Source of the DNA: Candidatus Saccharimonadales bacterium
GTDB lineage: Bacteria; Patescibacteriota; Saccharimonadia; Saccharimonadales; JANWIN01
Assembly (NCBI GenBank): GCA_025449905.1
Contig: JANWIN010000012.1
Location: 1-43,317, forward strand
Reading direction: 5' to 3'
Length of the DNA: 43,317 nucleotides
Shown here piece by piece: positions 1 to 43,317 of the stretch. Both the position numbers and the translations under genes were made by a program. The notes under the pieces were generated by a model, which made no database searches, was not told where the DNA came from, and saw only the letters and a list, made by a program, of their open reading frames with translations. Position 1 is the first letter of the stretch, and each line of letters opens with the position of its first letter.

Positions 1-2
1 CC

Positions 3-470
3 TTACCTATAATTCATTTTATGAAGGTTGATGTAGAAGGCTTGGAATACGAGGTTTTAAATAGTAATAATTGGCAAAAATTCAGACCGCACGTTATTTG
101 TATTGAGTCTAATCATCTTTTAAAAGACTGGCACGGGCTGTTAAAAGAGGCGGGCTACCAACTAATCTATACGGACGGACTAAATGAATATTTTATAGCC
201 AGCGAAGTAAAAGAAAGCTATAAACTCCAAAATATTACTGAAAAAATAATTAATGAAACCTCAAATGTTTTAAAAGACAGACAATTCAAAGCTTGGAAAA
301 AGGATGTTAACAAAATAAAAAATTTGGAAAATAAGAATCGCAAACAACAGATTGCTTTTGACAGAGCAAAATCACTAACTCTTAAAGATCAAAAATTAAC
401 CAGGCGCGCTAAGCGAGCAGTTTACGGGCTTACTATTGATTGGCTGAGGTATAGAAAAGGTAAAAGCTAA
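3..470 (+). CDS. FkbM-family SAM-dependent methyltransferase, 5'-truncated by the window edge
   Basis: Frame is open from base 3 (LPIIHF-MKVDVEGLEYEVL). KxDVEGxE followed by RPxVIxIE and a DGLNEYF motif is typical of FkbM/Methyltransf_21; charged coiled-coil-like tail. Confidence 0.85.
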   Translation, partial: LPIIHFMKVDVEGLEYEVLNSNNWQKFRPHVICIESNHLLKDWHGLLKEAGYQLIYTDGLNEYFIASEVKESYKLQNITEKIINETSNVLKDRQFKAWKKDVNKIKNLENKNRKQQIAFDRAKSLTLKDQKLTRRAKRAVYGLTIDWLRYRKGKS

Positions 471-514
471 TCATGTCTGCGAGATTTATTAAAATTAAGA
501 CAAATAATTTGGGT

Positions 515-543
515 TTGCCTGGCAGCCGGCAAAATCATAAGGT
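515..543 (+). promoter_or_regulatory. sigma70-type promoter, leaderless
   Basis: TTGCCT-N17-TAAGGT, then 6 nt to ATG 550; no SD. Confidence 0.5.
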
Positions 544-549
544 ATAAGT

Positions 550-1737
550 ATGCCAAAAACCCCTCATATTAAAGTCGATGCCTTCCCATTAGTCGATAAA
601 CATTTTAGCGGCGTAGGCCACGCAACATTGGGCATAGTCCAGGGCTTAGACGAGCTAGCCGGCGAGGGCAAATTGACTTATTCATTAATTGCCCCCCGGC
701 GCTGGGCTTATAAGCTGGATAAGTACAATCTTTTAAACTACAAACGGATTATTAAAAACCCGTTTCCTAATCGAGTTATCCGCGGTTTTATGAAGTTTCA
801 TCTTAAAGTACCAATGGATTTAATTTTAGGGCCGGGCAATTATTACTTCCCGTCATTCTTGGCCTGGCCAACATGGTTTAGCCGTTCATCAGTAGTCATC
901 CATGACGTCACCTATCTGGCTGTACCAGAATGTGTGCAAAAAGATAACCGCGACTATTTGGCCAAAGTAGCGCCGTTTTCCATTAAAAATTCAAAAAACA
1001 TCATAACCGTCTCTAACTTTAGTAAAAAAGAAATCATTAAATATTATAAATACCCGGCTGATAAAATATCAGTTGCCTATAACTCTGTTAACCAAGCGCT
1101 GTTTTACCGGCGCACCACACAGGAAGTGAAAAGCGTTAGACTGAAATACGATATTTATCGGCCGGATTATATTTTGTCGGTTGGCAACATTGAACCCAGA
1201 AAAAATCAAGAACGGCTAATTGAAGCCTATATGTCACTGCCAAAAGATATAACTGATAAATATGCACTGGTAATAATCGGCGCCGGCGGTTGGAACAACG
1301 AAGCTATTCTTAAAAAAATGCAGGATGCTAAAGAAAAAGGCTTCGTCATTATCAATCCCAAGCATTTTGTGGCTGATGAAGATATGCCGGCGCTTTACAC
1401 AGGGGCAAAATTTTATATATTTCCGCCAATATATGAAGGTTTTGGTATGTCGCCGCTGGAAGCCTTTGCTTGCGGTACGCCGGTTATTGCTTCTAATGTT
1501 ACATCTGTGCCAGAAGCTGTCGGTGACGCCGCGGTTTTTATAAATCCTTACGACGCCCGCGACATTGCCCAAAAAATGAAAAATATGCTTAAAGATTTAG
1601 ATGAAGACCCAGATAAATATTTAGAGGTTATGAAGAAACAAATTGCTAAATTTAGTTGGCACCAAAGCGCAATCACTACAGCCGCTAGCGTAACAGGCAA
1701 GTCAGAAGAATATTTTAAGGATAACAATGAGTATTAG
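550..1737 (+). CDS. GT4 (GT-B) glycosyltransferase, MtfB/WbdA-like
   Basis: [12 protein letters not shown] and [19 protein letters not shown] (EX7E) motifs. Confidence 0.92.
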
Positions 1738-1740
1738 GGC

Positions 1741-2982
1741 ATGAAAATAGGCGTCGATTTAAGGGCACTGCAAATAGGGCACGAATACCGCGGTATCGGC
1801 GAAGTCGTTAGACGGACGCTTAATACAATCTTTAGCCTCGCCGAGCAGGATAAAACCGGGACTTACGAGTTTATTTTTTTTGAATACAAAGATAAAGATC
1901 CTAAAAAATATTTAAATATTCCACGCGGGCTAAAGTACAAAGAAATATTTTTAGGCAAACAACCCAAGAAAGATACCAGTAGGGAAACTTCCGATAAATT
2001 TAATTACAAACTTCGAACGCTTTTCGGTGATCCCGTGCCACAGGCAGCAGACTGCGACGTTTTCTTACAGTATGATTATTCCTTAGGCGTTCCCAAACAT
2101 ACTAAAAGCCTAGTTTTTGCTAACGACCTTATACCTTTAATATATTGGCGCCATAACTTTACTTCGCCGTGGCTGCATATAAAACACAGAGCTCTGCGCT
2201 CAACACTTAGAACCATACTGCACAACTATGAATACAAACACGTGCTAAAGCGTTCTTATAAAAATGCAACTAAAGTAATTTCCATCTCCGAATACACCAA
2301 AGCCGATTTAGTTAAGCACCTGCACATTAACCCTAAAAAAATCAAGACTATACTTTTAGGCATCAGCCCATTGCCGCTGGATGATAAAGCCCACGAGGCC
2401 AAAAGCGAAACAAAGACACCGACTAAGCCATACTTATTATTTATTGGGGCGGCTGACCCGCGTCGCCGGGCAGTAAACGACCTAATTGCCGCTTTTAATA
2501 ACTTAAAAGCCGAAGGCCGTGATTTGCAGCTAGTACTGGTTGGTGAAAATTTTCAGTCAGCGGAAAATATCCCGACTTTAGTAGTTCGCCAGGCGGTCAC
2601 GGCTTCGTCATATAAAAATGATATTTTAACTCTAGGCTACATTAATGATGAGACTAAGCATAAACTTTACCAAAATGCCTTAGCTTTTGTTTTTCCCAGC
2701 CACTACGAAGGTTTTGGCCTGCCGATACTGGAAGGGATGCTATATGGCTGCCCAGTCATTACTTATAAAAATTCATCTATTCCAGAAGTCGGCGGCGAGC
2801 AGGCCATATATGTTAAAAATTGGCAGGGTATTTGGGAAGCTGTCCGCAAGCTAATGGATTATTCGCCTGATGAAAGAAAAACATTAATCGATGCTGGTAA
2901 AAAACATGCTGCCAGCTTCAATTGGGATAAAACCGCCGAAGAACTATTTACCGAGCTAAAGAGCCTAGCAGGCAATAGCTGA
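1741..2982 (+). CDS. GT4 (GT-B) glycosyltransferase
   Basis: RGIG near the N-terminus, DLIPL, FPSHYEGFGLPILEGMLYGCPVI. Confidence 0.92.
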   Translation: MKIGVDLRALQIGHEYRGIGEVVRRTLNTIFSLAEQDKTGTYEFIFFEYKDKDPKKYLNIPRGLKYKEIFLGKQPKKDTSRETSDKFNYKLRTLFGDPVPQAADCDVFLQYDYSLGVPKHTKSLVFANDLIPLIYWRHNFTSPWLHIKHRALRSTLRTILHNYEYKHVLKRSYKNATKVISISEYTKADLVKHLHINPKKIKTILLGISPLPLDDKAHEAKSETKTPTKPYLLFIGAADPRRRAVNDLIAAFNNLKAEGRDLQLVLVGENFQSAENIPTLVVRQAVTASSYKNDILTLGYINDETKHKLYQNALAFVFPSHYEGFGLPILEGMLYGCPVITYKNSSIPEVGGEQAIYVKNWQGIWEAVRKLMDYSPDERKTLIDAGKKHAASFNWDKTAEELFTELKSLAGNS

Positions 2983-2987
2983 TTTAT

Positions 2988-3581
2988 TTAATTACTTTGG
3001 GACTGACTTGTGACATATTCACCAAAAGCTTGCTGTATCTTTGAGTAGTCCGCAGAGACTTTGTCGTAGTTTCCTTTATCGACACTCAGGGTTAAATAAT
3101 AGGTCTTGTTAGAAAACGGAAAGATGATCATGTTATAAACGGTGTTTTTGTCAGTGTAGTGAATTTCTACAACCTTATGTTTGTTAACAGTAGTTACTTT
3201 CTTGTCGACTAGTTTAAAATTATTAATTTCTTTGGATAGTTTTTTGGCCACACCATCTGGAAGATCTTCAATTTTAAAGTCACTAGCAAGCTTGCCAGAT
3301 TGAGCACGGGCTGTGACAGTAGCGTCAGGATTATGCCGGCGGACCTTTAAAATTACATTGGCATTGATTTCATCTGGCAGTAAGGTATCGCTTTCTGTCC
3401 AGCCAGCCGGGTATTTTATTTTACCCTTAGTTTCTGGCTTTTGACTGCTAGCAGTATTACCATTTTTTGACCTGGAAGAATCACTGTTATTTTTACCCAA
3501 GTTGTAGCTAATAACGCCAACAACAAGTATAAACAATACAATTAAAACTAATCTTGGATTTATTTTTTTAAATCGAGACAT
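2988..3581 (-). CDS. Membrane-anchored hypothetical protein, possible PsbP/DcrB-like fold
   Basis: N-terminal TM helix, Ser/Asn linker, IKYPAGW motif, beta-rich body ending in a helix. The fold call is inference. Confidence 0.6.
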   Translation of the reverse strand: MSRFKKINPRLVLIVLFILVVGVISYNLGKNNSDSSRSKNGNTASSQKPETKGKIKYPAGWTESDTLLPDEINANVILKVRRHNPDATVTARAQSGKLASDFKIEDLPDGVAKKLSKEINNFKLVDKKVTTVNKHKVVEIHYTDKNTVYNMIIFPFSNKTYYLTLSVDKGNYDKVSADYSKIQQAFGEYVTSQSQSN

Positions 3582-3588
3582 GGATACA

Positions 3589-3617
3589 AGTATATTTTAG
3601 GAAAGAATTTTATGCAA
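3589..3617 (-). promoter_or_regulatory. sigma70-type promoter, leaderless
   Basis: Minus strand TTGCAT-N17-TATACT, then 7 nt to ATG 3581. Confidence 0.6.
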
Positions 3618-3626
3618 AGCTGGCAA

Positions 3627-4193
3627 TTAGTCATTAAGTTTTAATGACGAAAAGAGGGTTGTAAAATTCTGGTAATAACGAGCATTGTCTTGGCCCAAAC
3701 TTTCGCAATAAGCTATGACTTGTATTTTTTTGCCCAAGGCAATTATCTCTACTCGGTTTATTTTTTGCTCTTTTTTGCCGTATTCCATTTCCAACAGAAC
3801 TCCTTTAGCTTCGCCGAACTTTACCAGGTTCAAAGCCGAGTTCTCATTAGTAAGCTTAACGTCTGGATGCAGTTTTTTAACTTCCTTTAAAAGCCCGTCT
3901 CTAAGATCGCTAGTACTGGTAGTACCGCCCCTAGCTAAACTAGACTGAGAGATTATACAACTTGCACGAGAGTCTCCCGGTGGGCGGTAGCCATACAAAA
4001 AACCCGGGTTTAAAGCGGTGAGTTCACTGCGCGGTATTACCTCAAATTTTTTACTTATGTTAAATGTCAAGCCAATCGAGCTATCAGCTACGCTGTTATA
4101 GTTATTTTCTGGCCGAGTTAGCAGCCACCCGACTATTACTAGAATGGAAATTAATCCAAAGGCAATCAATAAACGCATGAATCTATTTTCCAT
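3627..4193 (-). CDS. Membrane-anchored hypothetical protein, possible PsbP-like fold
   Basis: N-terminal TM helix; similar size and layout to the neighbouring 2988..3581 gene; TGcTAAGAT 7 nt before the ATG. Confidence 0.55.
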   Translation of the reverse strand: MENRFMRLLIAFGLISILVIVGWLLTRPENNYNSVADSSIGLTFNISKKFEVIPRSELTALNPGFLYGYRPPGDSRASCIISQSSLARGGTTSTSDLRDGLLKEVKKLHPDVKLTNENSALNLVKFGEAKGVLLEMEYGKKEQKINRVEIIALGKKIQVIAYCESLGQDNARYYQNFTTLFSSLKLND

Positions 4194-4223
4194 ATCGGTA
4201 ATCTTAGCAGGTCGAGACGCTCT

Positions 4224-4254
4224 AAAACAAACAACTCCCCGAAGGGAGCTGCTT
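4224..4254 (-). terminator. Intrinsic terminator of the 4275..5231 gene
   Basis: Minus strand AAGCAGCUCCC-UUCG-GGGAGUUGUUU-GUUUU: 11-bp stem with cUUCGg tetraloop and U-rich tail, 20 nt after the stop. Confidence 0.85.
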
Positions 4255-4274
4255 GCTTAGTGAACTAACTGAAT

Positions 4275-5231
4275 CTATTCGTTAGATACAGCAGTCCAAG
4301 TGTTGGTTGCAGTACATGCTCTAAGCGTAGCGTCTGCACCACCATCGGTGTCTAGGAACAGCGAACCTGTTACACAGGTTGATGGGTTAGCTGAACCAGA
4401 ACTAATTGTTGTTCCTGCGGCTAAGCGGATATCAGCTGTGCCGTAGTCAACAAGCGAGCTTCCACCTACATCAGAGAATGCAGCGTGATACAGGTCTAGG
4501 CCGTAGTTAAAGTGCGTGCCTGACGCCGGGCTGGTGTAGGCTACACCATAAGCAGCGTTACCAACTGTAGCCGTGCTACCGTCACCGCTGTCAATAACTG
4601 CGGTGAAACCGTTAGCCAGCGTACCAGTAGTTGAACCATCAGAGCCGATTAGACCTATGACTCCGGCTTTAGTACCTGCGGTGTCACTAGTATCAACGTT
4701 GTAAGCACCGACTACACCAGAGTGGTAAACGTAGTCATTGCCACTTGCTGTTGGAGTTAGCGTACTACCGTGAAGATTACCCATTATAGGCGACAGGAAT
4801 ACACTATCGTCACCGGCAGCTCCTTCTAGTGTCAAATCACCGGCTAGGTTTTGGTAAGAGCCTGCTGAAGTTGTTCCTAAAGTAACATCTGAAGTAACCG
4901 CACCATCTGCTCGGTCAGCGTTACCAAGCGCTACAGCATTGCCGAGCTCACTCTTATCGACTGAATTACTGGCAATATCTACTTTGCGTACGCTAGCAGT
5001 TCCAAGATCTTCAGTTTGAATAGTACCATTTCTAATATCGCCCGATTCAATTGTGCCTTGTGCAATTTTAGCGCTAGTAACAGCGCCGCTCATAAGATCA
5101 TTGTTCGAAACACAATCGTCACAAGCTAGAGCCCCAGCTCTGGTAGAGCCCAGCCCAGCAATTGCTAATGCAGCAGTTAATGCTACAGCAATGGCTACAG
5201 CCGTGCTTTTTAAGTTAATAGTATACGTCAT
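4275..5231 (-). CDS. Secreted fibre/adhesin-like protein with 10-residue repeats (WIAG-tail/phage-fibre-like)
   Basis: Ala-rich signal peptide, ACDDC, five decamers (GAVTSAKIAQ GTIESGDIRN GTIQTEDLGT ASVRKVDIAS NSVDKSELGN), G/S/T-rich body, C-terminal GSLFLDT...W module; SD AAGGGGG. Confidence 0.7.
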   Translation of the reverse strand: MTYTINLKSTAVAIAVALTAALAIAGLGSTRAGALACDDCVSNNDLMSGAVTSAKIAQGTIESGDIRNGTIQTEDLGTASVRKVDIASNSVDKSELGNAVALGNADRADGAVTSDVTLGTTSAGSYQNLAGDLTLEGAAGDDSVFLSPIMGNLHGSTLTPTASGNDYVYHSGVVGAYNVDTSDTAGTKAGVIGLIGSDGSTTGTLANGFTAVIDSGDGSTATVGNAAYGVAYTSPASGTHFNYGLDLYHAAFSDVGGSSLVDYGTADIRLAAGTTISSGSANPSTCVTGSLFLDTDGGADATLRACTATNTWTAVSNE

Positions 5232-5371
5232 TTAAAATGCCCCCTTCTTAATTTTGTTATATATACATTTGGGATTTGTACCTCTTAATACTAGAAGATA
5301 CACTTGGGGCCGTCAACCTGCTTACGCTTGCTTGTGGAAAAGTACTCAAGCTTCATTGTTCGATTATACCA
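5232..5371 (-). promoter_or_regulatory. Extended -10 promoter and about 125-nt structured 5' leader
   Basis: TGgTATAAT (-10 at 5368-5363); hairpins GCUUG/CAAGC, GC-GUAA-GC and UGUAUCU/AGGUACA; SD at about 5240-5249. Confidence 0.5.
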
Positions 5372-5447
5372 ACTTCAATATTTAAATTTATTGACAGAGA
5401 TGGGGTTAAAGTAGACTAAAGGTGTGACTTAAGCTATCTTGTAGGCA

Positions 5448-7538
5448 GTGTTTAAACGACCTATTAGCAGAAAACGGGACTGGTTGGCGCGCGCCATTGA
5501 CTTATTGCCTGTAGTTGCACCGGTATTTTTAGCTGTTTTCAGCTTAGTAGCTGTAGCTTTTTTAGTGGGTGACTCTTTTAAAGATGAATACATCTGGTCA
5601 GTTGGCTTGATTGCCGCGTCACTAGCCAGCTGGTTGGTAGCCAAACATGCTAGGTTTAACAATACCCCCGGCAGCAGTTATGAAAAAAAACTGTGCGGAC
5701 TCTTATTAATAGTAGGCGTAATTATCTGGACCGGTTTCAACGGCCTACATACCTCACAGCATGTTTATACCAATCGAGACCCGGCAACCTATGCGGTAAC
5801 CGGCGCTTGGCTGACTAAACATGACAACTTACACATTGCTAAACCCAATGTTGTTAGTAACTTGGCAGGGGTGAATTACACCAGCGCTGGCTTTGGCCAA
5901 AGTACAAAGGATAGAGAGATATTTGCCCAAGGAGTGCACTTACTGCCAGCTTTACTGGGTCTAGGCGGCCGAGTTGTCGGCGTTGGTGCGATGCTTCATA
6001 TTAACGTTATTTTTGGCGCAGTAGCCCTAATGGCGATTTATGGCTTTGCCAGATTCTTAGTCAGACCGCGCTGGGCGCTGGTGGCTACAACCATCTTAGC
6101 CGGCTCACTGCCCCTTATTTATTTTTCCAGAGATACCTACACCGAGCCCTTAACAGCGGCCTTCATCTTTGGCTGTTTGTCCTTAATATGGCTGGCGCAA
6201 ACCACAAAAAAATATAGCCTTTGGTTTTTAGCCGGTATCCTAGCCGGCGCCGGCGCCATGGTACGAATTGACGCCTATTTAACTATTGCGGCCATAGTCG
6301 GTGCAGCCATGATGTTTGTGATTCTGGCCGACAAAAAAGACCGAAAAAGACAATCAATCCAAACCGGCTTATTGTTACTAGGCACTGCTATAACAGCGGT
6401 CATTGGCTGGCTGGACGTTTCGCGCTTGTCCAGCGGCTACTACATCGACCAACTGTCACACATTAAACCCGAATTATTCTTGATTCTTGCTATCTTTATA
6501 GCTGGCATACTAGGAGCATTGTTAGCTTGGCATACAGGAATATTAAAATGGCTGGACGATAAAACCCGCCGCTGGCGGGGCACTGCGGTGGTTGTATTAG
6601 TTATAGTTTTTGGATTAGCTTTAGCCAGCCGTCCCCTTTGGTATCAATCATACCGAGTACCACACAACCCCGCTAAACTGCTGGCTGCCGGCAGGGATCC
6701 TAACCCCAAAAGAACCTACAACGAAAGCACGCTGAATTGGTTAGCTTGGTATATTGGCCCAATTATGGTGATTGCCGGCTTTGGCGGGCTGGCGATTGTG
6801 TCTTATAGATTACTCAAGTCTGAAAAACACAGAGCCCTGCTGTTATTGCCAGCTGTAACAGTTGTTGGTATAACCTCAGCACTCTATTTGGTAAGACCGC
6901 GGATTGCACCTGATCAAATTTGGGCTTCTCGGCGGCTCTTGCCAATTATTATGCCTGGCTTTTTAGTAATGGGTGCTGTCGGTTTAGAGCAGCTCTATGG
7001 ATTTAAATCGCCTAAACTAAAAATTCGCGGCCAGACTCTAGCGACGATTGCGGCGACTGCAGCGGTTATTAGTCCTTTAGTGGTTACCTATCCGTTTATT
7101 CACCGTCGTAATTATGTCCCAATGCTGGGGCAAGTCTTAACAACTTGTGACAACCTGCCAAAAAAATCTGTAGTGTTTTGGACTGGCCTTGGCCGGCTAG
7201 AAGCAGTTCAACCAACCAGGACATTTTGCGATGCTGCTGCCTATGGCATTAAAGAACCAAACCAAACAAGTTTAGCCCAGTTGGCTAAGCAGGCTTATGC
7301 CAAAGGCTACCAGCCTATCTTGGGTGTTTTTGGCCGAGATTTTATATATATAAAGAATAAAAACTTAGGCCAGATGTCACTGGTAAGCAGTATTGACTAC
7401 GGTGTTATTGATCAACCGAAAGACTTATTCCCGCGTAATTGGCACACCGTTAATAGGCAAGTCATGCTGGGCGAGCTGCAACCTGACGGCAGCGTTAAGC
7501 CGCTCACTCGAGTAGTTAACGGCCAAACACAAAACTAA
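5448..7538 (+). CDS. Polytopic GT-C-type membrane glycosyltransferase (PMT/ArnT-like)
   Basis: More than 12 hydrophobic segments, RDPATY acidic motif in the first outer loop, YTEPL, RIDA, WASRRLLP, soluble C-terminal domain. Start codon uncertain. Confidence 0.7.
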   Translation: MFKRPISRKRDWLARAIDLLPVVAPVFLAVFSLVAVAFLVGDSFKDEYIWSVGLIAASLASWLVAKHARFNNTPGSSYEKKLCGLLLIVGVIIWTGFNGLHTSQHVYTNRDPATYAVTGAWLTKHDNLHIAKPNVVSNLAGVNYTSAGFGQSTKDREIFAQGVHLLPALLGLGGRVVGVGAMLHINVIFGAVALMAIYGFARFLVRPRWALVATTILAGSLPLIYFSRDTYTEPLTAAFIFGCLSLIWLAQTTKKYSLWFLAGILAGAGAMVRIDAYLTIAAIVGAAMMFVILADKKDRKRQSIQTGLLLLGTAITAVIGWLDVSRLSSGYYIDQLSHIKPELFLILAIFIAGILGALLAWHTGILKWLDDKTRRWRGTAVVVLVIVFGLALASRPLWYQSYRVPHNPAKLLAAGRDPNPKRTYNESTLNWLAWYIGPIMVIAGFGGLAIVSYRLLKSEKHRALLLLPAVTVVGITSALYLVRPRIAPDQIWASRRLLPIIMPGFLVMGAVGLEQLYGFKSPKLKIRGQTLATIAATAAVISPLVVTYPFIHRRNYVPMLGQVLTTCDNLPKKSVVFWTGLGRLEAVQPTRTFCDAAAYGIKEPNQTSLAQLAKQAYAKGYQPILGVFGRDFIYIKNKNLGQMSLVSSIDYGVIDQPKDLFPRNWHTVNRQVMLGELQPDGSVKPLTRVVNGQTQN

Positions 7539-9426
7539 CTTCAGCCGTGCCATTATTGTCATAAGTTAGATAATAAGTATTGCCGCGCCGTATACCTATT
7601 TCATCCCGGTGATCTTTATCCCAGTCGCCGGCTAGACCAATATCGCTGGCTTGACCAAAACTAAAGCTGACTTCAGCCTTACCGTTTTTATCATAGTTTA
7701 AGTAATATTTATTAAGTCGTTTTAGTCCAACTTCATCCCGACCGTCCTTGTCCCAATCGCCAGCCAGCGGTGTGTCGCTGTCCTGACCAAAACTAAAGGA
7801 AGCTTCGCTATCGCTGTCATTGTTATAGTTAAGATAAAACTTACTGCCGCGCCGTATACCTATCTCATCGCGACCGTCCTTGTCCCAATCGCCAGCAATT
7901 GGCGCGTCACTAGCTTGACCAAAACTAAAGCTGACTTCGGCATCACTGTCGCGGCCGTAATTTAAATAATAAGTACTGCCACGCTTTAGGCCTATCTCAT
8001 CGCGGCCATCACCGTCCCAGTCGCCGGCAATCGGCGTATCATCATCACGTCCAAAACTGAATGAATCGTCACTACTGCCGTCATTGTTATAATTAAGTAA
8101 ATAAGTACTGCCACGCTTCAGCGCAATCTCATCGCGACCATCGCCGTCCCAGTCGCCAGCCACGGCCACATCCGGTTCGTTATCGTTATTTGTTAATGAA
8201 GCGTCCTTAACATCACCAGCGGCCAGATTGCCATAAGTTGTATCACTGCTGGAAGGATTGCCAGTGATTAGGGTGTATTTAATGTCGCCATCAGCATCAC
8301 TATCGTCAAGCCCAGTAATAGTCACTTCGTTATTTTCCGGGTGATTCCAATTAGAGGGCGTGATAGTTTTACTGGTGACGCCGCTAAGGGTAGCCTCGGC
8401 TGTGTTAGAAATGCTCAAGGGAATAGTGACATTAGCCGTGGGCTGGGTGACCAGCGAAAAACGAACCTCGGCTGTAGCACCCGATTCGCTAGAGCTGGAA
8501 TCGGTGACCGAAACTTTAATCGGCGTGGTCAGCGTGCTGCCAAACCAGTCATTATACAGCCGCCAAAAATTACGGTTGCCGTAAGCACTGCAAGAATTAC
8601 CAGTACCATATAGGTTATCTAAAGCTGCTTGGTTAGGTGTATAAGGCGTGTAGTTATAAAGACCGGCCGTAGCTTGGCTGCTCATATATATATTCTTGCC
8701 GCCACAGCTGGAATTAGGATTGTACTGAACAAAGCTGGTTTGACCGCCTTGATGGTTATATGAATCACCATTTTTAGCGTAGCGTTGAAACTGACGAGCG
8801 GCGTAATAAATTTGATTGAAAAAGCCTTCATACTGGTCATAGCAACCATTATTGTTGCCGTCAACACTGTGCGGCAGATCAGAATCAGGACAGCCATAGC
8901 CCATAGCTTTAGTGTATTGAACCTTCCACGGCCAATCATCAGTTACCAAGCTTTCCTCTTTTTGCAGGGTTACCAGTAAAACTTTCGGGCTGATGTCACA
9001 AGCAGTAGCGATTTTAGAAATGATAGTCGCGGCGCTTTTCTTGACACCGCCGGATGAAGCTATAGAACTAGTGCAATAACTATCAGCAGCTTTAGATGGA
9101 ATGGTCTTAGTAGCGTTTTTTAGACAGGTATAAGGCGGGGGATTACCGCGTGAGCTGCCATACTGAGCGCGAGTAGTTGAGCCACTGTAAATTTCTTCAC
9201 CCTGGGTATCGCAGTCGGGTACCTTGCTATTTAAAAAACTTTGAATCTCGCCGGCGCTCATGGAAGTATGTTTAAAGAAGATGGCATCATCAATTATTCG
9301 GCCAGCCTTAAAACTACTGCCCGATAAAGCCGAAACAGACGATAGCGGAAATGCCAAGATTATAGCTAAGCAAAGTATTCCTAGAGTCTCGAAAAAACTA
9401 AGCTTGATTACCGTCGTCTTAGACAT
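7516..9426 (-). CDS. Secreted multidomain protein: putative lysozyme-like N-domain, Calx-beta/Ig-like domain and five FG-GAP-like repeats
   Basis: Signal peptide; LLVTLQKEESL, AMGYGCPD, LYNYTPY, YGNRNFW motifs; SESG..A...L...P...VT..ITPSNW....VTITGLDD Calx-beta-like segment; GDWDxDGRDEIG repeats. Confidence 0.75.
   Translation of the reverse strand: MSKTTVIKLSFFETLGILCLAIILAFPLSSVSALSGSSFKAGRIIDDAIFFKHTSMSAGEIQSFLNSKVPDCDTQGEEIYSGSTTRAQYGSSRGNPPPYTCLKNATKTIPSKAADSYCTSSIASSGGVKKSAATIISKIATACDISPKVLLVTLQKEESLVTDDWPWKVQYTKAMGYGCPDSDLPHSVDGNNNGCYDQYEGFFNQIYYAARQFQRYAKNGDSYNHQGGQTSFVQYNPNSSCGGKNIYMSSQATAGLYNYTPYTPNQAALDNLYGTGNSCSAYGNRNFWRLYNDWFGSTLTTPIKVSVTDSSSSESGATAEVRFSLVTQPTANVTIPLSISNTAEATLSGVTSKTITPSNWNHPENNEVTITGLDDSDADGDIKYTLITGNPSSSDTTYGNLAAGDVKDASLTNNDNEPDVAVAGDWDGDGRDEIALKRGSTYLLNYNNDGSSDDSFSFGRDDDTPIAGDWDGDGRDEIGLKRGSTYYLNYGRDSDAEVSFSFGQASDAPIAGDWDKDGRDEIGIRRGSKFYLNYNNDSDSEASFSFGQDSDTPLAGDWDKDGRDEVGLKRLNKYYLNYDKNGKAEVSFSFGQASDIGLAGDWDKDHRDEIGIRRGNTYYLTYDNNGTAEVSFVFGR
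7522..8167 (-). repeat. Five imperfect 132-bp (44-aa) intragenic tandem repeats
   Basis: Trp codons of GDWD recur at about 7621, 7753, 7885, 8017 and 8149 (period 132); unit approximates AGDWDxDGRDEIGxxRGxxYYLNYxxxxxAEVSFSFGQxSDxP. Confidence 0.92.
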
Positions 9427-9429
9427 AGT

Positions 9430-9990
9430 TTAATTAACCTTAACCGTTTGCCCCGCTGAAGTGCCTTCAGCATTAGTTGATGAATAGCTAACTGTCAATG
9501 TCCAGTTACCCCCAACCGGAAATTTACTGCGAGCGATTTTTATTGGCGGGCAAGTGGTGTGGTTGAAGTCCTGTATGCCTTTAGATGTACCCGTGACATC
9601 GGCGTAGCCAGCTTTGGTAAATTTTGCGGTGCAAGTGCCGTTCTCTTCAAAGATACCATTTACATAAGCTCGAACATCAGTTAATTCTTGGCCGGGAGCC
9701 GGCGTGGAGATAACGGGCGTAACTTGTTTTTTATCGCTTGAGCCGTCGGTTGAGCTATGTTTCTGAGAATGCTTGCTAGGAACGTTGTTACTGTCGGTGG
9801 TATCTGCTGAATCATTGTCAGTAGCATTAGTATTTTGCGTGGGGTGGCTGTCGGTGTCATTGGCTGCTTCATCGTTGTCGGCTAGAGCCCAGGCCAGACC
9901 GCCGCCAACTAAAACAACAGCGGCAGCAGCTACTAATAAAGTTTTTTTGCTACGAAAGAAGCTTTTTTTAGACTTTGTATTTTTCACCAT
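9430..9990 (-). CDS. Membrane-anchored protein with D/S/T-rich stalk and Cys-paired Ig-like C-domain
   Basis: Basic N-tail, TM helix, low-complexity linker, GTCTAKF...TTC...GNWTLTVSY; stop 3 nt before the 9426 ATG, so probably an operon. Confidence 0.75.
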   Translation of the reverse strand: MVKNTKSKKSFFRSKKTLLVAAAAVVLVGGGLAWALADNDEAANDTDSHPTQNTNATDNDSADTTDSNNVPSKHSQKHSSTDGSSDKKQVTPVISTPAPGQELTDVRAYVNGIFEENGTCTAKFTKAGYADVTGTSKGIQDFNHTTCPPIKIARSKFPVGGNWTLTVSYSSTNAEGTSAGQTVKVN

Positions 9991-9999
9991 ACTTTTTGA

Positions 10000-10028
10000 A
10001 TTATAGCAAATTTTAACTGGTTTGTCAA
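10000..10028 (-). promoter_or_regulatory. Perfect-consensus sigma70 promoter
   Basis: Minus strand TTGACA-N17-TATAAT with TGc extension, then 9 nt to ATG 9990. Confidence 0.8.
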
Positions 10029-10123
10029 TCTTGGCAAAATGGCCAAAATATCAAATTATAGTGTCCGCTTTGGCTATCCTAAGCCGCCTAACGTATAATT
10101 TAATCACCCAAGAGAACAAACCT

Positions 10124-11197
10124 GTGAAAATAGCCTATATTTTATCTTATAAATATCCTAATTACATTCGTACGCAATTTTTGTTGCAGACAATGGCCAC
10201 GATTCCTGATGCCGAGGTGTTAAAAGCTATAAATTCTCACAAAAATATTCTGCGTTACCCCGAAACACTAATAAGGCTGCTTTGGCTACGTCTTAAGCAT
10301 CGGCCGGATGTTTATATGCTCGGCTTTAGGGGCACAGAAATTTATTGGCCGGTTCGCTTATTAACTCTTGGCAAGCCTTTAATTTATGACGAATTCTTAA
10401 GCCCCTATCTTTGGATAGTTGAGGAGCATAAAAAGTTCAAGCCTGGAAGTTTTGGTGCTAGATTAGTTAAAACTTATGCCAAAAGTCTTGTAAAAAGCTC
10501 TAAACTAGTTTTGAGCGATACTGATGCACAGGCTGATTATTCGTCTGAGAAACTAGGTGTTAGGCGCGACAAATACCTGACTTTATACGTAGGCACCGAT
10601 GAAAAATTATTTAAACCGCTAAAACAGGTTAAAACCAAGGACTTTGTAGTTCTATTTTATGGTTATTTTTTACCCCTCCACGGCATGAAATATATTGTTG
10701 AAGCCGCTAAAAAGTTAAAAAATCAGCGAAATATTAAATTCATTATTGCCGGCGGCGCCACAAGGGAAAAAGATTTAAATGAGTTTCTTAATTCAGTTAG
10801 GAAATTCGGGCTAACCAATATTGAGCATCATGACTGGATAAATTATGAAGACATCCCGAAATATATTGCCAAGGCTGATCTTTGCTTGGGTGGCCCGTTT
10901 GGCGATACACCGCAGGCTCAAAAAGTAATTACAGGCAAGACCTTCCAATTTTTAGCTATGGCTAAAGCTACGCTGATAGGCCAGGTTAAAGAGTCAGTTA
11001 GTTTTATTGACGGAAAAAACTGCCTAATAGTCCCGCAGGGCTCCGGTGAGGCAATTGCTGAGAAGATTGTGTGGGCTTATAACAATAAAGACAAACTAGA
11101 AGCAATTGGTAAGCAGGGCCAAGCTTTATATAAAGAAAAGTTTTCACAAGCCGCCCAGAGACCTAAGCTTGAACAAGCGCTAAAAAAATTAACTTAA
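10124..11197 (+). CDS. GT4 glycosyltransferase
   Basis: Likely GTG start at 10124 (VKIAYI; TATAAT at 10094-10099); FYGYFLPLHG, ADLCLGGPFG, VITGKTFQFLAM. Confidence 0.85.
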   Translation: MKIAYILSYKYPNYIRTQFLLQTMATIPDAEVLKAINSHKNILRYPETLIRLLWLRLKHRPDVYMLGFRGTEIYWPVRLLTLGKPLIYDEFLSPYLWIVEEHKKFKPGSFGARLVKTYAKSLVKSSKLVLSDTDAQADYSSEKLGVRRDKYLTLYVGTDEKLFKPLKQVKTKDFVVLFYGYFLPLHGMKYIVEAAKKLKNQRNIKFIIAGGATREKDLNEFLNSVRKFGLTNIEHHDWINYEDIPKYIAKADLCLGGPFGDTPQAQKVITGKTFQFLAMAKATLIGQVKESVSFIDGKNCLIVPQGSGEAIAEKIVWAYNNKDKLEAIGKQGQALYKEKFSQAAQRPKLEQALKKLT

Positions 11198-12279
11198 GTC
11201 TTTACGACGTCGGTATAAATTTGACGGTAGTCTTTAACCATATTATTAAACGGTGAATTTTTTTGGGGTTTGGAGCGGATCTTTTGATTGTTTACAAGCT
11301 CAGCCATCTTTAAGCCAAACGCCGCCCAGCCCTTGGTTATATCTTGAGAGGTAATTAAATCGGAAGTTGATTCGTCAAGGTCAATAACGCTGCTAATAAG
11401 TATAGGTGTGCTAAGCTGCAGGGATTCAGTCAAGATCAGCGGCGGCTGGAACTTACTGTCCATCTTTTTAACGGGGTAAATAGTTAGATCAGCAGCTTCG
11501 AGCAAGGAAATTATTTGGTCGGTTTCACCAAGCGTGATAACGCGGCCAGGGAATTCTTTGGCGATAGCTTCGCCGGTTCCTTCTTTGTCAAAACGGCAAG
11601 CTAAAACTACAAGTGCATTTTTAGTGTTCTCAAGAAAAATTTTCAGACATTCACTAAAGCTAGCATCTACGCCGAGTCTTTCAAATTCGCCGGGGAATAA
11701 AACGACTTTTTCGGCTTCTTTAAATAAAGTTCGGCGAGTGTCAGCTCGTCTTTTTTCGTCATAAGCAATGCGCTTATCTGCAGGCCATGGCGTAATTAAA
11801 GATACTGAATCCCGCAGCTGCTTAACCTGTCTATAAACGCTTGGCGATTGGCAAACAATCCAGTCGCCCCAGAGTAGATTAGCCAATTGCTCATTACTAA
11901 TACTTACCTCGGGCAACCCAGTAACTGTCTGTACAAAAACGGTGCCGCTACGCTTAGCTTTTTTGGTGGCCGCCTTGAGCAGCTTTACGTTTTGGCTAGT
12001 TGGTATATGGGCGGTATGAACAACATTGTATTTATTAGCTTTTCGGTAAACGCCCAGAATAAACTCGTACCTAAGCCTTAAATTCCAGCCAAGGCCGCTA
12101 AAAACTTTTTCAGTGCCAATTCCAGGAATAGGGTATTTAGTAGCAGTAAAGACAGCTGGATTTATGGCACTGTCATCAGTCAGAACATTAGCTAAATCAG
12201 ACAGAAGTACAAAGCCGCCCTCCCGCGGCGGTGATTCAAAGGCTCTTGAGGCTAAGAGTAGTCTTATTTTGCCGCTCAT
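11194..12279 (-). CDS. Divergent GT4-like glycosyltransferase
   Basis: PPREGG near the N-terminus; ADLTIYP...PLILTESLQLSTPILIS GT-B motif; ATG overlaps the upstream stop (TGATG). Confidence 0.7.
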   Translation of the reverse strand: MSGKIRLLLASRAFESPPREGGFVLLSDLANVLTDDSAINPAVFTATKYPIPGIGTEKVFSGLGWNLRLRYEFILGVYRKANKYNVVHTAHIPTSQNVKLLKAATKKAKRSGTVFVQTVTGLPEVSISNEQLANLLWGDWIVCQSPSVYRQVKQLRDSVSLITPWPADKRIAYDEKRRADTRRTLFKEAEKVVLFPGEFERLGVDASFSECLKIFLENTKNALVVLACRFDKEGTGEAIAKEFPGRVITLGETDQIISLLEAADLTIYPVKKMDSKFQPPLILTESLQLSTPILISSVIDLDESTSDLITSQDITKGWAAFGLKMAELVNNQKIRSKPQKNSPFNNMVKDYRQIYTDVVKT

Positions 12280-13502
12280 CAACTAGCCTTCAGCTTGTGT
12301 AGTGAACCGCGGGCTTTTCTTTTGGCTTTAGCCAGGTAGTGTTTAAAAAGAGCCTTGTTCTTCTTTAAATGATTGCGAAGCGGCGTACGACTTTTTTTAA
12401 CTAATTTAACACCCAGACTTTTTCCGGCCTCCACATTACCTAAATTAAAATAAACAGATTTATCAGACGGCTGAGTAAAGCTGTAACCATTACTAATTAA
12501 AAACTCTGATAAAACACTAACAGCTTCACCAGATTTAAACGAACTAGGCTCAAGTTTAATATTTAAGCTAGCCGCCATTTTAACCAGGCGCTCGATATAA
12601 TCTTGGGCAATCGCCGGTTTATGAATGAGGGCATGATAAAGTAGGCTATAAAAATAATCTTTGGGGGCAGGGGTGTAAAAGTTTTTTTTGTCATACACTC
12701 GATTTTCTAAAATGGCCTCTTGCCACTTAAGATCATAATAATTGTCGCCCAGACAACGGAAGTCAAAATGTACCGGCTGGTTATTAATAGTGACTTGGTT
12801 ATAAACACGAGTAGGACTCTTAAATACCGGCTTAGAATTTGTAATTAAACAAGAGTCAGTATAGCTAGCTACAAATAAATCTATATCGCCGTGATCTTTA
12901 GCGTAGTATTTATCGGGCAACGGCTCAAAATTTCGCAGCACCACATAGTCAATAGTGTTATTTAGAACATACAACAGCTCTTTAAGACTGCCCCAGCCAT
13001 CCGACCCGACCACATCCTCGTGCCATTTCTCAATTTTTTGTTTGGCGGGTTGTTTAAGTAAGTCATTAATATTTTTGCCAAACAATAGAGTTAAATCATG
13101 GTCAGTTTCGCGAACCGTGTTCGTACCGTGCACACGGTGGCCGCCGCCGGTCCAATCACGGTGCCTAGACTTTGCCAAAAACAAATTTGAATTAACGTTT
13201 TTATCGCCTTTAGAGGTGGTGTGGACCTTGTAGATAGGTTTTTTATCTTCAACAATGACAACTAAAAACGAATTGGTACCAACATGTATTTCTTTTTTGG
13301 AATTAGGCGGCAGGCTAGTGCCGTAAAAGCGCGATAAATTCTCACTAAATTTCTTTTTGGTCCAATAAACTTCGTAGGTTCTGAGTATCTTAAAATTCTT
13401 GGAAATGTCAGCTATGATTTTATCTTCCACAACACGAGCGTTTTCCCAGACGATAAAGAGATGTACTTCACTTTTTGAATAGTCGTTTTTTATAGCCGGC
13501 AT
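12279..13502 (-). CDS. Two-domain protein: NDP-kinase-like N-domain and nucleotidyltransferase-like C-domain
   Basis: RVHGTNTVRETDHDLTLLFG resembles the NDK HGSDS..A..EI..FF segment; YVVLRNF...HGDIDLFV is a Pol-beta-type NTase GDxD signature. Confidence 0.55.
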   Translation of the reverse strand: MPAIKNDYSKSEVHLFIVWENARVVEDKIIADISKNFKILRTYEVYWTKKKFSENLSRFYGTSLPPNSKKEIHVGTNSFLVVIVEDKKPIYKVHTTSKGDKNVNSNLFLAKSRHRDWTGGGHRVHGTNTVRETDHDLTLLFGKNINDLLKQPAKQKIEKWHEDVVGSDGWGSLKELLYVLNNTIDYVVLRNFEPLPDKYYAKDHGDIDLFVASYTDSCLITNSKPVFKSPTRVYNQVTINNQPVHFDFRCLGDNYYDLKWQEAILENRVYDKKNFYTPAPKDYFYSLLYHALIHKPAIAQDYIERLVKMAASLNIKLEPSSFKSGEAVSVLSEFLISNGYSFTQPSDKSVYFNLGNVEAGKSLGVKLVKKSRTPLRNHLKKNKALFKHYLAKAKRKARGSLHKLKAS

Positions 13503-13515
13503 TACCTAATTCTAC

Positions 13516-14886
13516 CTAAAACTTGAGAACTTTATTAAGCCAAAACCGCAAATATTTAAAAGGCAGCGACCAAACACCAAGGTAACGCTTAACCAAAAAT
13601 AGCATAATAATATTGGCTACAGTAATAGTGACGGCCGTCACTAATCCGGCGCCAAAAACTCCAAGTGAGGGGATTAAAACTAGCCCCATCACAATATTTA
13701 CTACCAATGAAACACCAACCGCCCCGGCTAAAGCTTTTTCATGACCGGTCATAGCTAAAATGAATAGCGTTGGCCCGACAGCAATATTTATTAGCTGGCC
13801 AACAGCCAGAATCATCAGCGAACTATCGCCAGCCGTAAATTCCGGGCCAAACAAACCAAGCACAAAACTGGGGAATAAAAACATCACTAGAAAGAGTGGC
13901 AGTGCCAAAAGGAAGCCGAAAGCACTAACTTTGCCAAATAAAATTTCCAATTTTTGTTTTTCGTTTTTCGCATAAAGTTCAGAAATCGTGGTGCCGGCAA
14001 TGGTATTTATGGCCGTCAATATTAACGACAAAACTAGAGAAATTTTAAGGGCAGCGCTAAAAATACCGACTTCTTTGCTATTGGCATGAGCGCCTAATAT
14101 TAGGACACTGGCTTGGCCAATCATGGTAGTGGCAAAGGCTACAAACAATAAAGGCAGACCGCTGGCTAGCAATATCTTATAGCTATATGACTGTTTAATT
14201 CGACTTTTTGGCAGGTGATGATTTGTAAAGTAAATACTGGCTCCCAGAGCGATAAAACAAGCGATAACAAAGCCCACTGCCACACCCATAAGACCGTAAA
14301 TAAAGCCCAGAGTTAATATAGACACTACGCCAAGGGCGTAAATAACAATTCGCTCGATGATTAAAGCTTCCTTGGTTCGCTTTAAGGAACGCAAAACGCC
14401 GCCGTAAATATATCTAAGGGCAAAGGGAACGGCTGATAGCGAAAAAACCCGCAGATATGAGGTTAATGATGGATTATGAAAAATATTGTTAGAAATCCAA
14501 CCGGCAAATATAAACAGCAAAATAGAAATAGCTAGGGTGTTATAAAAAGCTAATTTAAGCGAAGAATTTTTAACAGCCTGGGCTTGGTCATAATCTTTTT
14601 TGTTAAGCAGTGGCGGGATCAAACGAATAACTGTTCTATCCAGACCTAAATAGCCAAATAGGGTAAGTATCATTATCACTGAAAAACACAAGTAAAAAAT
14701 ACCGGTGCCATTTGCGCCAAATCTTCGAGCAATTAATAAATCAAAAATAAACTGGATACCGGCGGCACTGCCCAGGATAATTAAGGCCCAGATAGAATGT
14801 TTTATGACCTCGATGAAGTGCTCATCGCCGGTTGACACAAGCTGACGAAGGCGAGATTTCTCAAATCGCTTGTAACCTATAGACAT
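13516..14886 (-). CDS. wzx: Wzx/MOP-family oligosaccharide flippase
   Basis: About 12-14 TM segments; IARRFG...GIF, EVGIFSAA, LIPSLGVFGAG motifs; start moved to ATG 14886 (TGtTATAAT and AAAGG SD upstream). Confidence 0.85.
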   Translation of the reverse strand: MSIGYKRFEKSRLRQLVSTGDEHFIEVIKHSIWALIILGSAAGIQFIFDLLIARRFGANGTGIFYLCFSVIMILTLFGYLGLDRTVIRLIPPLLNKKDYDQAQAVKNSSLKLAFYNTLAISILLFIFAGWISNNIFHNPSLTSYLRVFSLSAVPFALRYIYGGVLRSLKRTKEALIIERIVIYALGVVSILTLGFIYGLMGVAVGFVIACFIALGASIYFTNHHLPKSRIKQSYSYKILLASGLPLLFVAFATTMIGQASVLILGAHANSKEVGIFSAALKISLVLSLILTAINTIAGTTISELYAKNEKQKLEILFGKVSAFGFLLALPLFLVMFLFPSFVLGLFGPEFTAGDSSLMILAVGQLINIAVGPTLFILAMTGHEKALAGAVGVSLVVNIVMGLVLIPSLGVFGAGLVTAVTITVANIIMLFLVKRYLGVWSLPFKYLRFWLNKVLKF

Positions 14887-14985
14887 GAAACCTTTCTTAT
14901 ATGGTGAATTATAACATTCATATTGCCCTCTGGCATTGAGGTCAAGCAACGGCAATCCCTTAGTAAAAGACAGAGCGTCATAAAA

Positions 14986-15014
14986 TTGACAAATAGCTTA
15001 AACTATAGTATTAT
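14986..15014 (+). promoter_or_regulatory. sigma70 promoter, leaderless
   Basis: TTGACA-N17-TATTAT, then 6 nt to ATG 15021. Confidence 0.75.
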
Positions 15015-15020
15015 AACACT

Positions 15021-15788
15021 ATGTCTGTAAAAATTGGGGCCTGGAATGTAAGCGGAGCTCTTGGCAAACCAGAAATGGCCCCTGTAGTATTAGAAATGAT
15101 GCAACGAATAGGTGCTGATGTCTGGGTCTTAAGCGAGGCCCTGGATATTAATGAGGATTTGCTGGTTAGAGAAGATTTTGAAAGGGACGGCTTTGAAGTC
15201 CAAATTGTTGATAGAGAAATTACTGATACAAGAGGCGATAAAATGCTTGTAGTACTAAATAGATTGGGCCCTAAAGCCACTAAGCTGGCCTTGGCTCATC
15301 GCCAGGGTGCATCAGCAGATATATCACTGGCTTCAGACGGAAAGGCAATTAGAGTTGTGGGCGCCCACTTTGATGATCGGCGTGAGCAAAGTCGACTGGA
15401 TATGGCCCAGGCCTTTATAGATTATAAAAATGCCAATCCCAACGTACCGACTATATTAGCCGGTGACATCAACGCCATGCACGGCGATGATGACATAGCG
15501 AAACTCTTGCAAAGTCGACGCGTTAGATTAGCGGCTTTTCTTATACCAATGCCCAGGAATTTGGATGGTCGTTTAGTGGCAATGGCTGACGGTCGAACGA
15601 TGGCTTTATTGGAGCAGGCTGATATGCAAGATGCTGACTCCCTACATCAACCAACCATGCATTATCCTATAATACCGGGTGTCCAATTAGACCACATCAT
15701 GCATCCAAGCGAAGTTAGAGCCACTAATTTTGAAGCGCATGCCACATACACAAATCACCGAGCCATAACTGCAACCATCGAAACCTAA
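15021..15788 (+). CDS. Endonuclease/exonuclease/phosphatase (EEP) family protein
   Basis: AWNV, ADVWVLSEA, GAHF, ILAGDIN, QLDHIM and TNHRAI (SDH-equivalent) motifs. Confidence 0.88.
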   Translation: MSVKIGAWNVSGALGKPEMAPVVLEMMQRIGADVWVLSEALDINEDLLVREDFERDGFEVQIVDREITDTRGDKMLVVLNRLGPKATKLALAHRQGASADISLASDGKAIRVVGAHFDDRREQSRLDMAQAFIDYKNANPNVPTILAGDINAMHGDDDIAKLLQSRRVRLAAFLIPMPRNLDGRLVAMADGRTMALLEQADMQDADSLHQPTMHYPIIPGVQLDHIMHPSEVRATNFEAHATYTNHRAITATIET

Positions 15789-15793
15789 GATTA

Positions 15794-16735
15794 TTATTTC
15801 TTATATCGTTGTTCTTTTGTTCGTTCCAGCTGGTCTTCTATAAGGACACGGTTAATGCGGATTAAATCGGCTACAATGCCAAGGGTTAAGGACAGGAACG
15901 AAGCAATTAGTAAAATACTACCACCAATTAGTGACTGTAGGTGACTACCACCAACACCTTCAATCACAAACAACATATAGCGAATAAATGGATATAAACC
16001 AGCTACAAATAAAAAGAACGCTAAACTCAAAAATATCATATAGGGTTTATACATTATGTAAGCCCTAACAATAGCGCTCGTGGATTTTCGAACATGCTGC
16101 CAGGTGGATTTAAACAAACGTGACTCTCGGGTCTTAGGATTAGTAGTTATCGGGATGCTAGTTATAGCTAAGCGCTTTACGCCGGCTTGGATAATAGTTT
16201 CCATGCAATAGCTAAAAGTCGTAACTAGATTTAGCCGCAACAGAGACTTTCTGGAATAAGCCCTAAAACCGCTGGCGGCGTCCGGAATATTAGTGCCAGC
16301 AGCTTTATTAACGACGAAACTGCCAAAACGCTGCAATAATTTTTTAAGCGGTGAAAAGTGGGCAATTTTAGCTGTCTGTCGGTCGGCAATAACAATATCG
16401 GCTCGTCCTTCAACAATTGGCTTTACCAGCTCAGGAATTTTCTCCTGCGGGTATTGGTTGTCGCCATCAGTGTTAACTACAATATCGGCGCCCAGTTCCA
16501 GGGCTCGATTGACACCATCGCGGAACGAACGGGCCAGACCTTGGTTGCCGGCGTGACGAACAAAGTGCTTAACACTGTGATTTTTAGCAATTTCAATAGT
16601 TTTATCAGTTGAGCCGTCATCGATAATTAAAATTTCAATTTCATCAACACCATTAATTTTAGTCGGGATGGATTTAAGAACCAGCGGCAAAGTTTTTTCT
16701 TCGTTTAAACAGGGAACTTGAACTACTAATTTCAT
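15794..16735 (-). CDS. GT2 glycosyltransferase, DPM1/GtrB-like with two C-terminal TM helices
   Basis: PCLNEE, IDDGSTD, TDGDNQY, DAASGFRAY. Confidence 0.92.
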   Translation of the reverse strand: MKLVVQVPCLNEEKTLPLVLKSIPTKINGVDEIEILIIDDGSTDKTIEIAKNHSVKHFVRHAGNQGLARSFRDGVNRALELGADIVVNTDGDNQYPQEKIPELVKPIVEGRADIVIADRQTAKIAHFSPLKKLLQRFGSFVVNKAAGTNIPDAASGFRAYSRKSLLRLNLVTTFSYCMETIIQAGVKRLAITSIPITTNPKTRESRLFKSTWQHVRKSTSAIVRAYIMYKPYMIFLSLAFFLFVAGLYPFIRYMLFVIEGVGGSHLQSLIGGSILLIASFLSLTLGIVADLIRINRVLIEDQLERTKEQRYKK

Positions 16736-18117
16736 AATTTATTTCTTCCGTTTCTTCCTACACCAGTATAATCTAATCCGGCCTTCTCAACTTTATCAAT
16801 TGAATAAACATCCATGCAGTCAACCAGTAGCTTGCCGCGCATTAAAGATTTTAATTTAGAAAGATTGTAGCGCAAAAATTCCGGCCAATCAGTGGTGATA
16901 AAAACAGCGTCAGCATTTTTGACTGCCGCTTCTAGCGACTGGCAAACTTCAATATGGCGTTGCAAGTTTTCTTCGGCTTCACCCTTAGCCTTGGGATCAA
17001 AAACTCTAACTTCAGCCCTATTTCTGGCTAAGATATTAGCCAGAGCTACACCCGGTGATTTGCGCGCATCACTGGTACCGGCTTTATATGACAAACCTAG
17101 TACAGCCACTTTTTTATTCTCTAGCTTTCCAAGTATTTTCTTAGCTTTATTGGCAATGTAGCCGGGCATGGAAAAGTTTAATTCAGTCGCAGCTGTCATT
17201 ATTTGCAGATCGACACCATATTCACTGGCGCTGCTAATAAGACCGCTGACATCTTTAGGAAAACAGCCACCGCCATATCCCCGGCCAGCGTTTAAAAAAG
17301 CCCGGCCAATGCGTTTATCAGCTCCGACCACATCCATAACTTCATTAATATCTGCATCACTGTGATCAGCGAGCTTGGCAATTGAGTTAGCAAATGAAAT
17401 CTTTAACGCCAAAAATGCATTGGCGGTAACTTTGATAAGTTCAGCGCTGCTGCGGTTAGTTATGAAGTATTGACCTTTGTGTAATTTGTCGGCCGATTTT
17501 AATTTGGCAAGGCTAGCTATCCTACTGCGCTTGGCTTCAATGCTTTGGTAAAGCTTTATTATCTTATTGGCGGCTGCCTTGTTGTCACTACCGACTACTA
17601 CTCGATCAAACCATAGCGTGTCAATTATGGCCGTGCCCTCGCGTAAAAATTCTGGATTAGAAACATAAGCCGCGTTAACTTTAAAGTTAGTAAACAACTC
17701 TTGAATTTTCACACCGGTGCCAACAGGCACGGTACTTTTTTGAGCATAGATAGTACCTGATTTAAGATATTTTGCGGCTTCGCTAGCGGCCGCAAAAACG
17801 TAGCTTAGGTTTGAGCTGCCATCTGGGTTATCGGGCGTCCCGACACACGAAAAAATAATAGAACTATTAGGCACAGCCAAACTGTAATCATCAGTCGGAA
17901 TAAGGCGTTTAGTATTAACGGCCTTTTTAATTAAGACGTCTATGCCATCTTCGTAAAAAAACGAACGTCCGCTTTGTATAATCTTTAACTTTCGTGCGTC
18001 GGGTTCAATTAAATAAACAGTTTGTCCGGCATTAGATAGTACTGCGGCCGTCGAAAGGCCAACATAGCCCGCCCCCAACACCGTAATAGTAGTCTGGGTA
18101 GTTCCTGAACTCTTCAT
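16732..18117 (-). CDS. ugd: UDP-glucose 6-dehydrogenase
   Basis: GAGYVG, KSTVPVGT, NPEFLREG, GYGGGCFPKD. Confidence 0.93.
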   Translation of the reverse strand: MKSSGTTQTTITVLGAGYVGLSTAAVLSNAGQTVYLIEPDARKLKIIQSGRSFFYEDGIDVLIKKAVNTKRLIPTDDYSLAVPNSSIIFSCVGTPDNPDGSSNLSYVFAAASEAAKYLKSGTIYAQKSTVPVGTGVKIQELFTNFKVNAAYVSNPEFLREGTAIIDTLWFDRVVVGSDNKAAANKIIKLYQSIEAKRSRIASLAKLKSADKLHKGQYFITNRSSAELIKVTANAFLALKISFANSIAKLADHSDADINEVMDVVGADKRIGRAFLNAGRGYGGGCFPKDVSGLISSASEYGVDLQIMTAATELNFSMPGYIANKAKKILGKLENKKVAVLGLSYKAGTSDARKSPGVALANILARNRAEVRVFDPKAKGEAEENLQRHIEVCQSLEAAVKNADAVFITTDWPEFLRYNLSKLKSLMRGKLLVDCMDVYSIDKVEKAGLDYTGVGRNGRNKL

Positions 18118-18138
18118 TACTTGAGTAAATTATATCAG

Positions 18139-19002
18139 TTAAGTGCTAATTAAGGACTTTAAATATTGGCCATAACCGCTCTTTTGCAGCGGCTCAGCCA
18201 ATTTAGCCAATTGCTCGGCTGAAATAAAACCTTGGCGGAAGGCAATTTCTTCAATACAGCCAATTTTAATTGCTTGACGCTCTTCAATGACGCTCACAAA
18301 TTGGGCGGCTTGATTCATAGCCTCAAAAGTACCGGTGTCTAACCAGGCTGTGCCGTGGTCCAGCAAACAGACTTTCAACTTACCTTTATCCAAATAGGCG
18401 TTAAGCACCGAAACTATTTCAAGCTCGCCGCGATCGCTGGGCTTAACGTTTTTGGCAATTTCAACCACTTCGTTATCACAAAAATATAGACCAGCGTTTG
18501 CGTAACTGGTTTTTGGCGTAGTTGGTTTTTCAGTTAATGACAATACGTTCATGTCCTTATCAAATTCATAAATACCATAGCGCTCAGGATCTTTAACTTG
18601 GGCAGCGAAACCAACGGCACCGTCTACGTCAGTGTATTCTTTAAGTTGTTTATCGATCTGACTGCCGTAAAAAAGATTGTCGCCTAAAATCATGGCCACC
18701 TTGTCGCTACCGATAAACTCAGCACCAACGATGAAAGCATCAGCTAGGCCGCGGGGCTCTTCCTGGACTTTATAGCTGAATTTACAGCCAATCTGATGGC
18801 CGTCGCCTAGTAACTGCTCAAAACGCGGTAAATCCTGCGGTGTAGAAATTATTAAAATTTCACGAATGCCAGCACTCATAAGCGTGCTTAGCGGGTAATA
18901 TACCATCGGCTTATCATGAATCGGCATCAGCTGCTTACTCAGCACTAAAGTAATAGGATATAGCCTTGTACCGCTACCGCCGGCTAGAATGATACCTTTC
19001 AT
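18139..19002 (-). CDS. rfbA: Glucose-1-phosphate thymidylyltransferase
   Basis: MKGIILAGGSGTRLYP, RGELEI, WLDTGT; start ATG 19002 overlaps the rfbD stop (ATGA). Confidence 0.97.
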   Translation of the reverse strand: MKGIILAGGSGTRLYPITLVLSKQLMPIHDKPMVYYPLSTLMSAGIREILIISTPQDLPRFEQLLGDGHQIGCKFSYKVQEEPRGLADAFIVGAEFIGSDKVAMILGDNLFYGSQIDKQLKEYTDVDGAVGFAAQVKDPERYGIYEFDKDMNVLSLTEKPTTPKTSYANAGLYFCDNEVVEIAKNVKPSDRGELEIVSVLNAYLDKGKLKVCLLDHGTAWLDTGTFEAMNQAAQFVSVIEERQAIKIGCIEEIAFRQGFISAEQLAKLAEPLQKSGYGQYLKSLIST

Positions 19003-19847
19003 TTTTTCAACTCCTGCTTTACGTAATCTCTCAAATCTTCCCGCCAATCGTGAGGTTTAAAACCGGTGGCTTTAATTTTAGCTAAATCAAGCGTGCTATT
19101 CAAAGGCCGCTTAGCTGATCTGGGCTTATCTTTTAGATATTCAGTCGTAGAAATGTTTTTGATAAGTCCTTCAAAACCAGCTTCTTTGAAAATTTCCCTG
19201 GCAATATCGGCCCAGGAAATCGGTGGACCATCATTGGTAATGTTATAAGTACTATAAGGCGTATGCTTACTTAATAAATAGTCTATAGCCCGGACTAGTT
19301 CGCTGGTAAATGTCAGACGGCCAATTTGATCGGCCACGACGCTTGGGCTGATACCTTTTTTACCTAGCTCAAGCATGGTTCGAACAAAGTTTTTACCGTC
19401 GCCAATAACCCAGGAAGTTCTTAAAATATAATGCTTAGGCAGTTTGGTTACAATTTTATCGCCTTCAGCTTTGGTTGAGCCATAAACGTTAAGCGGGCTA
19501 TATGGTTCATCTTCAGTGTGAGGCGTTTTGCTGCCGTCAAAAACATAATCAGTTGACATATGAACTAACGTTAATTCCTTACTTTTAGCTACCTCGGCTA
19601 GATTTGCAACACCTTCAACATTTACTTTTTGGGCCAGCTTTTGTCCCTCGGTTGTCTCAGCGCCGTCAACATCGGTGTAAGCTGCGGCATTTAAGATAAC
19701 CCTAGTACCCGTCCAGTTAAAATTCTTAACAGCTTCGACCTTACTTATATCCAAGCTGTCTACATCAACAGTTCGAGCATCTTTATATTGTTCATGCAAA
19801 GCCCGGCCTAACTGCCCATTTGCGCCGATGATTAAAATTTCACTCAT
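18999..19847 (-). CDS. rfbD: dTDP-4-dehydrorhamnose reductase
   Basis: GANGQLG, NAAAYTDVD, STDYVFDG, YGSTK. Confidence 0.95.
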   Translation of the reverse strand: MSEILIIGANGQLGRALHEQYKDARTVDVDSLDISKVEAVKNFNWTGTRVILNAAAYTDVDGAETTEGQKLAQKVNVEGVANLAEVAKSKELTLVHMSTDYVFDGSKTPHTEDEPYSPLNVYGSTKAEGDKIVTKLPKHYILRTSWVIGDGKNFVRTMLELGKKGISPSVVADQIGRLTFTSELVRAIDYLLSKHTPYSTYNITNDGPPISWADIAREIFKEAGFEGLIKNISTTEYLKDKPRSAKRPLNSTLDLAKIKATGFKPHDWREDLRDYVKQELKK

Positions 19848-20397
19848 TTTTTAATGCATCTTTAAGTGCCGGATTATTACGATCTTTTTCGGAAATAATT
19901 AAACCCTGGCCTTCTTTAATCGGCCAATCAATGGCTAGGTCTGGGTCAAGCGGGTTACAGGCTGCCCCGGGCATATTGGGCATCCATTCCTTTTCAAAAT
20001 AATAAAGATAAACTGACGGCTCATCACTAATTGATTGAAAAGAATTACCCAGCCCGCTAGTCACAAACAAACCCTGACCGCGTTCCAGTTCAAAGCCTTG
20101 CCACTGACCGCTAGACTGTGAAGTTGAGCGCAGATCAACAATCACGGCGTAAACTTTTCCACTGACTACAGCTACCAACTTGTGAGCCGCTTCAGCGTGG
20201 ATGCCGCGGACGGCGCCCTTAAGCGTTAGGGGGGCGTTTAGCTGAGGCCGTTCATTTAACGACGGCAAACCGGACTTTTCAAAATCAGACTGACGATAAA
20301 ATTCCATAACCGAACCGCGCTCGTCGGCAATGACTTTAAATCGAACCTCGTATAGGCCATCGATTTTAGTTTGCTTTACACTGATTTCCTGGTTCAC
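19840..20397 (-). CDS. rfbC: dTDP-4-dehydrorhamnose 3,5-epimerase
   Basis: DERG, GAVRGIH, VDLR, DPDLAIDWP, SEKD; lies between rfbB and rfbD. Confidence 0.92.
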   Translation of the reverse strand: MNQEISVKQTKIDGLYEVRFKVIADERGSVMEFYRQSDFEKSGLPSLNERPQLNAPLTLKGAVRGIHAEAAHKLVAVVSGKVYAVIVDLRSTSQSSGQWQGFELERGQGLFVTSGLGNSFQSISDEPSVYLYYFEKEWMPNMPGAACNPLDPDLAIDWPIKEGQGLIISEKDRNNPALKDALKNE

Positions 20398-21407
20398 GAA
20401 GTGGCCTTGGTTTTATAAAGTTCGTTGTCACGCATTAAATCCAGGCGCTGGCTGTAAGCCTGCCACCAGGGCTGGTTATTTTTATACCAGTCTACGGTCT
20501 TAGTTAGGCCCTCTTCAAATGTGACGCTTGGCTGCCAACCTAGTTTTTCATTGGCATAGGAAGAATCAATATCATAACGCATATCATGGCCGGGGCGGTC
20601 AGCCACATACTCAATTAAATCCTGCGATCTTCCCAGTATTTTTAGCACTGCTTCGGCAACTTCAAGACCGCTTTTTTGGCTACCGCCGCCAACACAGTAG
20701 GTCTCGCCAACTTCACCTTTTTGCACTGCTAAATCAATAGCGCGGCAGTGATCATCAACATATAAATAATCACGGACAGCCTTGCCGTCACCATAAATCG
20801 GCAACGGTTTATCTTCCAAAGCACAAGCTGTAAACACAGCTACAATTCGACCAGGCGAATCCCAAGGGCCGTAGTTGTTTGAACAATTGGTGATGGTGTA
20901 GGGCAAACTATACGTTTCGCCGTAAGCCCGGACTATGTGATCACTGGCAGCTTTGGAGGCGGCATATGGACTGCGAGGCTCATAGGCGGTTTGCTCATTG
21001 AATTTTTGCGAGCTATCCAGTTCTAGGCTGCCAAAAACTTCATCAGTCGAAACATGATGAAAGCGTTTAACTTTGTGTTTGATGCTTGCACGAGCTAAAA
21101 CATCGGTGCCAATAATATTGGTTTGTAAAAATGGGCCCGGATCGGCAATTGATCTATCAACATGGCTGTGAGCAGCAAAATTAACCACCAAATCATTTCC
21201 AGCTACAAACTTATCCATAGCTGACGCGTCACTGATATCAGCTTTATGGAAATTAACGGTATTTTCAAGACTAGCCAATCGGGCTTTATCACCGGCATAA
21301 GTTAAGGCGTCAACAACGCTTATTTCGTAATCCGGGCGGTTCTTAACCAAATAATGGACAAAATTGGAACCGATAAAACCCGCACCGCCTGTCACCAGTA
21401 CTTTCAT
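20394..21407 (-). CDS. rfbB: dTDP-glucose 4,6-dehydratase
   Basis: TGGAGFIG, SHVDRS, STDEVFG, YAASKA, DRPGHD; start is ATG 21407 or GTG 21410. Confidence 0.96.
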   Translation of the reverse strand: MKVLVTGGAGFIGSNFVHYLVKNRPDYEISVVDALTYAGDKARLASLENTVNFHKADISDASAMDKFVAGNDLVVNFAAHSHVDRSIADPGPFLQTNIIGTDVLARASIKHKVKRFHHVSTDEVFGSLELDSSQKFNEQTAYEPRSPYAASKAASDHIVRAYGETYSLPYTITNCSNNYGPWDSPGRIVAVFTACALEDKPLPIYGDGKAVRDYLYVDDHCRAIDLAVQKGEVGETYCVGGGSQKSGLEVAEAVLKILGRSQDLIEYVADRPGHDMRYDIDSSYANEKLGWQPSVTFEEGLTKTVDWYKNNQPWWQAYSQRLDLMRDNELYKTKATS

Positions 21408-21470
21408 CACAGTTAAGTATAGCAGTCCTGGACCCCAATAACTTCATCACTCATTTGCTATAATTTTGGG

Positions 21471-21995
21471 ATGAAGCAAACCCAGTGGGGTGCAAAAATT
21501 ATCTCTTTTGAGAATTTTGCAAAGCTGCGCCCTAGACTTGGCAAAATTGTAGCTACGAGTGGCGGTTTTGATCCGATTCATCCCGGCCATATCAGTTGCA
21601 TAGCGGCCAGCAAAAAATATGGTGATACCTTGGTGGTGATTGTTAATGGTGATAATTTTCTAAAAAAGAAAAAAGGCCAGGCCTTTCAGGATCTTGAAAC
21701 TCGCTCAATAGTGGTTAGTAGCATAGTTGGCGTCGATTACGTGGTGCCTTTTGAAATTAAAAACGACCAAACCGTAACCAAAGCCCTGGAAGCCCTAAAG
21801 CCGCATGTCTTTACTAAGGGCGGGGATAGGGTCAATGAATCTACCATTCCCGAATGGCAGATTTGCGAAAAACACGACATTGAAATCATCACCGGCGTTG
21901 GTGATGATAAAAAATGGTCCAGTAGCTGGTTTTTAAAAGCTTGGGATGAACGTCAGCAAATGCCAAACTCAAAAATATCGAGTAAATCAAAGTGA
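21471..21995 (+). CDS. HxGH cytidylyltransferase-family protein (TagD/RfaE-II/RibL-like)
   Basis: SGGFDPIHPGH, FTKGGDR, KWSSS; substrate not determinable. Confidence 0.85.
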   Translation: MKQTQWGAKIISFENFAKLRPRLGKIVATSGGFDPIHPGHISCIAASKKYGDTLVVIVNGDNFLKKKKGQAFQDLETRSIVVSSIVGVDYVVPFEIKNDQTVTKALEALKPHVFTKGGDRVNESTIPEWQICEKHDIEIITGVGDDKKWSSSWFLKAWDERQQMPNSKISSKSK

Positions 21996-22765
21996 AACAA
22001 TTGATAGCCTTTGATCTAGATGGGACACTAGCACCGAGCAAAACGCCCATACCAGATAAGATGGCTCAGCTAATACCGAAACTTTTAGATAAATTTCAGG
22101 TTTGTATTATGTCGGGCGGCAAATTTCAATTATTTGAAACTCAGGTCATAGCCCGGCTTAATGCATCACCCGAGCAATTGGATAAACTTCATCTTATGCC
22201 AACCTGCGGTACGCGCTATTATCGTTTTGATCCTAAAAAGTCTAAATGGTTTAAGGTTTACGCAGAAGATTTTACTAAGGAAGAAAAACAAAAAATCATT
22301 AACGCCATAAAACAAGCAGTAACTGCTCTAGATATGTGGGAAAAGAAAACATGGGGTGAGGAAATTGAAGATAGAGACAGTCAGATATCTTATTCTGCCC
22401 TTGGCCAAGATGTAGTGGCCGAACTTGGCGAGAAGGGTGTTGGCTTGAAGGAGGCTTGGGATCCTGACAATGCCAAGAAAAAGGCCCTGGTTGATTACCT
22501 AGTGCCGCTTTTACCTGAATTTGAAGTAAGAGCTGGCGGCTTAACGACTGTCGATGTAACTAAGCAAGGAATTGATAAAGCCTACGGCATGAAGAAACTT
22601 CTCACCAGGCTGAAGTTAAAAAAAGAACAGGTTTTGTTTATAGGCGATCGGTTACAAGAAGGCGGAAATGATTATCCCGTTAAAGCCCTGGGTATAGATA
22701 CAATTGAGGTAGCTCACTGGCAAGAAACAGCTGAAGCTATAGAAAAGTTACTTATCTCGGGCTAA
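21992..22765 (+). CDS. HAD-IIB phosphomannomutase-like enzyme
   Basis: FDLDGTL, SGG, IEDRDSQI, GGLTTVDV, DKAYG, GD...GGND, as in PMM-type HAD-IIB enzymes. Confidence 0.85.
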   Translation: MKQLIAFDLDGTLAPSKTPIPDKMAQLIPKLLDKFQVCIMSGGKFQLFETQVIARLNASPEQLDKLHLMPTCGTRYYRFDPKKSKWFKVYAEDFTKEEKQKIINAIKQAVTALDMWEKKTWGEEIEDRDSQISYSALGQDVVAELGEKGVGLKEAWDPDNAKKKALVDYLVPLLPEFEVRAGGLTTVDVTKQGIDKAYGMKKLLTRLKLKKEQVLFIGDRLQEGGNDYPVKALGIDTIEVAHWQETAEAIEKLLISG

Positions 22766-23860
22766 AGACTGCAGGTACTTATTTAGTTTTAATTGAAATT
22801 CGTCTTCACTAAATTTTGACGACATCTCGGTCAAAGCTGTCTCATTAAATTTTTCAAATTTATAGTTTTCTAAAACCGCTTTTAATGATTCGGTTGTTTG
22901 GTCATTAAAAAACTCACCAGTCTTACCTGGAATTACGTAATCTAGTGCTCCACCGGCTTTATAGGCAATAACCGGTGTTCCGGCGGCCAGCGCCTCGACG
23001 GCCGTAATGCCAAAATCTTCCATAGCAGGGAAGATAAAAGCTTCTGCCGACTGAAAATATTTTGGTAATTCTTCATCACTTACGTTAGTTAAAAATTCAA
23101 CACTTGGTCCAGCCATAGCTACTAATTTTTTATGTTCCGGGCCACTACCAATAACTGTCAGTGGAAGATTAAGCTCTGTGCAAGCGGCGACTGCCAAGTC
23201 GCGGCGCATGTAGGGCCGCTGGTTGCCGGCGGTTATTAAGCCAGTACGCTTAGCTGATGTTTTTGGCTTGAAGCGCTCAACTTCTACTGGCGGGTAAATT
23301 ACTGTTGAATCACGGCTATAATATTTTTTAACATTGTCTTTAGTAAAAGTGGAATTAGAAATTATGAAATCGGGTCGCTGGGCGGCTTTTTTATCCCAAC
23401 GCCGCAGGGGACCAACCAGTAACTTTAAACCCAATCGAGCTAACCAATTAAAAACTCCAAAACCAGGATTTTTAAGGTATTCATCATAACGGACCCAATA
23501 ATAGTGAGTCGGGGAGTGACAATAGTTAACATGTAAAGTATTACCACTAGTTTTAACGCCTTTGGATTCAGCACCACTCGCCGAAATGACTAAATCATAA
23601 CCAGACAGATTCAAATGACTAAACGCAAAAGCCCTAAGCGGCGGGAGAAATTTCCGCAAGCTCTTGGGCAATTTTTGCAGCCACAAAGTCTTGACTTCAG
23701 CCCCCTTAAACCATGGTAATTTTTTTGGATTGTATTGCGAGGTGTATATAGGCGCCCCAGGAAACATCTTGTGTAGTTGCAATACAACACGCTCGGCGCC
23801 GCCAATACCTACGAGCCAATCACAAACAATCGCGACCCTTAGCTGGTCCAAGTTTTTCAT
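22748..23860 (-). CDS. GT4 glycosyltransferase, WbaZ-like
   Basis: DWLVGIGGAERV, YCHSP, EDFGITAVEALAAGTPVIAY. Confidence 0.92.
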   Translation of the reverse strand: MKNLDQLRVAIVCDWLVGIGGAERVVLQLHKMFPGAPIYTSQYNPKKLPWFKGAEVKTLWLQKLPKSLRKFLPPLRAFAFSHLNLSGYDLVISASGAESKGVKTSGNTLHVNYCHSPTHYYWVRYDEYLKNPGFGVFNWLARLGLKLLVGPLRRWDKKAAQRPDFIISNSTFTKDNVKKYYSRDSTVIYPPVEVERFKPKTSAKRTGLITAGNQRPYMRRDLAVAACTELNLPLTVIGSGPEHKKLVAMAGPSVEFLTNVSDEELPKYFQSAEAFIFPAMEDFGITAVEALAAGTPVIAYKAGGALDYVIPGKTGEFFNDQTTESLKAVLENYKFEKFNETALTEMSSKFSEDEFQLKLNKYLQSLARDK

Positions 23861-25293
23861 TTTGCACCTGAACCGCTTAGTACTACCCGAGCTGTCTTAG
23901 CTAAAATAACCAGATCCATCCAAAAGCTCCAATTTTGGACATAGTACATATCCAGCTGTCGCCGTTCATCAAAAGTTATATGCTTTCGACCGGATACTTG
24001 AGCTAAACCAGTAATACCTGATTTAACGCTCAAAATGGCGTGGCGTTTTTCGTACTGTCCGATTTCTTCAGGAATCAGAGCTCGCGGGCCAACTAGGCTA
24101 AGGTCTCCCTTTAGCACATTAATGAGCTGGGGTAGTTCATCTAAGCTGGTCTTGCGTAAAAATTTGCCAAAAGGCGTAATACGAGGATCGTTGGCTATAA
24201 AGTCACCATTGGCTCGATACTCTTTGGCTAGTTGCGGCTGGCCCAGGCGCTCAAATGCCTCCTCTGGGGTAGTACCATCATATTTTTTATACTGGCTACG
24301 AAATTTGTAAACTCTAAATTTTTGATTAAATCTGGTTAAGCGAGTTTGGCGAAAAAAGACCGACCCACTGCTTATTAAATTAATTAAGGCTATAACTAAC
24401 AAAAATGGCGAACAAATAATTAATAGAAAACCTCCCAACAACAAATCAAAAGTCCGCTTCGCAAATCGCCCCCAGCCTAGTAGTGCGGTTTGGTGAATAG
24501 CTATGACTGGCACAGATGAGCGAAATAGCTCAACATCAATGTTGCCGACAAATAGCTCGCTATTACCAGGCGTAAAGCGGTAACCGGCGTGATTAGTTTG
24601 AGCGTAGCCAAGAATTTCTTGATTTTTGGTTTCATCGCTAAACAATTCTGTTTGGATGATACTGTTAATTGGCATTTTTAAATTTTTTACAGCCTCGGCG
24701 AAATTATCATAATTTTTTACTTCTGAGTATTTATCTTTGGCTGAGCGATGGCTGCCCACTGTGGCCAAAACTCGGTAGCCGGAATAACGGCTATCGACAA
24801 GCGACTGTAGCAGTTCATGACTAAGGGGCGTGTTGCCGATAATTAAAACATTGGTCAAACCCTTTTCGTAGCTGAAGAGTAAACTTCTAACTAACCGGAC
24901 AAGATTTCTAAAAATTACCAAAAACAAAAAAGCTAGAAGCAGGCCATAAATTGGTACTAGGCGGGCAGGCAGGATAGGTTTAGTAGCTAGAAAATTCCAA
25001 AATACCACGAATAACATGCCAATAAACGAACCTACGAACAGCCGCCCCAACTCTTTGAAGCGATTTTCGTAAATTGCAGCATTATAAAGCCCCAGGAGCG
25101 CAAAGATTAGAATCCAAAAGGGCAGCAGTACCAGAAAAACACTTAAATAAGTTTTGGAATGGATAGGAACTTCCAGGGGTCGATGATCCAAGGTTACCCG
25201 CAGAATATAAGCTCCGACAAAAGCCGCCAAGAGTGCCAAAAAATCGCCAACCACCAAAAAAACGTTGTAAATTAGCGAGGTGTTATTTTTCAT
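23857..25293 (-). CDS. Undecaprenyl-phosphate sugar phosphotransferase (WcaJ/WbaP/CpsE family)
   Basis: Four N-terminal TM helices, KRTFD, KFRS, DPRIT, SLDELPQL, SLVGPR, GITGLAQV. Confidence 0.95.
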   Translation of the reverse strand: MKNNTSLIYNVFLVVGDFLALLAAFVGAYILRVTLDHRPLEVPIHSKTYLSVFLVLLPFWILIFALLGLYNAAIYENRFKELGRLFVGSFIGMLFVVFWNFLATKPILPARLVPIYGLLLAFLFLVIFRNLVRLVRSLLFSYEKGLTNVLIIGNTPLSHELLQSLVDSRYSGYRVLATVGSHRSAKDKYSEVKNYDNFAEAVKNLKMPINSIIQTELFSDETKNQEILGYAQTNHAGYRFTPGNSELFVGNIDVELFRSSVPVIAIHQTALLGWGRFAKRTFDLLLGGFLLIICSPFLLVIALINLISSGSVFFRQTRLTRFNQKFRVYKFRSQYKKYDGTTPEEAFERLGQPQLAKEYRANGDFIANDPRITPFGKFLRKTSLDELPQLINVLKGDLSLVGPRALIPEEIGQYEKRHAILSVKSGITGLAQVSGRKHITFDERRQLDMYYVQNWSFWMDLVILAKTARVVLSGSGAK

Positions 25294-25314
25294 CTATACT
25301 AGATTGTAACATCT

Positions 25315-26655
25315 ATGAAAGGGCTAAAAAGCAGTAACCTGGCAAGGTATTTATCTTACATAATAGGCGCTATTTTTATATTACTGCCTTTTCATGCCTT
25401 ATTGACGACCTGGGCGGGCTTTAATCTTGGCGAAATAGACCTATTCAGAATCTGGAAAGAAATTTTAATTGTTCCGGTTGGCCTCGCTGCACTTTATATA
25501 GCTCTAAAAGATCCTAAATTGAAACTATGGCTTAAATCAAGCCGCCTTGTTCTGCTGATATTAACTTACATTTTGCTACATTTGAGTCTTGGTTTTTTGG
25601 CCTTAAGCAAACATAAAGTTAATCCAGAAGCGCTAATTTATAGCCTGCTAATCAATCTGCGCTTTTTAATTTTCTTTTTAGTTTGTCTAGTAGCTGCTGC
25701 TAAATCATCTTGGCTCAAAAATAATTGGCCCAAGCTAGTCCTGTGGCCGGCAGTGGTTGTAATTGTTTTTGGTTTGCTTCAACAGTTTGTACTGCAACCG
25801 AATTTCTTGAGCCATTTTGGCTATGGCCATAAAACCATTCCGGCATATCATACAGTTGACCAAAAATCTGATTACCTGCGTATTCAGTCAACCCTGCGTG
25901 GACCAAATCCGCTCGGCGCCTACATACTTTTTATTATCACTGTTCTAATTGGGTTATTTGCTTCAGCTAAAAAACGATTCTGGCAAAATTGGGTTCTAAT
26001 CATATTGTCTACTGTCGTGCTTTTTTACAGCTATTCGCGGAGTGCTTGGCTAGGACTCGGCTTGTCGATAATAATATTGGGTTATCTTTTAAGTAAAAAA
26101 CCGAAAATTAAACTAATAATTATAGAAACGATAGTTGGCGCATTAATTATTATTGGAAGCGCAGCTGTTCTATGGAATAACAGTAGTGTCATAAGCACCA
26201 CCTTGTTTCACACCGATCAAACCTCCAAGTCACCTGATAGTTCTAACGAAGTTCGCAGTGAAGCGCTAACTAGCGGCCTTAAGTCAGTTATCAAACAACC
26301 ACTTGGCGCTGGTCCTGGCACTGCCGGCCCGGCCTCATTTCGTAATAGTAAATCGCCAAGACTCTCGGAAAATTATTACCTACAAGTTGCTCAAGAAGTC
26401 GGCTTGGTTGGTTTAGCAATTTTTGTGTCAATAAATGTCATTGTAGCGATAGAGCTTTGGCGAAGTCGCAAACAGACCCTGTCGCTGATTCTATTTGCCA
26501 GCTTTGTAGGCTTAATTATAGTTAATATGCTATCGCATGCTTGGGCTGATGATACCTTGAGTTTACTGTGGTGGGGCTTAGCCGGAATTGCTCTCTCATC
26601 TGTTATACTTAAACAAAAAGCGAATGTTGAAACTTCGAAAAAAGCAAAAGCGTGA
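25315..26655 (+). CDS. O-antigen ligase/Wzy_C-family membrane protein
   Basis: Polytopic; RIQST..GPNPLG, SYSRSAW, PLGAGPG, ENYYLQ...EVG. Confidence 0.85.
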   Translation: MKGLKSSNLARYLSYIIGAIFILLPFHALLTTWAGFNLGEIDLFRIWKEILIVPVGLAALYIALKDPKLKLWLKSSRLVLLILTYILLHLSLGFLALSKHKVNPEALIYSLLINLRFLIFFLVCLVAAAKSSWLKNNWPKLVLWPAVVVIVFGLLQQFVLQPNFLSHFGYGHKTIPAYHTVDQKSDYLRIQSTLRGPNPLGAYILFIITVLIGLFASAKKRFWQNWVLIILSTVVLFYSYSRSAWLGLGLSIIILGYLLSKKPKIKLIIIETIVGALIIIGSAAVLWNNSSVISTTLFHTDQTSKSPDSSNEVRSEALTSGLKSVIKQPLGAGPGTAGPASFRNSKSPRLSENYYLQVAQEVGLVGLAIFVSINVIVAIELWRSRKQTLSLILFASFVGLIIVNMLSHAWADDTLSLLWWGLAGIALSSVILKQKANVETSKKAKA

Positions 26656-27124
26656 AATCCTCCGAATTACCGAATATTTAATTAGCGGTGGAGCTTACTT
26701 CTGGTCCGGCTATTTGGCCTTTTTTGTTGGCGATCAAATCTTAGGACTTAATCTATGGTGGGCTAAGCTGGCAGCTAATATTTTTGGCTGGGTGGTTAAC
26801 TATTTACTTCAGCGCTTCTGGGTCTTTAAAAATCCGGCTCTAGCTAAGCATAAAACGGAAGTCACTAATCGCTACATTATTATTACTCTAGCTGATTTTG
26901 TTATTGATTATTTGATAGTTAATTTCTTAAAAGGCTTAGGTATTAGTCCCTACATTGGTCAATTTGTCTCCAGCGCCTTCTTTACCCCCTGGAATTATCT
27001 TTGGTATCGCTTTTGGGTCTTTCCAGAAAAATTTGTTAAACGTCGACCGGCTCATCAGGGCCCGGCTCGGATTGCCGCTCATCGAGCCCATGGACATAGT
27101 GCTTATCACAAAATGAGGGCCTAA
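26624..27124 (+). CDS. GtrA-family small flippase-like protein
   Basis: Four short TM helices, NYLLQRFWVF and WNYLWYRFWVF; start taken as ATG 26624 (TGtTATACT at 26601-26609). Confidence 0.85.
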   Translation: MLKLRKKQKREILRITEYLISGGAYFWSGYLAFFVGDQILGLNLWWAKLAANIFGWVVNYLLQRFWVFKNPALAKHKTEVTNRYIIITLADFVIDYLIVNFLKGLGISPYIGQFVSSAFFTPWNYLWYRFWVFPEKFVKRRPAHQGPARIAAHRAHGHSAYHKMRA

Positions 27125-27582
27125 TGCCTAAAGAAGACGTAATACGACCAACTAAAAAACAGCGCGAACTACTTAGCTATATCGAAGAATTTATTGCCGC
27201 TAAAGGCTATAGCCCTAGCTACCGCGAGATTATGACGGCACTGAACTATAATTCGGTGGCAACAGTCGCTCTGCATATTGATAATTTAATAAAACGCGGT
27301 CATTTAGAAAAGCGTGATCACTCAGCCCGTTCACTAGAGGTTGTTGATCCTAAAACCCGAGCAGCTGTTAAAACTAACGTCGTAAGGCCGGAACAAGAAA
27401 AATGGCTGGTTGAAAAGATAACTTACTTTTTTGACCAAGCTGAACAGGGTGCCAAAACGCCGCAGGCCAAAATTGACGAACTTTATGTTTTAATTGGCAG
27501 CTTAAGAATTTTAGGACTGGAGGGTGCCGCCCAAAGCTTCATTGCTAGGCTTAGCGAGATTAAAAAGAAAGCTGGCGAATGA
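27124..27582 (+). CDS. LexA-type DNA-binding domain protein lacking the S24 peptidase domain
   Basis: TKKQRELL..I......GYSPSYREI...L...SVATV..H...L...G......ARSLEV is the LexA wHTH; the remaining roughly 75 aa lack the Ala-Gly site and GxSM motif. Confidence 0.85.
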   Translation: MPKEDVIRPTKKQRELLSYIEEFIAAKGYSPSYREIMTALNYNSVATVALHIDNLIKRGHLEKRDHSARSLEVVDPKTRAAVKTNVVRPEQEKWLVEKITYFFDQAEQGAKTPQAKIDELYVLIGSLRILGLEGAAQSFIARLSEIKKKAGE

Positions 27583-28376
27583 ATATTCTGCAGGCGCTAA
27601 TTTTAGGTGTCACCCAAGGATTGACCGAATTTATTCCAGTTTCCAGTTCCGGGCATTTGGTGATTGCTCACCGGGCTATGGGCATACCAGCCGGCGGACT
27701 GACTTTTGATGTGGCTCTGCATCTGGGGACACTGATTGCTCTTATAATCTTTTTCTACCGGGATCTTTTAAGCCTGGCCTCAGCACTTTTTAAGAAGTCA
27801 GCTCAAACGCATTTAGCTTGGCTGTTAATATTGGCAACCATACCTGCGGTTATAGTTGGCGCACTACTTGAAAGTGCAGCCGAAGATCAGTTCCGTTCTA
27901 TTATTTTGGTTTCAATAAATCTGGCTGTTGTAGCAGTTATTATGCTGGCGGCCGAACACTACTATAAAAATAGCTTTAAAAAAACAAGTCTTAACAAGAC
28001 TTCAACCGGCCAAGCTATTGGTATGGGCATGGCTCAAGCGGCGGCTATTGTGCCTGGTGTTTCACGCTCCGGTGCGACAATTACGGCTGGACTATTTGCT
28101 GGCATGGACAGGGTAGCCGCGACGCGCTTTTCGTTTCTGCTGGGAATTCCGATTACTTTCGGGGCGATTATGAAAGTACTGCTTAAAAACTCGAGCCTAG
28201 AACAAATCAATGGCGAACTAGGTATTTTTATAGTCGGTATCATAGCGGCCTGTCTTACTGGACTCTGGGCAATTCGATTTTTACTGCGATATTTGGCTAA
28301 ACACCCACTAAATATTTTTGCTTATTACCGAATTGGGCTGGCGATAGTTGTATTAAGCACAGTTTTGTTTTTTTAA
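27579..28376 (+). CDS. uppP: Undecaprenyl-diphosphate phosphatase (BacA/UppP)
   Basis: QGLTEFIPVSSSGHL, HLGT, PGVSRSGATI, FAYYRI. Confidence 0.97.
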   Translation: MNILQALILGVTQGLTEFIPVSSSGHLVIAHRAMGIPAGGLTFDVALHLGTLIALIIFFYRDLLSLASALFKKSAQTHLAWLLILATIPAVIVGALLESAAEDQFRSIILVSINLAVVAVIMLAAEHYYKNSFKKTSLNKTSTGQAIGMGMAQAAAIVPGVSRSGATITAGLFAGMDRVAATRFSFLLGIPITFGAIMKVLLKNSSLEQINGELGIFIVGIIAACLTGLWAIRFLLRYLAKHPLNIFAYYRIGLAIVVLSTVLFF

Positions 28377-28417
28377 AAAATTACTACATCCAAAATAAAT
28401 ACGCGGTGCTATCATTA

Positions 28418-28513
28418 AGACTTAACATCAAAATCGCTGGAAGCAGGTGAAATTCCTGAACTGTGCCGCAACGGTTAAAGTCCGATACAGCCTAAAAGTC
28501 TCCCGAGCAGGAG
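28418..28513 (+). ncRNA. Cobalamin riboswitch aptamer, compact class-II (AdoCbl-variant-like)
   Basis: GCUG-GAAG-CAGG(UGAAAUU)CCUG-AAC-UG(UGCCG)CA-A-CGG(UUAAAGU)CCG-AUA-CAGC four-way junction; P13 CUCC(CGAGCA)GGAG with a loop complementary to L5; TGcTATCAT promoter at 28407-28415. Confidence 0.85.
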
Positions 28514-28532
28514 CAAAAACCCGCGCGTTTTG

Positions 28533-28558
28533 CCCTTGCTCAAAAAGCGAGGGTTTTT
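28533..28558 (+). terminator. Conditional intrinsic terminator (riboswitch expression platform)
   Basis: CCCUUGCU-CAAAA-AGCGAGGG-UUUUU; the 5' arm can instead pair with GAGCAGG (28505-28511). Confidence 0.8.
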
Positions 28559-28560
28559 AA

Positions 28561-29994
28561 TTGAACGAAACAACTGAACTAACACACCTACCTTTATCTC
28601 CAGAGCATCTGGCCAACCCTGCATACTTACCAGTTGATGCTATTCCAGAATTGGCTTCTGCTCGCTTAATAGCTCGCCGAGATGCGTATGAAATTGTGGA
28701 GCAAAATCGTCAGCACCTGAGAGATGGGGACTTTAAGGCTGTATCAATTCCTGTAGATGCACTAGGAACGGCCCGTAGAGTAACACTTAATCGCCATATA
28801 TACGGTGAGGATAGCTCACAGGCAAGGGAGTCTTTTGAGGGTCTAATTTTAGATTCCGAACGCCTCCTAGGTGAAGCAGCCAGGAAAAATACTTATGAAT
28901 ATTTTAGGCCGACTAAACAAACTCGTGATACTCAATCTGGTGATTATCTATCCCATGGTCAATCAATCTCAGTTATGACTGAAAAAGGATTAACACCTGT
29001 TGCCGAAGCTGAAGAATTAGAACGCCGAATTAACGAATATGTTGAAGAAGCGACCTACAAAGCTATAGGAGGAATGGTTATTGACGAATCAGTTACGGTC
29101 AGAACAATATCTGAATGTACAGATTGGGCAATCGAAGCACACCGGCGCAATTCGAAGGGGGGACACGGTGGCTATGTGCCGGAAATTGAGAAATTCATGG
29201 TTCGAGATGTCAAGTTTGATCCTATTACGCATGATCGATATGAAGAACAATTGGGTCTCTCTGGCATTTTTATTAATCATGAAGTTATAACTGAAACACT
29301 AAGACGTCACAACATACAAAAAGAAAATATAAGTAAAACTGAAGTGCACAGTACTCAAATGTTGGCAGATAACGATCTCGTAGATTTTGTGGCTGAACTT
29401 GACGAAGTTGCTAGTGAAGTACATGGTTTAGATATTTTTCTCGGCGAAGTTTTAACAGAGGGGCAAACCAAGGACTACAATCATGTGAGGCAAGAAGCTG
29501 AAGGTCGCAGACAAAACCTTGCTCCTAAGCCAAAAAAGTTAGCTGAATTTATTATGGGGTTAGAGCTGGAGAACACTGATGAATGGGTGGCTCTAGGACT
29601 TGTCGAAGCGCGAGTTAAAGAAATGCTGTTCGATATTGCTGGTGAAGACTACTCAGCCGCATCAATTATATTCGATCAACAAACCGCTGCAGGTTTGCAG
29701 GAAGTAGCGTACCTACGCTCAAATGGTCTTATGGAAGAAGCTCAAACGCTTTTAGCTGACGTAAAAACACAAGCGCCAGCTCCCGGCTATTGTGGCGCGG
29801 GTAGCTGCGGACTAGAATCAATTAATCAAAATAGTAACGAAGCCAAAAAAATGAAAGAACTAGGCTTAGATTCTAAAGATGCGTTGAGGGACACAGAACG
29901 ACATTGTAGGGGATGCGGTAAAAAAGAAGTGGTTTATGATCTTAAGAGTAATAAAAAAGCCTGTCTTGCTTGCAATGCAACTGCCAAATTTTAA
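28561..29994 (+). CDS. Hypothetical acidic cytoplasmic protein with C-terminal CxxxxC and CxxC-x17-CxxC Zn-ribbon
   Basis: 477-codon ORF; TTG start 7 nt after GAGGG; YCGAGSCG, CRGC and CLAC; no signal peptide or TM; family not recognised. Confidence 0.8.
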   Translation: MNETTELTHLPLSPEHLANPAYLPVDAIPELASARLIARRDAYEIVEQNRQHLRDGDFKAVSIPVDALGTARRVTLNRHIYGEDSSQARESFEGLILDSERLLGEAARKNTYEYFRPTKQTRDTQSGDYLSHGQSISVMTEKGLTPVAEAEELERRINEYVEEATYKAIGGMVIDESVTVRTISECTDWAIEAHRRNSKGGHGGYVPEIEKFMVRDVKFDPITHDRYEEQLGLSGIFINHEVITETLRRHNIQKENISKTEVHSTQMLADNDLVDFVAELDEVASEVHGLDIFLGEVLTEGQTKDYNHVRQEAEGRRQNLAPKPKKLAEFIMGLELENTDEWVALGLVEARVKEMLFDIAGEDYSAASIIFDQQTAAGLQEVAYLRSNGLMEEAQTLLADVKTQAPAPGYCGAGSCGLESINQNSNEAKKMKELGLDSKDALRDTERHCRGCGKKEVVYDLKSNKKACLACNATAKF

Positions 29995-29996
29995 AT

Positions 29997-30599
29997 ATGA
30001 GTAAAATTGGGATTTTTAGCGGCAGTTTTGATCCGATCCATGGCGGGCATTTAGCTTTTGCTTTGAAAGCAGCTCAAGAAGCGAATTTAGATAAAGTTTA
30101 TTTTTTAGCTGAGCTAAAGCCACGCCGTAAAACTCATCCTACTCATTTTGCCCATCGCCAGCAATTACTAAAAATAGCCACTAAGCCATTTCCAAAACTC
30201 GGCGTTTTAGAATTGCCTGACAAAACATTTAGCACCAATAAAACCTTGCCCAGACTTAAGGCTAAATTTCAAGACGCTCAACTTTATATGCTTCTAGGCT
30301 CTGACTTAGCTAAGTATCTACCAAATTGGCCGCACATTGATTTACTTCTTGCTGACATGAAATTGATAATTGGGGTTCGAAAACTGGACAGTGTCCAAAA
30401 AGTTCAAAAAAATCTAGGCAAACTTAAAAAAGTCCCCAAAGGCTCATTAATTATTACTAGCCAGCTAAGTGATGTTTCTTCAAAACAAATTCGTGAATCG
30501 CTAAAGAAAAATAAACCTGCTCATGGCCAGCTGAAAAGCACCGAGACTTACATTAAGAAAAACTGGCTCTATTCGGCTATTTCAGCTGATAATTTATAG
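29997..30599 (+). CDS. nadD: Nicotinate-nucleotide adenylyltransferase-like
   Basis: IGIFSGSFDPIHGGH, LLGSD....LPNW, DVSSKQIR; ATG 29997 is 2 nt after the upstream stop. Confidence 0.88.
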   Translation: MSKIGIFSGSFDPIHGGHLAFALKAAQEANLDKVYFLAELKPRRKTHPTHFAHRQQLLKIATKPFPKLGVLELPDKTFSTNKTLPRLKAKFQDAQLYMLLGSDLAKYLPNWPHIDLLLADMKLIIGVRKLDSVQKVQKNLGKLKKVPKGSLIITSQLSDVSSKQIRESLKKNKPAHGQLKSTETYIKKNWLYSAISADNL

Positions 30600-32263
30600 T
30601 GGCTTTGCAGATATTCCAAATGCTTTTCCCGGAACTTTTTAAACTCACTCTTTTTAAGGCCGCTCTTCTTAATAAAGTGGCTAATTTTTTCACTTCCAAT
30701 ATAATGAGGCAACATAACATAAGCCGCGCCTTTGTCATATAACTCGGCAGCCTCTTCAGTAGTGTCGGCAGAGCATATGAACACAATATGCGGATTTACT
30801 TTCTCCAGCCAAGTAAGGATTGTGCTGTTCATTTTTAGGTCGGTAATTGTGGATACCAAAAGCTTACTGTGTTCTAAATTCAATTCTTCCAATAACTCAA
30901 TGTCGCCAACATCACCATAGACATAATTTACGCCGCTGTTTTGCAGGGAATCTATGACTTTGGGATCATAATCAACTACCAAGTAAGAACGGGTCATTTG
31001 TTTAAAAACCTTCAAAAACTCACTGCCGCCTTTTAAATAGCCAAATAAGACTAGGTCATAATGTTTCCTTTGCTCATGCTCATCACGCACTTTGTGCCTT
31101 TCAAACAAATGCAAATAGCTTTCAAAAAATTCATAAATTTGATCCGAGTAAGTAATCATATAAGTCGATATACCAATAGTAATTAGGCTAACGAGTGTTA
31201 CTAGTGAAACAACGGTTGAACCTACTTGCCCTTGCTGCTGGGCGAGCAGGATAATTATTAAGCCAAATTCACTTATTTGGGCTCCGGTCAGAGCCGTCTT
31301 AAAGCTGGTTTTTTTAGTGTAGCCGGACAGGCCCATTATCGTCATAACAATTAACGGGTTGCCAATTAAGACTGCCAGCGAAAAGATTAAGGCTTCTGGC
31401 AAAACTAGCACAATGTGTTCGACGGTTAAATGCGAGCCAAGCGCTATAAAAAACAGCACAATAAAAAAGTCACGCAGCGGCTTAAGCCTTGAGGCTGCTT
31501 CTTGGGCATAGGGCATTGAAGCTAACATAACCCCAGCTACCAACGAACCGATTTCTAACGAAAATCCGGCCTGCTTAAACAGAGCCGCTAAACCTAACCC
31601 CCAGCCAATCGTAAACAAAAACAAAAATTCTTGACTGCGCTCGATTAAAGACGTTAAACGTTCCAGAACCAGTTTTTTAAATGCATATAATACGCCAATT
31701 AAAAGTATAATTTTATAACCCAGTGTCAAAGCATCACTAATAGAAAAACCGTTATCTTTAGCCCCGGCAACAAAAATTAGAATTGTAGCGGCAATCAAGT
31801 CCTCGACCAATAAAAAGCCGACTGAAATCTTGCCATATAAGCGTTTTTCCTCGCCCTTATCGCTCAACAACTTCAAGATAATAATCGTGCTGGAAAACGA
31901 CATAGCGATACCAATTAAAATGGCGGTTTTGTTGTTATAGCCAAAGAAGTGAGCCAAGCCGAAACCAACACTTGTAGCTATGATGAACTTAAAAACCGCA
32001 ATTTGGGCGGCCAGCTTGCCAATTTCTTTAATAACCTTTGGGTTTAGGCCAAGACCAATAATTAAAAGCAGTAGAGCGATACCAAAATCGCTAAAAATAC
32101 TGAGATTTTCAGGCGAATCAATGATATGGACAATGGCTGGCCCAACAATTACACCGGTTAATATATAGCCGATTATCATTGGCTGTTTTATCAGCCGCAT
32201 AATTAAGCTGATTCCAACCCCAACAGCAATAACCAAGCTTAATTCACTAAACGTGCCGTGCAT
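30569..32263 (-). CDS. CPA2/Kef-type cation:proton antiporter with C-terminal KTN (TrkA-N) domain
   Basis: About 13 TM helices, FSSTIIILKLL, LLVEDL, PLRDFF..LFF, QISEF, VDYDP...YGD. Confidence 0.92.
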   Translation of the reverse strand: MHGTFSELSLVIAVGVGISLIMRLIKQPMIIGYILTGVIVGPAIVHIIDSPENLSIFSDFGIALLLLIIGLGLNPKVIKEIGKLAAQIAVFKFIIATSVGFGLAHFFGYNNKTAILIGIAMSFSSTIIILKLLSDKGEEKRLYGKISVGFLLVEDLIAATILIFVAGAKDNGFSISDALTLGYKIILLIGVLYAFKKLVLERLTSLIERSQEFLFLFTIGWGLGLAALFKQAGFSLEIGSLVAGVMLASMPYAQEAASRLKPLRDFFIVLFFIALGSHLTVEHIVLVLPEALIFSLAVLIGNPLIVMTIMGLSGYTKKTSFKTALTGAQISEFGLIIILLAQQQGQVGSTVVSLVTLVSLITIGISTYMITYSDQIYEFFESYLHLFERHKVRDEHEQRKHYDLVLFGYLKGGSEFLKVFKQMTRSYLVVDYDPKVIDSLQNSGVNYVYGDVGDIELLEELNLEHSKLLVSTITDLKMNSTILTWLEKVNPHIVFICSADTTEEAAELYDKGAAYVMLPHYIGSEKISHFIKKSGLKKSEFKKFREKHLEYLQSHYKLSAEIAE

Positions 32264-32335
32264 ATTCCACCCAAGTCTTCCTGCCTATCATCTTACATGT
32301 TATTCTAGCTAGGATAAGCATTTTGCGCTAGGACT

Positions 32336-32848
32336 ATGAAATTTTATTTACCGCTATCTGAAAAAAGAAAAACCCATCCCCGGAAGAATATTAAAAGCCT
32401 TAAAGCTAAGGCTAATGAAAAACGCAACACAGCTGAGAAAATTGCTGATTGGTTGACTTCATACTTCGGTAGCATTACATTCTTACTTTTAAATGTTGTT
32501 TTTTTTGGAGTCTGGATTGTCATTAACACCGGCCATACTTCGGTTGAACCTTTTGATGAATTTCCATTCAACTTCCTTACTATGGTTGTTTCGCTTGAAG
32601 CAATCTTTTTAGCCATTATCGTGCTAATATCACAAAACCGCGAATCAAGAGTTGGTGAACTTCGCGAAGAGATTGATTTGCAAATAAATACTATTGCCGA
32701 GGAAGAAACCGCCAAAATCCTGGAGCTTTTAATTATGATAGCTGAAAAACAAGGGGTTGAAGTCAGCTATGACGACGACCTTAAACGACTAATGACTACC
32801 AGTAAAGTAACAATCGAACGCGAAGTCGAAAAAGAACTAAACAACTAA
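32336..32848 (+). CDS. DUF1003-like membrane protein
   Basis: KIADWLT..FGS, WIVIN, FDEFPF.FLT.VVSLEAIFL...VLISQNR. Confidence 0.88.
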   Translation: MKFYLPLSEKRKTHPRKNIKSLKAKANEKRNTAEKIADWLTSYFGSITFLLLNVVFFGVWIVINTGHTSVEPFDEFPFNFLTMVVSLEAIFLAIIVLISQNRESRVGELREEIDLQINTIAEEETAKILELLIMIAEKQGVEVSYDDDLKRLMTTSKVTIEREVEKELNN

Positions 32849-32861
32849 ACAATTTTTCTTA

Positions 32862-33032
32862 TTGACAAGCATAAGCCATTTTGAGATTATTGGCGTACCT
32901 AGTGTTTGCACGCGAGAGCAGGCCTAAGAAACAAAAATAAATTTAAAAGACTAAAGTATTGAGAGTTTTAGTTTTGGGAGATCGGCAACAATGCCAATTA
33001 AAATAAAAATTTGTAATTCAAGGAGACAAAAA
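32862..33032 (+). promoter_or_regulatory. Promoter with about 135-nt structured leader or sRNA, and strong SD
   Basis: TTGACA-N17-GATTAT (TGa extension); hairpins GUUUGC/GCAGGC with a GCGA loop, AAGACUAAA/UUUAGUUUU and GGCA/UGCC; AAGGAG at 33020-33025. Confidence 0.5.
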
Positions 33033-33083
33033 GTGGAAGTCAAAATTCGTCGGCCTCGCTGGCAACAATTCATCCAGTATTAG
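33033..33083 (+). CDS. Candidate 16-aa small ORF MEVKIRRPRWQQFIQY
   Basis: AAGGAG-N7-GTG...TAG; ends 6 nt before the convergent DsbA stop; below the ORF-track cutoff. Confidence 0.45.
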   Translation: MEVKIRRPRWQQFIQY

Positions 33084-33089
33084 TCAATA

Positions 33090-33713
33090 TCACTGACTAT
33101 TGGCGGCTATTGCTTGTTTAATGGCTGCTTCAAATTCTTTAACACTAGTCGGCCTAGGGTCCATTTTTTTACCATCCAAAAAGAATGTTGGCGTACCATC
33201 CACCCCCAAATCTACACCGGCTTTTTGGTCGGCATTGATTACGGCATTTACCGCTGAACTATCAAAGTCTTGCTTAAACTTTGTGATGTCCAACCCTAGA
33301 CTTTTAGCATAGGCCTCAAAAACTGAGTAAGAATCAGAAATGCTTGACCAGCTTTGTTGATTGGCATACAGCAGATCGTGCATTTCCCAAAACTTGCCCT
33401 GTAAGCTGGCCGCTTCAGCAGCCCGGTGCGCGGCAAAAGCATTTTGGTGTTGCGGCAGGGGAAAACTGCGAAACTGAAAATGGATGTCATTTTTAAAATC
33501 TTCTTTTACCTGCTTAACTATCGGGAAATAGCTGCCGCAAATGGGACACTGAAAATCGCCGTACTCAACTAGCGTGACATTTTTAGTACCTTTGCCAAAA
33601 ATATGGTTTGACGGTTGAGCATCTCCAGAAGAACTATTATTACCGGCCAACCAAAAGATTAATCCCAGCCCCACCACACATGCTGCAAGTATTCCCAAAA
33701 ACTTCTTATTCAC
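33090..33713 (-). CDS. Membrane-anchored DsbA/BdbD-family thiol-disulfide oxidoreductase
   Basis: EYGDFQCPIC, FPL, GKFWEMHD, GVDGTPTFF; N-terminal TM helix. Confidence 0.93.
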   Translation of the reverse strand: MNKKFLGILAACVVGLGLIFWLAGNNSSSGDAQPSNHIFGKGTKNVTLVEYGDFQCPICGSYFPIVKQVKEDFKNDIHFQFRSFPLPQHQNAFAAHRAAEAASLQGKFWEMHDLLYANQQSWSSISDSYSVFEAYAKSLGLDITKFKQDFDSSAVNAVINADQKAGVDLGVDGTPTFFLDGKKMDPRPTSVKEFEAAIKQAIAANSQ

Positions 33714-33762
33714 TTGTTCTATCTTACTAGATAAAAGGGCGGATTTAAAATATCATGATTAT

Positions 33763-34860
33763 ATGCTTACGTTTGTATCGTTAGTTATTTTAGTCTTGAT
33801 TGTTCTTATCTCGATTTCTCTTAAAAAAATCTATAAAAATATGCCGGCTCATGAATTAAAGCGGCGTGCCCAAGGTGGTGATTCATTAGCCAAATTGCTG
33901 CATCGAGCGGCTGCCTATGGCGCCAGCCTGACAATTCTACTTTGGTTAATTATTGGCTTAAGTTCTGCCGGCTTTTTTGTTTTACTATGCAACTCTGTGC
34001 CAGCTTGGGCAGCCTTTCTTATTTCGCTGCTGCTGCTGTGGGTGGCTTTTGCCTGGTTGCCGAAAACTCGGGTTACTAAAGCTAGTGAATATTTAGCACG
34101 GGCGCTGACGCCGCTGGTGGCTTGGCTGCTACGGCAGTTTCAACCGCTGTTAAGCCGCATTGAGCTATTTATTCATGATCATTTTAGATTGAATGTTCAT
34201 ACCGGCATTTATGAAAAAGAAGATTTATTACAGCTGCTTAAAAATCAAAAAGGCCAGCTCGATAACCGTCTAACTAAGCAGGAACTACAAATTACTAAAG
34301 GGGCACTAACCTTTAGCGATAAATTAGTGCGCGACGTTATGACGCCCCGGGGTCAAATAAAAATGGTTAAAGCCGACGACGCCATCGGCCCGGTGCTTTT
34401 AAGTGAGCTTCATGACAGCGGTCATTCACGGTTTCCGGTTTACGCGGACAAACAAGACAATCTGGTCGGTATATTATATTTACATGACTTATTGGATGTC
34501 CAAGATGGTCGTAGTGTCCGCCAACTAATGAAAAAGCGGTTGTATTACGTCAATGAAGAACTGCAGCTGGACCACGTTCTACAAGCGATTATAAAAACCA
34601 AACACCAGCTGTTTGTAGTAGTTAATAGTTTTGAAGAAGTCGTCGGCGTAATAAGTATTGAAGATATTTTGGAGCAAATTATTGGTCAGCCAATAATGGA
34701 TGAGTTTGATAAGTATGAAGATTTAAGGGAAGTTGCCCACTTGGTAGCAGCAGAAGACGCAAAGTCCCGTAGCGATGCCGTGGAACCGGCAAGTGAAGAA
34801 AAACCCCAAGATGATAAACTCAAACCAGAATCTGAAAAGACGAAGCTCAAAGAAAAATAA
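33763..34860 (+). CDS. CNNM (DUF21) plus CBS-pair protein (TlyC/CorC-like)
   Basis: N-terminal TM helices, VRDVMTPR, GHSRFPVY, GVISIEDILEQIIG..I.DEFD. Confidence 0.9.
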   Translation: MLTFVSLVILVLIVLISISLKKIYKNMPAHELKRRAQGGDSLAKLLHRAAAYGASLTILLWLIIGLSSAGFFVLLCNSVPAWAAFLISLLLLWVAFAWLPKTRVTKASEYLARALTPLVAWLLRQFQPLLSRIELFIHDHFRLNVHTGIYEKEDLLQLLKNQKGQLDNRLTKQELQITKGALTFSDKLVRDVMTPRGQIKMVKADDAIGPVLLSELHDSGHSRFPVYADKQDNLVGILYLHDLLDVQDGRSVRQLMKKRLYYVNEELQLDHVLQAIIKTKHQLFVVVNSFEEVVGVISIEDILEQIIGQPIMDEFDKYEDLREVAHLVAAEDAKSRSDAVEPASEEKPQDDKLKPESEKTKLKEK

Positions 34861-34903
34861 AATTGTACCAAATCGTGACGATCGTCACGATTTGGTACAA
34901 TTT
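34860..34903. repeat. Perfect 44-bp palindrome (22-bp arms, no spacer)
   Basis: AAATTGTACCAAATCGTGACGA|TCGTCACGATTTGGTACAATTT, checked base by base. Confidence 0.97.
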
Positions 34904-34924
34904 CGGTTGGCTTATACTAATAGA

Positions 34925-36958
34925 GTGAAATTGAACGACTCAATTACTGAAGTTAAAGGCGTCGGACCGGAGGCAGCTAAAAAGTTAAACAACCTAGGCC
35001 TAAAAACGGTCAACGACCTGATTAATTACTATCCTCGCCGTTATGATGATTACTCTGAAGTCCTGCCCATCGCCAAGATTATGCCCGGCACAGTTTCTGT
35101 TCGGGCTAAGATATTGCAAGTCAAAGGCCGTTATGTGCGCCGCGGTATGCATATTACTGAAGCCGTAGCTTCTGATAAAAGCGGTAGCGTTAAACTGGTT
35201 TGGTTCAACCAACCCTACCGCGCCGCTAGCATTAAACCCGATGCTGAATATTTTATATCGGGCCAGTTTGAACTTAACTATCGCCGTTTGAGCATTATGA
35301 ACCCATCGATGGAATTAGTGAGTTTGTTCCCGGTTAGCACCGCGCGGATAGTGCCTATTTACCCAGAAACCAAAGGTATCAAGTCACTTCAGATCCGAAA
35401 AATTATGAAAAATATAATGCCGTCTATAAAGGCGTTGAAGGAATCGCTGCCATCATGGCTAATAGTTGAGCATGGTTTGATTAGCCGAGCTGAAGCGTTA
35501 TTGGCAATACATTTTCCAGAAAACGGCGATGAACTAACTAAAGCTAAAAAACGCCTGGGATTTGAAGAGGTTTTTGAATTAACCCTAGCTAGTCTTTTGA
35601 ACAAGTATCAAATAGCTGATGAGACAGCGCTTAAGATTCCTTTTAATGAAAAGCTAGCCAAAGATTTTGTTAAACATTTAACTTTTAAATTAACCGATTC
35701 CCAGCGCAAAGCCATCTGGCAAATATATAAAGACTTGGAGAGAACTCAGCCAATGAACCGATTACTAGAAGGCGACGTTGGCAGCGGTAAGACAGTCGTA
35801 GCTACTATGGCGGCGTTGATGGCCATGGAACAAGGTTTTCAGGTAGCTTTTATGGCGCCGACCGAACTTTTGGCACGGCAGCACGCTAATACTATTCACC
35901 GATTACTTGAGCCGCTTGGTTATGGAGGGCAAGTTAGTCTGCTAATTGGTGGCCTAACGCCCAAACAAAAAACCGAGGCTCATCGACGTATTAAAGACGG
36001 CTCTATCCGACTTATAATTGGTACACATGCCTTAATTGCCGAAAAGGTAAATATGCACAAGCTGGGACTAGTCATAATTGATGAACAGCACCGCTTTGGG
36101 GTTGAACAGCGTAAAAAATTGCAAGCCAAAGCCGGCCATGCTTTGCATGTTTTAAACATGACGGCCACGCCGATTCCGCGCAGTTTGGCACTAACTCTTT
36201 ACGGTGAACTAGACATTTCAGTTATTGATGAAAAGCCTGTTAATAGAAAGCCAATAATCACCAAACTAGTTTCACCAACTGACAGACTGAAGGTATATGA
36301 AAAAATTAAAAAAGAACTTAGCGGTGGTCGCCAGATGTTCATCGTTACTCCTTTAATAAGTGACTCCGATGTTTTAGATGTTGCCTCAGCAGAAAAAACT
36401 TTTGAAGAAGTCCAAAGCGACTTTTCAAACTACAAAGTCGGCCTGCTGCACGGACGCTTAAAAGCTGAGGATAAAGCCAAAATTATGCAAAAATTTGTCG
36501 ATGGCGAACTAAATATTTTAGTCAGCACTACAGTAATTGAAGTGGGCGTTGATGTGCCCAACGCGGCGGTAATGCTAATTGAAAACCCTGAACGCTTCGG
36601 GCTGGCTCAAATACATCAGCTGCGCGGCCGGGTTGGCCGTAGTTCAGATCAAGGCTACTGCTATCTAATGTTGGACGGCAATCAGCCTCCAAGCCAACGT
36701 CTGCGAGCACTAGAAAGTAATAGTGACGGCTTTAAGCTGGCCGAATTGGACCTTGAACTGCGTGGTCCCGGAGCCATTTATGGCACACTTCAACACGGGC
36801 AGCTAGATTTACGGATCGCCAAACTCACAGACACCAAACTTATTGCCCAAGCCCGAGCCTCCGCTCAAAATTTCATCGATAAAAAAGAAAGTCTGAGCCA
36901 ATATCCAGCATTGCATAAAAATGTTTCAGCCCTTCAGGCTGTAACCACCCTTAACTGA
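34925..36958 (+). CDS. recG: ATP-dependent DNA helicase RecG
   Basis: VKGVGP, YYPRRY.D, GDVGSGKT, DEQHRFG, MTATPIPR, HQLRGRVGR, DLELRGPG; GTG 34925 lies 6 nt after TATACT. Confidence 0.97.
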   Translation: MKLNDSITEVKGVGPEAAKKLNNLGLKTVNDLINYYPRRYDDYSEVLPIAKIMPGTVSVRAKILQVKGRYVRRGMHITEAVASDKSGSVKLVWFNQPYRAASIKPDAEYFISGQFELNYRRLSIMNPSMELVSLFPVSTARIVPIYPETKGIKSLQIRKIMKNIMPSIKALKESLPSWLIVEHGLISRAEALLAIHFPENGDELTKAKKRLGFEEVFELTLASLLNKYQIADETALKIPFNEKLAKDFVKHLTFKLTDSQRKAIWQIYKDLERTQPMNRLLEGDVGSGKTVVATMAALMAMEQGFQVAFMAPTELLARQHANTIHRLLEPLGYGGQVSLLIGGLTPKQKTEAHRRIKDGSIRLIIGTHALIAEKVNMHKLGLVIIDEQHRFGVEQRKKLQAKAGHALHVLNMTATPIPRSLALTLYGELDISVIDEKPVNRKPIITKLVSPTDRLKVYEKIKKELSGGRQMFIVTPLISDSDVLDVASAEKTFEEVQSDFSNYKVGLLHGRLKAEDKAKIMQKFVDGELNILVSTTVIEVGVDVPNAAVMLIENPERFGLAQIHQLRGRVGRSSDQGYCYLMLDGNQPPSQRLRALESNSDGFKLAELDLELRGPGAIYGTLQHGQLDLRIAKLTDTKLIAQARASAQNFIDKKESLSQYPALHKNVSALQAVTTLN

Positions 36959-36995
36959 TTAGAATTTTGAGGTTCTCTCTGTTACAATCTGCGTA

Positions 36996-38321
36996 ATGGA
37001 TAGAGTACTTGCAATAGATGTGGCCAAGCATGTTGGCAAAACAGTTCACACGCAAGGCTGGCTGCATAAAAAACGCTTGCTTGGCGGATTGACCTTTATT
37101 GTCCTGCGCGACCGCAGCGGCCTGGTGCAGATTGTTTTACACGAAGAAAATGAAGTTAAAAAACTGCACAACCTGCAAAATGGTACGGTGTTGAGTGTCA
37201 GAGGCGAAGTGGTAAAAGAAGAACGTGCGCCAGGCGGGTCTGAAATTCATCATGCCAAAATCGAAGTTACGGTGCCAGTTACCGAAACGCCGCCGATTGA
37301 AATTGATAAACCCATCAGCCATGATTCTGAAAATCTCGACACGCTTTTTGATAACCGGCCGCTAACCCTGCGCAACTTGCGCGAGCAGGCTATTTTTAAA
37401 GTTCAGGCTAAAGTCATGGAAGCTTTTCGAGCTTACCTCAAGCAAAATGAATTCACCGAAATGAACTCGCCCAAGCTACTGGCTGAGCCAACCGAGGGCG
37501 GGGCAGAGGTTTTTAAACTCGACTATTTTGGAAAGACAGCAACACTAGCCCAAAGTGCCCAATTTTATAAGCAAATTATGGTTGGTGTTTTTGAGCGTGT
37601 TTATGAAATGAACCCGACTTACCGCGCCGAGCCCAGTGCCACCACGCGCCACATGACCGAGTACATAACCATTGATGTCGAGATGGGCTTTACCGATTTT
37701 GAGGAGCTGCTCAATTTTACCGGAGGTGCGTTACTTAACACTGTAGGCGCGGTTCAAAAAGATTGTGTTGAAGAGCTCAAGGCGTGGGACGAGAGCGGTG
37801 TTGTTTTACCCAAAGAGGCTGAAAAGATTCCACGTATTACTATTGATGAAATTCATGAGGCATTTCATAAAGCCGGCAAGGGCGACTTCACAAAAGAAGA
37901 CGACTTGGCACCAGCCGAGGAACGCTGGGTTTGCGAATGGGCTAAAGACAAGCACGGTAGTGAAGCGGTTTTTGTTACCGGCTGGTCAGCTAAAAGCAAA
38001 ACTTTTAAGTTTTATCACCAGGCTAACGAAAAAAATCCAGAAATTGCTGACCGCGCCGATCTACTTTTTCGGGGTGTAGAGATTGCCACCATCAGCATGC
38101 GCGAGCATCGTTTAGAGCAATTAGTTAAACAGCTTAAAGCTATGGGTGGCGATCCAGACCATCCCGGCTATGTGCCCTTGCTTAGTGCTTACCGTTATGG
38201 GATGCCGCCGCACGGCGGTTTTGGCTGGGGTCTGGAGCGAACTGTTGAGCGACTTTTGAACTTGAACAACGTAAAAGAAGCAACCTTATTCCCACGCGAC
38301 ATCAACCGTCTTACACCTTGA
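36996..38321 (+). CDS. aspS: Aspartate--tRNA(Asp/Asn) ligase, short archaeal-type (probably non-discriminating)
   Basis: OB fold F..LRDRSG..Q, TEGGAEVF, LAQSAQFYKQ, YRAEPS.TTRH.TEY, PPHGGFGWGLER; 441 aa with no GAD insertion. Confidence 0.9.
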   Translation: MDRVLAIDVAKHVGKTVHTQGWLHKKRLLGGLTFIVLRDRSGLVQIVLHEENEVKKLHNLQNGTVLSVRGEVVKEERAPGGSEIHHAKIEVTVPVTETPPIEIDKPISHDSENLDTLFDNRPLTLRNLREQAIFKVQAKVMEAFRAYLKQNEFTEMNSPKLLAEPTEGGAEVFKLDYFGKTATLAQSAQFYKQIMVGVFERVYEMNPTYRAEPSATTRHMTEYITIDVEMGFTDFEELLNFTGGALLNTVGAVQKDCVEELKAWDESGVVLPKEAEKIPRITIDEIHEAFHKAGKGDFTKEDDLAPAEERWVCEWAKDKHGSEAVFVTGWSAKSKTFKFYHQANEKNPEIADRADLLFRGVEIATISMREHRLEQLVKQLKAMGGDPDHPGYVPLLSAYRYGMPPHGGFGWGLERTVERLLNLNNVKEATLFPRDINRLTP

Positions 38322-38331
38322 GGGTTTTGAT

Positions 38332-38634
38332 TTAAGCTGCAGTTGGAGAAACTTCTACACCAAAGCCAGTAATTGCTGCTTCTGCAAGTGCTTCGTCAAT
38401 GTGAGCAAAGACAATATCCGACCTTCGATATTCAGCCGAAACTATCATAGGCTTTGGTCTCAGCCGTCCAGCTTCCATGTTATCTAAAAGGTCTTCAATT
38501 TCTTTAATTATTTCTTGTTTATCGCCATCAGCTTCAGGATTCTGTCGCGTGCCGTTGGCCGATCTACGAACCCTCCGCATACCAGCATCAAGTACACTGT
38601 CAAGGGCAGCATCTCTTTTCTCAAAATCCTCCAT
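38332..38634 (-). CDS. Small orphan protein (100 aa)
   Basis: SD AGGAG upstream of the ATG; third of three co-oriented ORFs filling the aspS-pyrB gap. Confidence 0.7.
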   Translation of the reverse strand: MEDFEKRDAALDSVLDAGMRRVRRSANGTRQNPEADGDKQEIIKEIEDLLDNMEAGRLRPKPMIVSAEYRRSDIVFAHIDEALAEAAITGFGVEVSPTAA

Positions 38635-38662
38635 TTTTGTCTCTCCTATTTTCTATTTAATA

Positions 38663-38899
38663 TTATACTCCGTTGTCAATAGCAATTGATGCTAGCTGTT
38701 GTCGAAGGGCAGGGCGGTCATCAACTTTGTGCCAATGAACGCGTTCCCCGCCTACCATATCGATATAGACAAAATTTCTAACTACGTCAGCAAAACCAGC
38801 TCGTCTTGGAGCCTCAAAACTTTCTGCTAAACCACCTTTTATTAATTTTAGTTGTGGTACTTGCTGAACCAGCTTGTCATTACGTCTAAAGAAATCCAT
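38663..38899 (-). CDS. Small orphan protein (78 aa)
   Basis: SD-like AAGGT 8 nt before the ATG; 17 nt after the previous stop; contains PQLKLIKGG. Confidence 0.6.
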   Translation of the reverse strand: MDFFRRNDKLVQQVPQLKLIKGGLAESFEAPRRAGFADVVRNFVYIDMVGGERVHWHKVDDRPALRQQLASIAIDNGV

Positions 38900-38916
38900 T
38901 GATTTTAACCTTTTGC

Positions 38917-39141
38917 TTAACCTGATTTTGGTTCACCAGTTTGGCCATCAAAGCCAAGCCAGGTTCGGTGAGGGCCCTCTAAAGCCCAGCTGTCTGTCGG
39001 TCGGCGAGGTACTTGATTACTCGCTGGGTAACTATCATTAGCTTCTGATTGACTAGCTAAGTGAACAGCAGCACCACCAACCTCTTGAACCCGCTGAGGT
39101 TCGGCTTCACCCTGTGGTTGTAAATTGTTTGGGTTTGTCAT
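38917..39141 (-). CDS. Small orphan protein (74 aa, probably disordered)
   Basis: AAAGGAG-N6-ATG directly downstream of the attenuator terminator; P/Q/E/G-rich. Confidence 0.7.
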   Translation of the reverse strand: MTNPNNLQPQGEAEPQRVQEVGGAAVHLASQSEANDSYPASNQVPRRPTDSWALEGPHRTWLGFDGQTGEPKSG

Positions 39142-39163
39142 TTTTTCTCCTTTCTAGAGAATT

Positions 39164-39192
39164 AAAAAACCTCCCGCTTCTGTTGGGAGGTT
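39164..39192 (-). terminator. Attenuator terminator (3:4 helix)
   Basis: AACCUCCC-(9 nt)-GGGAGGUU-UUUU on the minus strand. Confidence 0.88.
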
Positions 39193-39218
39193 CCTTTGCT
39201 TTTTATTGAATGGTCGAT

Positions 39219-39296
39219 TTAAGACAACGCTAAAGAACCTCCTCGTGCTGGCACGATGATTGTAAGCATCTTTACGCTGTAAATAAATGAAACCAT
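39219..39296 (-). CDS. Attenuator leader peptide MVSFIYSVKMLTIIVPARGGSLALS (25 aa)
   Basis: Translated by hand; ATG 7 nt after the -10; 7 of the first 15 codons are Ile/Val/Leu; its coding region carries helix segments 1 and 2. Confidence 0.78.
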   Translation of the reverse strand: MVSFIYSVKMLTIIVPARGGSLALS

Positions 39297-39303
39297 AAAA
39301 TAT

Positions 39304-39331
39304 ACATTACTCTGTTTACTATACTTGTCAA
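39304..39331 (-). promoter_or_regulatory. sigma70 promoter of the attenuated operon
   Basis: Minus strand TTGACA-N16-TAATGT. Confidence 0.65.
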
Positions 39332-39388
39332 GTTTATAAGCTTAAGCATTTTTTACCGTGGGCTTTAAATCGTACAATCTTGTGTAGT

Positions 39389-40384
39389 ATGCACACCCTT
39401 TCGGTCGACCAGTTTACTCCTGACAGCCTAGGAGAATTATTTGAGGACGCAGATCGTATGAGGTCCAGAGTTGAGGGGCGTAGTTGGCTAAGGCGACGAT
39501 TGGCGCGTAGGCACCTGGGAATTGGTTTAACGACATTATTTTATGAACCATCTTCTAGAACTAGCACCAGCTTCCTTGAAGGAGCGGGCAAGATGGGCAT
39601 GTATCTCATTCAAATAAATGAAGCTGGAACTTATTCTTCAGCAGCCAAGGGTGAAACCCTGGAAGATACCATCAAAACCCACAATGAATACAAAAAACCA
39701 ACAGGCATTATAGTTTTAAGACATCCTGAAACTGGAGCAGCCGCTAGAGCGGCAATAGTGAGCGAAAAACCTATTATTAATGGAGGCGATGGAGCGGGCG
39801 AGCATCCAACCCAGGCACTTTTAGACGCCTACACTATCCAACGCGCTAAGGGTCGGCTTGATAATTTACGCGTCGTTATTGGTGGCGATTTACTAAGAGG
39901 GCGCACAGCTCGATCACTAGCTAAGTTACTAAGTCTTTATAGAAACAATAGCCTGTTGTTTGTTTCTAAGCCGGGACTGGCAATGGCGGATGATATAAAA
40001 CTGCACTTGCTTAATTCGGGCACTGAATTTGAGGAAGCTTTTGAAATGAATGGCGTATTCAAAGAGGCAGATATTGCCTATTGGACACGCGAACAACTTG
40101 AACGGCCATTAGACAAAAAATCTGAAATGGATGTTGCTGTAGAAGAAGTACTTGAGAGTGCAATTCCAAGAGTAGATAAAGACGTGCCAGCTCTTGGTTT
40201 TGTTATTGATGAGGCTATAGCAGATTCTATGCCACCACAGACAAGAATAATGCACCCATTACCAAGGGTAGGTGAAATAAGCCCAGCTGTAGATAAAGAT
40301 CCAAGAGCAATTTACTTTCCTCAAGTTGGGAATGGTATGTACGCTCGGATGGCACTGATTGATAAATTACTAAGCAATAGCTAA
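39389..40384 (+). CDS. pyrB: Aspartate carbamoyltransferase catalytic subunit
   Basis: FYEPSSRT, SAAKGETLEDT, VLRH, NGGDG..EHPTQALLD, GRTARS, TREQ.ER, MHPLPR; start taken as ATG 39389. Confidence 0.93.
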   Translation: MHTLSVDQFTPDSLGELFEDADRMRSRVEGRSWLRRRLARRHLGIGLTTLFYEPSSRTSTSFLEGAGKMGMYLIQINEAGTYSSAAKGETLEDTIKTHNEYKKPTGIIVLRHPETGAAARAAIVSEKPIINGGDGAGEHPTQALLDAYTIQRAKGRLDNLRVVIGGDLLRGRTARSLAKLLSLYRNNSLLFVSKPGLAMADDIKLHLLNSGTEFEEAFEMNGVFKEADIAYWTREQLERPLDKKSEMDVAVEEVLESAIPRVDKDVPALGFVIDEAIADSMPPQTRIMHPLPRVGEISPAVDKDPRAIYFPQVGNGMYARMALIDKLLSNS

Positions 40385-40608
40385 TTAAATTTTTGAGGCT
40401 CAGAAAAGACTGTTTCTACCACCGCTTGACGCCCAAGCCACTCTAGATCTTCACGGATATGATGTACCTTGTTGGGGTCAATTTCGTCTCTAACTCCTGT
40501 ATAGGCAACAGTATCTATATGGTGGGATGAATGATTCCTACTTTGGCCACTATCAGGTTTTATTGGAAAATCCATAGAATCCTCAAACTCAAATCTTTGG
40601 TGTATCAT
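40381..40608 (-). CDS. Small orphan protein (75 aa)
   Basis: Own promoter and SD (GAAAGGA); stop overlaps the pyrB stop. Confidence 0.65.
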   Translation of the reverse strand: MIHQRFEFEDSMDFPIKPDSGQSRNHSSHHIDTVAYTGVRDEIDPNKVHHIREDLEWLGRQAVVETVFSEPQKFN

Positions 40609-40642
40609 TTTTATTTCCTTTCCGTTGCTACCCTTTAATTTG

Positions 40643-40671
40643 ACTGTACGCTTGCACTCTTAACCCGTCAA
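40643..40671 (-). promoter_or_regulatory. sigma70 promoter for the 75-aa ORF
   Basis: Minus strand TTGACG-N17-TACAGT. Confidence 0.65.
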
Positions 40672-40734
40672 GGGTTTAAAGGTTGCAATTTTTAGGTTTA
40701 TGCTTATACTTATCGGCATAAGGAGCCCTAAATA

Positions 40735-42495
40735 ATGGCCAAGGGTGAGGCTAAAAAAGAAAAAAAGTCTAAAGATCTGGAAGTTGTAGATTTAGAGTCT
40801 GAAAAAAACGAAGTAGTAGAAGACACATCGTCTGATTCGGCACAAGAATCATCAGATTCAAAACCGGAAGGCAAATTCCAGAAGTTTACAGCTTGGTACA
40901 AAGCTAATAAGAAAAAAAGCATTCCGCTGACTATTCTGGCGGTACTGGCACTGCTTTTAATTATTCCGACCACCCGCTACAAGGTCCTTGGTATTTTTAT
41001 CAAACGTGATTTCTCGATTTTAGTTTTGGACGATAAAACTCATGAACCAATAACTGATGCTAGAGCTGAAATTGACGGCGTTAGCGGTACTACCAACAAT
41101 GAAGGTAAGATTAAGCTGCACGTTAAGGTTGGTAAATTCACGCTATCAATCACAAAAAATTATTACGAAACCTACAACCAGCCCGTAACTGTAGCTGTTG
41201 GCGAGCAACAAGACGACTTTCTTGCCACTGTGAAAGCCACCGGTCGCCAAGTCCCAGTTGCGGTTAATAATAAAATCACAGGGGCAGCTGTAGAAAACGC
41301 GGCGATTAAAGTACTGGATACTCAAGCCACCACCGACGACAAAGGGCTGGCAACAATTGTTTTGCCCTTAGACAAAGACACACAGCAAGCAGTCGTGTCA
41401 GCTGATGGCTACAATGAAACTAAGACTACTGTTAAAGTGACAGAAAACAAGGACGATCAAAATAATTTGAACATAACTCCAGAAGGAAAACTATATTTCT
41501 TGTCTAAGCGAACCGGCAAAATCAACTTGATGAAGGCTAATCTAGATGGCACGGACGGAAAGGTAGTGGTAGCTGGCACCGGTAATGAAGATGAAACTGA
41601 TACTGTGCTACTAACTAATCGTGACTGGAAATATTTGGCACTTAAATCAAAGCGTAGCGGCGATAATGCCTCTTTATACGCAATCAACACCAGTAATGAC
41701 CAATTAAGAGAAATGGATAGTGGTGATGCCAGCTTTACGCCGATTGGCTGGTTCGGAAACTATTTCTTGTACAAGGTAGATAGAAATAATGTCGAATACT
41801 GGCAAAGCAAGCATTCCAGCCTAAAAAGCTACAATGCTGAGACTGGCCAACTTGTAACTCTTGATAACACAAGCGGAAAACATTCAGAGAGGTACGAGGA
41901 TTATGGAGATACTCATTTGCTTAATAACTTACTGATATTTACTAAATCCTGGTGCTGCGAAGATAATTCTCAGGATAAAAATACAATTAATGCTATTAAG
42001 CCTGACGGCAGTGGCAGACAAACAATAAAGAGTTTTAGCAATTCTGATTTCGGCTATATTAATTCAATAATATATAAACCCGAAGAAGTAATCTTCTCAG
42101 TATATAACTACAACGGGGAAGACCATTTTTACGAGTATGACAATGGGGCCTTCAATAGAAACCAGGACCTGAGTAGAAAATTCGACCGTAATTATCCGAC
42201 GTATCTTTTCTCGCCCAATGGGGAGGCAAGCTTCTGGAGTGAATCTCGGGACGGCAAGAAAACCTTACTAATTGGGGACTCTACAGGTAGTAGCGAAAAA
42301 GAAGTCGCCAGCTTAACTGAATACAATGCCTATGGCTGGTTTGGCGAAGATTACTTGCTAGCTTCAAAAGACGACAGTGAACTTTATATTCTTGGAGTTA
42401 AGGGACTAAAGGGTGAGCAAAAAGCTCTAAAGGTTACGGACTACCATAAGCCAGATTACGATTCTTACGGCTATGGCTACGGCTACGGCGGCTAG
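40735..42495 (+). CDS. Single-TM surface protein: two carboxypeptidase-regulatory/PEGA-like Ig domains and a probable beta-propeller
   Basis: SD AGGAG; charged N-tail, TM helix, two D..T..P/A...A......TT...G repeats, beta-rich TolB-like region (KANLDGT, FSPNG), YGYGYGG C-terminus. Confidence 0.75.
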   Translation: MAKGEAKKEKKSKDLEVVDLESEKNEVVEDTSSDSAQESSDSKPEGKFQKFTAWYKANKKKSIPLTILAVLALLLIIPTTRYKVLGIFIKRDFSILVLDDKTHEPITDARAEIDGVSGTTNNEGKIKLHVKVGKFTLSITKNYYETYNQPVTVAVGEQQDDFLATVKATGRQVPVAVNNKITGAAVENAAIKVLDTQATTDDKGLATIVLPLDKDTQQAVVSADGYNETKTTVKVTENKDDQNNLNITPEGKLYFLSKRTGKINLMKANLDGTDGKVVVAGTGNEDETDTVLLTNRDWKYLALKSKRSGDNASLYAINTSNDQLREMDSGDASFTPIGWFGNYFLYKVDRNNVEYWQSKHSSLKSYNAETGQLVTLDNTSGKHSERYEDYGDTHLLNNLLIFTKSWCCEDNSQDKNTINAIKPDGSGRQTIKSFSNSDFGYINSIIYKPEEVIFSVYNYNGEDHFYEYDNGAFNRNQDLSRKFDRNYPTYLFSPNGEASFWSESRDGKKTLLIGDSTGSSEKEVASLTEYNAYGWFGEDYLLASKDDSELYILGVKGLKGEQKALKVTDYHKPDYDSYGYGYGYGG

Positions 42496-42540
42496 AAATT
42501 TGATTGATAAAATCTAATTAATTTGTTAGGCTCGGGATTA

Positions 42541-43317
42541 ATGTCTACTGAGGTTGCTTTTGAAGTTAAAAATGTCGCCAAATACTACGACAAGGTTAAA
42601 GCTCTTGACGGTGTTAGCTTACAGGCCCAAAAAGGCAAGATTCTTGGCCTGCTGGGCCCTAACGGTGCAGGCAAGACCACTCTAGTCAAGGTTTTAAGCA
42701 CACTACTATTACCCACAAAAGGCACCGCTATGGTTATGGGTCATGACGTTGCTACAGAACCGGATAAAGTGCGACAGCAAATTGGTTTAACTGGACAATA
42801 TGCAGCCGTTGATGAGTATTTAACCGGACTGGAAAACTTACAGATGATGGGCCGGCTCTACAGGATGAGCGTTAAAGACGCCCGCCAGCGAGCAGACGAG
42901 CTAATTAAGCAATTTGATTTAGAAGAAGCAGCTAAGCGCCCAGTCAAAACCTATTCGGGCGGTATGAAGCGACGTATTGATTTGGCTATGAGTCTTATTG
43001 CCACACCGCCGGTTATCTTTTTGGATGAACCAACCACCGGCCTCGATCCGCGCAGCCGTTTAACAATGTGGGACACGGTCAAAAAGTTGGCGGGTGGTGG
43101 AACGACAATTTTGTTAACAACTCAATACATGGATGAAGCCGATAATTTAGCTGACAATATTGTTGTTATTGACCGCGGTAAGACTATTGCTGAAGGCACA
43201 CCCGATAGCCTGAAAGCTAAGGTTGGCTCTGACCGTCTGGAAATTGTGATTGGCAAGAAAAGCACTGTAGAAGAAGCCAAAAAAATTATTGGCGGGCGGG
43301 ATGTTCAAGTTGATAAA
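42541..43317 (+). CDS. ABC transporter ATP-binding protein, DrrA/NodI-like, 3'-truncated by the window edge
   Basis: Not in the ORF track. Translated by hand: MSTEVAFEVKNV..., GLLGPNGAGKTT, TGQYAAVDE, YSGGMKRR, FLDEPTTGLDP, LTTQYMDEA. Confidence 0.95.
   Translation, partial: MSTEVAFEVKNVAKYYDKVKALDGVSLQAQKGKILGLLGPNGAGKTTLVKVLSTLLLPTKGTAMVMGHDVATEPDKVRQQIGLTGQYAAVDEYLTGLENLQMMGRLYRMSVKDARQRADELIKQFDLEEAAKRPVKTYSGGMKRRIDLAMSLIATPPVIFLDEPTTGLDPRSRLTMWDTVKKLAGGGTTILLTTQYMDEADNLADNIVVIDRGKTIAEGTPDSLKAKVGSDRLEIVIGKKSTVEEAKKIIGGRDVQVDK

What the first reader, a model, noticed from the sequence alone, without database searches (positions are those of the whole stretch)
39164..39331. Unannotated Ile/Val/Leu-type leader-peptide attenuator upstream of orphan genes
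Seen on the minus strand: promoter, leaderless 25-codon ORF MVSFIYSVKMLTIIVPARGGSLALS, and three mutually exclusive helices. 1:2 is ACAGCG-UAAAGA (39280-39269) with UCUUUA-G-CGUUGU (39236-39224), enclosing UCGUG/CACGA. 2:3 is GGAGGUUCUUUAGC (39242-39229) with GCAAAGGAACCUCC (39199-39186), 13 of 14 pairs. 3:4 is the terminator AACCUCCC/GGGAGGUU plus a U run. G-U pairs in 1:2 and 2:3 work only on this strand. Known: this is the trp/ilv/thr attenuator logic, and LTIIVP recalls the IIIPP run of the E. coli ilvGMEDA leader. Stalling at Leu11-Ile14 would free segment 2 and allow read-through. The unusual part is that the regulated genes are not ilv, leu or ileS but three tiny orphans. The sensed signal (branched-chain amino acid starvation or drug/sequence-induced stalling) is inference.
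Basis: partly seen in the sequence, partly recalled or inferred. Interest (0 to 1): 0.86.

Follow-up and report, generated by a model that had tools for sequence, protein, structure and literature searches.

The report
Leaderless leader-peptide attenuator family in Saccharibacteria
A tiny gene at the very start of a transcript probably acts as a ribosome-read switch that decides whether three small unknown genes behind it are transcribed, and the same switch turns up in about one in six related ultra-small bacteria.

Summary
On the minus strand, 39331-39164 holds a promoter, a 25-codon ORF starting 7 nt after the -10, a long hairpin enclosing the ORF, and a terminator (fold z -4.48).

It belongs to an apparently undescribed family. 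Covariance models found canonical copies in 27 of 151 sampled genomes of the same order. One member contig is titled Candidatus Saccharibacteria.

- **Coding signal:** in the first 25 copies the start is ATG or GTG, 6-7 nt after the -10. Frame 0 has 1 stop before segment 2, against 25 and 28 in the other frames.
- **Structure:** hairpin and terminator covary. Segment 2 and segment 3 match better within a copy than between copies (0 of 20000 permutations).
- **Control codons:** Ile sits 4-5 codons before segment 2 in 13-14 of 25.
- **Targets:** downstream genes are always small orphan proteins with their own ribosome-binding site.

Ile as the signal stays inference, and no RNA data exist. I rate it a new variant of a known kind.

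The parts
39326..39331 (-). -35 hexamer TTGACA
   Evidence: Read. TTGAC(A/G) is found at the homologous place in all 25 members examined.
39304..39309 (-). -10 hexamer TAATGT (TAnnnT), 16-nt spacer from the -35
   Evidence: Read. A TAnnnT hexamer lies 6-7 nt upstream of the start codon in 25 of 25 members. It was not listed by the consensus scan.
39219..39296 (-). Leaderless leader ORF of 25 codons plus stop: MVSFIYSVKMLTIIVPARGGSLALS
   Evidence: The homologous ORF is open in 25 of 25 members. Frame 0 has 1 stop before the segment-2 motif, against 25 and 28 in the other two frames.
39261..39296 (-). Segment 1: the 5' arm of the long hairpin, including the start codon
   Evidence: MFE fold. 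Covariation of the hairpin is shown on the model-fitted alignment A11.
39252..39260 (-). Putative control codons Ile13-Ile14-Val15 (AUC AUC GUG) near the apex
   Evidence: Ile occupies codons -4 and -5 relative to the segment-2 motif in 13 and 14 of 25 members. The ATYATN motif is in frame 0 in 18 of 18 occurrences.
39224..39244 (-). Segment 2: GAGGAGGUUCUUUAGCGUUGU. It pairs either with segment 1 or with segment 3.
   Evidence: Cognate 2:3 duplexes are stronger than non-cognate ones.
39210..39215 (-). 3' side of the outer helix (GACCAU) that pairs with the AUGGUU start region
   Evidence: The same start-to-stop closing helix appears in the other members' folds.
39200..39209 (-). A-rich unpaired linker
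39185..39199 (-). Segment 3: GCAAAGGAACCUCCC. It is the 5' arm of the terminator and the partner of segment 2.
39164..39175 (-). Segment 4: GGGAGGUUUUUU, the 3' arm of the terminator with its U run
   Evidence: The terminator helix is 92.8% paired across 21 distinct members.
39147..39153 (-). Shine-Dalgarno AAAGGAG of the first downstream gene
   Evidence: An SD-like purine run precedes the first downstream ATG in the members listed.
38917..39141 (-). Downstream gene 1: a 74-aa orphan, predicted disordered
   Evidence: No Pfam match. Relatives lie behind the same leader in other genomes. AlphaFold2 pLDDT 59.5 with no secondary structure.
38663..38899 (-). Downstream gene 2: a 78-aa orphan
   Evidence: the search found only itself.
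38332..38634 (-). Downstream gene 3: a 100-aa orphan that ends 10 nt from the stop of the convergent aspS-like gene
   Evidence: the search found only itself. The aspS-like gene is 36996-38321 on the plus strand.

Best explanation
This is a ribosome-mediated transcription attenuator whose leader peptide is translated from a leaderless mRNA.

1. Transcription starts at or next to the A of the AUG at 39296 (inferred from promoter spacing).
2. If no ribosome is on the RNA, segment 1 pairs with segment 2 in a long hairpin that encloses the whole 25-codon ORF. Segments 3 and 4 then form the terminator, and transcription stops near 39164.
3. If a ribosome runs to the stop codon at 39221-39219, it covers segment 2, and the terminator again forms.
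4. If the ribosome stalls at the apex codons Ile13-Ile14-Val15, segment 1 is occupied and segment 2 starts just past the ribosome's leading edge. Segment 2 then pairs with segment 3, the terminator cannot form, and RNA polymerase reads into three small SD-led orphan genes.

What is shown by sequence and comparison: the alternative helices, their covariation, the conserved open frame and the position of the Ile codons.

What is inferred: that the ORF is translated, that stalling is the trigger, and that low Ile-tRNA charging is the signal. I give the Ile-specific part about 0.4 on its own.
For: - **Fold of the window element:** z -4.48, and 0 of 200 shuffles fold as well.
- **Recurrence:** Model R2 added 4 more canonical copies.
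- **Leaderless geometry:** the start is ATG in 22 and GTG in 3, always 6-7 nt after a TAnnnT hexamer.
- **Coding signature:** between the start and the segment-2 motif, frame 0 has 1 stop, frame +1 has 25 and frame +2 has 28. The stop codon falls between the motif and the end of the hairpin in 24 of 25.
- **In-frame Ile motif:** ATYATN occurs in 17 sequences and is in frame 0 in 18 of 18 occurrences, although the number of codons before it varies from 12 to 15 in all but one sequence.
- **Close pairs:** G112 against G059 has 4 synonymous and 0 non-synonymous codon changes. G121 against G078 has 3 synonymous and 0 non-synonymous changes in core codons 11-17.
- **Hairpin and terminator covariation:** 73.9% of cells are paired, against 64.1 +/- 0.9 in shuffles (0 of 500) and 44-48% in slid controls. 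40 of 49 pairs carry double changes.
- **Antiterminator covariation:** whole-segment duplexes average -23.6 kcal/mol within a copy and -18.8 between copies. With the invariant GGGGAG:CUCCCC core removed, the values are -9.81 against -6.99 +/- 0.48, with 0 of 20000 permutations as low.
- **Energetics:** the 2:3 hairpin is at least as stable as the terminator in 20 of 25.
- **Ile position:** Ile is at codons -4 and -5 from the motif in 13 and 14 of 25.
- **Second Ile-rich element in this genome:** a leaderless sORF MAQTTIIKIIRDSV, with its own segment 2/3 pairing and terminator, precedes another small orphan gene.
- **Leaderless genes are plausible here:** 12 of 25 promoter-proximal ATG/GTG open ORFs of 63 codons or more, against 9 of 65 for control triplets.
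Against: - No transcript, 5'-end, 3'-end or ribosome data exist for this organism. No RNA run was listed.
- The -10 is weak, and the consensus scan did not call the promoter.
- There are only two or three candidate control codons. Some members lack Ile at the apex: G064 has LVAM, G107 has VMV and G131 has SPVY. Other subtypes carry Ile-Met or MDMMM.
- Conservation of the apex AUUAUC could be an RNA-level constraint, because it sits in an apical loop.
- The column-wise 2:3 test on 15 type A rows gave little covariation: 81.4% paired against 80.3 +/- 1.1 in shuffles, with 113 of 500 shuffles as high.
- A11 and A12 were fitted to the model structure, which favours the 1:2 and 3:4 counts.
- A ribosome stalled at codon 14 may leave the first ~25 nt free to re-pair with the 3' part of segment 2 (my geometric inference).
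- For G118 and G149 I chose the aligned GTG. The first ATG, 2 nt upstream, opens only 3 codons.
- The regulated genes have no known link to Ile.
Confidence: 0.6

Rival explanations
1. Same ribosome-dependent attenuator, but the stall is not caused by low Ile-tRNA. It could come from the nascent peptide with or without a small molecule or ribosome-targeting antibiotic (erm/cat/bmrCD-type logic). It could also reflect general translation stress or the efficiency of leaderless initiation.
For: - A peptide-like core (K-L-x-I-I-V-A or A-I-M-T-A-G-E) is conserved beyond the Ile codons.
- Purifying selection acts on the core in close pairs.
- There are only 2-3 candidate control codons.
- The regulated genes are unrelated to Ile metabolism.
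- Hydrophobic Ile/Val-rich stall motifs are known from macrolide-inducible leader peptides (recalled, not tested here).
Against: - The C-terminal half of the peptide shifts frame between members. The motif offset mod 3 varies among 0, 1 and 2.
- The N-terminal half varies freely with RNA pairing, so little peptide is left to act.
- Downstream genes are not resistance genes.
- A second element in this genome has four Ile codons in 14, and another subtype has MDMMM. That looks like amino-acid control codons.
Confidence: 0.2
2. An RNA-only switch. The long hairpin binds a ligand or a protein that decides between the 1:2 and 2:3 pairings, and the open frame is a by-product.
For: - The apex AUUAU lies in a small apical hairpin loop that is conserved as sequence.
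- The start codon is itself paired in the outer helix.
- Much of the peptide sequence is dictated by helix arms.
Against: - Frame 0 has 1 stop, against 25 and 28 in the other frames.
- The start is ATG or GTG in 25 of 25, at a fixed 6-7 nt from the -10.
- The Ile motif is in frame in 18 of 18 occurrences despite indels.
- Close pairs show synonymous-only change.
- No Rfam family matches.
Confidence: 0.08
3. A stand-alone small gene, either a hydrophobic 25-aa peptide or a ~135-nt sRNA, with its own terminator. The downstream orphans are expressed only by leak or from another start, so there is no regulated read-through.
For: - The promoter, ORF and strong terminator form a complete unit.
- Terminated attenuator RNAs and leader peptides can act in trans in other bacteria. 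This is known for peTrpL and rnTrpL (abstracts listed).
Against: - Only about 22 nt, carrying an SD, separate the U run from the next ATG, and I see no promoter there.
- An SD-led small gene follows directly in the members examined.
- A stand-alone gene gives no reason for segment 2 to covary with the 5' arm of its own terminator.
Confidence: 0.07

Closest known systems
Classical ribosome-mediated transcription attenuators of enterobacterial amino-acid operons (trp, his, leu, thr, ilvGMEDA, ilvBN, pheA leaders)
   Same: - A short leader ORF.
- Four segments that form 1:2 and 3:4, or 2:3.
- An intrinsic terminator.
- A stop codon placed so that a terminating ribosome masks segment 2.
- Candidate control codons upstream of segment 2.
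These were tested here. The classical model itself is established knowledge and is recalled.
   Different: - The leader ORF has no 5' UTR or SD (leaderless).
- There are only 2-3 candidate control codons.
- The hairpin encloses the whole ORF, including the start codon.
- Downstream genes are small disordered orphans, not biosynthetic enzymes.
- The host is a small-genome (633 kb) bacterium of an order whose one titled member contig is Candidatus Saccharibacteria.
- There is no sequence or model match to Rfam leader families.
Polycysteine leaderless short-ORF attenuators of mycobacteria (Canestrari et al., bioRxiv 10.1101/834739; abstract read)
   Same: - A leaderless sORF is the first cistron.
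- Ribosome pausing at codons for one amino acid controls the downstream genes.
- Several such sORFs in one genome could form a 'ribulon'. This genome has three candidates.
   Different: [quoted passage not shown]
- Here the output element is an intrinsic terminator, the codons are Ile (or Val/Met), and the targets are orphans.
- No homology between the two was tested.
Drug-inducible leader-peptide attenuators (ermB/ermC, mef/mel, bmrCD; titles and abstracts listed)
   Same: Ribosome stalling on a short leader ORF switches alternative RNA structures. The bmrCD and mef/mel leaders act through transcription termination.
   Different: - Those leaders are SD-led.
- They respond to antibiotics.
- They precede resistance genes.
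None of this is shown here.

Membership tests
Ribosome-mediated transcription attenuator (mechanistic class) | Short translated ORF in the leader | tested here: met
   The ORF is open in 25 of 25 members. Stops by frame are 1, 25 and 28. The start is ATG or GTG in all. Close pairs show synonymous-only change. Translation itself has not been observed.
Ribosome-mediated transcription attenuator (mechanistic class) | Mutually exclusive terminator and antiterminator that share a segment | tested here: met
   Covariation is shown. The column-wise 2:3 test was weak.
Ribosome-mediated transcription attenuator (mechanistic class) | Intrinsic terminator directly upstream of the regulated gene | tested here: met
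   A 12-bp stem plus a U run at 39196-39164, 22 nt before the ATG. The terminator helix is 92.8% paired across members.
Ribosome-mediated transcription attenuator (mechanistic class) | Run of control codons for the sensed amino acid | tested here: inconclusive
   Ile-Ile-Val in the window. Ile is at -4 and -5 in 13-14 of 25 members, and absent there in some. Only 2-3 codons are involved.
Ribosome-mediated transcription attenuator (mechanistic class) | Read-through depends on leader translation and amino-acid supply | not testable with these tools
   No RNA runs were listed. This needs reporter or Term-seq experiments.
Enterobacterial ilv/leu/thr/phe/his/trp leader families (Rfam) | Match to the family covariance model at its gathering score | tested here: not met
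   No leader-family hit at gathering thresholds. The best match among amino-acid leader families is Phe_leader at 18.1 bits against a gathering score of 55, E 3.6.
Enterobacterial ilv/leu/thr/phe/his/trp leader families (Rfam) | Downstream operon makes the sensed amino acid | tested here: not met
   The three downstream ORFs have no Pfam family and no relatives in the 5.8-billion-protein search.
Mycobacterial leaderless polycysteine sORF attenuators | Leaderless sORF as first cistron | tested here: met
   The -10 to start distance is 6-7 nt in 25 of 25 members. This is inferred from promoters; no TSS data exist.
Mycobacterial leaderless polycysteine sORF attenuators | Cys tract, and control by RBS sequestration | tested here: not met
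   There is no Cys run. The output element is a terminator. The downstream SD lies outside the helices in the MFE fold.
Riboswitch or other known cis-regulatory RNA | Match to a described aptamer or leader family | tested here: not met
   In some searches, nothing in 38800-39700 came near a gathering score.

The most novel reading that the evidence does not exclude
Members of this order run an isoleucine-responsive 'ribulon'. Several leaderless leader-peptide terminator switches per genome (three candidates here) read the cell's Ile-tRNA charging as a proxy for what the host supplies. Together they turn on fast-evolving, intrinsically disordered small proteins, held in a syntenic slot next to aspS, that act in starvation or in host interaction. 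Sister subtypes with Ile-Met or MDMMM apexes would sense methionine.
Probability: 0.25. Interest if true: 0.85.

Novelty: new variant of a known kind. Interest (0 to 1): 0.68.

Why it matters
Ribosome-read attenuators are textbook regulators of amino-acid biosynthesis operons. Here the same logic appears in a different setting.

- It is built on a leaderless mRNA.
- It sits in a 633-kb genome of an order whose one titled member contig is Candidatus Saccharibacteria. From recalled knowledge, these reduced epibionts make no amino acids.
- It stands in front of tiny orphan proteins.

If it works as proposed, it gives three things:
- A first conserved cis-regulatory switch for this lineage. My four literature searches found none described.
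- A handle on how an obligate epibiont senses nutrient supply.
- A regulatory label that marks a family of otherwise invisible small proteins as condition-specific and worth testing.

It also supplies a ready alignment and two covariance models for annotating these genomes.

Tried and rejected
**Rfam.** The window at gathering thresholds and 38800-39700 at E up to 10 gave nothing usable for this element.

**DNA similarity and pattern searches.**
- BLAST-type search of 61 relatives gave one real hit, G043, and that hit covered only the terminator. All other hits were noise at E above 0.01.
- A terminator pattern in 401 genomes of the order hit 3 of 401.
- The genome-contig scan with the 74-aa protein alignment returned 1 locus, the G069 contig.
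- The metagenome pattern scan returned 3 stretches. Two are near-identical contigs with a related leaderless sORF, and one is a plain terminator behind a gene.

**Alignment attempts.** MAFFT alignments A1, A2, A3 and A7 did not align the helix arms. RNAalifold on A7 found only 3 pairs and on A2 only part of the hairpin. I therefore used model-fitted alignments and alignment-free duplex tests.

**Column-wise 2:3 count.** On A12 pairing was high but did not exceed the shuffles.

**Hits dropped as non-canonical.**
- L043, L048, L051 and L053 are R1 hits that show no matching promoter and sORF, or only a terminator.
- L052 is a terminator-only partial hit, and I did not inspect it.
- Four hits outside the order in the phylum sample look like plain terminators.

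**Expression.** No RNA holder was listed.

**Protein function.**
- Pfam was empty.
- The word-index searches found only the query itself for each of the three ORFs (near lengths only).
- The profile search of 1.84 billion representatives gave 15 hits at E up to 0.001.
- The AlphaFold2 model had pLDDT 59.5 and no secondary structure, so I ran no fold search.

**Ideas rejected.**
- A pyr-type leader: pyrB is on the other strand and is adjacent only in G000 and G089.
- A T-box: I saw no specifier or T-box sequence, and Rfam gave no hit.
- A type I toxin: no antisense partner was looked for, and the covarying antiterminator argues for cis control.

**Supplements.** Supplementary files of papers were not opened.

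Full report
**Observation**

- The -35 TTGACA is at 39331-39326 and the -10 TAATGT at 39309-39304.
- The ATG is at 39296, only 7 nt after the -10.
- The frame has 25 codons, MVSFIYSVKMLTIIVPARGGSLALS, and ends at TAA 39221-39219.
- A stem with a U run lies at 39196-39164.

The RNA fold of 39305-39150 has an energy of -42.9 kcal/mol. Shuffles average -26.6 +/- 3.6, which gives z -4.48, and 0 of 200 shuffles fold as well. It also contains an outer helix that pairs the start-codon region (AUGGUU) with GACCAU just after the stop codon, so the hairpin encloses the whole ORF.

The 2:3 duplex is -20.7 kcal/mol. When segment 1 is left out, the minimum-energy fold pairs segment 3 with segment 2 and not with segment 4.

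Rfam has no family for it. The simple consensus scan called neither the promoter nor the minus-strand terminator.

**It is a family**

The window lies on contig 12 of a 633-kb genome. One member contig carries the title Candidatus Saccharibacteria.
- A DNA search of 61 relatives found one short match, in G043. Reading that locus showed the same layout, with different sequence in the helix arms.
- A pattern search found a third copy, in G069.
- A covariance model from these three (R1) hit 28 of 151 sampled genomes of the order at E up to 0.01.
- After reading the hits, I kept 25 elements in 23 genomes and dropped five loci as non-canonical or unread.
- A second model from 15 of them (R2) added canonical copies in G054, G086, G068 and G073. 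It also found three variant forms, in G126, G136 and G099.

That makes 27 of 151 genomes with a canonical copy.

The genome of the window has one copy. In its own family, one of seven other genomes (G007) has a variant form. The family's other hit, in G003, was dropped as non-canonical.

In a sample of 151 genomes from the phylum, only the two genomes of this order matched convincingly.

**Evidence that the small ORF is read**

The start codon was picked only by its place after the promoter.
- In 25 of 25 elements an ATG (22) or GTG (3) lies 6-7 nt after a TAnnnT hexamer, which leaves no room for a 5' UTR or an SD.
- Between this start and the purine motif that opens segment 2, frame 0 holds 1 stop codon in all 25 sequences together. 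The other two frames hold 25 and 28.
- The ORFs are 15-27 codons long. They stop between the motif and the foot of the hairpin in 24 of 25.
- The ATYATN motif occurs in 17 sequences and is in frame in all 18 occurrences, although 12 to 15 codons precede it in all but one sequence. Length changes in the 5' arm have therefore been multiples of three.
- After the Ile codons the frame is not kept. The motif starts at codon position 1, 2 or 3 in different members, yet a stop still follows within segment 2.

Close pairs tell the same story.
- G112 against G059 differ at 4 codons, all synonymous.
- G121 against G078 have 3 synonymous and no non-synonymous changes in core codons 11-17.
- G098 against G038 have non-synonymous changes only in codons 5-12, which form a helix arm.

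One choice was made after the fact. In G118 and G149 I used the aligned GTG, because the ATG 2 nt upstream opens only 3 codons.

A rough genome scan suggests that leaderless genes are normal here. 12 of 25 promoter-proximal ATG/GTG open ORFs of 63 codons or more, against 9 of 65 for control triplets.

**Evidence for the three pairings**

On the R2-fitted alignment of 21 distinct members:
- 73.9% of cells in the hairpin and terminator are standard pairs.
- Column shuffles give 64.1 +/- 0.9, with 0 of 500 reaching the observed value.
- Sliding the partner by 1-3 columns gives 44-48%.
- 40 of 49 pairs carry double changes.

This alignment leans towards the structure it was fitted to.

The antiterminator was not used in fitting.
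- A fixed-column count on 15 type A rows gave 81.4% pairing, against 35-63% when slid. It did not exceed the shuffles (80.3 +/- 1.1, with 113 of 500 as high). The reason is that these rows vary little, and where they do vary the register shifts.
- An alignment-free test is clearer. The duplex of each element's segment 2 with its own segment 3 averages -23.6 kcal/mol, against -18.8 with other elements' segment 3.
- With the invariant GGGGAG:CUCCCC core cut away and identical copies dropped (23 elements), the values are -9.81 against -6.99 +/- 0.48, and 0 of 20000 permutations are as low. Related sequences are not independent, so this is not an exact probability.
- The 2:3 hairpin is at least as stable as the terminator in 20 of 25.

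**How it most likely works**

The layout is that of classical attenuation (recalled from the trp and ilv operons).
- Without a ribosome, 1:2 and 3:4 form and transcription ends.
- A ribosome that reaches the stop codon sits on segment 2, and 3:4 forms again.
- Only a ribosome held near the apex leaves segment 2 free while segment 1 is occupied, so 2:3 forms before segment 4 is made.

In the window, Ile13, Ile14 and Val15 occupy 39260-39252 and segment 2 starts at 39244-39242. That is about 12-15 nt downstream, roughly the reach of a ribosome beyond its decoding site (my inference).

Across the family, Ile fills codons -4 and -5 from the motif in 13 and 14 of 25, followed by Val, Met or Ala. 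Other subtypes carry Ile-Met. One variant carries Met-Asp-Met-Met-Met.

The same genome has two more candidates of the same build on contig 8. One encodes MAQTTIIKIIRDSV, with four Ile codons in 14 and its own 2:3 and 3:4 pairings. Each stands before another small orphan gene.

I therefore favour Ile-tRNA charging as the signal, at about 0.4. Stalling by the nascent peptide, by a drug or by general translation stress remains open.

**What it controls**

- In the members listed, the next gene starts a short distance after the U run. It has an SD-like purine run upstream and encodes 53-138 residues.
- Twelve of the first 25 downstream proteins, including the window's 74-aa protein, fall in one loose similarity cluster.
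- They have no Pfam family.
- A profile of the alignment finds only 15 proteins among 1.84 billion representatives.
- The model of the 74-aa protein is disordered, with pLDDT 59.5.
- The window's second and third ORFs have no relatives at all in the near-length search.
- In 16 of 29 member loci, the cassette faces the 3' end of an aspS-like gene, as it does in the window. This is a lower bound, because the flanks reach only about 1.5 kb.

The function of these proteins is unknown.

**Comparison and novelty**

- The mechanism is that of enterobacterial leader-peptide attenuators, but the element is not a member of those families. It is leaderless, has few control codons, and precedes non-biosynthetic orphans.
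- The nearest described relative in concept is the set of leaderless polycysteine sORFs of mycobacteria. [quoted passage not shown]
- Four literature searches found no description of such an element in Saccharibacteria or Patescibacteria (listings only, except one passage read and one abstract).

I rate it a new variant of a known kind, with interest 0.68.

**Limits**

- Nothing here shows a transcript, a ribosome or a response. No RNA run was listed.
- Only 151 genomes of the order were scanned with each model.

Noticed in passing
G000 contig C8, starts at 26758 (+) and 44439 (+) (outside the window): There are two further candidates of the same build: promoter, leaderless sORF, segment 2/3 pairing and terminator, each before a small orphan gene. 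The sORFs are MSKMTINNSFWFTDTTRGGLFRMF (followed by a 72-aa ORF) and MAQTTIIKIIRDSV (four Ile in 14 codons, followed by a 79-aa ORF).
   Followed up: partly
L082 (G136) and L083 (G099), R2 hits: A variant leader whose sORF carries Met-Asp-Met-Met-Met at the apex: MVIYNQQVMDMMMPPRPSRSLSIVS and MATNHNQTMDMMMSPRTSRSLSCMS by my reading of the printed DNA. The terminator core is CGGAGG rather than GGGGAGG. It may be a Met-sensing sister type.
   Followed up: no
L058 (G007, same family as the window) and L043 (G054): A variant in which the segment that matches the terminator arm (GGUUGGAG...) lies just after the sORF stop codon instead of inside the ORF.
   Followed up: no
window 36996-38321 (+) and 38332-38634 (-): The aspS-like gene and the last orphan ORF converge with only 10 nt between their stop codons, and I saw no terminator between them. 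Read-through from the attenuator could therefore run antisense into aspS. The same convergent aspS neighbour occurs in 16 of 29 member loci.
   Followed up: partly
window 28422-28498 (+): An AdoCbl-II (cobalamin) riboswitch aptamer match barely above the gathering score: 36.6 against 36.5 bits, E 3.7e-05.
   Followed up: no
G000 whole genome: A -35/-10 pair followed 5-8 nt later by ATG/GTG opens ORFs of 63-825 codons in 12 of 25 cases, against 9 of 65 for control triplets. This hints that leaderless mRNAs are common in this organism.
   Followed up: partly
L025 and L027 (metagenome contigs), about 1119-1250 (-) in L025: Two near-identical metagenome contigs carry a related leaderless sORF (MTFILNTKYCCNPQFSSRSGGF by my reading) followed by a CAAACGAACCUCCC terminator and an unrelated downstream gene. 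R1 scores it 34.4 bits.
   Followed up: partly
members generally, promoter region: The -10 hexamer is usually preceded by G-C/T-G (for example GGCGTAATCT or GGTGTATGCT). This is a conserved promoter context that I did not analyse.
   Followed up: no
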